Source of the DNA: Pachysolen tannophilus NRRL Y-2460
Lineage: Eukaryota
Assembly (NCBI GenBank): GCA_001661245.1
Contig: KV454013.1
Location: 962,502 to 1,026,501, forward strand
Direction: 5' to 3'
DNA: 64,000 nt
The translations under genes were made by a program, and so were the position numbers. Under the pieces are notes generated by a model. The model was not told where the DNA came from. It was given only the letters and a program-made list of their open reading frames with translations, and did no database searches. Position 1 is the first letter of the stretch. Every line of letters begins with the position of its first letter. Below are positions 1 to 64,000 of the stretch, piece after piece.

Positions 1-156
1 TTTTAAAACAAAATTTTCACGGTTAGTTTAAAGAAGAAGATGTTGTAGATTTTTTATTACTTATCAATATTATTGTTGAATAGAAGGACGAAAACAAATC
101 AAATAGATATATATATTATAACTATATTTCTATATCTATATACTGTTGGAAGGAAG

Positions 157-861
157 ATGAATTATGATTTGGAGATAAAGCAGTTGTTGACTTTAGAGAA
201 ATTAATCTTTTCATTAAGACCTGAGACGTCGGAGATAGAATCAGATTATTCACTTAGTAATATAACAATACCGAAATATCTTTTACGTCCATATTTATCC
301 AAAGTTATCAAGATTATTAAAAGAGAGTTTTTGGACAAGTTCCAATCTAATTATACCATGATTTGTCAAAGCTTTTTGAAGCAACAAAATGAAGAAGTCA
401 ATTCACTAATTGGAAGTTATGTACAGTTAATTCAAACAACAACTTTTATCAATTATATAAAATCATCGGATGACACTACTAAAAAGACACATTCACTCAA
501 GTTAAAAGAGTTTTATGAATCGGCATTTGATAGGTATGAAAATTCGGAGAAAGTATTTAAGGAAGGTTTTAGAGATAGGTATCATAGAATAGTGGGCAAA
601 ATCAATAAATTAATTGAAGATTATGAAATTATGAAATCCTATACAGTTGAAAGTAGTCATGATTGGCTAGGGCTAGAATTGGATGAACTTAATGAATATG
701 AAGGAATGATGGACGATCAAGCAGATATAACATTCTTGGAATTTTTGAGTTTGAAGGAAAAAAGAACAATGTTGAGAAATGAAATAGATGATGTATTAAT
801 GGACATGTTGAAATATACTAAATTGGAGGCAAGAGTTAATGGTCAGACAGTTAATCCTTGA
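157..861 (+). CDS. Hypothetical protein (~234 aa, charged, helical-looking), no family recognised
   Basis: Long ORF in AT-rich DNA; first in-frame ATG at 157 (the track starts at a TTG at 73). Confidence 0.55.
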   Translation: MNYDLEIKQLLTLEKLIFSLRPETSEIESDYSLSNITIPKYLLRPYLSKVIKIIKREFLDKFQSNYTMICQSFLKQQNEEVNSLIGSYVQLIQTTTFINYIKSSDDTTKKTHSLKLKEFYESAFDRYENSEKVFKEGFRDRYHRIVGKINKLIEDYEIMKSYTVESSHDWLGLELDELNEYEGMMDDQADITFLEFLSLKEKRTMLRNEIDDVLMDMLKYTKLEARVNGQTVNP

Positions 862-937
862 TAGTATGATTTCAAGTTTTAATGGGTTTACGGGAAAGGT
901 TTCCTCATTTTGTGTTTTATAAAGATTTTTTTACTCG

Positions 938-1001
938 TTTATTCATTTATTCATTTATTCATTTATTCATTTATTCATTTATTCATTTATTCATTTATTC
1001 A
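938..1001. repeat. (TTTATTCA)x8 tandem repeat
   Basis: Read directly; lies between two convergent gene ends. Confidence 0.95.
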
Positions 1002-1233
1002 TTCTGCTATTTTGGGTTTTTGGTATATATTATTTAATATTCCTTGAGTATAAATGGCAATCAGTTTGTCTTTCTAACCAGTTATCAGTATATAAATGTT
1101 GTTTGTTTTTTTGTTTTTTTCACCCTTTTTATTGATGATGAGATTCCAGGTTTAATGGTTACAATGTACTCCATATTCTTTTTAATAATAAATAAATAAA
1201 TAAATAAAACCATATTATAATATAAGTACAGTT

Positions 1234-2367
1234 TTAAAAATCAACAATCTTTGAAGGGAAAAATTCATCGATTAATTCTAGATAGTATGGCTTCAATTCT
1301 TCAATATTATATGTTACATCAGTCTTTGAATATAAATCATAAGGATTAAAAGCCTGAACTGCCTTCAACATTTGTTTATCGTGATCGTTCATCAAATATT
1401 GGTATTCCAATTCTGTATGTAAAGGGTAACAACTATGATATCTAATCATTGCCAAAGCTTCAGGTGGTAAAGTTGATGAATTTTTACAAATAGAGAAAAA
1501 ATATTCATCATGACCCCAAGAAATTAACACATTATCTAATCCACAATTTGCAGAATATATCCCATATTTCAAATTATATATTGGATTTTTAAAATCAGGG
1601 TTTCTTTTAAAATAATCATAAAATATAATTTTTTTAGAAAATTTACAACCAACGGGGAAAGTATCACCAACAACGTCCCATTGTCCCTTTGAATCATAAA
1701 AATATAATAATTTACCTAAATCATGAATTAGGCCAACCAACTGAAACCACCGGGGTTTATTATCTCTTCTTATTGCTTCTGCAGTCTGTATAGCATGATC
1801 TATTTGAGATAACTCAGTATCAGGATCACTCTCATCAATTAATTTATTCAATTTTTCCAATGCTTCCCATATCGTCATTCTATCTCTAATCTTTGTCTTA
1901 AAATTTATTCTTGCCTGAATATTATACTCAACCGTCTGCTTCTCATGTTGAGTCTTGTAAAAAGCTGCAACTTTATCCTTTGCCAACTCGTACTGTCTAT
2001 ATGTTTTAATATCTATATCATCGTACAACTTTGAATTCACTGAAGACATCCACTGAGGTTCTTCCACAACAATCTTCTCTCCTTCATCTTCACGTTTTCG
2101 TATTAATTTCTGAAGCTTCTTCAAATCTTTCTCCTTACTGGAAATTTCTTTTTGTTTTTTCTTTAATTCACTCTTCAATAAATTTATCGTTTGAATATCT
2201 TCATCTAATCTTTCCATTAAATAACCTTTATCTTTATTTTGTAAAACCGACGACAAAGATGACTGCAACTTCCCATGATTCTCGCCTACCCTTTTAGATA
2301 TCCTAGGAGAATCAGTATTCTCCTTATGAATAAGAGAAGAGATGGTTGGTTTGGTCATTCCAGACAT
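1234..2367 (-). CDS. MIOX: myo-inositol oxygenase
   Basis: DESDPD, HAIQTAEAIR, HDLGK, QWDVVGDTFPVGC, SWGHDEY and FNPYDLYSK motifs. Confidence 0.95.
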   Translation of the reverse strand: MSGMTKPTISSLIHKENTDSPRISKRVGENHGKLQSSLSSVLQNKDKGYLMERLDEDIQTINLLKSELKKKQKEISSKEKDLKKLQKLIRKREDEGEKIVVEEPQWMSSVNSKLYDDIDIKTYRQYELAKDKVAAFYKTQHEKQTVEYNIQARINFKTKIRDRMTIWEALEKLNKLIDESDPDTELSQIDHAIQTAEAIRRDNKPRWFQLVGLIHDLGKLLYFYDSKGQWDVVGDTFPVGCKFSKKIIFYDYFKRNPDFKNPIYNLKYGIYSANCGLDNVLISWGHDEYFFSICKNSSTLPPEALAMIRYHSCYPLHTELEYQYLMNDHDKQMLKAVQAFNPYDLYSKTDVTYNIEELKPYYLELIDEFFPSKIVDF

Positions 2368-2757
2368 CTTTAATACTTTTCTAATAAATATATTATATAT
2401 ATATAAATTATATATATTAAATGATACAAAAAAAAATTTCCTTTTTTAACTACAGTTAAATTTAATACTCTAAATAATACTAATGAATTAAATTGAAGTT
2501 AAATGATTGAATTAATGAAATAATATATAAACACAAAAGAGTCACCTGGAATAAAAAGGATTGAATTAAGCAGTCGAATTGTAAATTGTAAAGTAATTAA
2601 ATAAAAGAATAATAAAAAATAAAAATGAAAAAAAAAAAAAGTAAAGAAGAAGAATGAAAGAGAGTTATCAAGAATTTCAATATATAAATACAAAAAGTGT
2701 AATAAAAAAAAGAAAAGACTTATGTTATGAATTGTAAGGAATGGAATAATGGGTTGA

Positions 2758-4860
2758 TTATTCAAAGAGTTGAATAACACCGAAAGATTGTTCTATACCG
2801 TATGCACCTGGATCTTTCCAAAAGTCATCGTAAGTTGACAATATAGTACAAGAAGTTCCAACGGAATCCAAGATTCCCTTAATGGCGATTCTTTGGTTTT
2901 CAAGAGATGGAATGTTACCACCATTTTGGATACCAGCAGCTGGATAACCTGTTTCTGTAATGAAAACTTGCTTTCCTGTACAAATTCCTGCTACCAAATC
3001 GATTTGTCCCAGTACAAATGAACCTGCGGTTTCTGCTGTTGAATATACATCAAAGTAAGCATGAGTGTTGATTCCTACGAAATCAATCTCAGAATCTGTA
3101 CATAAACTTGGATTCTCTTCAAAAGTAACAGGTGCTTCAGCGGTAGTAACTAAACCTGTATAACCTGCAGCGATTAATTGAGCCTTAACTGAAGCAATCT
3201 TACTTATCAAGGCATCAACTGTGGTATAATTAGACAAAACAGCTTCGTTACCAATAGTGATAAATGTAAATAAATCCCAACCTTGTGTAGAATCATTTTG
3301 GACCCAATCAATCAAGTCAATGACTGAATCATCGATGGAATCAACTCCGCTGGAATCAATCCAGAAACCTTGATTAATTTTCAAACCCAATATTTCACAT
3401 GCAGGTTCAACGTTGGTAATTGAGTTACAGTCCGTTCCATAAATTCTAACAGATGATATTCCTTTACTAGCAATTAATTCCAAATCACTGTAAACGCTAT
3501 CATAGTCTTTACATGATCCGTCGTTGTTATAAGGACTGTAGACAATTGCAGTTGGAATTATCGTAGAAACAACAGATGAGGAAACACTAGCACTTGACGC
3601 AGCTTGAGAACTGGTGGTTGAAACTGTGGTTTCGGTGGAACTAGTGGATGATGAAGTTGCTGTAGAGCTAGTACTACTACTGGAACTGCTTGAACTAGAA
3701 GAACTAGTTGTTGTAGAGCTAGTAGAGCTAGATGAACTGGTTGAGCTAGTTGATGAAGTTTCTGTTGAAGTTGTACTGCTTGAGCTTGAAGAGCTTGTAG
3801 AGCTTGTTGAGCTAGTAGTTGAAGAAGTGGTACTAGTTGAGCTTGTAGTTGGGGAAGTGGTACTTGTTGAACTTGTAGAACTTGTTGAACTTGTGGTTGG
3901 TGAAGTAGTACTTGTTGAACTTGTTGAACTTGTAGTTGGTGAAGTAGTACTTGTAGAGCTTGTTGAGCTAGTAGTTGAGGAAGTGGTACTAGTTGAGCTA
4001 GTAGTTGGTGAAGTGGTACTAGTTGAACTTGTTGAACTTGTTGAGCTTGTGATTGGTGAAGTAGTACTTGTTGAACTTGTGGTTGGTGAAGTAGTACTAG
4101 TCGAACTTGTAGTTGGTGAAATAGTACTAATTGAGCTTGTAGTTGGTGAAGTGGTACTTGTTGAACTTGTTGAACTTGTTGAACTTGTAGAGCTTGTAGA
4201 GCTCGTTGAGCTTGTAGTACTTGTGGAGCTTGTAGAACTAGTAGAACTTGTTGAACTTGTGGTTGGTGAAGTGGTACTAGTTAAACTTGTTGAACTTGCA
4301 GTTGGTAAAGTGGTTGGTGAAGTAGTACTTGTTGAACTTGTTGAGCTTGTAGTACTTGTTGAACTTGTTGAGCTTGTAGTTGGTGAAGTGGTACTTGTTG
4401 AGCTTATTGAGCTTGTAGTACTTGTTGAGCTTGTTGAGCTTGTAGAACTAGTAGAACTTGTTGAGCTTGTGGTTGGTGAAGTGGTACTAGTTGAACTTGT
4501 TGCTTCCGCTGTGGAAGTGGTTGTAATTTGAGTTGTTGCAGTTGGAGAAGTGGATGCACTAGTATAGGTTTCATCCTGGGATAAAGTTGTGCTAGAATCG
4601 CCTACTAAAACGACTGTTTGTGTTGAGCTTTCAATTGAACTTGTTGATCCGGTCTCAGTATTTTTCAATGTAATAGTATATGTTTCCGTTCCCGAAATCA
4701 AAATTTCAACCGCTGGTACATAAATTGTAGTACCAACCTCGGTATCTGTCTTGGTAACATCCGTTGTTTCTGTATGGTACCTTGTTACAACAACAGGTAA
4801 AGCTGCCGAATAATGGATTAATAATACCAAAACTGGGAGAATTTTCAAAATTTGATTCAT
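2758..4860 (-). CDS. SCW11: Secreted GH17 glucanase-like cell-wall protein with long Ser/Thr-rich stalk
   Basis: Signal peptide, S/T repeats, then [33 protein letters not shown] and [14 protein letters not shown]. Confidence 0.9.
3600..4530 (-). repeat. Intragenic degenerate repeat encoding STS/TTSPTT units
   Basis: Repeated 9-18 nt units such as GTTGAACTT and GTTGGTGAAGTAGTACTT on the + strand; boundaries approximate. Confidence 0.9.
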
Positions 4861-5441
4861 CTTGGATATTGAAAAGTTAAAATAAAGTCAAAAAAATTTT
4901 TTTAAAAAAAGAAGAAGACTTGATAACCTGTTAACTTTTTGTCTCTTCAAAAATATGGATATAAATAAAGAACAATGAAAACTTCAGAATATATTTATTT
5001 CAAAGCAATATAAAAAAAATAATAAAATAAAATAATAATAAAAAAAAAAAATTAATTGGGTATACAATTAAGATAATTGAGCTAAATTGAATGAATGAGT
5101 GAATAAATTGAGTTTTGGAAAAAATTCAATTTGAAAAACTTGTTCAATAGTATTCATCCAAATAGAATTTGTTTAGCTTAAAAGAAAACTTGAAGGTACA
5201 AAAAAATAACAACTGAAAGAAAAAAGGAAACCGTGAGCAGCTCTAGTCTAGTCAAAACTTGATAGTTAGTGAGTGCTTCAGTAATTATAAATGTATCTTT
5301 GTCTTGGCTTTTCAAAGGAAATTGATAATAACGACAAAAGAATATACTTATATACTTTGTTCTATCTTACGTTTTCACAGGAATATTAAGCCGAAGCTTA
5401 ATCTAAAACCTACATAAAATAGTTCATTAGCAAAATGCATT

Positions 5442-5819
5442 GCTGGTTATTGGAATATATCTTCAATTGTAACTTCTTAGAAGTGATTGAAGTAATTGAA
5501 AGATACTTGAATAGTTTTCGTTCATTCTCTCAAACCAGCCATGCATATTTATGTACTATTTAAACGAGATCTTTATTGTGAGGCTCCTATTACTGAAATT
5601 AACGAGATGAAAGAGATTACATATTATTTCCTTTTTAGGCAGTATATGCACGTAATTTTGTAGTTTCATGTTGTTTTCAGTTGTATTCAGCGCTTTCAAC
5701 AAGCGTAGAAAAAGCGGGTTACGTAATGAGCCAAAATGGCAGATGCTTTTCTGCTTTTTGTTTGAGGTATTAAACCTGCAGGAGAAGAAATGGATTCTAC
5801 GGACGAAGAGATGGCTGGT
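5442..5819. promoter_or_regulatory. Three Ace2/Swi5-type ACCAGC sites upstream of SCW11
   Basis: GCTGGT 5442-5447, ACCAGC 5534-5539, GCTGGT 5814-5819; SCW11 is an Ace2 target in other yeasts. Confidence 0.55.
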
Positions 5820-6359
5820 CTGATGATTTTAACTGTTTATAGTGATATTAAAATTTTATATGTATGTTATGCACCTTGTACTATTCACAGGTTAGAAAGT
5901 TGAAGTTTAAGCGAAGCTCGTGCCATAGTAACTCTGTAACAGAACGATTAAATTTTCCTAATCAGTGAAGAATTCAACTTTATCTGTTAATTTTTAATTT
6001 TTTTTTTTTTTTTCAATATTTTCCTTTAATATGCTTACTACACATTCATTCATCGATTACGATGACATATTACAGAATTGTACTAATGCAAGATGTGCAA
6101 GTTTCATCGTTAAAATTCATGTTTAAACATGAAGGAACAAAAAATAATCTTCTCGGATAACCACTATGCATCTAGTTTGTTCAAAAAATAACAGTGAAAT
6201 AATTATAGTCTCTATCTTGTAACTAATCACATTGACGTCAAAATGAAATCGAAGATGAAAAAAAAAAAACATGAAAAAAAAAAAAATATGGGAGCGAGAG
6301 TTTAACGAAAATGCAAATGCAATGAGAATGACAATTGAGATTTAGCAGAAAGTCCTGGT

Positions 6360-7370
6360 TCAAAGAATAGGTCTTGGGATTTGAAAATCCAAAGACAAAT
6401 ACCCAGATCTTCGAGGAGAAATCAATTTAATTCCTCTTTCCTTTAATATTCCGTTATTATTCAACTCGGAAACATATTTTTCCAATTCTTTCAGTTGTAA
6501 TCTATCATTCATTACATTATTGAAGAAATGTGAAGATAAGGATAAAGTTAAAGTATCTAAAATTCCCCAAAAGATATTACTATAATTTTGAGCATCATAA
6601 ATTTTTTTCAAATATGCATTAATTTGGTTAATAATTTCTTGAAATTCTTTTAAATTTAAATAATTTGATAAAGGTGATACAGATGATACTCCAAAAAATT
6701 GATCTCTATGTTTACCTCTTATTATAAATTTCCGATCCTCATTAGAATCTGATGATACTATTAATTTCCCACTTAAGCATTCTGTATTATTTGTAGACAG
6801 TAGATAGGGATCAATTAAAGCTGCTTTTTCATACCCAGGAAGAACATTTGAAAATTTTGGATATGCATCTCCAATAACATCGTAACGTCTTGGAATTCTA
6901 ACTATTCTTGTTTTATTAAATTGATCCTGTCCCATTTCAACGTAAGGATTGGGGAAATGGGTTATCACCAAGGGCTGTTCATTTCTAAGAGAAATCTTTG
7001 ATGAATCTAATTTAAAATAATCATAAACTGAATATTCATTGTAATTGAAAAATAATAATTCGTCGTTATTGGATTCTGTATCCCCAGTAGCAGCACCAGT
7101 ACCAGCACTAGCACCAAGAGCACCAGCACCACCAGCAGTACCAGAATAATTTCCTTTTTGATTTTCCTGACTATATCCAGTGTGTTTCTTTGCAGATATA
7201 GAATCTCCCAGTTCAATAGCTTCAAATTTATCATTCAAAGTATTCATCAGCGAAACATTATTATTAATATTATTATTATTAATATTATTATTATTATTAA
7301 ACGAAGAAGTAAGAGATATAGATATTGGCCTTGTCTCGTCTATTGTTGCTGATGATGATTTGAGTGACAT
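6360..7370 (-). CDS. ERF4: Ras palmitoyltransferase accessory subunit Erf4/Shr5
   Basis: THFPNPY, TRIVRIPRRY, SPLSNYL and C-terminal SPRRSGYLSLDFQIPRP. Confidence 0.85.
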   Translation of the reverse strand: MSLKSSSATIDETRPISISLTSSFNNNNNINNNNINNNVSLMNTLNDKFEAIELGDSISAKKHTGYSQENQKGNYSGTAGGAGALGASAGTGAATGDTESNNDELLFFNYNEYSVYDYFKLDSSKISLRNEQPLVITHFPNPYVEMGQDQFNKTRIVRIPRRYDVIGDAYPKFSNVLPGYEKAALIDPYLLSTNNTECLSGKLIVSSDSNEDRKFIIRGKHRDQFFGVSSVSPLSNYLNLKEFQEIINQINAYLKKIYDAQNYSNIFWGILDTLTLSLSSHFFNNVMNDRLQLKELEKYVSELNNNGILKERGIKLISPRRSGYLSLDFQIPRPIL

Positions 7371-8093
7371 CTTTTTTAAACCTTCATTTAAACAATTTTA
7401 CAGTTTAAATATAATTTACCTTTTATCTTACGGTTGATTGTATGTGCAGAACACTTTTGCTTCATCACAAATAAAATTAAGACATAACTATCTATACACG
7501 ACCCATTTTCAACCCATTATCATTATCATCATCACCACCATCATCATCAAGATTCAACACAAGGCATACAATAAGCTAATCAGTTCATTAGTCACTTATA
7601 TTCTATTCCTTAATAGTGGTGGAAACTACAAGTATGCATTAATTCATTAAAACCCACAATTGTTATTATATAAAAAAATAATACAACATATATATATATA
7701 TATATATATAAAGTATCAGGGACGTTTTATAAATCTCCCGATACTTTTGTTCAAAAAGAAAAAAGAAATACACAAAGAAAAAAATAAAAATATAAAAGGT
7801 TTTTAAAATTAAAAAAAATAGTATCCTCCTATAGAGAGAGAATTAAAGGTATAAAAGAAAAAAACGATTGGGTCAAAACAAAACAAATTTGAAACAAAAA
7901 ACAAAAAAAAAAAAAGAAAAAAATATACTGTTATTAATATTAACTGTAGAGTTTAGTTAAGTTTGAGTAGAGTAGCATTACCTTTTTTTTCTTTATTATT
8001 GCCTTTTGACGTTTCAAGTGAGTGAAAAAAAAAAATAATAATAATAAGCATCTGGGAGTTTATATTTCTAAAACTTTTCACATTCATTTTTTT

Positions 8094-8366
8094 TTAACAT
8101 AATAAAGCAATGGCACCTGCAACAGCAGCGGCAACGGCAACTCCGACTCCAGAGTCCTTGGTGAAGCCTTGGGCAGCGTTGGAACTTGAACTCGAGGATC
8201 TATATGGCAAAAACAAGAGTTAGTTAGTAACAAACCGTTTTGAATCAAACCTGTTATGAAAAAAAAATGAAATGAAAACAACTTACGATGAAGATGAGTT
8301 TGAGGCTGCGTCAACCGAGACAGCAGCAAAAGTGGCGGCAATAATTAAAGCTTGTTTGAATTGCAT
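8094..8366 (-). CDS. Spliced 61-aa HOR7/DDR2-like stress microprotein; exons 8366-8287 and 8199-8094
   Basis: [61 protein letters not shown]; intron 8286-8200 with GTAAGT, TACTAAC (8229-8223) and TAG; frame preserved across the splice. Confidence 0.88.
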
Positions 8367-10621
8367 TTTTGATAATACTTGTGAAATTAATTGAATTCTC
8401 TTTTCCTTTCTTTCTTTTCTTATTTAAGTAATTATATTACCGCTCTATATCAATACTGACTATTAAATAAAATATTACAATATAAAATCAAAATTATTAA
8501 AAAATTTTATATATAAAGAAAAAAAAACTAAAGGAAATTCAATTCAATTTATATTTTATATCAATATATACTAGTGATTTTTTTTTTACTCCATAATACA
8601 TATGGATACATTTTACATATTTTACCTAGTTTTTTTTTATTTTTATTTTTATTTTTATTTTTAATTGTTATTTTTATTTTTATCTATTATTATTGTCTCT
8701 TAGTGTCTTAGCTAAAAGAGCAAACTTAATTTTTCATTTGCTGCGGTCAATTTCCTAATTGTTATAGTTGCTAACCGTTCCAAGTGACAAAAGAACCTTT
8801 TTTTTTGCCTTATTAAGATGGAACTACCAACTCGAAATTGCCTGTTTAGTCTACGTACCCTGGGGTCAAATTTCGGATTAAAGTTTCTGTACAATAAATA
8901 AAAGAATGAACGACGTCGAAAGGTAAATTAAAAAAAAAGAAAGATTTACAATTTATGGTATTAAGTAAAAGTACCTTCTAAGCTATGCCCAAAAAAAAAG
9001 TAAAACAGAAAAAAGTGTCATCTCAGGTCTAGCTTTGGTAGTTATAATCTCTTTGGTAAAAACTCTTGAATCTGCCTATTTTTTTTTTTATTTATTTATT
9101 TATTTATTTCAGTTTTTCGCCCATTATAGTAGGCTTGGATTGAGGTTGGTTGGGTATAATTCTCCGAGTAATTTGGTGGTGGCTTTAAGCCCTGAGTTTT
9201 AATCCTCGAAAATATAACATTATAAGTTGGAACGGCTACAGTTTACAAGTTACATGTTACATATACACATTTACAAATGCTTGTAAAGAAGATTTATTCT
9301 CTTATTGGCTACTTATTGTGGGTATATTATTATTTTTCGATCCTTTTCAAATATTACATAAATCGAAAAAGGTAATTTTAATTCCAATTCTAAACAATGG
9401 TATAGCCTTCATTAGTAGTAGTAGTAGTAAGTAGTATTAGTCTCTTGGCTTTTTCATGTTGTGTATGTAACATTTATTTATTTATTTATTTATTTATTCA
9501 ATTCTCCTTAGGGTTAAAAACTAAATTTGCCGCTTTTCCTTTTGAAATTTTTTTTTTACTTTAATTTAAAACTATTACGTACGTTAGAATAGCAAGTTTC
9601 TATTGGAAATGCAGGCACAGAAAAGAAATAAAAATATATATACACACCCAATATAAGCCGAATTGACCCTATTTAAAAAAATTAAATGTAACTATATCCT
9701 GATGATGATTCATAGGGATAATTTTTCTTTATTTGCGAGTTCATAGAAGAGCAAAATACTAAAGGGGAGTTGTTTGGAAGCAAAACATGGTTAAACTTAA
9801 TTTATAGCAAGCAATAAATTTGAGTTTTCAAATTTGGAATACTGAAAAAGAAAAAAGAAAAAAGAAAAAAAAAAATAAAATTTTTTCTCTCTCTCTTATT
9901 TCGAAAAAATTTAAGCATAAAAATAGGGTTCATCTTCTTCGATATATAGCCTACTTTTCTTTTATTTATTCTTGTTGTGGCCAGTTACCTATTCGTATTC
10001 GTTTATTGTATAGATATAGTTAAATTAGTTGGCTTTAATATCTGCTATCTGCTATCCGCTATCTGTTGTCTGCCTTTTGGTCTGCCTTTTGGTCTGCCTT
10101 TTGGTTTGCTTGCAGCCGCCGCCCCTTTCTTTTTCCTACCGGGTTTCTCCACGGGCTTCTCCATGGGGCTCCTCCATGGGAAACCGTTTTTCCTTCACAC
10201 ACTCTCAAAGTTAAATTTACTACTTACTTTTCCTCTTCCCCCAAGTAAGTGGTTTGATTACAAGGAGATTTATCTCAATAGCAGTGAAAAAGAGAGAAAA
10301 AAATACAAATGGGTCTCCCTATTTACTGCAACAGATTGAACTTCACTTGCATATATGGATGAGGCAAAAGGAAAAACTGGTCGTTTTGCGTATATCAAGT
10401 TTGGTAATTACAATTCCGAAGTCTTTAATGGTGACGATGGAAAATCGACAGATAAACATATGGTGATGTAAATTGATTTGCCGAAGAGTTATGATATAAA
10501 TACTGTCTTGAAGAAGTTGGAAAGAGGTTAAGAGTTTGTTTATTTGTTTGTTTGTTTGTTTCTCAAAAAAAACATTTTGGGAAGAAGGTCAAAAAAAAAA
10601 AATAAAAAAATAAAAAAAAGT

Positions 10622-11719
10622 ATGGGTTTTGAAAAAAGAGAAATAGTTGTTGTTGGTGCAGGTGTCATAGGACTTAGTATAGCCCATGAATTAGCTGAAG
10701 CTAATTATAAAGTTATTGTGATTGCATCACATTTTCCAACTGATCCATTATCTAGCCGTTATACTTCATCATGGGCTGGTGCTCATTTTAGACCTTTCCC
10801 CTTGGTACAACCTCATGATAAAAGAGAACGTTTATATTCTCTTGTGACACTTGAAAAATTTACAAGGATGTCACAACAAGAACCAGAATCTTCTATAAGA
10901 ATGATAAAAGGTATTGAATACCTTGAAGATCCAAGTAAAGAATATATTATGGATTCTGGTTATTCTGATGGTATTAAAGATTTTAGAAAATTATCTAAAT
11001 ATGAACTTCCAGATGAAGATGTAAAACTTGGTACTGAATATGAAACTTGGTGTGTTAATGCTCCACATTATTTATTATATTTATACAATAAATTGAAATT
11101 TAAATATGGGGTGGAATTTGTTAAACAAGAACTTAATTGTTTAAAACAAGTTTTTTATTTTTACCCCAATATTTCAGGTATTGTTAATGCTACTGCATTT
11201 GGTCTTCAATATGATGGTTCTTATGATCCACTTTGTTATCCAATTAGAGGCCAAACATTACTTATTAGAGCTCCATTGAATAAACAGTGTCGTTATGAAA
11301 ATCAAACTATAACAAGACAAACAAAAGATGGAAAATGGTCATTTATTATCCCAAGACCTATTAATGGAGGAATTATTTTAGGTGGTACTAAACAATTGGA
11401 TATCTTGGATACAAAACCAAGATTACAAGATACTGAACAATTGATCGAATTGGGTAAAAAATTCTTCCCAGAATTATTAATTGAAAATCCAAATACTGGT
11501 GAAAAATTTTTTGATATTCAACATATTAATGTGGGTTTTAGACCCGCTCGTAAATCTGGTAGTAGAGTAGAACTAGAAAAAATAATTGACAATGAAAGAA
11601 ATTTAAATAAATTCATCGTTCATGCTTATGGTGTTGGTGGTATGGGATATGAAGTTTCTTTTGGAATTGCATCCAAAGTTGTGTCTTTGGTGGAAGCAGG
11701 AAGATTGTCAAAGTTGTAA
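10622..11719 (+). CDS. Peroxisomal D-amino-acid/D-aspartate oxidase
   Basis: VVGAGVIG FAD motif, YTSSWAGAH, PIRGQ, VGFRPAR, HAYGVGGMGYE and C-terminal SKL (PTS1); ATG at 10622. Confidence 0.92.
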   Translation: MGFEKREIVVVGAGVIGLSIAHELAEANYKVIVIASHFPTDPLSSRYTSSWAGAHFRPFPLVQPHDKRERLYSLVTLEKFTRMSQQEPESSIRMIKGIEYLEDPSKEYIMDSGYSDGIKDFRKLSKYELPDEDVKLGTEYETWCVNAPHYLLYLYNKLKFKYGVEFVKQELNCLKQVFYFYPNISGIVNATAFGLQYDGSYDPLCYPIRGQTLLIRAPLNKQCRYENQTITRQTKDGKWSFIIPRPINGGIILGGTKQLDILDTKPRLQDTEQLIELGKKFFPELLIENPNTGEKFFDIQHINVGFRPARKSGSRVELEKIIDNERNLNKFIVHAYGVGGMGYEVSFGIASKVVSLVEAGRLSKL

Positions 11720-13280
11720 ATTTGTACCAACCGTTTTCTTTTAAATTAAAATAAAATATAAAAAAAAAAAGACAAAATTAGCATGATACCTTGTATATTT
11801 GGAAAAAAATTTTTTGAATTGAATTGTTATATTGTCTTCTTTCCACTATATTCAGACAATTGGACCACATATGTTGAATATTCTTAGCTTAGAAAAACTT
11901 TTGTGTAATAGTATTTAGAAAAATTTACTTGTATTAATTGCATCTGTCTTGTAACAGAAACGCAGGTAAATTTTATCATTTAGTTCAAAAAAAAAATTCC
12001 ACTCAGATAGTGCATCGTTATATAGTACTTAAAAATAGGAAAAAATATATATATTTTTTTTAAAAAAGATATCGTGATTACAATAATTCCAATTATTCAT
12101 ATATTAATACTGAATCTTATCAGATTATCAATAAACTGGTTGTCCGTATATTTGTTTGATGCTAAGATAAATTTTGAGGTTGAAAAAGACCTTGTCGCTT
12201 GCAGTTACCTTTCGAACAAGATGTCTAGTCTGCATTATTAATCATGTTCTCCGGCTTGTCAAGAAAAAGGGGATGTTTGATGAAAACTAAAGACCGAAAA
12301 AAAGAAAAATTTAAGAAGGGGTTTAGTACCTTTTCTTCTCGACCAACTAATGGTCTGGAATGGAAATAAGTGTTAGTGAAAGTGGTTAGAGGAAAAAAAA
12401 GACCTCATTCTGAGAATGTTCTGAAAGAACTACATTTAATCCATCAACTTAATATGTATTTTCTGCAGGAAGCACACATATCACAAGATAACTATTCTGA
12501 AAATACTTCAGCTACACCATTTTCTTCACCTTACAACGGAAATGAAGCAATTTTTGTGTTCTTGTTATCGAAAATACTCTCAGATCTAATAAAAAAAATT
12601 CCTGGATTAATGTTAGCAAACAAAACACGGTTTTAAGAATTTCAGATCTCCAGATCTGTACTACCAAGCTTTCAGCCAGCATAAATCTCTCTGTAAAATT
12701 TCTAAAAATTACGTTTTTGATCAAAATATGAAGACAATAAATTATTGGCTATCAGAAGAAGCTTGGGATTATTACGAAAAGTCTTGGCTGGCTGGGTCTT
12801 TCATTATGGAAACTAATAAAGATGAACTTTTAGCTATTCTTTCAAAGAAAAAAAAAAAAAAAAAGGTAGTATACGTAAGTTCTTTCAAGTTTATATTTCT
12901 TCAAGTGAAGTTCCTGTCGTCTTCTCTTCTTATCAACATGCTCATCCTCAAGTATTCTTTTTCTTAAAGTAAAAAAATGCTATTACCAAGGTTTATTAGA
13001 AAAATGTTGAAAAAATATTATTGTGGTTTTTCCACTGTTTTGCAAAAAATTTCACTGAAACTATCTTTCCTGGAAAACCAATCTTTAATAAAATCATTTC
13101 TTTTTCAATTAAGAGGGAGTAAAATATTATAGCAAGTAGAACAAATAAAGATTGTCTAATCGACTTTGATTGTTTACTGCGTATTTAGCTCATACCATTC
13201 TTGATACTTTTATAAATATTCTTTTCAAAATTCTGTATTTTTTGTTTTTTTTAGTATTTTGCAAAATACAAAAATAAATC

Positions 13281-16190
13281 ATGTCAGTTCAACATTCTTA
13301 CAACAAAAATCAAATGGAAATTAACCATAACTCTCAGGAAAGTATAGATATCGTCCCCATAAAGGTGTTGGGACGGAATCATTTAGCCTGTAGTCGCTGT
13401 CGAGCTCACAAAATAAAATGTGATGGTAAAAAACCTCAATGTGAGACTTGTATGAACTTGAATGAAACCTGTTTATACGAGGAGAAAGATAGAAAAGTAG
13501 TTGTAATGCAAAGTCAAATTATGAGATTACAAAATAGAGTAAAGTTCTTGGAGCAGTCAGCTGAAAATATGAAAAAAAGTGAAGTTTCAAATTCATTTGC
13601 AATTAACCACCATCGGGCTACAGTGGTACCTACAGCATTTCCCAACAAACAACAGTTGAATCAAGATAGTAGTTCTTCAAAAGATTTTGACTTTATGGAA
13701 ATCAAAGTCGATCCAGAAAGTGTCATACACCAAGAAAGGGAAAATCATTATTTTAGTCATTTGAACCAGCACCATCCAAATATACAGAGTCTTCTTTTTA
13801 GGGAAAAAGATTCATTCAAAGAAGCTTCAGAAGCCAAAAGCATTTCAAACGCTTACGAGGGCTATAGAATCAACTTTCTGAATGATTTAAGGAAAGGAAA
13901 AAACAAAATGGAACATTATTCTTGTGATGAAGACATTTTACCATCTGGAAATGAAAATTCCCAGAAGACAAATACCGTTCGAAATCAAATTTCAAGTTTA
14001 GGAACAGGTGCACATGAGCTATACCAAGCACTATTAGATGACAAGAGTAGCTTTTATGGCAACAACGGCTTTCAAGATATTGATGATATTTCCAAAAATT
14101 CCGAAATATATTTAAATGAAAAAAATTTTATCTATCCATTTACCGGGACTATTGTTTTACCAGAGAAATCTTTTGCGATGCAATTGGTCAGCCTTGCAAT
14201 TGATAGGACAAAAATGTTATTCTATTTGTACGATGAAACGGTCTTTAAGTCCAAGGTTGATGTCTTATATCAAGATATGAAGACCCAGGATCCAAAATTT
14301 TTATGTAAATTACTTGCCACTTTAGCCATTGGGGAACAGTTTTATTTTGCCAAGTTAACAAATCAGGATACCAATGTTTTCCTCGGAGGATATCGAAATG
14401 GAATGAATTCAGGAACTCCTGGTTTGAAATTTTTCAAGTTAGCTATTCAACTATTCCAGTATAATCAATTTGGTACATCTCTTTCAGATATTCAAAGTTG
14501 TATTTTATTAAGCTATAATTTTTTAGCGTTAAACAAAATCAAGGATGCTCATCTACATTCTAAGATAGCTATAGAGCTATCTTTGATTAAAGGTCTTCAC
14601 AGAAAGTATGATTGTGCTATTAATTCAATACAAGAAGAAGAAAGAGAAAAAAGAAAAAGAGTATGGTGGACAGCATTTTGCGTAAATTCGCTAATCATAA
14701 TGAAACTCAATATTCCAAGTGCTATTGATCTCACGGAAACGGATGTGGAGTTACCTAATGAGAACTATATTGATTTACAAGATGGATTTGAGATTGGATC
14801 ATTAAATGCACTTGTTCATATTTTTAAATATGTAAATCGGGTAATGCATAATGTTTCCAATCCATTAATGAGATCACTTGAAAATACGGTTTCTCCAGAT
14901 GAAGACTTGATTTTAAAGCAGAAAATTGACGCAATAGTTATTCTTTTGAGACAACTTGATAATGGACCAGGAAAAATGTTTAAGGAGATTTTCGATAAAG
15001 CCGGAAACGATTTCTACATAAATGCTCCACTAAGAAATAGGACCGCAATAAACGTTGCCTTGTTCTACAATCAGGTTATTCTTATTTTAACACGGCCTTT
15101 AGTTTACTCGTACTTAATGGGAATGATACCTCACTCCGAGGAAGTTTTGAATGCAACAAAATTCGCTTTTCAAAGTGCTTGTAATAATGTTGACTATCTT
15201 TGGTATTTAAGAGAAAATAATTTTTTATCCACATTTGGTTTTCAAGATAGTCAATTTTGTTTTTCAGCACTATTAATTTTAATAGTTGCTAACTCAGTTA
15301 ATTTTAGTTTTCCTCAAATGTCAAAAGGTGTTGAGCTAATAACTTTTATGGCAAAATGTGGAGGTCCCGTTGCAAGAATTCATCTTTCTAAAATAATATC
15401 ATTAGAGAAACATTTGATTGACCTTGGAAGTAAACCAATCTCGGGTATTGAGTTGTCTTCAATGATTAATTATGAAATGCCACAGGAGTTAAGAACTAAC
15501 ATCACTGATGATCAAAGTTCTCCTGAGAAAAAAGAAAGCATGATTATAATAAAGACAGAAGAAATTCAAGATAAAGATGATGATAACGAAATTGCAGCTT
15601 CGAATTTCAGAAATTTTTCATTTAAAGAAAAAATTCCAAAAACTTCAAATAGCTTATCAATTAATATTCCCTTTACTCGGAATTTTTTTGCTGATTATCC
15701 AAATGCTGATCAACAAACTTCTGACAGCATTAAAAATAGCACAACTTTCCCTTTAAGCCAATCTTCCAAGTTTGATTCAAGATTTTCACTTGGACATTCC
15801 AGATCTTTCTCAGAAAGTGTATTACCCCAGGCAACATCATCTGCACATCCCACAAAATTTCAGCAGGCATCCTTCCTGCAATCCCCAAACATCCCAACAG
15901 AATTGCTCAATAAATCTAATGCATCACCTTCCTTATTGTTTAACTCGCATGATTTTTTCCAACAATGGAGCGGCTTAACTAGTGAAAATTCTCTTTTTTC
16001 CTTTCCTGGCACTCAAAATTTATTTAATGATTCCAATCCAAATTTTCAGTTTCCAAATACTTGCAACGCAGATTCTTATGATAGCCAAGTTTCTATAACA
16101 CATGAGAATACAACAAATAGTTCCAATAGATCGTCTGATAGTAATTTTGACATATCGTCTCTTACAAAAGGAGTAACCGAAAAACAGTGA
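13281..16190 (+). CDS. Zn(II)2Cys6 transcription factor with Fungal_trans middle homology region (Put3/Thi1-like layout)
   Basis: ACSRCRAHKIKCDGKKPQCETC..C, coiled coil, GLHR and RKRVWWT. Confidence 0.9.
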   Translation: MSVQHSYNKNQMEINHNSQESIDIVPIKVLGRNHLACSRCRAHKIKCDGKKPQCETCMNLNETCLYEEKDRKVVVMQSQIMRLQNRVKFLEQSAENMKKSEVSNSFAINHHRATVVPTAFPNKQQLNQDSSSSKDFDFMEIKVDPESVIHQERENHYFSHLNQHHPNIQSLLFREKDSFKEASEAKSISNAYEGYRINFLNDLRKGKNKMEHYSCDEDILPSGNENSQKTNTVRNQISSLGTGAHELYQALLDDKSSFYGNNGFQDIDDISKNSEIYLNEKNFIYPFTGTIVLPEKSFAMQLVSLAIDRTKMLFYLYDETVFKSKVDVLYQDMKTQDPKFLCKLLATLAIGEQFYFAKLTNQDTNVFLGGYRNGMNSGTPGLKFFKLAIQLFQYNQFGTSLSDIQSCILLSYNFLALNKIKDAHLHSKIAIELSLIKGLHRKYDCAINSIQEEEREKRKRVWWTAFCVNSLIIMKLNIPSAIDLTETDVELPNENYIDLQDGFEIGSLNALVHIFKYVNRVMHNVSNPLMRSLENTVSPDEDLILKQKIDAIVILLRQLDNGPGKMFKEIFDKAGNDFYINAPLRNRTAINVALFYNQVILILTRPLVYSYLMGMIPHSEEVLNATKFAFQSACNNVDYLWYLRENNFLSTFGFQDSQFCFSALLILIVANSVNFSFPQMSKGVELITFMAKCGGPVARIHLSKIISLEKHLIDLGSKPISGIELSSMINYEMPQELRTNITDDQSSPEKKESMIIIKTEEIQDKDDDNEIAASNFRNFSFKEKIPKTSNSLSINIPFTRNFFADYPNADQQTSDSIKNSTTFPLSQSSKFDSRFSLGHSRSFSESVLPQATSSAHPTKFQQASFLQSPNIPTELLNKSNASPSLLFNSHDFFQQWSGLTSENSLFSFPGTQNLFNDSNPNFQFPNTCNADSYDSQVSITHENTTNSSNRSSDSNFDISSLTKGVTEKQ

Positions 16191-16614
16191 GCAGTAACGA
16201 AATTTATGGTAAAAAAGCAAAGGCAAAAAAAAAAAAAGATCGTTCTGATATATAATACTGCTAATTGTTTTAGTTTGGCTTTTAGGTCGTATTTTTGAGT
16301 AGCCGAGGTCAGATTACCCAGGTGATCTCCATCGTTATAAGACCCTCCTTTACAAACCTTTACCTTAGTACAATTCTACTCTTTAGATCTCTCTATTTTT
16401 GTTTCTGCCAAGTTAAAAAAAACCTTTTTTTTTTTTTTTTTTGCAGGTAAAATTGAGAAGAATTTTAACGGTTATAAGAAACCTATGAAGGGGCAATATA
16501 GTACCGAATATATTGTATAAATGATGTTGCAATCATTGTTTTTTTTTTTTTTTTTCTTTATTTTACTATTTGCCACTTTTCCTTATAATTCATCAAATTT
16601 ATTAAAGAATCTCA

Positions 16615-17568
16615 ATGTCAACTGCTGGTAAAATTCCATTGAAGCATATTGTTCAAATCAACGTTGAAAAGGCAGCAAGTCTACCTGAAAAATGTGTGGG
16701 GGTATTTATAGGTGGAACTTCAGGTATAGGTGAACACTCAGCGTATGCTTATGCAAAATATATCAAATCTCCAACTATTTATCTTGTTGGAAGAAATGAA
16801 ATTGCAGCAACTAATATCATTGAAAAATTGAAAACAATAAATAATAATAAAGATGCAAAATATGAGTTTATAAAAACGGACGTTTCATTAATTAAGGAAG
16901 ATAATAAGCTTTTAAAACAAATTTTGGAAAAAGAAGAAAAAGTTAATACTTTGGTACTTACTACAGGTTTTCTTTCTTTCAATGGTAGAACTGAAAATTC
17001 AGAAGGAATAGATGTCAAGTTAGGAGCACATTATTATGGTAGGATGAGAGTAATTGATGGTTTAATTCCTTTATTGAAAAAATCCGCTGAAAGAGGTGAA
17101 CCTTCCAGGGCCATCTCTGTACTCGAACCTGGAAATGAAAGAATTGAGTATCCAAACGATTTGGACTTGAAAGAACCACGTCACTACAGTTTAAGATCTG
17201 CAAAAGATCATGCTTGTACTATGAACTCTTACGCCATTGAGAGATTTGCAAGACTTTATCCAGATTCCACTTTTGTTCATATGTTTCCTGGTTTTGTTGC
17301 CACCAATGCAGCCAGAGATCTTCCTTGGTATTTAAAATCGGCCACAGATTTAATAGCAAAAAGTTTAGGTAGAAATCCGGCAGATGTGGGTGAAAGAGTG
17401 ATTTACGCTGGTTTAACTGGTGAGGAGTTTAAACCTTGTGGAAAGGGTCTCTTGGTAAGCGATGACTTGAAATTACTATCGCCAAAAATTGATTTAACTG
17501 AAAAGGAACAAGAAAGAATTTGGAATCATACTTTAGATGTCTTCAAACAGGCCTCAGGTAAAAATTGA
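16615..17568 (+). CDS. Short-chain dehydrogenase/reductase (fungal NAD(P)-binding type)
   Basis: GGTSGIG, YLVGRN, HYYGR and FVHMFPGFVAT. Confidence 0.85.
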   Translation: MSTAGKIPLKHIVQINVEKAASLPEKCVGVFIGGTSGIGEHSAYAYAKYIKSPTIYLVGRNEIAATNIIEKLKTINNNKDAKYEFIKTDVSLIKEDNKLLKQILEKEEKVNTLVLTTGFLSFNGRTENSEGIDVKLGAHYYGRMRVIDGLIPLLKKSAERGEPSRAISVLEPGNERIEYPNDLDLKEPRHYSLRSAKDHACTMNSYAIERFARLYPDSTFVHMFPGFVATNAARDLPWYLKSATDLIAKSLGRNPADVGERVIYAGLTGEEFKPCGKGLLVSDDLKLLSPKIDLTEKEQERIWNHTLDVFKQASGKN

Positions 17569-18477
17569 AAGCTTCCTTTTTTCTTTTTTTCTTTTTTTTC
17601 GCTTTTCTTTGTATGGGTTTAAAATTTTTTTCTTTTGAGATATCTTTAAAAAATATATATCTATTTATTAGTATACTTATTAAGTAATATTACTTGAATT
17701 ATCTTTAAATATCAAATTAAAAAGAATGTTCGATTTAGCCATTCACAATTCCAGATCATAAAAAGAAAAGAAGAAAAAAATTTTTTTTTTCTTTCTAGTC
17801 TAGTCTATGTATAGTAAAATAATGTCCCGTCAAGTTTTTCCGAGCGGCACAAATGTTAATCATCGTGCAGATTTTATGTTAAGCGAAACTTAGATCTGTA
17901 TGACACAATAAACATTTTAAGGGAAACACGTAGCGTAACAACAGGGTTCACAGATGAGTAACGGTAGAAGAATTAAAGTATTCATCTGAAATAGATTTAA
18001 GGTTAAATCTCTTTTCTTTTATCTTCTAACGTCTAGAAGCCCACCCGTCCACTTTAGAATTTTGCTCATATAAATCAGATTAGATTATTAACGAAAGTGG
18101 TACTGAGAAAGATTTTTCAGAAATTCTATAACCAAAAATTCTAGATCTCTAACTATATTTCAAATCTTAAGAATTTAAGTTTTTAAAATTTTTAAAGACT
18201 GTTATCCAATCATATCTCACCTCTTCCAATTTCATGAAAATTTTTTTCAATGTTCGTTAGTCAGAAGCGCTAGACGATTATGCACAAAAGATAGAATTTC
18301 AACGGTGCGGCGCGTTTAAACGTTGAGATAGTAGTCTGAGAAATCATATATAAATGGAAGAACTTTTCTTCCAATCTTCTAAAATTATTCATTCAATTTC
18401 ATTCTTCAGATATTCTTGAATTATAAATAATAGTATAGAAAAAAATTATTTAATAATAATAAATAAAAAATAAAAAA

Positions 18478-19686
18478 ATGCTTTCAGGAATCAGTTTACA
18501 AAACGTCGCTCTTTTCTTAGCTGTTGGTTCTTTATCAGTTGCTGCAGACCCTGCAGGTCATGCAAATAAAGCACCACAACATCATAAGCACCATTCACAT
18601 CAAGACTTCAAGAGAGGAAATACATGTTCTTTCCCAACTAATGATGGCTTAGTGAGTATCACTCCAAATGAACAAAATGGTGGTTGGGCAATGAATACCA
18701 ACCAACAATGCACTTCTGGTAATTATTGTCCATACGCTTGTCCTTCTGGTCAATTAATGCTGCAATGGGATACTAGTGCCACAAGCTATACTTATCCAGA
18801 ATCTCAATACGGTGGTTTACACTGTAATGATGATGGTACAGTTTCCAAACCATTTTCTAACAAAGGTTACTGTTATGATGGTAAAGGTACCGTTAAAGTA
18901 AATAACAATGCAGGTAGTGATGTCGCTTTCTGCCAAACTGTCTTACCTGGAAATGAAGCAATGTTGATTCCAACAAATATTGGTTCTGGTTCTACAGAGA
19001 CGATAGCTGTTCCTGGTACTGAATATTGGGCACAAACAGCTGCACATTATTATATTAATCCACCTGGTGTTTCCACATCGGATGCTTGTGCTTGGGGTAC
19101 TAGTTCCAATACCTATGGTAACTGGGCTCCTTACGTTGCTGGTGCAAATATGGATGGATCTCAAAATACTTTTGTCAAGATTGGATGGAACCCAGTTTAT
19201 TTGTCTGCTTATTCAAACACAAAACCAAATTTTGGTATTAGAATCACCTGTGATGATGAAAGTAAATGTAATGGTTTACAATGTGAAATTGATCCAAGTA
19301 ATGGTGTTAACAGTGTTAACGCTTCTTCTTCACAAACTGGTTCCGGTAGTGCCAAATACTGTGTTGTAACTGCTGAACAAGGTTCCACTGCTAAGATTGA
19401 AGTTTTCAGTACTTCCAGTTCTAACAGTAAAAGAGAAGTTAAAGAAACTCTTAAATTCCCACTTTTTGATGGAGAGGATTCCAAAAAGACCAGCAAGGTA
19501 TCAAACAATTCAACTGCCTCATCTGGTTCCTCATCAGCTCCTTCCACCACATCAAATGTCTCGATAGCATCTAACGCATCGATTGCATCGGCTGTTAGTA
19601 CCAGTGGTTCCTACAAGTTACAACCAAATTTCTGCTGCATTGCTTTAGTAATAGTGGCAGTTGTCACTCTTTTCTCAGGAGTTTAA
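18478..19686 (+). CDS. SUN-family beta-glucosidase-like protein (YMR244W/Adg3 type) with hydrophobic C-terminal tail
   Basis: Signal peptide, NGGWAM, CPYACP, FCQTVLPGNEAMLIPT, GNWAPYVAG and FVKIGWNP. Confidence 0.9.
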   Translation: MLSGISLQNVALFLAVGSLSVAADPAGHANKAPQHHKHHSHQDFKRGNTCSFPTNDGLVSITPNEQNGGWAMNTNQQCTSGNYCPYACPSGQLMLQWDTSATSYTYPESQYGGLHCNDDGTVSKPFSNKGYCYDGKGTVKVNNNAGSDVAFCQTVLPGNEAMLIPTNIGSGSTETIAVPGTEYWAQTAAHYYINPPGVSTSDACAWGTSSNTYGNWAPYVAGANMDGSQNTFVKIGWNPVYLSAYSNTKPNFGIRITCDDESKCNGLQCEIDPSNGVNSVNASSSQTGSGSAKYCVVTAEQGSTAKIEVFSTSSSNSKREVKETLKFPLFDGEDSKKTSKVSNNSTASSGSSSAPSTTSNVSIASNASIASAVSTSGSYKLQPNFCCIALVIVAVVTLFSGV

Positions 19687-20383
19687 AATTTTCAAAAACT
19701 TTTTTTATTTATTTAAAGACAACGAATTTCGTTGATTCAACAGCTGCTTTATTGGGTTAATCCGGCAGGTTAGATTTATTTTTTATTTAGAATTTAAATT
19801 TGAGTACAGAAGATGAAAGGATTTTACACATTCATTTTTTTAAACTTTTAAACTTTTACTTTCACTTATATATCAAATCCAACTTATTCTTACTCCTCAC
19901 CACTAAAAGTTTGCTTTTTTTTGGTTATAGAAATTTTATATACTTTTCAATATATTTTATCATATATTATGGTTAAAACTGTTACTTCCCCACCATTATT
20001 ATGTGTAGTTTATCTTAGTTCTTAGTAGTGTTAATGCCACCAATTGGCTCTCTAATTGACCTGTAAGTGTGGCGGGACGCTACCGTGCCAGCCCCTGAAT
20101 TTTTTTTTTAATTTAACCGGCGGGAAGCCGCCTAAAATACCCCGATAAGGTACCCGCCGGCGGAAAACATAGCATAATGTTGATTTAGTTCTTGGTGAAG
20201 AGATCACCACCACACCAATACATTTATTCATTTATGAATTTATAAATTTATAAGACATCTGTTCCCCAATTTTTCTTCTTGTTCCTTTTTGAGATTGTTG
20301 ATCAGTTTTTTTCTTTCTTTTTCCTTTTTTTCCATTAATATATCAATTGATTGATTTGATTAGGCCAAATAGCTTTATTTAAA

Positions 20384-21187
20384 ATGTCATTAGCACAGAA
20401 AAGATTAGCCAATAAAGTTGTTTTAATCACTGGTGCCTCTGCTGGTATTGGTGAAAGCACTGCAAGAGAGTATGCTGCAGTTGCTAATGGAGAAATCAAG
20501 TTAATTCTTACTGCTAGAAGGATTGAAAAATTAGAATCTTTGAAATCAGAATTGGAAGCCAAATACCAAAATATTAAAGTTTTTGTTGGCTTTTTAGATG
20601 TTACTAAATTTGATAAAGTTTCAATTTTTTTAGAAAACTTGCCTTCAGATTTTAAAGAGATTGATATTCTTATTAACAATAGTGGTAAGGCTTTAGGTTT
20701 GGATCCAGTTGGTGAAATTTTACAACAAGATGTTGAAGAAATGTTTCAAACTAATGTCCTCGGTTTAATAAATTTGACACAATTGGTCCTTAAAGGTATG
20801 AAACAAAGAAATAGAGGTGATATTGTGAACTTGGGTTCAGTTGCTGGAAGAGATGGTTACCCTGGAGGTTCCATTTACTGTGCTACAAAATCAGCATTAA
20901 GAGCTTTTACTCAGTCATTAAGAAAAGAATTGATAAACACCAAGATTAGAGTCATTGAAATCGATCCAGGTAATGTAGAAACCGAATTTTCAAATGTTAG
21001 ATTTAAAGGTGATGTTGAAAGAGCTAAAAAAGTTTATGAATCCACTGAACCTTTAATTGCTGATGATATTGCTGATCTAATTGTCTATACAACTTCTAGA
21101 AAAGAAAACACTGTAATTGCAGAAACATTAATCTTTTCAACCAATCAGGCAGGTGCTTATCACATTTACCGCGGTCCTTTTAACTAA
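20384..21187 (+). CDS. NADP-dependent 3-hydroxy-acid dehydrogenase (YMR226C/YdfG-type SDR)
   Basis: [21 protein letters not shown] and [13 protein letters not shown]. Confidence 0.9.
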
Positions 21188-22062
21188 TTTTATAATAATA
21201 CATAGTAATTATATAGTTAATTCTTTCAATTTGTTGTGGTTAATTAATCATTTCAATTCCTCTATAAATTTTGTATGAAAGAAATTTATTTCCTCGGAAA
21301 AATGCTCTAACTCCAAGTAGAAAAAAGAACATTCTTTTCTTTTTTTTATTACTTTTTTTACATTCGAGCTACTAAGCTACTAAGCTACTAAAGTTAATGT
21401 AGATTGTAAATATAGTAAGTAAATAGTTAATTGGAGGAGAAGATGTGGTCATCTATACCTCATAGCTGGAGTAACAATTATAGATACACATGTATATAGA
21501 GGTGCTTTTTTTCAAACTCATCCCAAAATATTTAATACCGAAAAAAAGCAATAATGAAAAAAAAAAAAAGACTATACATTATCTTAAGACTAACCATGCA
21601 TTCATTAAACATTAATACTAACTAATTGTACACAAAATTAATAATAAATTAGACCCTGTAGGAAAGTCCATTTAGAATTTATTTAAAATTAATTTTAATT
21701 TTAATTTTAATTTTGATTTCATGGCAAATCACCAATGCGCATGGTAAATTATTTTATATGAAAGGCTTTCAAATTTTTTTTTTACCTGCGGTGGATTTAA
21801 CTTTCGTAGCAAATGAATTTTTTCAATTTATAAAGGAGAAATTAGACACTGTAATATAAAACTAACAGAAATATAAATTTGAGCAAAAAAGTGAAATAAA
21901 GTCCAATCATCCTCATCCTAGATGACTATTAAGAAAGCCAAAAGGCAAAGCTAACAAAAAAGAAAAAAGTGAAAAAAAAAAAAAAAAAAAAAGAAAAAAG
22001 AAAAGAAAAGAAAAAAAAAGAAGCCTGCTTTCACCGCAACAGCATATTCAACACCAACATCA

Positions 22063-22982
22063 ATGGACTCGGCATTTAACAGCTACAACAATCCATCCAA
22101 TACTGCCATGAATCCTAACTATAACACCGGTGAATATACAGTTGGTCAATCATTCAACAATACAACCACATCACCGTTTGAAAGTTTAAACTTATCAGAC
22201 ATACCTAGTCTTTCAAGTTCAAGAACAAATAGTTTTGCTTCCAACACTTTGATATCACCATTGACGAGCAATAATAGTAATGGTATTCTTAATTCAAGTA
22301 CTGTAAGCTCAAATTCTAATACAGGATCATTAAATAATTCAGTGAATCCATCGAATTTTCCAAACCCAACTAAAAAAATGAAAAAACTTTACTACCAGAA
22401 AGTAAAAGATTAATTTTACCTAGTACTGCTTCAATATCTGTTACATCAAGTCCAACGAAAACATCATCATTAGATTATAATTTAAACGATCTCGTTAAAT
22501 TTCAAAAAATTAGAAGACCTTCATATTCATCAGATTCATCTTTGTCTTCAATGTCAGATACAAATGGTCAGAATAATAACTCCAATTTTTTCAATCCATC
22601 ATCTAATCGTCGTCATTCAGATTCAAGATTATCACTTGCTGAATTAACATCTTTTTTAAAATTGGGTGATGATTTGAAAGAAACTGCCACCCGTGAGAAA
22701 AATATCTTGACCGTATTAAAAGATGAATTAGGTTTTGAATTGGGTTTAAAGACTTGGATAAGAGATACTTCTTTAGCTAAAAGAGTTCAATTAATTGAAA
22801 ATTTGACTGAAATTGTCGAAAACCGATACCACTACGGTTACGATAAGAAGATTATAGAAGTTATCGTAAGAAGAGCAAGTTATTATACAATGCAAGGAAG
22901 ACTTAGGAGAGAAAGGAGAATTGAACAAAAGGGTAAGATGAACTTGTCTTTGGTCAATAAAGTCAGAAAAAATAAAAAATAA
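22063..22982 (+). CDS. YBL029W-like protein, interrupted by a 1-nt frameshift near 22372-22386
   Basis: The 22542 ORF frame is open back to the A-runs at 22372-22386; C-terminal LGLKTWIRDTS and RRASYYTMQGRLRRERR resemble the YBL029W-type domain. Confidence 0.7.
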
Positions 22983-23186
22983 TTGTAGCAGAGTAGTATA
23001 TAATTTTGATATTTACTTCTCACTCTCAGTTCACTCCCCAAATATACATATATATATGTGTCATTTCTTTGTCTCTTTTCAGGTTTACATTTGTTTCGTT
23101 TTTTCTTTTTTTTTTTTTATTAAGCTATATTTCTTATCAGTTATTTATTTCATTATTTTGTATTTATTGCTTTTATATGGTTGTTA

Positions 23187-23771
23187 CTATTTTGTAATCG
23201 TAGCTAATGTATTAACAACGTTATCACCGGAACAATTACGAGTCAACATCTGCAACTCTTCTTGTAGCTTATCAATTATCACATTATGTTCATCTTTACT
23301 ATTGCCATTGCCGTTTGCATTACTATTGCCATTGCTATTGCCATTGATATTAGTGTTCCTAATGTGGCTTCCGTCATCATTGTTTTGATGTTTGTCTATA
23401 TTTACCAAGTTTTTATCCCATTCTGAATTTGCCATATTTATAAAATCAGCCTCAGAATTCATATTGAACATACCAAAATTGGTTAAATCTTTATCATTGG
23501 CAACTATTGGATCTCCTAAATTAAAACTATAACTCTTCAAAGATTGATCATTATCATATAGTCCTCCCAACAAGGCACCATATGGGTTTTCAAGCAACAG
23601 CAGACCATCGTTCATCAAACCTATTTGGTGATGAGCATTACCATTACCATTACCACTGCCACCGTTATTACTATTGAATCCCAACAACGATGATTTCTGT
23701 GTGGCTGTTGAGTTACTGCTATTGGTACCATAGATATCTAATAGTGCCTGGTTAAATAAACACTGATCCAT
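23187..23771 (-). CDS. Hypothetical Asn/Gly-rich protein
   Basis: 194-aa ATG-initiated ORF with NGNGNG tracts like other genes here; no family recognised. Confidence 0.45.
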   Translation of the reverse strand: MDQCLFNQALLDIYGTNSSNSTATQKSSLLGFNSNNGGSGNGNGNAHHQIGLMNDGLLLLENPYGALLGGLYDNDQSLKSYSFNLGDPIVANDKDLTNFGMFNMNSEADFINMANSEWDKNLVNIDKHQNNDDGSHIRNTNINGNSNGNSNANGNGNSKDEHNVIIDKLQEELQMLTRNCSGDNVVNTLATITK

Positions 23772-26700
23772 TACGTTTTGATTGGCTATTGGCTAAAAAA
23801 AAATCAGCTGCAGATGGAAAACACTGAGCGAGACTTGAAGAAGAAGAAACCAAAAAAAAAAAAAAAAAAAATTAACCTTTAATGGAGGGGGAAAAAAAAA
23901 AAAACTAATATATCATTTGAAAAGGAATTTCGAAAGATAAATTAATTTACAAGTTACCTTGTGATTTTATTATATATATAATTTTTTTTTCAAAAAAAAA
24001 AAAAAAAGACTTAATTCTGATATTGGGACCAACTAATGAGAAATTGATAAGAAAAGTTTACTTAATAAAAGCTCATGCACAATTATGCAACTAAAGGTGA
24101 CTAAAATAAAAGTTTATTTTTTAGTTCTGAAAATAGGCATTTAGTTCGGAAAGTAAAATAATAACAGAAATAAAGTACATTCACCATGTCCAATAATCGG
24201 AGTGGATATAGATCGATTAATTGACTTGAGCATTTCCAAACATTTATGTTAAGCACTTTTATTTTAATTATAAGTATATAGATAGTTTCTAAGGTTCAAA
24301 AGTTCTAAAGTTCTGAAGTTCTAAAGTTCTAAAATTCTAAGCAAAATAGAGCACTAGTAAATGGGGCTTTATTCAATAATACCTCTCTGTCTTATATTTA
24401 TTCACACTACTTTTTAAAATGTATAGTACCAAGATCTATTTAAGTATAAAACAAATATGGCCCCACGTTCTAGTGCTCTTTATTTTTTAATCTAGACATT
24501 TTAATGGAATTGTGGTGATGAAATCATTGAATTCTTTTTTATCTTGTTTTTCTGACTAAAAAATTACTCATTAGCAATTTTTGATTGTTCGGACTTTAGA
24601 TAGTATGTAATACATAGCTCATAAACTTTCCATTTATCCCCATACATTTACAATGAAATACGTACGAATTAAAAATCATGAAAAAAAAAAAGAAAAGTAA
24701 AAACTTGTGCGTATTCGAATAGAGTTATGAGCTTGATTGATGAGTAGATCATTGACAAAACACAAAGAAAATATTAATACGGCTGTTCAACAAACAAACT
24801 TTGATTTTAAAAGAAACGAATTGCTCTGTTACGAGATTAAGATTACGGATTCCTTTCTTATTAAGATGTAGAAAATTTTTTTTTTTTTTCATTTTTTTTT
24901 TTTTTTTTAATGCCATTTCTTAACTCCTATTTGATTTGATTTACAAAGATCTTTCAAGTTCTGTTAACTTTAATTTAATTTTTAAGAATAGGCATTGGTA
25001 ATAATAATCCAGAATCTATGGGCTATGTACAAAAAAAGAAAAAAAAAAATAAATTGTTTATTTCTCCATAAAAAAAGATTGGAAACAAATAAAGATTTTC
25101 AGTTAAGTTGAGTCTTTCTTTGTGACGATGATCATATTAAGTAATAAAATTATTACTAAAGTTTCTTTTTTTTCATATATCTTTTTTCGTCTAAAAACCA
25201 AATAGAGTTTGTGGCAGTTAACAGGACACAAGGGATTAAAAGTAATTATAAAAATTACAGTTAAATGCATATTCCAGCCAGCTATAAAAATGGGAAAAAA
25301 AAAAAAAAGGATGTGAATAGTACCAATATGTTAATTTTGCTTTTTCAACCGTAATTAATTTTATTTTTTTTTATTTTTTTATTTTATTTTGTAACTTATC
25401 ATTAATATGACCTTTTTCTAATTATTTCGTATAGTGTTAATCAGTTAATCATGTTACATTGTATCTTGTAACCTTTTTTTTTTGAAACAGTTTCTACCAC
25501 TTATACAATCTCTACTACTATTATTATCATTACATGAGCCGGATGTCGTAATACTTTTTCCTGTAGACGCTAATGCATAATCGTTACATAGAACAGATGA
25601 ATTGTTTATAAACTTTATTATTTCACTTATATAAAACCGGAAATTTAATAACCATCCTCTTGAACTTACAATTAAATTTCAAAAAAAAAAAAAAAAAAAA
25701 GCTAATTTAAAATTAATAAATAATTATGATATTAGTTAATTATTTTAATTATTTTTCAGTATTATATATATATATATTAAGATTTAAAGTTAATGTTTTT
25801 TCTATTTTTTTTTTTTTTTTTTTGATTAAGTAGATTAACTGTTTTGAATACAGAAAAATTATAATTCAATTTTCTATTAGTTTTTTTTTTTGGAAAAACC
25901 TTGTGATGTTAGTATTATTGTAATTCTTTAGTACTTTTGTTCTTTAGTACTTCTTCCGATTGATAGAAGTATACAGTTTCTATCATGACTGCAATAGTGC
26001 TCTTGCTTTTGCTTTTGCTTTTCACCGTTAGAAGTTCTACATAATAGTAAAACCGTTAAAGATTATTTTAATGAAAATAATTAAATTTTTTTTTTTTTTT
26101 TTTTTTGGGAAAAGTTAATTAAAGATTCAATTCTACCAAGAGCAAGTTAGGAAAAATGCAAATTATGGATTGTATATTAGGTACATTAGTTAAACTCTTT
26201 TCTGCAATTCAATAAAGGTGAGTTAACTTTTGATCTTCAGTAAACTCTTTCTCTTTCATGTTTTTTTTTTTTTTGGTCATTTTTCGTAATTTAATCGGAT
26301 ACATAAATTAAAAGCGGGGAATAATCTTAAAATAAAATTATGAAAGATGAAATAATGAATATCATATTGGTTGATTCTTTTAAAAAAAAATGTGAATAAT
26401 TTGATTCTGGAGTTGTGTAAATGGTTTCAGTTTCAAAATCTCTGTTTCCATTTGATAAACCAATAGATCACTTTTAGTTTGAGGCCATAAATAAAGAAAG
26501 AAAAAAAAAATTTTTGGGATAAGGTAACCCATACAACGATATCTATATCTAGCACGAACCCATAAAATATTATAGATCGTAGAAATTAAATTGGTTAAAA
26601 AAATAGATAAGAACGGATATACATGGTTTTGGTTTTAGATGCATTTCTATTTCTTATTTTTTTTTTTCTTTCTTTTTTTTTGCCTCTTTTCTTTTTCAAA

Positions 26701-27311
26701 ATAACATTAATCAAAATGTCTCTATTATAAAGTAAAGCATGAAACAGATCTAAAAATTTCTATTTGGAGGCTGATTTTATTAGTATTAAAGATTTTTGGT
26801 ACTTGGTATTGAAGTTAAAATAGAGTGTACGTAAAATATAATAAATATTAATGAATAAAGTAGATCTTTGAATTGGATGTGTGTGTGGGGTTTTTTTTTG
26901 TTTTTTGATTTTTTTGTTTTGACCTTATTGTATAAAAATTAAAACTTCATTACAAGTAAAAAGAAGAATAAATAGAAGTAGAAGTAGAAGCCCCAAATTG
27001 ATTTCAAAAATCTTTAATCACAGTTACGGAGCCGAAAATGTTCATATTATAGATGCGAGTAAATGTTAGATGGGTCCGCCCTCCATATGGATCTCAATTC
27101 TTAATTAATCACCAATGCGAAATCTTTCCTGCAATTGAAACTTTTAGTTCAACTATATTTATTAAGAAGACATAATGTTTTAAAATTACCTACATAATTT
27201 CTATGCATAAAAAATAAAACTTACAGCTAACAAGTATAATATTATTTATTAGATTTTCATTTTTAGTTATAGGTTTTTTTTGTTATACAGCCAGCCGTTC
27301 TAGTGGCAGAA

Positions 27312-27369
27312 GGAGAAGAAGAAGAAGAATAAGAGAAGAGAAGAGAAGAGAAGAGAAGAGAAAAGAAGA
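27312..27369. repeat. Polypurine (GAA)n/(AAGAG)n microsatellite
   Basis: Read directly. Confidence 0.85.
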
Positions 27370-28376
27370 TAGAGCCAAAAAACAAAAAAAAAAAAAAGTT
27401 AGAAAACTGAATATTATAGATTTTTCAGAATGTAAACAAAGACATAAATAATAATAAAAAAAAAAAGTTACTAGTTATTTTTAGGCTATCTTCAGAATAG
27501 ACTGATAGTCTGGTTAAGATGGTTTAAACCATGATTGGTTGTTATACCCTTATTTTCCCTGCTTGGACAATTTTTTTTTTTGTTCTTTAACAAAAATGGG
27601 TTTTAACTTTCAATCCAAACCTTTTTTGTACAAAATAGTGGTTGCTATGATGTCCTCAACCTCGTTGCATTATTTGGAGTTTTGTTTAATATCTAATTAA
27701 ATAAAAATTAATAAGATAAGGGGCTAAAGATGTGGTGCTAACTAAAAATCTATCACTTGTGTCTAATAATGGAAAATGCATGATATTATAATTAGATGCA
27801 CCACAGTATCAAACAATATCTTTTAGCTTAACTTCTAGAAGATAAGGAATTTTCTAAATTAATAATTTTTCTTATTTGCAAAAAAAAAAATAAATAAAAA
27901 AATTAAATTTCAAAGTCCTATTCAACAATCCATGTTATCCACGGATACATGATGATGATGATCATTATGTCTAGATAGATCATAATAAAACTAAATCCAA
28001 TTATAAAACCATATCCTTTAGTATGAATGTAAAGTTCATTAATTCCTTAATTTTTTTTAAATAATTAATACCGAGGCCGATTATCAAACTAACTCATCCA
28101 TTCTCTTCACCTTCTATCGCTCGTTATCTTTAATACCGAAAAAAAAATGAAAGAAATAATCAAATTTCCTAAAACAGAATTTTGTATTTTAGAAAACGAC
28201 CAAAATAGATTTTAAGATTTTTTTTTTATTTTTTCTTTCTAAGTATTTTTGATTTCGTTATTCTTTAATTTTAACAAGAATCAAAACAAGACAAAACAAG
28301 ACAAAGAATTGATTGTTTAATGATTTTTTTTAAGTTTCAAATAATTCGTTGTATCTATTAGTTTTTTTGGTATATA

Positions 28377-30641
28377 ATGGTTGATGTATCAATGCGGAAG
28401 AGCAGAGCGCCCAAGGGTGATTGGCGAAATATTCCGAAAAGCAATGGTGAAACAAATAATGCTAATCCATATGCTGGGTTGACTTCATTAGGTAGAGCCA
28501 ATTATTATAACAATGGTAATAATATTAATGATAGTATTAATGATGCTGATACTTCCGGTATCACGATTAATGAAAGTGGAGGGGATTTGCAAGCTGATAA
28601 TATAGACAAGGCAAGAGTTCATAGGAGATTTTCTGTTAGATTAAATGGACCTCAACAAGCTGATTTAACGAGTCATTTACAGCATCCATTGCCGATGAAC
28701 TCAGGGGTTTTGGTTCAACAGCAGGCACAGCAGGCACAACAGCTACAACAGCCGCAGCAAAGACAACAGCAATGGCAACAGCAGATGCAGCCGAAGCAGC
28801 AGTCGTCGATGTTGTTACCGCCACAGCAGTTTCCTCTGCAACTGTCTTCTTCTTCTCCTTCTCAGGCCCAAACTCTTACAGTACCGGATCTCAAACCAGC
28901 ACATAAGAGACGTGTTTCTGCTTCGAATGTTCAACCTGATACTAATGATGAATTTGCAATGTTGTTAGATCTGAACTTGGATGCAAAAAGATTTGTTGCT
29001 GATAATTTATCAAATGCTACTGCTATTAAGATAGATGAATTTACCAAGAAATTAAATAATTTAAATATTAAAGTTGATGAAAATATTAAAGAAGTTATTA
29101 ATCAAAGTTTAGAAAATTTATTGAAAACTTCAAGAGATTTAGTAGAAACTGAAAATGATATAAAAAATTTGAAATTAACATTTAACGAATTGAATGATAC
29201 TATTCAAAGTATGAAACAATCTGCAGAATCTGTATTAACATTAGCTGAAGATCAAGTTTCTTCACCTTCAAAAATTGGAAGAAAACCAAAAAGAGATAGG
29301 AGTAGTGTCTTGGTAGTACAGAAACTTTGGGATAGAGAATTAAGAAGTTTGTTTAATCATGTTGCTGGTGCACAACAATTGATTTCTCCATCACCAGGAA
29401 GGCATATTGTTGCAGAAAGTGGTAGGTGGTATGAAGTAAGTTCTACTACATGGAAACCTTTACAATCAGCACATATTTTTTTATTGAATGATTTAATAAT
29501 GATAGCTACAAGGAAAAGACCTAGAAATGATGAAAGTGAAAATGGTACTAATGGTAGCATAAGTAAGTCTCAATCATTAGTTGCAAGTCAATGCTGGCCT
29601 TTAAGAGATGTTAAATTATTTGATCTTAAAAAATCGAGTCGTTCAAAAAATAATGATGGTGATAGAGCAGATTTTTTCACCATAACAATACAATATAATT
29701 CAATGAAATATGTTTATCAAACAGATAGATATGATCATTACGATAAAGTGATAACGCATTATAGAAAAGCAAAAGATGAATTACGCAATTTATTAGAAAT
29801 TGAACAAGAAAAATCCCAAATTCCTTCAAGAACTACTTCAATGAATCAAAAAAAATCTTTTGGAAAAGAGAAAAGATCATCGGGAATATTGAGTAGTACA
29901 CATTCTCGTTCGAAAAGTTTGGATATCTTGAAAGATGCTGCAATTTCTGGAATAAAAAGTCTTGATGATCATATTGATGAATTAGATATAAATATTGCTC
30001 GTCACAAGTATGATAGAGCAGTGACTTTGTTTAAATATGTTGAAGATGAAGTAAATAAATACACAAATAAAATTGATATGAATAATCAATTAGAAGAATC
30101 TGTTCAATTATTAGAAAATTTGAAATCAAGGTTACGTAATAGAAAGGAAATTATTAAAAATAATATTATACGAGAATTTGAATATGATAAAATTTCTAAA
30201 GAAGCAATAATTGATTACGTTTCATTGTTAAAAAATTTGGATTTGTTGGTCTTAGGAAGGACATGTTTCTTAAATTCAAGGACAAAATTAATAAATAATT
30301 TGATTTCCAAAGTTGAAATTGATGGTAATATCCCACAGTATATAACACAGATTTCAATAATAAGATTTCAAATTATTAAATCAGCGGTACTCATATTCCA
30401 AGAAATGTTTGCTGATGAAATCAAAGAAGAGACTTGTTTTTTAATAGATTGGTGTTTTAATGAGGTTAAAGATCATGTTAAATTCTTGAACCAACAACTC
30501 CATGGAGTCAATTCCAATAGTACAGCTTTTGAGAAATCTATAAAGGTAATTCAGAGACAAGTTGAAAATTTGAAAAATATTGGAGTTGATGTTGAATTCC
30601 TATTAGATGATTTCTATCATTATTTTGACAAGAATCAATAA
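28377..30641 (+). CDS. EXO84: Exocyst subunit Exo84
   Basis: RDRSSVLVVQKLW, LFNHVAGAQ, PGRHIVAESGRWYE, TWKP and HIFLLND (PH domain); Vps51-like N-region. Confidence 0.92.
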   Translation: MVDVSMRKSRAPKGDWRNIPKSNGETNNANPYAGLTSLGRANYYNNGNNINDSINDADTSGITINESGGDLQADNIDKARVHRRFSVRLNGPQQADLTSHLQHPLPMNSGVLVQQQAQQAQQLQQPQQRQQQWQQQMQPKQQSSMLLPPQQFPLQLSSSSPSQAQTLTVPDLKPAHKRRVSASNVQPDTNDEFAMLLDLNLDAKRFVADNLSNATAIKIDEFTKKLNNLNIKVDENIKEVINQSLENLLKTSRDLVETENDIKNLKLTFNELNDTIQSMKQSAESVLTLAEDQVSSPSKIGRKPKRDRSSVLVVQKLWDRELRSLFNHVAGAQQLISPSPGRHIVAESGRWYEVSSTTWKPLQSAHIFLLNDLIMIATRKRPRNDESENGTNGSISKSQSLVASQCWPLRDVKLFDLKKSSRSKNNDGDRADFFTITIQYNSMKYVYQTDRYDHYDKVITHYRKAKDELRNLLEIEQEKSQIPSRTTSMNQKKSFGKEKRSSGILSSTHSRSKSLDILKDAAISGIKSLDDHIDELDINIARHKYDRAVTLFKYVEDEVNKYTNKIDMNNQLEESVQLLENLKSRLRNRKEIIKNNIIREFEYDKISKEAIIDYVSLLKNLDLLVLGRTCFLNSRTKLINNLISKVEIDGNIPQYITQISIIRFQIIKSAVLIFQEMFADEIKEETCFLIDWCFNEVKDHVKFLNQQLHGVNSNSTAFEKSIKVIQRQVENLKNIGVDVEFLLDDFYHYFDKNQ

Positions 30642-30899
30642 ATAAAACAAAAAACCTTGGAGTTTTCAAGTATCTGCCTATCAATTGTAGTCGTTACCGT
30701 AATAGTTATCATTGTAGTTATCGTTGTTGTTGGTTGTTGTTGTATCTCTCTTTATATACGACTCATTATTTGGTCGTATAAATCTCCTCAAATTAGTATT
30801 GTATTTTTTGGGTTGGCATCCATATCCAATATCTTTATAATTTGTTTGCTTTTACTTTACTCATCTATTAATTTTCAGAAAGACATCAAATCGGAATAT

Positions 30900-33137
30900 A
30901 TGTCGGCTAAATCGACTGTATATTCACAGTCTTTAACAATGGACTCCACTTTATCTGCGACGTCTATATCGTCTGCGAAATCACCTATATGTGCTATGTT
31001 TTTATGTAAATTTGATGTCCGGACGGGATATAAAATTGAATGGTCTAAAACAATTAATAATAAAATTTCATTAAAAGGTTTGGAATTTAAATCATTACCG
31101 AGTGGTTTACATAGTATTTCAAGAGATGTGATTGCCTTTATTCAACAAAGTGCATCTGCTGGCGGTGTTCAGGATGAAAGAGATAATGGTAATGAAGGGA
31201 GGAGAATAGAGGGTGATAATAATAACGTCTTTTATGATGATGACGATGATTTGTTCAAGAAAATTTCTTATGGTGTTTCTGTTTTTCATCAAAATGCAGC
31301 TGATGGTCATGATAGTATTAAATCAAGAGCAGATGTTAAGATGTATTCTTTAGGAATATTGATTGATCCAGATTTGAACAGCGAGTTTAATGCAAAATCT
31401 AAATCTGTTTCTAAAAAATTATTTGATAAAATTTCTCCTACTTGGAGACCCATAGTATTCACCAGTGGTTGGGAGTATATTGATGATTTGGATAACATAT
31501 TGTTGGATTGGATGAATCAAACTTCGAGTAATAAGAGCAGCAATGATGATAAGAGTGATGGTAAAGCTGATAATAGTACCAAAAATCAAGGTGTTTTATC
31601 AAAATATATGATTTTTGAAAAATTCTTCAATAACAATAAATTACTAATGCCTCCCTCGGGTGCAAATAGTGCAGGAAGTGATTCAGTGATAACGAAATCT
31701 TCCACATTGAATAATCATTATAGTGCATCATCTTCTGCAGATAAGAGAACTAATAACACTAATAATAATACCCCTTTCCATGTTCATCACATGTTATTAG
31801 CTTTGAAATCATTAATAAAATCTCTTGGACCTTTGATTTTTAAAGTTTGGAAATTAGCTTTATTGAGGAAAAAATTAGTTCTTCATAATTCATCAACTAT
31901 TGAAAGAAATTGTTGTTATATTTACTGTATATCTGTATTATCCACAATTCCTAGAGAGATATTACCAAGTTTAATATCTAGTGGAGCGAAAAATTTTGAA
32001 AAATTACAATATTATCAGCCATTGTATAATATAGGTATCAATGATATTGATTATGTTCAAAAATTGATTACTAGAGATCCAAGTTTAGGTTTTATAGCTT
32101 CTACTACAGATGAAATTTTATTATTTAAGGTAAATCTTTATGATTATGGTATTAGATTTCCAAATAATATTGAAAGTGATGATGAAGGTACTTCTTTGAG
32201 GAATGGTAGTATTTCTCCTGAAGGTGAAAAGAATAATGATTTTCTTCCGCATGTTACTAGTTCTCTTGAATATGAGCCTGGTCTGAAAAGAAATACCAAT
32301 CATCCTATAAGAGCTACTCAAAGAGATTATAGAAGGTTTAAAATTTTAACAAATGCTTTCAAGATATATGATATAGAAAATTTATCAAGAAGCCATAATA
32401 ATTTGACAAAAGATATTAATGATTTAGAAATGACTAAAAAATGGTGGTTACAAGTTTCGGAACCAGTTTCCTGGAAAGAATATGCATGGAAAGGGTTTTC
32501 ATGGTGGGCAACCGCTGGAGAGAATGATAGAAGTAATTATGGAGAAGAAAGTGATAGGCAAGGTTTAATTACCATGATGGATCATTATAATGTGAATAGT
32601 AGTTCAGATGAGAATCTGTATGAAGGGCTACACTCTAGAATTAGCTCATCTGGGGAAGATGGTAAAGGAGATTTAAATGTTGACATGATTGATTCTTTAA
32701 ACATTGTTGGGTATTTCCAAACAATGACAAACAAAATTTTTGAAGTTTTGATTGACTTGGTGAATAACCATGAAGAAGGTAGCCGTCATGGAGACAGGAG
32801 CAACAGCGAAGAAGATGAAGGTGATTCAGAAGAAGAACTGGAAGGCCCAGCAAATGCAGATGACGATTACGTTGAAAACGAAGAAGAAGAAGAAGAACAA
32901 GATTTGCTAGGGGATATAAGTGGTGCTACTCAAAACAATAACAATGGCAATAGCAATTCTAATGGCAATGTCGAAAAGTCACAGGAAACTTTATGGATTG
33001 ATCCTAGTGATATCTATGAAATGGGTTTGGATCCTTATAGTTCTTCAGATTCTGAATTTGTCATTGAGTTGGTGAAGGTTTGGTGGGGGAAAGAGGCAAA
33101 AGTAGGCTCATATTTGGGAAATGTCTGCTGCTTTTAA
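30900..33137 (+). CDS. ANR2: Anr2/LCHN (DENND11-like) protein
   Basis: MFLCKFDVRTGYKIEW, LEFKSLPSGLH, ATQRD, GFSWWATAG, MGLD and Cys-rich C-terminus VCCF; ATG at 30900. Confidence 0.8.
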   Translation: MSAKSTVYSQSLTMDSTLSATSISSAKSPICAMFLCKFDVRTGYKIEWSKTINNKISLKGLEFKSLPSGLHSISRDVIAFIQQSASAGGVQDERDNGNEGRRIEGDNNNVFYDDDDDLFKKISYGVSVFHQNAADGHDSIKSRADVKMYSLGILIDPDLNSEFNAKSKSVSKKLFDKISPTWRPIVFTSGWEYIDDLDNILLDWMNQTSSNKSSNDDKSDGKADNSTKNQGVLSKYMIFEKFFNNNKLLMPPSGANSAGSDSVITKSSTLNNHYSASSSADKRTNNTNNNTPFHVHHMLLALKSLIKSLGPLIFKVWKLALLRKKLVLHNSSTIERNCCYIYCISVLSTIPREILPSLISSGAKNFEKLQYYQPLYNIGINDIDYVQKLITRDPSLGFIASTTDEILLFKVNLYDYGIRFPNNIESDDEGTSLRNGSISPEGEKNNDFLPHVTSSLEYEPGLKRNTNHPIRATQRDYRRFKILTNAFKIYDIENLSRSHNNLTKDINDLEMTKKWWLQVSEPVSWKEYAWKGFSWWATAGENDRSNYGEESDRQGLITMMDHYNVNSSSDENLYEGLHSRISSSGEDGKGDLNVDMIDSLNIVGYFQTMTNKIFEVLIDLVNNHEEGSRHGDRSNSEEDEGDSEEELEGPANADDDYVENEEEEEEQDLLGDISGATQNNNNGNSNSNGNVEKSQETLWIDPSDIYEMGLDPYSSSDSEFVIELVKVWWGKEAKVGSYLGNVCCF

Positions 33138-33501
33138 CCATGCTCTACACTTATTTAGCACAACAAACAGCAACAGAAACAGACTTATACAGAGACACAT
33201 ATAGAGAAAGACCTTCTTGTCTTATTATCTATCATTTTTTTTTTTAGTTAGTAGTTTGCTCCATATCAAATTAATTATATCCCAAAAGTATGTTGGAAAG
33301 TTGTTCCAACACTTTTAGATGAAAAGAAGTTAACGATTATTATTATTATTATTATTGATAAATAGGTATCTTGTATTATAGTAATAGTTAGTAATAGTAA
33401 TAGTAATTGGTTGGTTTTTTTTTTTCTTTTTAATTTTTCCATTTTTAAAAGTAAAGTAAAGAAATATTTATTTATAAAATTATTGAATCAGAGGAAATAA
33501 T

Positions 33502-34314
33502 ATGTCGACATCTATAAGATCTTCATTTTTGAAAAGGTTTCCTAAACCTTCAGCTGTATCATTTGATGCTTTTGGAACTTTATATACACCAAAAGAATCA
33601 ATTTATTTACAATATCATAAGATTGCTAAAAATTATAATATTGATGTTCCAGTAAAGACAATTAATGAAAATTTTGGAAAATTTTTTAAAGAATTACAAG
33701 AAAAATATCCAAATTATGGTAAAAATCAAGATTTAAATGCAGAAAAATGGTGGGGGAAACTTATAACTCAAATATTTGAAAAGGAGACAAGGGATGGGAA
33801 AGTACCAAATGAATTAATCAAGGCGTTGTTAAATTATTTCACTAGTAAAGAGGCTTACAAAACTTTTAATGATATTATTCCATTTTTAACAAAATTACAA
33901 GAAAATAATATTCCATTAATAATAGCTAGTAATTCTGATGATAGATTAAAATTGATTATAGAATCATTAAAATTGAATAAATTTTTTCCAAATGAAAATA
34001 TTTATTTATCTTATGATATTGATGTGGCAAAGCCAAATCCCGTGTTTTTTGATAAAATATTAAACAACCTTAGTTCTAAAACTGGTAAATCAATTGAAGA
34101 ATTAAAGAAAAATTATTGGCATGTTGGAGATAATTTTAAATTAGATTATGAACTGGCAAATAAATATGGATTAAACAGTATTTTAATCGATAGAAATTTC
34201 GAAACTGGATTTTTAGGTAAATACAGCTCAAATAGTGACTACAGAATCTTTAACGAAAACCAAATAGTCGCAAGCACCTTTAACGGATTGGAATCCCTCT
34301 ACAACTTGACCTGA
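33502..34314 (+). CDS. HAD-superfamily hydrolase (YMR130W/HDHD3-like)
   Basis: FDAFGTLY, SNSD, KPNP and WHVGD motifs. Confidence 0.85.
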   Translation: MSTSIRSSFLKRFPKPSAVSFDAFGTLYTPKESIYLQYHKIAKNYNIDVPVKTINENFGKFFKELQEKYPNYGKNQDLNAEKWWGKLITQIFEKETRDGKVPNELIKALLNYFTSKEAYKTFNDIIPFLTKLQENNIPLIIASNSDDRLKLIIESLKLNKFFPNENIYLSYDIDVAKPNPVFFDKILNNLSSKTGKSIEELKKNYWHVGDNFKLDYELANKYGLNSILIDRNFETGFLGKYSSNSDYRIFNENQIVASTFNGLESLYNLT

Positions 34315-34878
34315 TTCTATATTATATATATATCTTCTTTGTCGTTGTCGTTGTTTCTTTTTTCTTTAAAACTTTTGTTTCCATAAATAGATCATCCACC
34401 CGCTAACAAATTTATAGTAACATAAAACAGTAGTGCGCAAATCAACCAAAATTCCAAATTAAATTTTTTTTTTTTTATTTTGTCCAAGCGATGAAGTAGG
34501 CTTAAACCAAATTCTTTAAAAACTAAACAAGAAAAGGTGTTTAGTTTTAAATATCTTTTATTATAATTGAAATAAAAAAAAAATCGTTATTTATAGTTAT
34601 TGTCGTTGCTGCTCGTTGTTGTTGTTGTTGTTGTTATTGTTGTCGCTGTTGCTGCTGTTGTTGCTATTGCTGTTGTGGTATTTTTCATCTATTACTTGCT
34701 CTTAGAGGAAGTTGTGACAACTAGAAATAAGGTCTTTCTTTGTAAAGAGACAGATGAGATTTTTTTGTAATATAAACCATTTAGACAAATCAATATAAAA
34801 AGATAAAAAGATTGGGTTTTTTTTTTTTTTTTTTTTTTTGTTGGAGAAATAATAATTGGAAAGAAATATTAAAAAAGA

Positions 34879-36225
34879 ATGAATTTGAAGATAAAAACTT
34901 TATTATTCACTTTAATGTGGGTATTATTTTCAGATGGGCTTACATTGGATGAAACTGATGAAGATTCTATATGTTATGCCGTGTCGTTAGTGGCTGATGG
35001 TATTATGGATTATTATGAAGGAACACAATATGGTGGTACTATTGGTATTTTCCAAGAACCATATTATTGGTGGGAAGCAGGTGAAGCTTGGGGAGGTATG
35101 ATTGATATGTGGTATTTGTGTGGTAATGATACTTATGAAGATACTATTAAAGCTGCATTAATTGCACAAACAGGTTCAGATTATGATTATGTTCCTTCTA
35201 ATCAATCTATGACTGAAGGTAATGATGATCAAGCTTTTTGGGGGTTAGCTGTTATGCAAGCCACTGAAAGAAATTTATCTGATCCTACAGGGGATACTCC
35301 AGGTTGGTTAGCTTTAACACAAGCTGTTTTTAATACTATGTATGATAGATGGGATACTTCATCTTGTAATGGAGGTCTTAGATGGCAAATTTTTACTTGG
35401 AATTCAGGTTATGATTATAAAAATAGTATTTCTAATGGAGGTCTTTTCCATATTGCTGCAAGATTAGCAAGATATACTTCAAATGATACTTATGCTGATG
35501 TTGCTGCAGAAGTTTGGGATTGGGTTGTTGGAGTTGGATTTTTAGTTTTAGATAGTGATCTGTATGTTATATTTGATGGTGCTGATACTGGTGATAATTG
35601 TACAGATATTGAAACTACTGAATGGTCTTATACTTATGGATTATATCTTGCTGGTTGTGCCTATCTTTATAATTATACAGAAGATTCAGAATGGGAATTA
35701 AGAGCTGCATATATTTTAAATGGTGCTTCTTCATTTTTCAATAATTCAATCATGTATGAAAAAAGTTGTCAACTGAGTGGTAGTTGTGATAATGATGAAA
35801 GATCTTTTAAATCTGTTTTTTCAAGATGTCTTGGTTTAACTTCAACATTAGTTCCAACTTTAACAGATACAATAAAAACATTATTAGTCGCGTCAGCAAA
35901 AGGTGCTGCCGAATCATGTTCTGGTGGTACTGATGGTCATACTTGTGGTTTGAATTGGTTTTATGGAAGCTGGGATGGCTGGTACGGTTTAGGTGAACAA
36001 ATGTCAGCTTTAGAAGTTTTCCAAAGTTTATTAGTTAAATCTCCATTGACTGCTGATACAGGAGGTACTTCTACAGGTAATGCCGATGCTGGTCAATCTA
36101 CATCTTCAAGTACAACTTCTTCTAATGATATAACCGTTGAGAAAAAGGATAAAGTGGGCGCAGGTATTTTAACAGCATTCGTGCTAGCTATTTTGTTTGG
36201 TGGTTCTATTTGGATGATTTTATAA
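34879..36225 (+). CDS. DFG5: GPI-anchored GH76 mannosidase/transglycosidase Dfg5 (Dcw1 paralogue)
   Basis: PYYWWEAG, EGNDDQ, CNGGLRWQIF and LGEQMSALE; signal peptide and GPI-type tail. Confidence 0.88.
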   Translation: MNLKIKTLLFTLMWVLFSDGLTLDETDEDSICYAVSLVADGIMDYYEGTQYGGTIGIFQEPYYWWEAGEAWGGMIDMWYLCGNDTYEDTIKAALIAQTGSDYDYVPSNQSMTEGNDDQAFWGLAVMQATERNLSDPTGDTPGWLALTQAVFNTMYDRWDTSSCNGGLRWQIFTWNSGYDYKNSISNGGLFHIAARLARYTSNDTYADVAAEVWDWVVGVGFLVLDSDLYVIFDGADTGDNCTDIETTEWSYTYGLYLAGCAYLYNYTEDSEWELRAAYILNGASSFFNNSIMYEKSCQLSGSCDNDERSFKSVFSRCLGLTSTLVPTLTDTIKTLLVASAKGAAESCSGGTDGHTCGLNWFYGSWDGWYGLGEQMSALEVFQSLLVKSPLTADTGGTSTGNADAGQSTSSSTTSSNDITVEKKDKVGAGILTAFVLAILFGGSIWMIL

Positions 36226-36582
36226 TAAGGAAAAAATTACAAAAAATACAAAAAAAAAAGAAAAACAAGAAAAAAACCCACCAGAAATCAACAACGTAAA
36301 GTTTATATTTCTTAATCTATTTTATTATTCTCATATATTTAAAAAAAAAAAAAATTTTTGTGACATTAAATTGTCTTCTTATAAAGTTAGTTCAATGCAT
36401 AGATTACAGTTTTGACTTACTTTTTTGTTTCTCTTTTTTTTTTTTTTTCTTTTGTTCGGATTTAAATGTTTGGTTGGTTTCAAAGTTCTTTTACATTACA
36501 CTTTGATCCAAAATAAATAAATTTAAATAAATAAAATATTTAAAAAAAAAAAAAAAAAGAAAGATGTAAATCTAGTAAATGA

Positions 36583-39500
36583 TCATCCCAAAAAAACTTC
36601 CCAACCCCATTCCTTCATTACTTGGCTCCAATGACACCTTGATTTAATCCCAGATAACTCGAAATCTTCCTCTTCTCTAACTTCTCCATTTGCCAGAGCA
36701 ACGTATCCATAAATCTTATTAGCTAGAACCTCTTTATCATTTTGTTGCTCAGTAATACCATCTCTACCATATTGAGCTATCTTTTGCTTAACTTCATTTT
36801 TCTTCTTTTTAGCAATGTCTTTTCTTCTCCATACTTCTTTAACAACTTCTAATGACCTATCAATATTTCCTATCCACATTTTTCTCAGAAATAAATCCCA
36901 TCTATCCAAGACCCATTCTTTTTCTTCTTCAGTGTTGACCTCACATGAGGCAATCAATAATGGGAAAATATGTGTCACATAAGTTTTGGAAGTAGTTGGG
37001 ATTGAAGCTAATAGCATCAATACTTTCTCCGCTAAAGCATGTGAAGACCGAGAAGGTATTTCTGGAACAGCTTGATGAAGGTATATAAGAGTTGCATATC
37101 TGTAAGCTTCTGCAGTGGAAATGCAAGAAGTGAGATCCAACGATGGATCTTCAACATTTGTTATCTTATGTGAAGAAGGCATCCATTTTTCTAATTCACT
37201 CTTAATTGCTACAGCTGATGAGACTGTTGATAATGAATTTTTGAATTCTCTTTTGGCCTTACCTATCAAATTTATAGCTTTAGCAATAAGCGGGAAAAGT
37301 GTTTGTCCACATCCTAATAATGGGTCAATATCATCGTCAGATTCAACAAAGTTGTACATCAAATGAAACTGTTCTCTAATCGAGGTTGATCTATTGTTAT
37401 TGCTATTGGTTCTTTTTGCTCTAAACATTTCTGGTGATGACACAGGTGCAGATGCAGATACTGATGGTGATGTTGACGAAGAAGAATTTGATCTGCGGGA
37501 TGCTGACCTCTTTTTGTTGGTTTGGTGATTCATATTGTTGAGATTAGAATTATCAAGTGTATGAGTACAACTTCCTTCTAAAGAATCTAATTCATTGTCC
37601 GAATCTGAGTCTATTGCTGATTCGTTTAAACTTGTAACACTTTCAGAAAATGGATCATCTCCTACGGTTTCGGAAGTGATTCTGGCTAAAGTGTCAAAGT
37701 AAATAAAAGAGTTGAATAAAAATTGTAAATGTGCTGGAAGTTTTCTCAGCGGTCTATAAGTAGATACAACGTTATTATTATTCCTATTATATTGTAAATG
37801 CCCAGCTTCACCATTATTATTACTTTCTTCTTCTTTATCTTTAATTCTTCTATCACTATTACCAAATCCACCAAGTCTGCCATCACTTCCTTTTCTAATA
37901 TTTTTCAATATTTGAATGATCATAGACTCTGCTCCTCTTAAATGCGTCATTCCAGTAGAAATATGCCTATCCCATGCCTCACCGACAGCTAAGGCAAGGC
38001 AAGTTGTTAATGCTACATCTGGAGACATTGAATTACTACTTAACCCATTTGCTAATTCAATAATAGAGCTCTTCATGTATTTCATACCTTTTGACCTTAT
38101 AACCTCATCACCTCTCGCAATATGGAAACATGTCATTGCTCCCAAAGCATTAAATATAACAGTATGTTTTTTAGCTAACGGAAGCAACTGGGATCTCCAA
38201 GGATTTTCTGTTGGTCCATTTCTTATTGACAAAATAGCACAGGTATATCTGTCATAGGCCGCTAAAACTTTTAATTTATCATCATTAATTTCCAATTGTT
38301 TTGGTAAAGCAAAACTGAAAGTGCTATGTACAGAACTTATGGAGTTAGAGCGATTGCCAAAAGTTTCAGAATTGTCTCTAACTACTTGATGATGTGATTG
38401 ATATCTGTTATCAAGAACATTCCTTTCAGGACTACTACCTGGAACACCGTGATGACTATTGACAGTTTCTGATATTGTATTTTTTCCATCTTGATTTGAA
38501 TCATAGCCTTTCATTTTCAAAGCCAAATCAACATCATTCAGACTTGGAGAACTCATATTAGGACTAAAATTTGTATAATTATGAACTAAACTTGAAAAGT
38601 TAGGGGAAGGTAAAACTGAATTCCCATTATTAGGATTATAAACACCAGTGGAATCATCATCCAATTGTGTTGGTGAAGGACCATCTTCCACAGGTGTATT
38701 TCTACCACCGTTTCCTTGTTCATTCTTGGTTGTATTATTATGTAAAGCATTATTAATAGCAGTCAATCTAGGGGAGTCAATAAATCCATCAGTGATTCCA
38801 GTTACATTTAAAAGTTCTTGGAATTGCGGAGTCAAACTATTTTTAAACGAGTTTGGTGAGTAAGACAGAGCGCTATTATCGGGACTTTCTTTTGTATTGT
38901 GATAATAAAAATCTGGTATCATGGTAAAAGGTGAAAAAGATGGCGAGAAATTAGAACGGTTATTTGACGAATTTTTTCCATATTGCGATGAAGAATTATT
39001 ATCTATGGAAGATTCTTCCTGGTTCAATTCCAATTCAGATTCTGGTTTCACTGAAGATGAATAGTTTCCAGCTACTGGTTCAGCATTTGAAAACGTTAGC
39101 TCAGTAGGAGCTTCAGTTATATTAGCATCATCCACTTGCATTTCTTTTTTTGAATTATTAGTTGTAATTGAATCTTGCTTAAGACTTGTTCCTGACGATA
39201 TTGACGTATTAGGGTTTACCTCTACATTACTTGCCAGTTGTTTTAAACTTTCCAAATTATCTCTAATATTAGCTGCTAATGCTGGATTTCTTCCCGATGC
39301 AATGAGAGCATTTGCCAACGCAACTTCTTGATAAGTTTTCCCTGTTACAGACAAGGTTGCATCTTCTAAAGCTTTTAACAAATAATTTGAATCTGCTGCA
39401 CTTAATGATCTTACAAGATGATGTGATGATTTGGATAATGAATTCATTGCACCTTTTGCCAAAGCAGTACTAATGTTGTTGGATCCTCCACCATTGGAAT

Positions 39501-39894
39501 GAATAGATGTTTCAGTATTAATATTTGTTGAACGAGGATTACTAAAAGAATAACTTCTTGAAGGTTTTACCTCGGAAGAAGCACTTGACATTGAAAATTT
39601 TGTTCCAGTTGTTGTTTCTTCAAAAGATTTCCATTTAAAAGCAACTGCATAACCCCCACATACTAATCCTTTACGAGTACAATTCATACAACTCGGATGA
39701 GCTTCATCACACTTTAACCTTTTCTTCTTACACGTTATACAACCATTTCTTGATTTTTGATTTTTCGGTTTCGATAAATCCACACTCTTGGTTTTCTTTA
39801 CTCCATTTGACTGTTTTGGTTTTGTATTATCATTGGGTAAAGCAGTATTACTTGAATTATTATTAGACTGTAACAGTGTCTGTCCACTCGACAT
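36583..39894 (-). CDS. Zn(II)2Cys6 transcription factor with Fungal_trans_2-type C-terminal domain
   Basis: SRNGCITCKKKRLKCDEAHPSCMNC..C, ENPWR, IDPLLGC, AEAYR and WGWEVFLG. Confidence 0.88.
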   Translation of the reverse strand: MSSGQTLLQSNNNSSNTALPNDNTKPKQSNGVKKTKSVDLSKPKNQKSRNGCITCKKKRLKCDEAHPSCMNCTRKGLVCGGYAVAFKWKSFEETTTGTKFSMSSASSEVKPSRSYSFSNPRSTNINTETSIHSNGGGSNNISTALAKGAMNSLSKSSHHLVRSLSAADSNYLLKALEDATLSVTGKTYQEVALANALIASGRNPALAANIRDNLESLKQLASNVEVNPNTSISSGTSLKQDSITTNNSKKEMQVDDANITEAPTELTFSNAEPVAGNYSSSVKPESELELNQEESSIDNNSSSQYGKNSSNNRSNFSPSFSPFTMIPDFYYHNTKESPDNSALSYSPNSFKNSLTPQFQELLNVTGITDGFIDSPRLTAINNALHNNTTKNEQGNGGRNTPVEDGPSPTQLDDDSTGVYNPNNGNSVLPSPNFSSLVHNYTNFSPNMSSPSLNDVDLALKMKGYDSNQDGKNTISETVNSHHGVPGSSPERNVLDNRYQSHHQVVRDNSETFGNRSNSISSVHSTFSFALPKQLEINDDKLKVLAAYDRYTCAILSIRNGPTENPWRSQLLPLAKKHTVIFNALGAMTCFHIARGDEVIRSKGMKYMKSSIIELANGLSSNSMSPDVALTTCLALAVGEAWDRHISTGMTHLRGAESMIIQILKNIRKGSDGRLGGFGNSDRRIKDKEEESNNNGEAGHLQYNRNNNNVVSTYRPLRKLPAHLQFLFNSFIYFDTLARITSETVGDDPFSESVTSLNESAIDSDSDNELDSLEGSCTHTLDNSNLNNMNHQTNKKRSASRRSNSSSSTSPSVSASAPVSSPEMFRAKRTNSNNNRSTSIREQFHLMYNFVESDDDIDPLLGCGQTLFPLIAKAINLIGKAKREFKNSLSTVSSAVAIKSELEKWMPSSHKITNVEDPSLDLTSCISTAEAYRYATLIYLHQAVPEIPSRSSHALAEKVLMLLASIPTTSKTYVTHIFPLLIASCEVNTEEEKEWVLDRWDLFLRKMWIGNIDRSLEVVKEVWRRKDIAKKKKNEVKQKIAQYGRDGITEQQNDKEVLANKIYGYVALANGEVREEEDFELSGIKSRCHWSQVMKEWGWEVFLG

Positions 39895-41328
39895 TGCACT
39901 TTCACTACTTTTTACTCTTTAATTTTGTTAAATTTCAGTCATTAAATATATATAATGAACTAAAAGCAAGAAGAATGAGTGAATAAGAATAGAATAGTAT
40001 ACAAGAAAAATAGAAAAATAAAAATAAAAAAAAAAACAACACAAAAGTTGCTAATATTATATTTATTTGTAAAAGAAAATTTCCTTTATTAAAAAGTTGA
40101 TTAGCTAAAGTTTTTCCTACTTTGTGTTTTGGTTAAGATAATAATAATAATAATAAAAGTATAGGGAAGCTCAAAGTTATCAAAGAATTTTGAAAAAATG
40201 TATTGATTTCTCTTATCAGTGTCGAGTAAAAGGTACGTACATAAACATGCATAAGGAGTATTAATTCTATTAAAAGTAGAACCTAGTACAATCTCCACCG
40301 GCAAATTATTTAATTTGCCAAAAAGCCCGCTTTCTAAATGAATATCGCACTGACATAATGATGTGAAGTGTCTTAGATTGAAAAGTTTTTTCCCCATGGG
40401 CATAAGTACTCACTAAAAAATAGTAACTCTTTCAAAGACAAAATTTATTTTTATTGTATGTATTTGATAATTGATAGTTGATAATTGATAAAGCTTATCT
40501 TTAATACCAGTACTAAATCGGCGAGGGCGGAATCCTCTCTTTGGAAACTTGGTATTAAACTGCGGGAATCCCACGCTTTGCTGGTCTTGGTTTGCGGCCA
40601 GGAGTTCGCGAAGAATCATTTGTCCAAAGATGATGAAAAGAATTAAGAGGAATGGGGAAGGAGAGGGGCGGTGCCTTTTCTGTGTTTGGGCCTGCAGCCG
40701 CTGAGGAAGGTTGAAAAAAAAAAAAAAAAGTTGAACAAGTCGAAATAGTCTTCATAGGCGGCTTTGGTTTTTTTACCGTGTGGTTTACCTTGCCGATGTA
40801 AACAGGGCCAGCACACTACCAGCAGGCAAACCGTCCCGGCAAACTACCTATGGGAACAACCCGTGCGAATTACCTATGCTAACTACCCGCCTAGGCATTT
40901 CGTTTTTTTTTTTCTTTATCTTTTCAAAATTGTAGATGTTAAAATTACATTTATTTCTTTCTATACGGTGTTTAAACTATTTGATTTTCTATTCTATTCT
41001 TGTCATTGAGTAACAGTTTTAAAGATTGGCGTAATATTAAAGAGTTTTTTTTTTCTCTCTCTCTTTTTTAAATAGCTATCCAGTATCAATTCAACTATTA
41101 TCAAAAAATTATGGAATGTTTTTACCTAATTGGGAAACAATATGCAGAAGCTATTTAATCAACAGCTTGATTACAATTCCAGGATATCAAAAACGTCCTA
41201 TACAGACAGTATGGTACGTGTATCCGTGCGTGGCCCAGTACGTGGCCCAGCCCAGTATCTATCTATCTGTATGTAAGTGTTCCTGTGACACGGAGTGTAG
41301 GTTAGCCTCGGCTTTTAAAATGATTAGT

Positions 41329-43620
41329 TTAGTTAAGCAGTAATTTTTGTAAAAAATCAACAATTTTGTCTTCATCAAACATTGAAGGATTGAAATATGA
41401 GGCATTTGGTAAGACTCGAAGTAAATTGTATACCTCATCTTGCATGAATGGCTCCGTCACTTCATAACTCTTATTGTCAGTGACATCAACACTGTTATTG
41501 AGTCCATTATCGTCGAAACCAGGTTCATAATCTGAGTCTTCATCCATTTCTTCATCTGTGATACCTCCTGTGACACCAGAAATACCAGAACCAGATCCAG
41601 AACCAGATCCATTACTATTAAATTCTCCTAAATTTTGTCTCTTTGTAGTAGAAAATCCATTATTATTTCCCTTTCTTTTCAATTGTCTTTCATAAATTTC
41701 ATAACCTCCCGACATATCAAAAATTTTTATTGGATCAAAATGATCATGATCTTCAAATCTATCTTCAATAAGGGTAAGAAAAGTATCTGATTTTTCATCA
41801 TTTTTTTCATTTTGGAAATAATCTAAATATCTTTCTTCTAATGATTTTATTGAATTTAAATCATTATCAATCAAATTTTCAATTTTTAAAAAAAATTTAA
41901 ATAATTTCTTAATTTTTGAATTCTTACCATCCTCTATTTTAATTTTTTCAAAATTTTTTAAAGAATTTTCAAATAATACTTTTGCATTTGTTAAATCATT
42001 AATATCTATTAAAAATTTTAAATATTTTAAAATAAAATTAATATCTAAATTAAATTTTGATTTTTTCATTGCTAATTCAAAAATTTTAATTGAAATTTTA
42101 GGCTCTTTAAATTCTTTTAAATTTGAATAATATTCAATTATTGCATTATCATAATAAATATGCCAAGTATGTCCTTGAAATTTCTTACATTTAGCAAATA
42201 TCTTTCTTGCTTCAACATAACCATGAGATCTTTTAAAAAATCTCATATAGTTGGAATAAACTAATGTTATAGATCTACCATATAATTCTTGTTCTTTTTT
42301 CAATTTTTCAATTTCAAATTGATTATTAATTTTAATTTCAAAATTTTCTGGAATTTTTTCATTTAAAATTTCTGTTGATTTTTCTTCATTTATATCTTGT
42401 TCTTCAATTTCAGCTAATTCTTTTTGTCTTTTATTTTTCAATCTTTCTTCTTCTGATTTATTAAATAATTCTTGTTTTTTAAATAAATCTTCAATTTGAA
42501 ATTCTAATTTATTATAAATTTTTGTTAAAGATTCTACTAAATTTTCATAAGTTTTTTTAGAATTTTCAAAATCATTAACTTGTTCATACATTTCAGCTAA
42601 TTGGAAACTTAATGAAAAACTTAATTTATTACTCAATATACCATCTTTTAAAATATTAATCGATTGTTGATGACTAGAAATTTCTGTTGGTAAAGATGGT
42701 AATGAAGCTTTAAATTTACTATATTCCAACCATAATTCTGGGATAAATCTTAAATGATATAAAGCTTGTAAATAACAATATTCAATTCTATAATTTAATA
42801 AATCTTGTGGTAATTCCAATTTATTTTTTTTTTCATATTCTAACCATTGTTGGAAAATTTTCAATTGTTCAAAACTTTTTAAATCCATTTTAGAATTAGT
42901 TTGTTTATAATCATCATCTAAATTTTTAATTAAATTAGAAAGATTTATTGAAAATAATTTTGATTTTAAATAATCTGAAGAATTATCAGAAATATCAGTT
43001 TTAGAAGCACAATTTTCTGTAAAATATTCCCAATATCTTTGTAAATTTTTATTTGGAATTTTAACTATTTTCTTCATCAATTTTTGTTTAATTTTAAGCT
43101 TTTCATTATTTTCAGTTTCATTAATACCTGTCCATTTATTTAAATAATCAACATATTCATCAACAATTATTTCAGAATTTAAAAAATCAATACCAATTTC
43201 CATCAATGCATAATCAAATGCTTTTAAAACATTATTTCTAGCAGTAGCACCACCAGTAATAGTATCATTGATTAATTGTAAAAAATAAAGATAAGTTTTC
43301 CATAATTTAATTGATCTCTTATTTAAACATTTCTTAAAAATTTCTTCAACTTTCTTATAATTCTTAGCTTTTAAATAATATTTAACATAACGATCCCATA
43401 TATCATAATCATTGGGGAAAATACTCAAATAACTTTCAAAAATATAATTCACCTGATTTTCATCTTGCTCAATGCTATCATCATCAACCTTGGCAAACAA
43501 TTTATTCCATTCCTCAATATTCGTTGGATCATTCAATTTCAATTCATCCACAGGATTTGATAAAGACAGTGGCAACGATAACGGCTGAGGAGTCAAACTC
43601 GGAGTACTCAAGTTGCTCAT
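41329..43620 (-). CDS. RNA14: Cleavage/polyadenylation factor Rna14 (CstF-77, HAT repeats)
   Basis: HAT-repeat helices, WLEYEKKNKLEL, TWHIY and VYNLLRVLP; adjacent to SAM37; ATG at 43620. Confidence 0.88.
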   Translation of the reverse strand: MSNLSTPSLTPQPLSLPLSLSNPVDELKLNDPTNIEEWNKLFAKVDDDSIEQDENQVNYIFESYLSIFPNDYDIWDRYVKYYLKAKNYKKVEEIFKKCLNKRSIKLWKTYLYFLQLINDTITGGATARNNVLKAFDYALMEIGIDFLNSEIIVDEYVDYLNKWTGINETENNEKLKIKQKLMKKIVKIPNKNLQRYWEYFTENCASKTDISDNSSDYLKSKLFSINLSNLIKNLDDDYKQTNSKMDLKSFEQLKIFQQWLEYEKKNKLELPQDLLNYRIEYCYLQALYHLRFIPELWLEYSKFKASLPSLPTEISSHQQSINILKDGILSNKLSFSLSFQLAEMYEQVNDFENSKKTYENLVESLTKIYNKLEFQIEDLFKKQELFNKSEEERLKNKRQKELAEIEEQDINEEKSTEILNEKIPENFEIKINNQFEIEKLKKEQELYGRSITLVYSNYMRFFKRSHGYVEARKIFAKCKKFQGHTWHIYYDNAIIEYYSNLKEFKEPKISIKIFELAMKKSKFNLDINFILKYLKFLIDINDLTNAKVLFENSLKNFEKIKIEDGKNSKIKKLFKFFLKIENLIDNDLNSIKSLEERYLDYFQNEKNDEKSDTFLTLIEDRFEDHDHFDPIKIFDMSGGYEIYERQLKRKGNNNGFSTTKRQNLGEFNSNGSGSGSGSGISGVTGGITDEEMDEDSDYEPGFDDNGLNNSVDVTDNKSYEVTEPFMQDEVYNLLRVLPNASYFNPSMFDEDKIVDFLQKLLLN

Positions 43621-43891
43621 CGTAGGTAATAACAACACAACACCTATTTCAAGTTATCAAAGTTATCTATCCACTTTTATTTAAAAAAGAAAAGAAATAT
43701 AATTTATTTTATTTTATTAACTTTTGTATTTTCAATATTTTTTCAATATTTTTCAAAAGTTTTCATTTTTTTATTTTGATATTTGAAATATTTTTATTTT
43801 ATTTTTTTAAATCATTAAAACATCAAAAATTATTCAATTTTTTTTTTTATAGTAAAGGAACGGGAGGTTTTTTTCTCTGGCTATTTGAATA

Positions 43892-44851
43892 ATGGAATTG
43901 CATGTTTGGGGTTCTTATAAGGATGGTGTGATTTCTAACTTTGATCCTGAATGTTTGGCTGCAATTTATTATATAATGTTTACTGAAACTGATGTTAAGG
44001 TAGTACCGTCTTCAAATAGTTTTAATTACAAGCTTCCATATTTGAAGAAGAATGATGGAGAAGCGATAAGTGGATATGAGAGTATAGTTCTGTATTTGGA
44101 GAAAGAGAATGGGGGGAAATTAGATAATTGGCTTTCAAATGAACAATTTTTGCTTAATAATGGGTTAAAAGTATTTATAATGGATAAGATACATTCATTA
44201 ACACAGTATGTTTTATTTTTAAATAAGGAAAACTATGAACAATATACAAGAGGTTTATTTAAAAAACTATTACCATTCCCCATGCAGTACAACGCCCCTT
44301 TGGTTTATAGAGATGATGCTGTTAAAAGGTGTTCCAATGTTGGATTGAATTTGGATACTGGGATGTTGCTAGGTGGTGTTGGTTATGAAGATAGTACAAT
44401 TGAGGAATTATTAGAATCTGAAAAGAAACTTAAAAATACTCCTAATTTAACAAGATTACATTCTCAAAAGCAACAAGAAAAGTTAAATGAGTTACTTTTA
44501 AGGAAGAATTCTATAAATAACATGCATTGTATTCACCTAGCTGAAAGTTATTATAACCGGATCTTAGAATTTTCAAGAGAAAATAATAGAAATGATGATT
44601 TTTCATTATTTATATTTGGAGAACAATTATCAAGCAGTGATTTATTATTTTTTGCTCAGTTAAATTGTCAAACCTTAGATGTCTTACCAAATAATTTTAT
44701 GAAAATTTACTTAAATTTCAAGTTTCCAAATTTAATTGCTAAATTGGAGAAATTCAACAATGAATTTGTAAATTTTAAGAATTTAAACATTGAATTACCT
44801 AAAGATAAAGATTACCCATCACTATTTAATTACATTAAAACTTGTTTATAA
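43892..44851 (+). CDS. SAM37: Mitochondrial SAM complex subunit Sam37 (metaxin-like)
   Basis: MELHVWG, FDPECLAA, LPYL, NYEQYTR and FPMQY; synteny with RNA14 and SEN15. Confidence 0.88.
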   Translation: MELHVWGSYKDGVISNFDPECLAAIYYIMFTETDVKVVPSSNSFNYKLPYLKKNDGEAISGYESIVLYLEKENGGKLDNWLSNEQFLLNNGLKVFIMDKIHSLTQYVLFLNKENYEQYTRGLFKKLLPFPMQYNAPLVYRDDAVKRCSNVGLNLDTGMLLGGVGYEDSTIEELLESEKKLKNTPNLTRLHSQKQQEKLNELLLRKNSINNMHCIHLAESYYNRILEFSRENNRNDDFSLFIFGEQLSSSDLLFFAQLNCQTLDVLPNNFMKIYLNFKFPNLIAKLEKFNNEFVNFKNLNIELPKDKDYPSLFNYIKTCL

Positions 44852-44888
44852 ATATATATACAAAATAGAATTAAGAAAAAAAGAAAAT

Positions 44889-45281
44889 TCAACTCTTTCT
44901 GGGTCTAACTATCCCATCATGTATAAAATAATATACTATTGTACCATCATTGTTCACCATACCTGCTATTATTCTCTTTGGTCTCTCATTTTCTACCAAC
45001 CTGATACAGTCAAACACAAAATCTGTTTGACTCATTGTAAGTTTCTCATCCATTCCAATAGGAAAGATCCATTCCCTATCATTTCCCTGTTGTTCTTGTT
45101 CTGATCTTGTTTTATCATTAGAAATACTCTCCGATGGTTGTAACTTTTCCAAAGGTTTACCGTTTAACAACTGTATAGAATCATTATCAAAATTATACAC
45201 TTTTAAATCTGACCATAAGTTATAATACTCTAGATTCGTCTTAACCTGCTTCGTCAAAGGTTTTAACTGAATATTTGTCAT
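44889..45281 (-). CDS. SEN15: tRNA-splicing endonuclease subunit Sen15
   Basis: NLEYYNLW, EWIFP and NNDGTIVYYFIHDGIVRPRK. Confidence 0.9.
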   Translation of the reverse strand: MTNIQLKPLTKQVKTNLEYYNLWSDLKVYNFDNDSIQLLNGKPLEKLQPSESISNDKTRSEQEQQGNDREWIFPIGMDEKLTMSQTDFVFDCIRLVENERPKRIIAGMVNNDGTIVYYFIHDGIVRPRKS

Positions 45282-45500
45282 TAATAATCGTATTCAATCT
45301 ATATTCAAATCATTTCATTTAAAAATGCTTTAAATTTTTTTTTATTTTTTGTATGGTTTTTTAGTTGAAATTTCTCTTTTCGTTTATTTAAACAACAACA
45401 ACAACAACAAGAATATTAATATTAATATTCATATTAATATCATAGGCAACAGAGTGGTGGTTCATTGCTGATATATTTGATTTTGGTCATTTGATACGAT

Positions 45501-47462
45501 ATGTATCAAATACGACATCGTTTGAACAAGAAATTTCAAGTTTCAAACAATAAGAATAATGATGGGTCTCATAATGTATTACCCTTGAGTGGGAATGATT
45601 TTGATAGGAATGATGATAGTAATGGTATTATTACTCTGAATCAAAGACAGAAGAATATAGTGACTTTAGGACATGTTATTAAGCTTCCAGGAGAACTTCT
45701 TCAGTGGCTTTATCGTGGTTCTTTAGGTATATTGTTTTTAGTATTTTTAGGATTTTGTACTATATTACCTATAGATGCTATTGTTCAATCGAAGCAGGCT
45801 TCGAATTTAGCTTTTAATACTTTTGTTATTTTAGGTGCTTGTGTTATATTTATTGTTGTTTCATTGATCATATATTCTGTTAGGGTTATCTTGATAAGGT
45901 TAAATTTACTGGATATTCCAAAATTTTATGTACCTGATCATGCCAAAGATTTACCTCATGATTTTTATTTAATAATTCAAAAAGAGTTAGCTTGGTGTGC
46001 TGAAGTTGTTGAACTGGCAAAACCAAATAAAGTTATCAAACATCCTGGTTTACGTTATAGAAAAATGGATGATAAGAAAATTTTTACAATGAATGAAAAA
46101 AATGATCAAGAAGAAGTAGATGATTATTTGCCAAATTATTTGGTATATGAAGATGTTGTTAAAGTTATAGGAGAAAGAATTAAATTTAATGGTTCCTTTT
46201 TAGCATCTACTAATGACTTTAAAATTCCATTAAGTTTATCCTATAGAGAACTTTTACTTTTTTTCAATGATAATGAAGTATTACATCAAAATTTGGATTA
46301 TTATGATGATTTTATTGAAATTTATGAATATATAAGATTTAGTGGTGAAATGATAACAGAAGAAAATTTTTTAAAATTTATGGAAACTTTTATTAAATTA
46401 ATTAAACTTGATGATGAAGGAATTTCTAATACTAGAGTTAAAAACAATAATAACATACTTAGTCCTAAAAATGAATCAATGGTTAACAAGTCAATAACAT
46501 CATCTTCAATCTTGTCAATTCCAACACTGATTACTGGTAATAATACATACCTGAATAACAACAGACTGTCTTCATATATGTCTTATAATAGTGATGGTAA
46601 TAACGTTATTCGTTCTTTTATTTCTCCTTCTTCAAGTATGAACATTTATGGTGATAATATTCAAAATAATCCCACAAGTATCAATACTCGTTATAATCTG
46701 AAAAGTATAAGAAATTCAGTTAATACCATTGAAGGTGCAGATAAAAATAGGCGCCTGTCAAAATCAAGAATTGTGCAAACTAATAGTGATAATTCATCGT
46801 CCACCCCATCACAGTTATCAACATCTGATAGAGAGCAAGAACAAGAAGAATCCAGTGTTGATTTAGATGGAAGACAAGACAATGAAGAAGATGATTTTTA
46901 TGATTATTTCCGTACAAAAAGTGGGAAAAGTTATAAGATTAGAGAAGAACCACAAAATCTTCAGATTAATAATAATAATAATATTAATAACGTTGAATCC
47001 AAAAGTTTAGATCCAATTATTTCCACAACAAATCATGAAAACCCTGGGAGCGTAATTAGCCAACGTAATAGTTTAGAAAGTCCATTTCTTACAAAAGTTT
47101 CTTCCCTGTCCTCATTGGGTAAATCATCAGGCATATCTTCGCACATATCAATGTCTTCTTCTAGTGGTGAATCACATCACAAAAACCATCATTTGAAACC
47201 ACTTTCGAAATTATCCAATATACTACATAAAGTTACTTCGGCAGACCTGGGAGGTAACAGCAAAGACTACCATTTCAAACTAAAGAAATTTAATTCAAGA
47301 TCAAAGGATAATGCCTTTTTCATGATCGATGACAAGAGCAGCTCCAATAGTGTGATTATAAGACCCGGGAATACACAACTGATGGAAGAGCTTGAACTAC
47401 TCCATACTGCTGGAAGCACCGATTCTGTAGTTTATCATGCTTCCTCTGATAACAGTAATTAA
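45501..47462 (+). CDS. DLT1: Dlt1-like membrane protein
   Basis: Two N-terminal TM helices, LPIDAIVQ, LDIPKFYVP, HPGL and YEYIRFSG. Confidence 0.75.
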   Translation: MYQIRHRLNKKFQVSNNKNNDGSHNVLPLSGNDFDRNDDSNGIITLNQRQKNIVTLGHVIKLPGELLQWLYRGSLGILFLVFLGFCTILPIDAIVQSKQASNLAFNTFVILGACVIFIVVSLIIYSVRVILIRLNLLDIPKFYVPDHAKDLPHDFYLIIQKELAWCAEVVELAKPNKVIKHPGLRYRKMDDKKIFTMNEKNDQEEVDDYLPNYLVYEDVVKVIGERIKFNGSFLASTNDFKIPLSLSYRELLLFFNDNEVLHQNLDYYDDFIEIYEYIRFSGEMITEENFLKFMETFIKLIKLDDEGISNTRVKNNNNILSPKNESMVNKSITSSSILSIPTLITGNNTYLNNNRLSSYMSYNSDGNNVIRSFISPSSSMNIYGDNIQNNPTSINTRYNLKSIRNSVNTIEGADKNRRLSKSRIVQTNSDNSSSTPSQLSTSDREQEQEESSVDLDGRQDNEEDDFYDYFRTKSGKSYKIREEPQNLQINNNNNINNVESKSLDPIISTTNHENPGSVISQRNSLESPFLTKVSSLSSLGKSSGISSHISMSSSSGESHHKNHHLKPLSKLSNILHKVTSADLGGNSKDYHFKLKKFNSRSKDNAFFMIDDKSSSNSVIIRPGNTQLMEELELLHTAGSTDSVVYHASSDNSN

Positions 47463-47782
47463 GACAGATTACATCCAATTAAAACCTCGTTGCTGCAACT
47501 ATTTTAATTTTATTTTTTTTATTTTATTTTACATTTAGGGTTAGGATAATTATAGAAGATTGATTCGAGATTAATCATTAATAACATCAAAGTGAAGTCA
47601 CTGTAGATTCTGTAGATTCTGTAGATTCTGTCGTCGTCGTTGTCGTCGTTGTTGTTGTTCTCGTCGTCGTTGAAATGAGAGCTTGAATTGGTCGTGTGCA
47701 ATGTTTCAAGCAGGTTTCTTTTGAGAGAAGCAGAATAATTTCAAAATATTTATTTATATTTTGAAGATGTTTTCATGTTTTC

Positions 47783-48438
47783 AAAAGGTTGACTTAAAAT
47801 ATTTTTAGCTTTACCCTTTTTATAATAATTATCAGGAGTACATCTAATCAATGGGTTTAAAGAAACATAAGTCTCATCTTCAGGTAAATATATAACTTCT
47901 TCAAACTTTGAGCCTTCTTTCATATTATGTGCTTTTAACTCTTTTTGATCATAAATTTTTGTAGTTGCAGTTTGGAACCATGTACTATATTGTGGTTTAC
48001 CCTTCTTAATATTCCCATTCTTCAGTTGAGGAGTAACAGTTTTAGGAACACCGGCATTGTTCAAAGAAATCCATGGCTCCAACCCATTTGTACTTTCAGG
48101 TGGTTTGGCACTAAAAGTGACTCCCGCAATAACCGTTGGTTGAACAATTTCTACTTTGGTTTCATAAATAGTTCTTATCCATGACCTTGGTTGTTCCGTT
48201 ACCTCGTACTCTTCTTCCGCTTTCTTCTTCTCATCTAGTTGTTCCAAATAATCCTTATTGTAAATAACCTCTTTAATTGGTTCTCTCTTGTTCACACCTG
48301 TTGGATATGAAATTACCACTGATGATGTTGTTGATATTACCGCCAGCGTTGAAGAAGGTAATATTTCCAACGATTTCACGTTAATAAACGTTGCTGAAAA
48401 AATTAACAAAAAGAAAAAAAATTCTCCTTCATCACCAT
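47783..48438 (-). pseudogene. PSG1: 5' half of PSG1 (YKL077W family) inside an inverted segment
   Basis: WIRTIY, VIAGVTFSAKP, PWISL, LKAHNM and LNPLIRCTP; homology ends at SQPF (47783); ATGs at 48438/48432 are 1 nt out of frame across a T8 run. Confidence 0.8.
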
Positions 48439-48522
48439 TAAGTCTCTCCAAAGTGATTTCAACTAATTTAAATCTCTTGATTAACCTGTATCTTAATAAT
48501 TAGTATCAACAAATGAAAACAT

Positions 48523-49164
48523 TGTACACCAAGAGAAAATTCTAATTTAAAAGTTGATGAAGTTTATTTTATTACTTGGTATACAAAATTCTATACAAAG
48601 GAAACTGAAAATGTTAAGATTCATTTATCTTATATTAAAGAATCTACTAAAGATAAAGGTATGAAAAAGAGAGAATTTATGAAATTTACAAATAAAGGAG
48701 AACTTCCAGGAACTTTTTTCACTTCAGATTGGATTTTAAATAGAGATGGATTTTTTCCTTTAGAAATTCAAGAAAGTTGGTTAAAAGGTGAATTTCATAA
48801 AAAAGTTTTAATAACTATACAACCAAATACAATCCCCGATGAAGAATTTGATTTATTGAATTCTAATGGTACTGTAGTTAATTTTCAAAAAGGTTCTATT
48901 GTTGCTAAAACAACTAAAGAAATGAAAGCTATAGAAGATGAAGGTGGTGCAAACTCTGACAACATTTATTATGTAATGATGGCTACTCCAACTTGTGTCC
49001 TCATTTCCGTAGCAGGTATGTACTTATTTGTATTTGTTATGAGGAAAAATAGAGATTTCTCTAAAATCAAAGAGAATTACTTGAAAAAAAGAAAGAAGAA
49101 TAAGAAAGAGTATTCAAAGTTACCTCAGTATAAGAGTGATGTTGAATTGAAGAGATTGGATTAA
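48523..49164 (+). pseudogene. PSG1: 3' half of PSG1
   Basis: CTPRENSNLKVDEVYFITWYTKF, VKIHLSY, KR site, FFTSDW and C-terminal TM helix; in-frame TGA just upstream at 48514-48516. Confidence 0.8.
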
Positions 49165-49426
49165 GAGGAAAAAAGAGCAAAAAAAAAAAAAAGCAATTGT
49201 GTTCTGCACTTTTGTACATTCATCATTTACTATTATAATTACTTTTTAATTTATCTGTTTCTTTATTAGCCATTCTAATTACCCCCTGCAAATAGATTTC
49301 CCCTTTTAAATACCACTGACTTTGTGTGATTTATATTTTTAGCACAGTTAATAGTAATATTAAATTTTTGAAATTTTTTGGATTTGTTGAATGTCATTCT
49401 ATATGTAGAAATAAAGTGAAAAAATA

Positions 49427-49458
<32 letters not shown>

Positions 49459-50013
49459 TAATAATTTATAAATTATTTTTTAATAACCATCAACAAGGAC
49501 GCTTTTCTAGTAGACCAGGAATTGGTTTCATATTATGATACCGATTATTACCTGGTTCAATTGGAATTGATATATTTATTAGATAACTTGTTGAAAAATT
49601 AATATGATCTTCTGAAGACTAAAATTAAACAAGAATATGTTGATTTCAGACAGATACGGATCGTACATCTTGAACCCTTTCTCCTTTTTTTTTTTATCTG
49701 ATTGGATTTATGCTTGACAAGATCTCTCTTATATTAACTAATGAAAAAGCTAAAAAAAATCCAGTTATGATTGAACAGAGACTTCAAATAGACTTGCACA
49801 ACGATTGTCCATATCTTAAAAATTTACAAGCAAATTTCAACCATTGTCTGCTGGAAACATTTGTGCTTTTTTTTTCTCTTTTTTCCTTACTTCTCTCCAA
49901 AAATCTCTGCTATTTGAAGACTCGCTGACTTCTTTCCCTTAAACACTTTAGATCTTAGTTGTAAATACCTATCAACATCAATTCAATGAATTAAAATTAA
50001 TTAATAGTAACAG

Positions 50014-50023
50014 ATCACGTGAC
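50014..50023. promoter_or_regulatory. Cbf1-type E-box ATCACGTGAC upstream of RAD5
   Basis: Matches RTCACGTG on both strands. Confidence 0.45.
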
Positions 50024-50120
50024 TACTTAGAGATGGTGATGGTGCAACGTTAAAAAAGCAAAAAAAAAATGGTGCGCGTCTTAGAAGAAGCATCTACATA
50101 AAACATTTAAATAATGAAGA

Positions 50121-53100
50121 ATGGAGAGACTGTTGGAGACAGGTCTCCTGGAAGATTGCACAGAGAACAAGCGACTGTTTTTTGGAAATAAATCGGAAGT
50201 GTCTGTCGATAAATGTGGGAAATGTGGGAAATGTGGTGCTACTGGCAATGATGATCATTATCAAAAAGAACGTTTCTTTACTGATCCGCAAGCTCAAACT
50301 AATATACCTATGTTGAATCAACTGACAAAGATACCACTTTCACATCAGGATGAAGTGCCATGTCAAAGAAGTGGAGCATATGAGTTATTTGAATCTCAAA
50401 TTTGTGCTATTGCGCCCGAGATTGGACTTAATCAAGTTCGAAAATTATTTTCAAAATTTAACGATGGAAATTTGTTAGAAGCAGTTAATTATTATTTCAA
50501 CAACATTGATGAATTTGAAAATATGGATGAACAGGAAGAGGAACAGGAATTACAAGAACCACTGGAAGTGCGAACAACGGAATCAGAGGCGGAGAGTCAA
50601 CAGCAAAGCATTAATAATGGTGAACAGGCAAACAAAAAAAGAAAAGTTGCTGAGTTAGAAGAATGCTCTTCTGAATTTATCTATATTGGATCACTATCAA
50701 TTGATGCATGGTGTACACGTTCTGTTTTTAAAAAATTTCAGTATGGCCACCATTTAAAAATGAAAGTGAATACAAATTTTCTCAAATTTTATGACAATGA
50801 GAGAGAAGTTGGGAAAGTTCCTGAACAGATAGCAAGTAAAATAATTCCATTATTGAATATGGGTATTATTCATTGTGTTAGTACAGTGATATATAATGAT
50901 AAGAGATTATCTATAGGTGACTCTTTCTTGACACAGATTGATTTCTACTTATGCCGTTCAGTTTTGATTGGAAACCATGCGTCATTGTCATCACCTTTAA
51001 ATAATTCAACAACAAGAAGTTTAAAAAATATTAAAGTTTTCAGAAATAAAGTTAAACCAAAGAATGACTTTAATAGTCTGGTTAATTCAGAAGAAGAACA
51101 ATCTAGATTAAGAGGAATTTGTTTAACTTCATTATTCGAAAAATTAGAATTACAACCGTTTAACCCACAGGGGAAAAATAATAATACTGATGGAAATGAA
51201 ACAGAACCAATTACTATTCTTAGTGATGATGAGGACAATGCCATTAGTTTTGAAGGTATTGATGAGATCAAACAACAACAAGAGAAGGAAAAATTTGAAG
51301 AAGAAGATCAAGGTGCTGCATTAGGTTTAAACCAATTAAAAAAAATATATGAGTCTGCACAATCGGCTTCGTCTTTGCAAGATTTTTCATTAGGTCCTAC
51401 CACTCCTAAAAATTTCAAATTGGAATTAAGACCATATCAAAAATCTGGGTTATCATGGTTGTTGAAAAGGGAACGTGAATATAATTTGATTGACCATTCA
51501 AGTAGTCAAAGTTTTGTTAATGATGACAATGAAGGTACTATGCATCCATTATATAAAGAATATGAATTTCCTAAAGATAGATCATGGGAAATGAATAATA
51601 ATAAAAAAAATGAAACAAAGTATACTGGCGCTAGTATGGAAAATGAAAAATTTTACTTCAACTCTTATAATGGTGACATTTCATTAGAGAAAGCATTTAT
51701 TAAGACTACATGTACTGGTGGAATTTTAGCAGATGAAATGGGTCTTGGCAAAACCATTTCTACTTTAGCCTTGATACATACTTGTCCTTATGATACCACT
51801 TGTGCTGATTTTAAAACCGCAATTAGAGAGAAGTATGCATTCAAGACAACATTAATTGTTGTGCCAATGTCATTATTGTCACAATGGGAAAAAGAGTTTA
51901 TGAAAGCTACCAATAACAAGGAAGCGTACAAGTGTTTGGTTTATTATGGTGGTAGCGGTGTAACCATAACTGATATACTTCATAGTAGTCCCACGGTGGT
52001 GATAACAACTTATGGTACTATTCAGGCTGAATTTTCAAAGAACCCTCATGGTGGGTTATTTGAGATCAAATTTTTCCGTATTGTATTAGATGAAGGCCAT
52101 ACTATTAGGAACAGGTCCACCAAGACTGCTAAAGCATGTTATTCTCTTGATGCTTCAAGAAGATGGATTTTAACAGGTACCCCTATAATTAACAGATTGG
52201 ACGATATCTTTTCATTAGTCAAGTTTTTACAACTTTCACCTTGGGATAATTTTAATATTTGGAATAATTTTGTCATTAAACCTTTTGAAGATAAAGACTT
52301 ATCTAAATCATTGGAGACTTTAGAAGGAATCTTGGCTCCTGTGATTTTAAGAAGAACCAAAAATCAAAAAGATGAACATGGTAATCCACTTGTTGTGTTA
52401 CCTGATAAAGAAGTTGTTATACAAAAATTGAAATTTAATAAATTGGAGAAAACTGTATATGACTATTATAGATCAAAGGCAACGTTATCTTTGAAAGCTG
52501 GTAATGTTTTTGCAAATTATTCAAATATCTTGACTCATATTTTAAGATTAAGGCAAGTTTGCTGCCATTTAGATTTGGTTCAAAGTAACAATCTTGCAGA
52601 AGATGAGGAAGATGCGGATACATGTTTGATATCACGAGAAGATGATGAATTACACAGTGTTTTAGAAACCTTGAGTCAAAAAGATATACAGCAACACCAA
52701 CACCAACATCAACAGGAACAGCAACAGGAACATGGAGAAGATGTTGATCTACTGATGGAAAAGATATATTCTAAATACCCGACCGATATCTCATTAGATT
52801 CAGAGTGCTTGATTTGTACAGAGTCACCAATACCTTTAAGACATATGGCAGTAACTAATTGTCAGCATAGATTTTGTTTACGTTGTATATTACAACATTT
52901 GGAGTTTCAAGATTTTGCAAACCAACCTTGTCTTTGCCCAGTTTGTAAAGCAACAATCACTAAAGAAACGTTATTCAGAGTAATCACATTACCAGATTCG
53001 AGCTCTTACAAATTGATCAAGTATAGAGAAGTTCAGAAATCTACTAAAATCACAGCATTATTAAACACACTCATGGAAACTCCTTCAAATGAATCTGTTG

Positions 53101-53570
53101 TTGTATTTTCACCCTTTTCTTCATTTCTCGACCTAATAGAACAAGAACTAATGACATATCAGGATTTCTTCCAAGTCTTTAAGTTTGATGGAAGATTAAA
53201 GATGGATGCTAGAGAAAACATTCTTACACAATTTGCCAAATCAAATAACAAAAATGAAAATAAATTAAAAATACTTTTACTCTCTTTGAAAGCTGGTGGT
53301 GTTGGACTCAATCTAACATGCGCTTCAAGAGCAATATTACTATCTCCCTGGTGGGCACCAAATGTAGAGAGCCAGGCAATAGACAGAATACATAGAATTG
53401 GACAATTAAAACAAGTCAAAGTTTACAGATTCATAATGGAAAATAGTATCGAAGAGAAAATGCTAAAAATTCAAGCAAGAAAAAAACAAATCGGAGAAAT
53501 CGTGGACAACAACGATGAAGAAAGACGCCAAAGAAGAATAGAAGAAATCATGATGTTGCTAGAAGAGTAA
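50121..53570 (+). CDS. RAD5: Rad5 SNF2 helicase / RING E3 ligase
   Basis: HIRAN-like region, GGILADEMGLGKT, VLDEGH, LTGTP, C3HC4 RING, SLKAGGVGLNL and QAIDRIHRIGQ. Confidence 0.93.
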   Translation: MERLLETGLLEDCTENKRLFFGNKSEVSVDKCGKCGKCGATGNDDHYQKERFFTDPQAQTNIPMLNQLTKIPLSHQDEVPCQRSGAYELFESQICAIAPEIGLNQVRKLFSKFNDGNLLEAVNYYFNNIDEFENMDEQEEEQELQEPLEVRTTESEAESQQQSINNGEQANKKRKVAELEECSSEFIYIGSLSIDAWCTRSVFKKFQYGHHLKMKVNTNFLKFYDNEREVGKVPEQIASKIIPLLNMGIIHCVSTVIYNDKRLSIGDSFLTQIDFYLCRSVLIGNHASLSSPLNNSTTRSLKNIKVFRNKVKPKNDFNSLVNSEEEQSRLRGICLTSLFEKLELQPFNPQGKNNNTDGNETEPITILSDDEDNAISFEGIDEIKQQQEKEKFEEEDQGAALGLNQLKKIYESAQSASSLQDFSLGPTTPKNFKLELRPYQKSGLSWLLKREREYNLIDHSSSQSFVNDDNEGTMHPLYKEYEFPKDRSWEMNNNKKNETKYTGASMENEKFYFNSYNGDISLEKAFIKTTCTGGILADEMGLGKTISTLALIHTCPYDTTCADFKTAIREKYAFKTTLIVVPMSLLSQWEKEFMKATNNKEAYKCLVYYGGSGVTITDILHSSPTVVITTYGTIQAEFSKNPHGGLFEIKFFRIVLDEGHTIRNRSTKTAKACYSLDASRRWILTGTPIINRLDDIFSLVKFLQLSPWDNFNIWNNFVIKPFEDKDLSKSLETLEGILAPVILRRTKNQKDEHGNPLVVLPDKEVVIQKLKFNKLEKTVYDYYRSKATLSLKAGNVFANYSNILTHILRLRQVCCHLDLVQSNNLAEDEEDADTCLISREDDELHSVLETLSQKDIQQHQHQHQQEQQQEHGEDVDLLMEKIYSKYPTDISLDSECLICTESPIPLRHMAVTNCQHRFCLRCILQHLEFQDFANQPCLCPVCKATITKETLFRVITLPDSSSYKLIKYREVQKSTKITALLNTLMETPSNESVVVFSPFSSFLDLIEQELMTYQDFFQVFKFDGRLKMDARENILTQFAKSNNKNENKLKILLLSLKAGGVGLNLTCASRAILLSPWWAPNVESQAIDRIHRIGQLKQVKVYRFIMENSIEEKMLKIQARKKQIGEIVDNNDEERRQRRIEEIMMLLEE

Positions 53571-53711
53571 CTCCCATCGGCGCTTAAAAGTATCTTTTTT
53601 GTCTTTTGTCTTTTGTCTTTTGTCTTTTTGTATGTAATTTATATGTTTTTCTCTTTGTGGTTTTTTTCTTTTGTTTTTTTTTTTGTTTTTTTTTTGGCTT
53701 TGTTTTCAGCT

Positions 53712-53750
53712 AAATGTAAACAAAGGCCTAAAAAAACAAATGTAAACAAA
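53712..53750 (+). promoter_or_regulatory. Two forkhead (GTAAACAA) sites in a 13-bp direct repeat upstream of the B-type cyclin
   Basis: AAATGTAAACAAA at 53712-53724 and 53738-53750. Confidence 0.55.
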
Positions 53751-54148
53751 AATAATAAAATGAAATCTATTACATTTAATATTTTATATAACACAAACAT
53801 AAATTGGTATACACAGAGTTTATTGGCGTGGCGATAGCACAAGCAACAACAGGACAATAGTATTGATCTGGTTTACTCTTAGGTTTCACAATCATAGAAC
53901 ATTTTTGCTTAATTTCTTTTCTTTTTTTTTTTTTGTTTTTGTTTTTTTGTATGTTTGTTTTGTTTGTTTGTATTTACTAAAATTTTTGTTTAAAATTCCA
54001 ACTAATAGTCATTCGCTTTAAACATTATCATTAGTATCTCATTATAATTAGTTGATTTATTTATTCATTGATCTGTTACAGATTTTATCATCGGTTGGTT
54101 CCATTTATATTTCAAATTTGCTTTTGCTTTTTGTTAAGAGGTTAGAAT

Positions 54149-54454
54149 ATGAAAAAATATACATCAGTAAGTGGCGGTACAAGATCATTCAATGATGAGA
54201 ATTCATTGAAGAGTAGTAAACACTCATTGTCCACGAATAGTAAGAGTAAGGCATTATCCTCTTTGGCTATCAACATATCACAACAACAACAGCAACAACA
54301 ACAACAGCAGCAATTGCAACTGAAACTGCAAAAATCACAGCATCAACTTCAAAGACCTTCTAGGATTGCATTAACAGATGTCTCTAATAGAGGTGGTCTT
54401 CGTACTATTAATAACAATTTAAGAAGTAAAGACAGTGGTCCTCGTGACTCGACA

Positions 54455-54493
<39 letters not shown>

Positions 54494-55774
54494 CTGAAGT
54501 CAAAAAGGTTTCAAGTATTTGTTGAGAATGATGAAGATCAAGATCAAGAACCAGAAGAAGAGCAAGATGAAAACCAAGAACATGATCATGAACTTCTTTC
54601 GTATGTCACTACGAGAAAACCAAATGTTGTTAAAAACCCTCCTTCACATTTGCATAGTCAAGATGAGACAGAAGATGATATGGACTATAATACAGATGTA
54701 GAGATTGACGATTTAGAAGAAGAAGATGAAGAAGATGAAGATGAAGAAGATGATGAAGAACAAGTAATAAAACGTCATCAACAACTGACACAAGAGGAGG
54801 AAATAGGAAATTTGGAAGAAGACCAAGAGGAAAAAGATGAAGTAGAGGATGATGACTTACTGGAAAATGAGAGTGATAATGTTGAACCAATGTCTCCAAT
54901 ATGGAATAAGGCAATTTATAAAGAATTGCAAACTGTTGTTTCTAAATTGGCCAGAGACACTTTAGATGAAGAAGATGAAGATACTTATGATGTTTCAATG
55001 GTTGCCGAGTATGCACCTGAAATATTTAATTATATGCATGAATTAGAAACAAGAATGTCTCCAAATCCAAGATATATGGATATGCAAGATGAAATAAAAT
55101 GGGACATGAGAGTTGTATTAATTGATTGGTTAGTTCAAGTCCATCAAAGATTTAATTTATTACCTGAAACTTTATTTTTAACGGTAAATTATATCGATAG
55201 ATTTTTAAGTAAAAGAAAAGTTTCATTATCAAGATTTCAATTAGTTGGTGCTGTAGCATTATTTATTGCTGCAAAATATGAAGAAATTAATTGTCCTTCA
55301 GTTCAAGAAATTGCATATATGGTTGATCATGCATATACAATTGATGAATTATTAAAAGCTGAAAGATTTATGATTGATATTTTAGAGTTTGATATGGGAT
55401 GGCCAGGACCAATGTCATTTTTAAGAAGAACGAGTAAAGCAGATGATTATGATTTTGAAACAAGGACTTTAGCCAAATATTTTTTGGAGATTACAGTAAT
55501 GGATAACAGGTTTGTCGCATCCCCTCCAAGTTGGTTAGCTGCTGGTGCACATTATCTTTCTAGATATGTATTGAATAAAGGTGAATGGACAGAAAGTCAT
55601 GTTTTTTATTCTGGATATACTGAATATCAATTAAAACCTTTAGCAAAAGCTTTAATTGCTTCTTGTGAAAACCCATTAAAGACACATAAGGCAATTTATG
55701 AAAAGTATAAAGAACGTCGTTATCGTCACTCAGCTGTTTTAGTTCAACAATGGTTGGTACAAGTTCGTTTTTAA
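54149..55774 (+). CDS. CLB4: B-type cyclin, Clb3/Clb4 class
   Basis: D-box RIALTDVSN, DTYDVSMVAEY, MRVVLIDW, IAAKYEE and GPMSFLRRTSKADDY. Confidence 0.9.
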
Positions 55775-56277
55775 AATCTTTATTTTTTTTTTTTATTTTT
55801 TTTTATTATTATTTTTTTTTTTTTTTCTCTTTTACTCATTTTCTTTGAACAAGTTTAAAAAAATGTCTTTCATATTATTTGTGTGCTATTTTTTTAGCCT
55901 GTGTGTGAATGTGCTTTTTTTTTCTTTTCATTCTTTATTTTTTCTGCGTCATTCTATCAAACTATAAACTTTTATTTTCTTTCTTCATCCGTTTAATTTT
56001 GTTTGTTTATTAAAGAACTTGGATTTTTTGTACATTATTTTTCAAATTTTTTTTTTTTTTTTTTTACTTTTATTTTTATTTTCTTTTTTTCTTGATTTCT
56101 ACTACGATTTCTTTTCCTTCTCGGTGATATAGACGATTCTTCTAAGGTCGAATTTGGTGACATAGTTTATATGGAGATTATGTAGAAGAATAATATAGTT
56201 AATCTACATAATACAATATAAAAAAAAAATACCATACGCATTCCAATTAAAAAAAAAAAAAAAAACTATTTACAATT

Positions 56278-57477
56278 TCAATACAAGAGCAAATTTTCCT
56301 TTATTATAGATCTACTAATGTCCCTTGTAGATGCCCATTCTTGAATTTTACCCTTTAATAGCACTACATCGTAACTATCAGATGATAAAGATGATAATTT
56401 TTCATTATTCTGAATATCATTCTGATTTTTCAATTCATAATCCTTATATATATTTCGATTTTTTTTCTCTGCCAAACATCCCATATACTCTAGAGCCATT
56501 AATATATCATCTATTCTAAATCCTGTCTTAATTGATATTTCTTCTAATGTAATTACTTGAGTTATATCATTTATATTATCATTTTCTTTTAATTTTATAT
56601 CTTGTTCAGTTGAATTCAGTAATGATCCTTCTAAAAATTCTCTTGCTAAATATTTTGACCAATAATTTAAATATCCAATTTCTCCAAATTCAGATAATGG
56701 ATGTTCAGGACCACTTATTAATGATTCAAATCTTGAAAGCTCATATGAAAATGAAATTAATAACTGACCTAATTTTTGCCTTTGAAAAGGTGGGAATATA
56801 AGTATACATGCTAAATTATTATTATCCCAAGAAAGTAATTCTCTTGAGAAAAATCCTTTAGGTATTAAATAATTTGATTTTTGAGTATCATTTGTTGAAA
56901 TTTTATTTGTTTCATTACAATCACCATACATCATATAAAAATCATAATGATCTAATGAAAAAAAAACTGATTTATTATTTAAAAACATTTTTGCAAAAAG
57001 ACATAAATTTTGACAAAATAATTTATGTCTTTTCCCCTTAACTTTTCTTATTGATATTTTTTTAGAATCATCTTTATAAACTGTTCTTCCAGGTAATTTA
57101 ATTTTATATTTACACATAGATCTATGTTTTAAACAATCAAGTTCATCATCTGTATATTTAAAACAAGAATCACAAACATATAATTTTGAAAGCCAATATT
57201 TATGACTAGAATCAAATTCCAAAAATTTTTTCAAATTATTTCTTGATCTTACATCTTTATTCATAAATTTAAATGCTAATTCTTGTGGCTCATTTTTAAG
57301 AAAATAAACTGCATTACCATACCAAGTATCAAACTCATGATCACCAAGAACCACTTTCTCAATATTTCTCTTGTCCAAGATTCCATAAAGGTCCTTCTCA
57401 GTTTCAGTTTCAGTTTCACCATCTCTTTCACCATCATCATCAATTCCATTAGTATCATAATTATGCTGATCGTTCAT
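56278..57477 (-). CDS. SAS2: MYST histone acetyltransferase Sas2
   Basis: FDTWYG, C2HC finger, QNLCLFAKMFL, NNLACILIFPPFQR and GPEHPLS. Confidence 0.88.
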   Translation of the reverse strand: MNDQHNYDTNGIDDDGERDGETETETEKDLYGILDKRNIEKVVLGDHEFDTWYGNAVYFLKNEPQELAFKFMNKDVRSRNNLKKFLEFDSSHKYWLSKLYVCDSCFKYTDDELDCLKHRSMCKYKIKLPGRTVYKDDSKKISIRKVKGKRHKLFCQNLCLFAKMFLNNKSVFFSLDHYDFYMMYGDCNETNKISTNDTQKSNYLIPKGFFSRELLSWDNNNLACILIFPPFQRQKLGQLLISFSYELSRFESLISGPEHPLSEFGEIGYLNYWSKYLAREFLEGSLLNSTEQDIKLKENDNINDITQVITLEEISIKTGFRIDDILMALEYMGCLAEKKNRNIYKDYELKNQNDIQNNEKLSSLSSDSYDVVLLKGKIQEWASTRDISRSIIKENLLLY

Positions 57478-57744
57478 ACTCTACTAAACTCTACTAAACT
57501 CTACTCAACTCTACTCTACTCCACAATAAACCAAGATCACACCAAGATCACACTAATCCTCGTCCTCGACTCAAAAACCCATCAATTGGGATCCTCGGTC
57601 TTTATAATCACCTTCCAATAATTCTACTCAAACAAATCAAGGTATATATATATATATATAAATATATTAATCTTTACCAAAGCCTGCTTCACCCAAAAGA
57701 AAAAATACATATATATAAAAATATATATATATATATATATATAA

Positions 57745-58208
57745 NNNNNNNNNNNNNNNNNNNNNNNNNNNNNNNNNNNNNNNNNNNNNNNNNNNNNNNN
57801 NNNNNNNNNNNNNNNNNNNNNNNNNNNNNNNNNNNNNNNNNNNNNNNNNNNNNNNNNNNNNNNNNNNNNNNNNNNNNNNNNNNNNNNNNNNNNNNNNNNN
57901 NNNNNNNNNNNNNNNNNNNNNNNNNNNNNNNNNNNNNNNNNNNNNNNNNNNNNNNNNNNNNNNNNNNNNNNNNNNNNNNNNNNNNNNNNNNNNNNNNNNN
58001 NNNNNNNNNNNNNNNNNNNNNNNNNNNNNNNNNNNNNNNNNNNNNNNNNNNNNNNNNNNNNNNNNNNNNNNNNNNNNNNNNNNNNNNNNNNNNNNNNNNN
58101 NNNNNNNNNNNNNNNNNNNNNNNNNNNNNNNNNNNNNNNNNNNNNNNNNNNNNNNNNNNNNNNNNNNNNNNNNNNNNNNNNNNNNNNNNNNNNNNNNNNN
58201 NNNNNNNN
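57745..58208. other. Assembly gap (464 N) abutting an (AT)n tract
   Basis: Run of N. Confidence 1.
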
Positions 58209-59148
58209 TAAAAAATTTATTTTTTTGGATCACAGAATGAACCAAGAAACAACTGGGGCTGTACAAATCATTGACTTTTCTTGTCCCTCCGCCTAAATTC
58301 TCCGTCCACCTAATTCACCCGTCCACCAGGCATTAAGTATTGAAGGGGAGCGCGCGGCAGTAAAAACAAAACAAACAAAAAAACAAAAAAAATGGACTTT
58401 TAGCATCATTGTACTGTTATTATTATAACAAGAATAGTCTTTTCAATAGTTTTTCTTTACATTTATCAATTGAAATAAATCAATTTGGATATTTTAAAAT
58501 TTTGTATTCCCATATTGCACGAAACATGATTGCGAATGACGAGAATTTTCTTTCCACATAGACAAAGAAAAAGACTTACTTAATAAGACTGGAAATAAAT
58601 TTTTTTTTTTAGTTTGTCAAAGTTTTATGAAAAAATTGAAATATGAAAAATTGATTCAATTTTAAAGCTTGATGTGTTTTGTAATACTTGAATAACCATT
58701 CGACATTACTCTCTTGATCTCTTATATTCTGTATTCAAAGGTATCAACTTTTTGAAATTCTGTCCTGTTTCCTATCTCTGCCCAGCAGTCTCCGCCTAGA
58801 GCATGCAGTGACTCCCACCACCTTAGAGCACGCACAATCCGCCTTTAAAAAAAATATATATATTAGTCGTGCGCACTCTCACCAAAATTCCATTTTTTAA
58901 TTTTTTTTTCAACTTTTTTTTTTTTTCTCTCTTCTTGTGTTTTTGGTATTATTGTAAACTCATTTTGCTTTTATATTTTTTTTATATACTAAAAGTAATT
59001 TAATATTTTATACCTCTATTTTCATTTTCAGATCAATTTTATTATTATCATCATATTGATTGATCTATTGATTTTGTTTAGAATTAAGAAAAATTTAAAA
59101 TTAAATTTTATTTAATTTTTTTTTTTTATTTTTTAATTTTCTTTTACA

Positions 59149-61032
59149 ATGCCTGGATCGAATAGTAATGGTATGTTTCTTTCCCATATTATAATTTGTT
59201 TCTTGAATGAATTACTTTTACTAACGTGTATTTTTAAAAAATTTTGAATTTTTTATTTTATTTCATTTATGATAGGTAATCGAGATCTTTTTGATAAGTT
59301 TTTGGATGATTATTTTCAAGTATTGAAATTATTGGATAAAGATGATATTTTAACTGCTAATGTATTACCAATAGATTTCCCATTAGAAGAAACTCCACTG
59401 AAGATTTTTAATTCTTTGTTTAAATATATTGAATCAAGGGAAAATAGTTTAGAAAAAATTCAAACTACATCTATTTGGGATTTATTTAAAAATACAAAAA
59501 ATTATAATGAAAATGGTTCAATTTATAAAATATATCATGATTTAAAAATTGTTTCAATAATTTTATTATCAAGGAAAAAAATTGGTTCACCAGATTATAT
59601 TAAAATTGATATTTTTTATAAATTTTCAGTGGAATTATTAATTAGAGAAAGTTATAGATTAAATTTAAATATTAATGAATTTATAAAAAATACTCATCCA
59701 ACAACTTTTCCTTCAGAATTTGAAACTCAACTTTCAAAAGATTTTGCAAAAATAACTTCATGTTATAATTTAGATAATGGAGAACTGTTATTTATTATGG
59801 GTAATAATAATACTCCATTATTTTCTTCTTTATTACAAAAATCAACATTAGATGATAGAGAATTAAATATACTGCTGCCATTTCTGAAATCAAAAATTAT
59901 TCCACATTTACCTCATCCAACAACTCCTGCAAGTACTTTAGGTTATGTTTCTCCTCATTTTCAAAAACAATCTCAACAAAATCAAATTCTTCCAAATGAA
60001 ATTATGCAACAATTATTTCATCCAAATTGGTTTGCATTGGCAGCAACAACTTGGATTAAAAATTCTAAAAAAATGGGCGGTTTTGCATTTGCTCCTCAAG
60101 TCGATAGTAGTATAAGTATTGTATCTAGTGAATTAAAAGGTTTAACCTGGTTACAACAAGTGGGATTTAGACAATTGAAACAAATAAGAGAAAAATATCG
60201 TGCAGAAGCTCAAGCAGCAGCTGAAGCAAAAGCTAAAGAAGAAGAAGAAGCAGCAAAAGCTAAAGAAGAGGCAGAAGCAGCAGCAAAAGCTAAAGAAGAA
60301 GCTCGAGTAGAAGCAGAGAACGCTAAAGAAGAAGACAAAGCAAAAATTGAAAATGGTAATGACAAGGCAAAGACCAAAAAAGTAGAAGAAGAAGAAGAAG
60401 CAGAAGAAGCAGAAACCACAATAGCACAGGTGCCTTCATCAGCAGCGGCTTCAAATCCAATTGCAGAATCCACACCAGCAGATTCACAATTGCTTGATGT
60501 AACCACTGATGGGCAAGAAGATTTGCAACTGGACATGGATGTGGTCATGGACATAGATCAAAAAGATGAAGCAGAAACATCTTTAGACAATGAACTGAAG
60601 ATAAATTTGAAAAATCTCTTGACTTATAATCCATCCATTTCAGAAGAATCAAACGAAGTACTAACCTCAGTTTTGAAAGATTTGAGTACACCAAATCAAC
60701 TACCTTTACAAAAATTAATAAATAAATATTTAATGAATTTAAATTATTTGTCCAGATTGCCAAAACGTAATATGAAAATTGAAAAATTTTATTATTTCAA
60801 AATTTTAAAATTAATTGATATTTTAATTACAAGACATAACATTTCACCAAATGATTTGAAATTGCCAATAAGTACTAAACTACCAGTTGTGGTGAATAAT
60901 TATACAGGTACATTACCTGGCCCTAGTATCACTTTGAATCACAATGATGGTATTAATGGTGGTAGTGGTCATGGTGGTAGATCCAACAAAACCCATAGAT
61001 TATCGAGTATTAATAGGAAAGGAAGAAGATGA
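59149..61032 (+). CDS. RSC58: RSC complex subunit Rsc58; exons 59149-59170 and 59276-61032
   Basis: YKIYHDLK, FYKFSVELLIRE, HPNW and FAP motifs; intron 59171-59275 with GTATGT, TACTAAC (59219-59225) and TAG keeps frame (G|GT). Confidence 0.82.
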
Positions 61033-61175
61033 AAAAAAAAAATTTTAAAAAATAAAAAATTTACTGTATAACACAATAGAAATGTTATTTCTTCCTTTTG
61101 ATTTCTCTTTTATTTGTATAATAATAATTAAAAATATTTTCTTTATTAATAAATTATCTATTTGCTTGCCTTTTT

Positions 61176-62744
61176 CTAGAAATTGATATCCTCGCCTCTA
61201 GCAAGTTGTATTATCAAATAAATATTTAACAAGCTTATTAACCCCCACGTCAATATACTTGCACAAGTCATAAAAGTTCCGTTCGTAAAATCAACATATG
61301 TCTTCTCTTCGCCATTTCTTGTTTCGTTATCGTTATACCTATTTCCATTAATGTTGTTTCCACCAGTAAGTAAATTACTTCTTTCACTTATAACTTCATC
61401 GTGTTTGGTGACTTCAACTTTCATATATTGTTTGGAACAAGTAAAATAAATCAACGGCGCACTAACAAATGGTAATAACAAGCTTAAAACTACTTGACTA
61501 GCGTTTAAAGATTGACCTATTCCTTTTCTTCCAGTGGTGAACACCATGATAAGACATGGTATTATTGCAAGTAATCTAGTCAATATTCTACGGATCCAAG
61601 GTTTTAACGACCAGTTAATGAATCCCTCAGAAACAATTTGGCCAGCCATAGTACAAATAATACCCGCAGCCTGTCCACTAAACAACATTGCACAAGAAAA
61701 CACTAATCCGGCCACAGGTGATATATACAGAGCAAGCATATCGTAAATTGAAAATAAATCGGCATCATCGGCATCAGGCTTACCATATAATGTTGCACCA
61801 GCGACAATCAATATAGCTGAATTTACAAATATTGCAATAAGGAAAAGAGAAACAATCAATTCTGTGTATGAATACAGTAAGCAATAGTTTATTGCTTTCA
61901 AAGATGGTTTGTATTTCTTGGTTAAATCTCTATGAGTATTCTCTGAAGATAACAATTGCTGCTGATTTTGTTGCTGCTGCTGTTGCTGCTGACTGTTAGT
62001 CAATGAAGGAAATAAAGGTTTATAATATCCATTTTTAACATCATAATCTTTGAGTCTAGGTTGTACCAAAGCACTTCCCAAGAATAAGCTATGTGGCATC
62101 ACTGTAGCTCCTAATATTCCCAAACTCAAATACACAGCCTTTTGCTCCAACACCACTTTTGAACTTGGTAAAAATCCTAAAAATAATGCCTTCTTATCAT
62201 CAATATGAATCTTAAACAACAAACTAATAAAACAGAAACATGTAAGTGCCACTAAGGAACTAACAAACAGTTCAAAAATTCTAACTTGTTTCATAGTACC
62301 TTCATCTCTATAAGCAAATAGCACAATTACAACATCCAAAGCTGTTACTAAAATCCCAATTTTCAATGGAATATTAAACAAAAGCTCAAGAGAAATCGCA
62401 GTACCAACAACTTCAGCTAAATCTGTTGCAACAATGGCAATTTCTGTCAATATATATATCAACAAACTAAGACGCTTATCCATATGTAGCCTGCACATTT
62501 CAGCAAGGTTCAAACCTGTTACAGAACCCAATTTAATACATAAAGACTGAAGCAACACCGCAAAAAGATTCGAAATACATATAGTAAATAGTAAATGATA
62601 TTGATAGTTCCCTCCTGCACTCACTGAAGTCGAATAATTTCCTGGGTCCAAATATGCAACACTAACTAATATTCCAGGACCAATAAACTTTACATATTTA
62701 AATATTATTGCCTTAAAAGAAACCCATCTGTCTACTTGATTCAT
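61176..62744 (-). CDS. SMF3: NRAMP metal transporter, Smf3-type
   Basis: AYLDPGN, GATVMPHSL and AGQIVSEGFINW; convergent with RSC58 as in S. cerevisiae. Confidence 0.85.
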   Translation of the reverse strand: MNQVDRWVSFKAIIFKYVKFIGPGILVSVAYLDPGNYSTSVSAGGNYQYHLLFTICISNLFAVLLQSLCIKLGSVTGLNLAEMCRLHMDKRLSLLIYILTEIAIVATDLAEVVGTAISLELLFNIPLKIGILVTALDVVIVLFAYRDEGTMKQVRIFELFVSSLVALTCFCFISLLFKIHIDDKKALFLGFLPSSKVVLEQKAVYLSLGILGATVMPHSLFLGSALVQPRLKDYDVKNGYYKPLFPSLTNSQQQQQQQQNQQQLLSSENTHRDLTKKYKPSLKAINYCLLYSYTELIVSLFLIAIFVNSAILIVAGATLYGKPDADDADLFSIYDMLALYISPVAGLVFSCAMLFSGQAAGIICTMAGQIVSEGFINWSLKPWIRRILTRLLAIIPCLIMVFTTGRKGIGQSLNASQVVLSLLLPFVSAPLIYFTCSKQYMKVEVTKHDEVISERSNLLTGGNNINGNRYNDNETRNGEEKTYVDFTNGTFMTCASILTWGLISLLNIYLIIQLARGEDINF

Positions 62745-63316
62745 GACAACTTTCTTTAACGTTCTAATTTCTCTTTATCTAGTCTACTCTAGTCTAGTCT
62801 AGTCCAGTCCAATACCCAATCTACTACTCCTTAAAACTTAAACCCTTCACTGTTCTTTACAGCTTTTAATCAATATATAAAGTAATAGAAAGAAATGTTT
62901 TTGTCTCTTCACCAACTTAACGTGTATTATACTTTAGGCATCCAGTGCGGCTCATTTCTAAAGAAAGTTCACATTCTTTTTGAGCGGTCTTCACCAGGTG
63001 ATGGAGGTCAATAGAACTAGACATAGGATTAGGAAAAGGTAGATATAAAAGTGTGTTTTTCGATCAGATGTTTGATAGATTGTCTATAGAGAGATATTTT
63101 AGTAGAATTTGGAAGAACTTTAGCAGAAACTTAACAGCTCTGGTCATTTTTTTAACCACAAAGCCATATACATTATTACATTTGAAGAAAAAAAAAGAAA
63201 GCAAAAAGCAAAATCATTAAAAGAACAAGAAACTCCAAAGCAAATGACGACAGACCACCCAGGCGGAATAAGAAAAAAAAAACAGTGATTTCAACCAGTT
63301 AGCATGATTGTTTTAA

Positions 63317-64000
63317 TTAGATACCGTCTCTAGCGACTTGGACTATGGCATATATGTTCAACATACTGATGAATATCCATACCAGGGTTGCAATGACAGT
63401 AGTTACCCAATTGTTTGCTACGATTTTATATTTCTTATCTGTTACCTCGTTTTCATTTTCGGAGTATCTTCTGTGAGTGTAATTATTTGTGATGGTAGTT
63501 TCTGGATGTTGCGTATCAACATTGCTATTATTAGTTTCATTTTCTAAATCATTTAATTCAATTTCATGGAAAATGTTATCAGAATTTTTATTTTTATTGT
63601 CGTTATCGTTATCATTATTTGGTCTATGGAAATCATTATTTGAAATATCAACTCTCATAATTTTTTTACTGCTTGTAAAATATATTAAAGGTGCAATCAA
63701 AAATGGTAATAATATGGATAATACAACCTGACTTGCATTTAAAGCATTACTCAATCCACTTTTACCAATACATAGAGTAATAATTAAACAAGGTACAATT
63801 GCTATTGATCGAGTTGCTAATCTTCTTTGCCAAGGTTTTAAATTCCAATTAATGTGACCTTCAGAGACAATTTGACCTGCAATTGTACAAACAATACCGG
63901 CCGATTGTCCCGAACAAAGTAATGCTAACATGAAAACAGTTGATACTGCTGGAGATATAGTTTGTGCTAATAACGTATGAATAGTATACAAGTCTGCATC
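63317..64000 (-). CDS. SMF1: NRAMP transporter, Smf1-type; 3' portion only, runs off the window
   Basis: SGQSAGIVCT, GQIVSEGHINW, PWQRRLATR and ALNASQVVLS. Confidence 0.78.
   Translation of the reverse strand, partial: DADLYTIHTLLAQTISPAVSTVFMLALLCSGQSAGIVCTIAGQIVSEGHINWNLKPWQRRLATRSIAIVPCLIITLCIGKSGLSNALNASQVVLSILLPFLIAPLIYFTSSKKIMRVDISNNDFHRPNNDNDNDNKNKNSDNIFHEIELNDLENETNNSNVDTQHPETTITNNYTHRRYSENENEVTDKKYKIVANNWVTTVIATLVWIFISMLNIYAIVQVARDGI

Follow-up and report, generated by a model that had tools for sequence, protein, structure and literature searches.

A PSG1 gene split by a 740-base inversion in Pachysolen tannophilus is very probably a draft-assembly error

In a public assembly of the yeast Pachysolen tannophilus NRRL Y-2460, a gene of the Psg1 family is divided between opposite strands by an inversion with exact boundaries. 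This arrangement raises the question of whether a chromosome of this yeast has undergone a rearrangement that breaks a conserved gene, or whether a piece of the draft sequence has been joined backwards. The window analyzed here is a stretch of 64,000 nucleotides (contig KV454013.1, positions 962,502 to 1,026,501 of the forward strand, assembly GCA_001661245.1). It is AT-rich yeast DNA with a GC content of 0.30, and all coordinates below are those of the window. Our analysis indicates that the 740-base inversion is very probably an error of the draft assembly and not the state of the chromosome, in which PSG1 would run without interruption along the plus strand for 432 codons.

Two parts of a Psg1 gene on opposite strands

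The minus strand carries an open frame at 47750-48499 that is Psg1-like up to ..NILSQPF, whose F codon occupies 47785-47783, and that then continues through 10 residues (ENMKTSSKYK) to a stop. On the plus strand, a TGA at 48514-48516 is followed by AAA CAT and then, from 48523, by TGT ACA CCA (CTPREN..), in a frame that stays open until the stop at 49162-49164. A preliminary description of this DNA had the Psg1-like sequence give way to 10 unrelated residues after ..SQPF at 47783, a coordinate that proved exact, and had the plus strand resume at 48523, two codons past an in-frame stop, exactly as found here. The features of the locus are as follows.

47783..48522, no strand: segment of 740 bases, opposite in orientation to the read-derived contigs of 4 of 4 runs
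47783..48438, minus strand: PSG1 codons 1-219, with the ATG at 48438-48436; a one-base homopolymer difference breaks the frame in the window
48523..49164, plus strand: PSG1 codons 220-432 and the stop codon, identified by a PF14610 match and by homologue alignment
48414..48421, no strand: run of eight A (T8 on the coding strand) that is A9 in three runs according to read-derived contigs
47767..47782, plus strand: left junction, with two ATGTTTTC units; a third one is found flipped at 48515-48522
48439..48522, minus strand: the 84 bases that precede the PSG1 start codon (placed relative to the ATG), within the flipped piece
47750..47782, minus strand: false 10-residue tail and stop made by the wrong junction; the public 191-aa model P0001 has this tail as well

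The two parts can be joined by turning the segment between them. When 47783-48522 is replaced by its reverse complement by script, one end yields the joint ..CAACCTTTT|TGTACACC.., which reads ..QPF|CTP.. in frame, and the window sequence, uncorrected for the A run considered below, then contains one open frame of 452 codons. At the other end, three tandem ATGTTTTC units are restored. Both outcomes had been anticipated in the preliminary description, namely a single open frame through QPF|CTP and a perfect (ATGTTTTC)x3 array at the opposite junction, and both were reproduced by the script. As presented, the window's own junctions are ..ATGTTTTC|AAAAGGTTGAC.. and ..GAAAACAT|TGTACACC.., with the ends ..TTTTC|AAAAGG.. 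and ..AACAT|TGTACA.., and both are clean, with 1 ambiguous base.

An inverted repeat of 10 bp had also been described at the two ends of the segment. We recovered this repeat, in which 47767-47776 matches 48513-48522, and a repeat search (pair I13) extends it to 15 nt at 87% identity. However, this inverted repeat of 10-15 nt is merely the third ATGTTTTC(AT) unit in its flipped state, and it vanishes into the tandem array when the segment is collinear with its flanks. Further out, in the intergenic DNA upstream of PSG1, positions 47601-47675 hold three perfect CTGTAGATT units followed by a GTC/GTT-rich stretch.

The plus-strand piece matches the Pfam family PF14610 (Psg1) with an E value of 3.4e-44 and 151.3 bits, against a cut-off of 30.1, over positions 28-186 of the 186 in the profile. 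The minus-strand piece matches positions 1-24 of the same profile with its final residues, at an E value of 0.02 and 15.1 bits, which is below threshold when this piece is taken alone. Because the pieces match positions 1-24 and 28-186, the Psg1 domain is cut at about profile position 25-27, which is at the junction.

Alignment to proteins from other yeasts gives the same picture at the level of single residues. The join reads PF|C(T/S)P without a gap in all eight Psg1 homologues aligned, so the join is not a chance fit, and the comparison of the re-inverted translation with Psg1 homologues proposed in the preliminary description thereby bears out the reconstructed protein. Identity to the eight homologues ranges over 45-58% for the N-terminal part and 40-64% for the C-terminal part; Saccharomyces cerevisiae protein P0035, which is among them, shows 43-45% identity to the two pieces. 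The open frame of the collinear form aligns with Psg1 homologues over its whole length.

Compared with the Psg1/Ykl077w family (PF14610; S. cerevisiae PSG1), the P. tannophilus pieces jointly cover the profile and align end to end, and the gene is ordinary once its segment has been turned back. Its N-terminal ~40 residues are weakly conserved, which holds equally when the homologues are compared with one another. Members of the family have an N-terminal signal peptide and a C-terminal membrane span. By eye, hydrophobic stretches are visible in the P. tannophilus sequence at the N-terminus, once an extra base is read there, and near the C-terminus. An intact PSG1 would encode a protein of the Psg1/Ykl077w type that is hydrophobic at its N-terminus and again over a stretch close to its C-terminus. 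Going by the Pfam family name alone, such a protein would presumably stabilize the Pma1 proton pump in the Golgi.

Orientation and homopolymer lengths in public sequencing runs

Public sequencing runs were used to assess the orientation of the segment. Five runs from two studies match the stretch, each containing 0.93-0.94 of 123 sampled words, and none contains all of them; no RNA run is among the matches listed. Logan contigs of runs X1, X2 and X4 (study P1) and of run X5 (study P2), which represent three samples and two studies, were aligned to positions 47300-49300. Run X3 was left out as it comes from the same sample as X2 and X4, and runs X6 and X7 were left out as they hold next to none of the sampled words. 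These are contigs and not raw reads, so they show the presence of a sequence and not its absence, and rare variants are dropped from them.

In each of the four runs, one long contig follows the plus strand on 47300-47782, the minus strand on 47783-48522 and the plus strand again on 48523-49300, with the ends of the pieces shifted by the 1 ambiguous base in X2, X4 and X5. The joints were thus of the 'opposite strands' kind in 4/4 runs, and CCTTTT|TGTACACC is contiguous in every one. There are no other letter differences between contigs and window over 2001 bases. Since the contigs are assembled from 31-letter read words, both collinear junctions are present in the reads of the four runs.

No extra contig was found in the bins that span the window's junctions (47769-47835 and 48506-48572) in the contigs of the four runs. 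The depth in the junction bins equals that of the single main contig in each run (13.7, 179.5, 71 and 121.3), so that the collinear form stands at full depth in all of them. Low-depth variant contigs of 31 letters do appear elsewhere, at 49163-49198, which implies that short contigs of the window's form would have been visible. The preliminary description had named the recovery of the contiguous junction alone as the result to be expected of an artifact, and this is the result that the read-derived contigs gave. By arithmetic, a share of 0.94 of the sampled words is explained by the loss of words that span the junctions (about 5%), and a share of 0.93 by the homopolymer difference as well in X2-X5.

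This homopolymer difference bears on a defect that the preliminary description had missed, which is that, in the window, no ATG lies in frame with the N-terminal piece. The contigs of X2, X4 and X5 carry one extra A behind 48413, making the run at 48414-48421 nine bases long, while X1 lacks it. With the extra A, the ATG at 48438-48436 is in frame and opens an ORF of 432 codons with a hydrophobic, signal-peptide-like start as in the homologues. The lack of an in-frame ATG in the window's N-terminal piece is therefore explained by a one-base difference in this A run. An intron had been considered as the reason for the missing ATG, since AG sites and a TACTAAT-like element occur ahead of the open frame, and it was dropped because the extra base of three runs restores the ATG.

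The same three runs carry one extra A after 49178 (run 49179-49192) in the 3′ flank, and one more single-base gap in the piece 47300-47783 that is unplaced and that may lie within the skipped repeat 47498-47538. The low-depth run X1 equals the window at all homopolymer sites (0 gaps), whereas the three deeper runs differ. This agreement hints, without proving it, that data of the X1 type underlie the window's consensus; that a homopolymer-prone platform produced such data is a guess. That long A/T runs are one base short relative to X2, X4 and X5 suggests systematic homopolymer undercalls in the assembly, and the window contains 128 homopolymer runs of eight or more.

Assembly error, real inversion or switch

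The preliminary description had favored either a real inversion or a mis-oriented piece of assembly. The artifact half of this claim is supported, given that CCTTTT|TGTACACC is contiguous in all four runs, and the half that invoked a real inversion gained no support. That the collinear form and the extra base are present in contigs built from reads is a direct observation. The proposed course of events is that a 740-base piece containing the start codon, its 84 upstream bases and codons 1-219 would have been reversed in the assembly with no gap, and that the A/T run of eight near the start codon would have been called one base short. The flip itself would have been made by the assembler or in a finishing step. 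Signs of draft quality are found nearby, in the form of one-base homopolymer differences after 48413 and 49178 (3/4 runs) and a gap of 464 N at 57745-58208.

Assemblers classically flip a segment when it is flanked by an inverted repeat longer than the assembler's word size. This cause does not apply here, because the flanking inverted repeat is only 10-15 nt long and falls below usual word sizes. Like inversion-type misjoins in draft assemblies, the PSG1 segment is a reversed block with correct inner sequence and with junctions that have no backing from read-derived contigs. Unlike a typical misjoin of this type, it is a small block of 740 bases joined without N, and no inverted repeat long enough to confuse an assembler is present. 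Inversions are counted as a standard class of misjoin in benchmarks of short-read assemblers, according to the available part of one such study (PMC3532452).

In an improbable alternative, an inversion became fixed in the culture or clone used for the assembly. Two breaks would have been rejoined with 1 nt of microhomology and PSG1 would have been knocked out, in an event absent from the cultures behind the four runs. Clean junctions with 1 ambiguous base are what end-joining would be expected to leave, no long inverted repeat is available to account for a flip by the assembler, and the window may have been assembled from another DNA preparation than those of the four runs, whose culture could have carried a real inversion. 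However, all four runs, from two studies, show the collinear form alone, with no other letter differing from the window across 2001 bases, and no run has all the sampled words. The window also matches the homopolymer lengths of X1, suggesting that data of the X1 type lie beneath it, yet X1 is collinear. Moreover, a real inversion requires a second, independent lesion in PSG1, the frameshift at 48414-48421, where three runs show a base-calling difference. We consider it very unlikely that the reference culture carries a real, clonal, end-joined inversion of 740 bases that knocks out PSG1. If it did, the reference stock would be a natural psg1 null, unlike the stocks sequenced in the four runs.

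It is hardly conceivable that the segment is an invertible switch of PSG1 between off and on states, of which the window would show a minority form in cultures, even though P. tannophilus uses flip/flop inversion at its MAT locus (available part of PMC6692504), for the sole inverted repeat is a 10-15 nt by-product of the flipped third ATGTTTTC unit, crossing over within this repeat would not yield the observed junctions, and a contig of the window's form is found in 0/4 runs, where rare forms may be dropped from contigs. The MAT system, as that part of the source presents it, inverts an 8-kb region between 2-kb inverted repeats (PMC6692504). The likeness to flip/flop mating-type switching in Pachysolen, Ogataea and Ascoidea is that a chromosomal segment is inverted, and in the same species (PMC6692504); the difference is that flip/flop systems have kilobase-long inverted repeats and show both orientations in cultures, whereas the PSG1 segment has 10-15 nt and one orientation in the runs. 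In the window, no recombinase family was detected among 39 ORFs scanned against Pfam (4 + 35). The preliminary description had ranked a reversible switch lowest, a ranking that holds given the lack of usable inverted repeats, of a recombinase match and of a second orientation in the four runs. Because contigs drop rare variants, a minority of cells with the window's form could have gone unseen.

The public protein model and annotation of the window

With an assembly error as the preferred reading, the public annotation of this locus can be revisited. The best protein match of the minus-strand piece is P0001, a hypothetical protein of 191 aa from Pachysolen tannophilus NRRL Y-2460, at 99% identity. 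Both NCBI and UniRef list this entry, a truncated model whose last 10 residues are the false ones. At its start, an 'MQ' has been spliced to the N-terminal piece in its middle part, which looks like a gene-caller's workaround. At a CTG codon, for which the standard code gives L, the model carries A, in keeping with the CUG-Ala code of Pachysolen tannophilus. The public annotated assembly shares the window's arrangement and so cannot serve as independent evidence for it. An intact Pachysolen Psg1 was not found in two protein searches, one covering lengths of 136-436 and the other lengths of 378-2000 with only 2 hits, both from other species, and this is weak evidence either way.

Several other gene models in the window merit attention. 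Three overlapping plus-strand open frames at 21973-23385, in three frames and of 146, 202 and 148 codons, have no Pfam match, and they could be one gene with two frameshifts of the same homopolymer kind. The open frame at 43889-44848, which resembles Tom37/Sam37, overlaps a plus-strand frame at 44787-45101 in another frame that may be its frameshifted C-terminus. An EXO84-like frame (28362-30638) is followed in the same reading frame, after one stop codon, by a DENND11/Avl9-like frame (30642-33134), and the two probably represent closely packed genes. The run of 464 N at 57745-58208 adjoins a MYST-family acetyltransferase gene (56281-57480, minus strand) whose zinc-finger match is partial, and the 5′ part of this gene may lie in the gap. 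On the minus strand at 61179-64000 are two tandem open frames of the Nramp family of metal transporters, the second of which runs past the end of the window.

Together, the reversed segment and the undercalled homopolymer give a conserved, intact gene the look of a broken one, a finding of little biological weight that is nonetheless useful for curation. The error has already entered public protein sets in the form of the truncated 191-aa model. Within 2 kb, two long A/T runs differ in length between the window and the deeper runs, in addition to one unplaced single-base gap. Artifacts of this kind should be expected wherever gene loss, pseudogenes or small inversions are scored in this genome.
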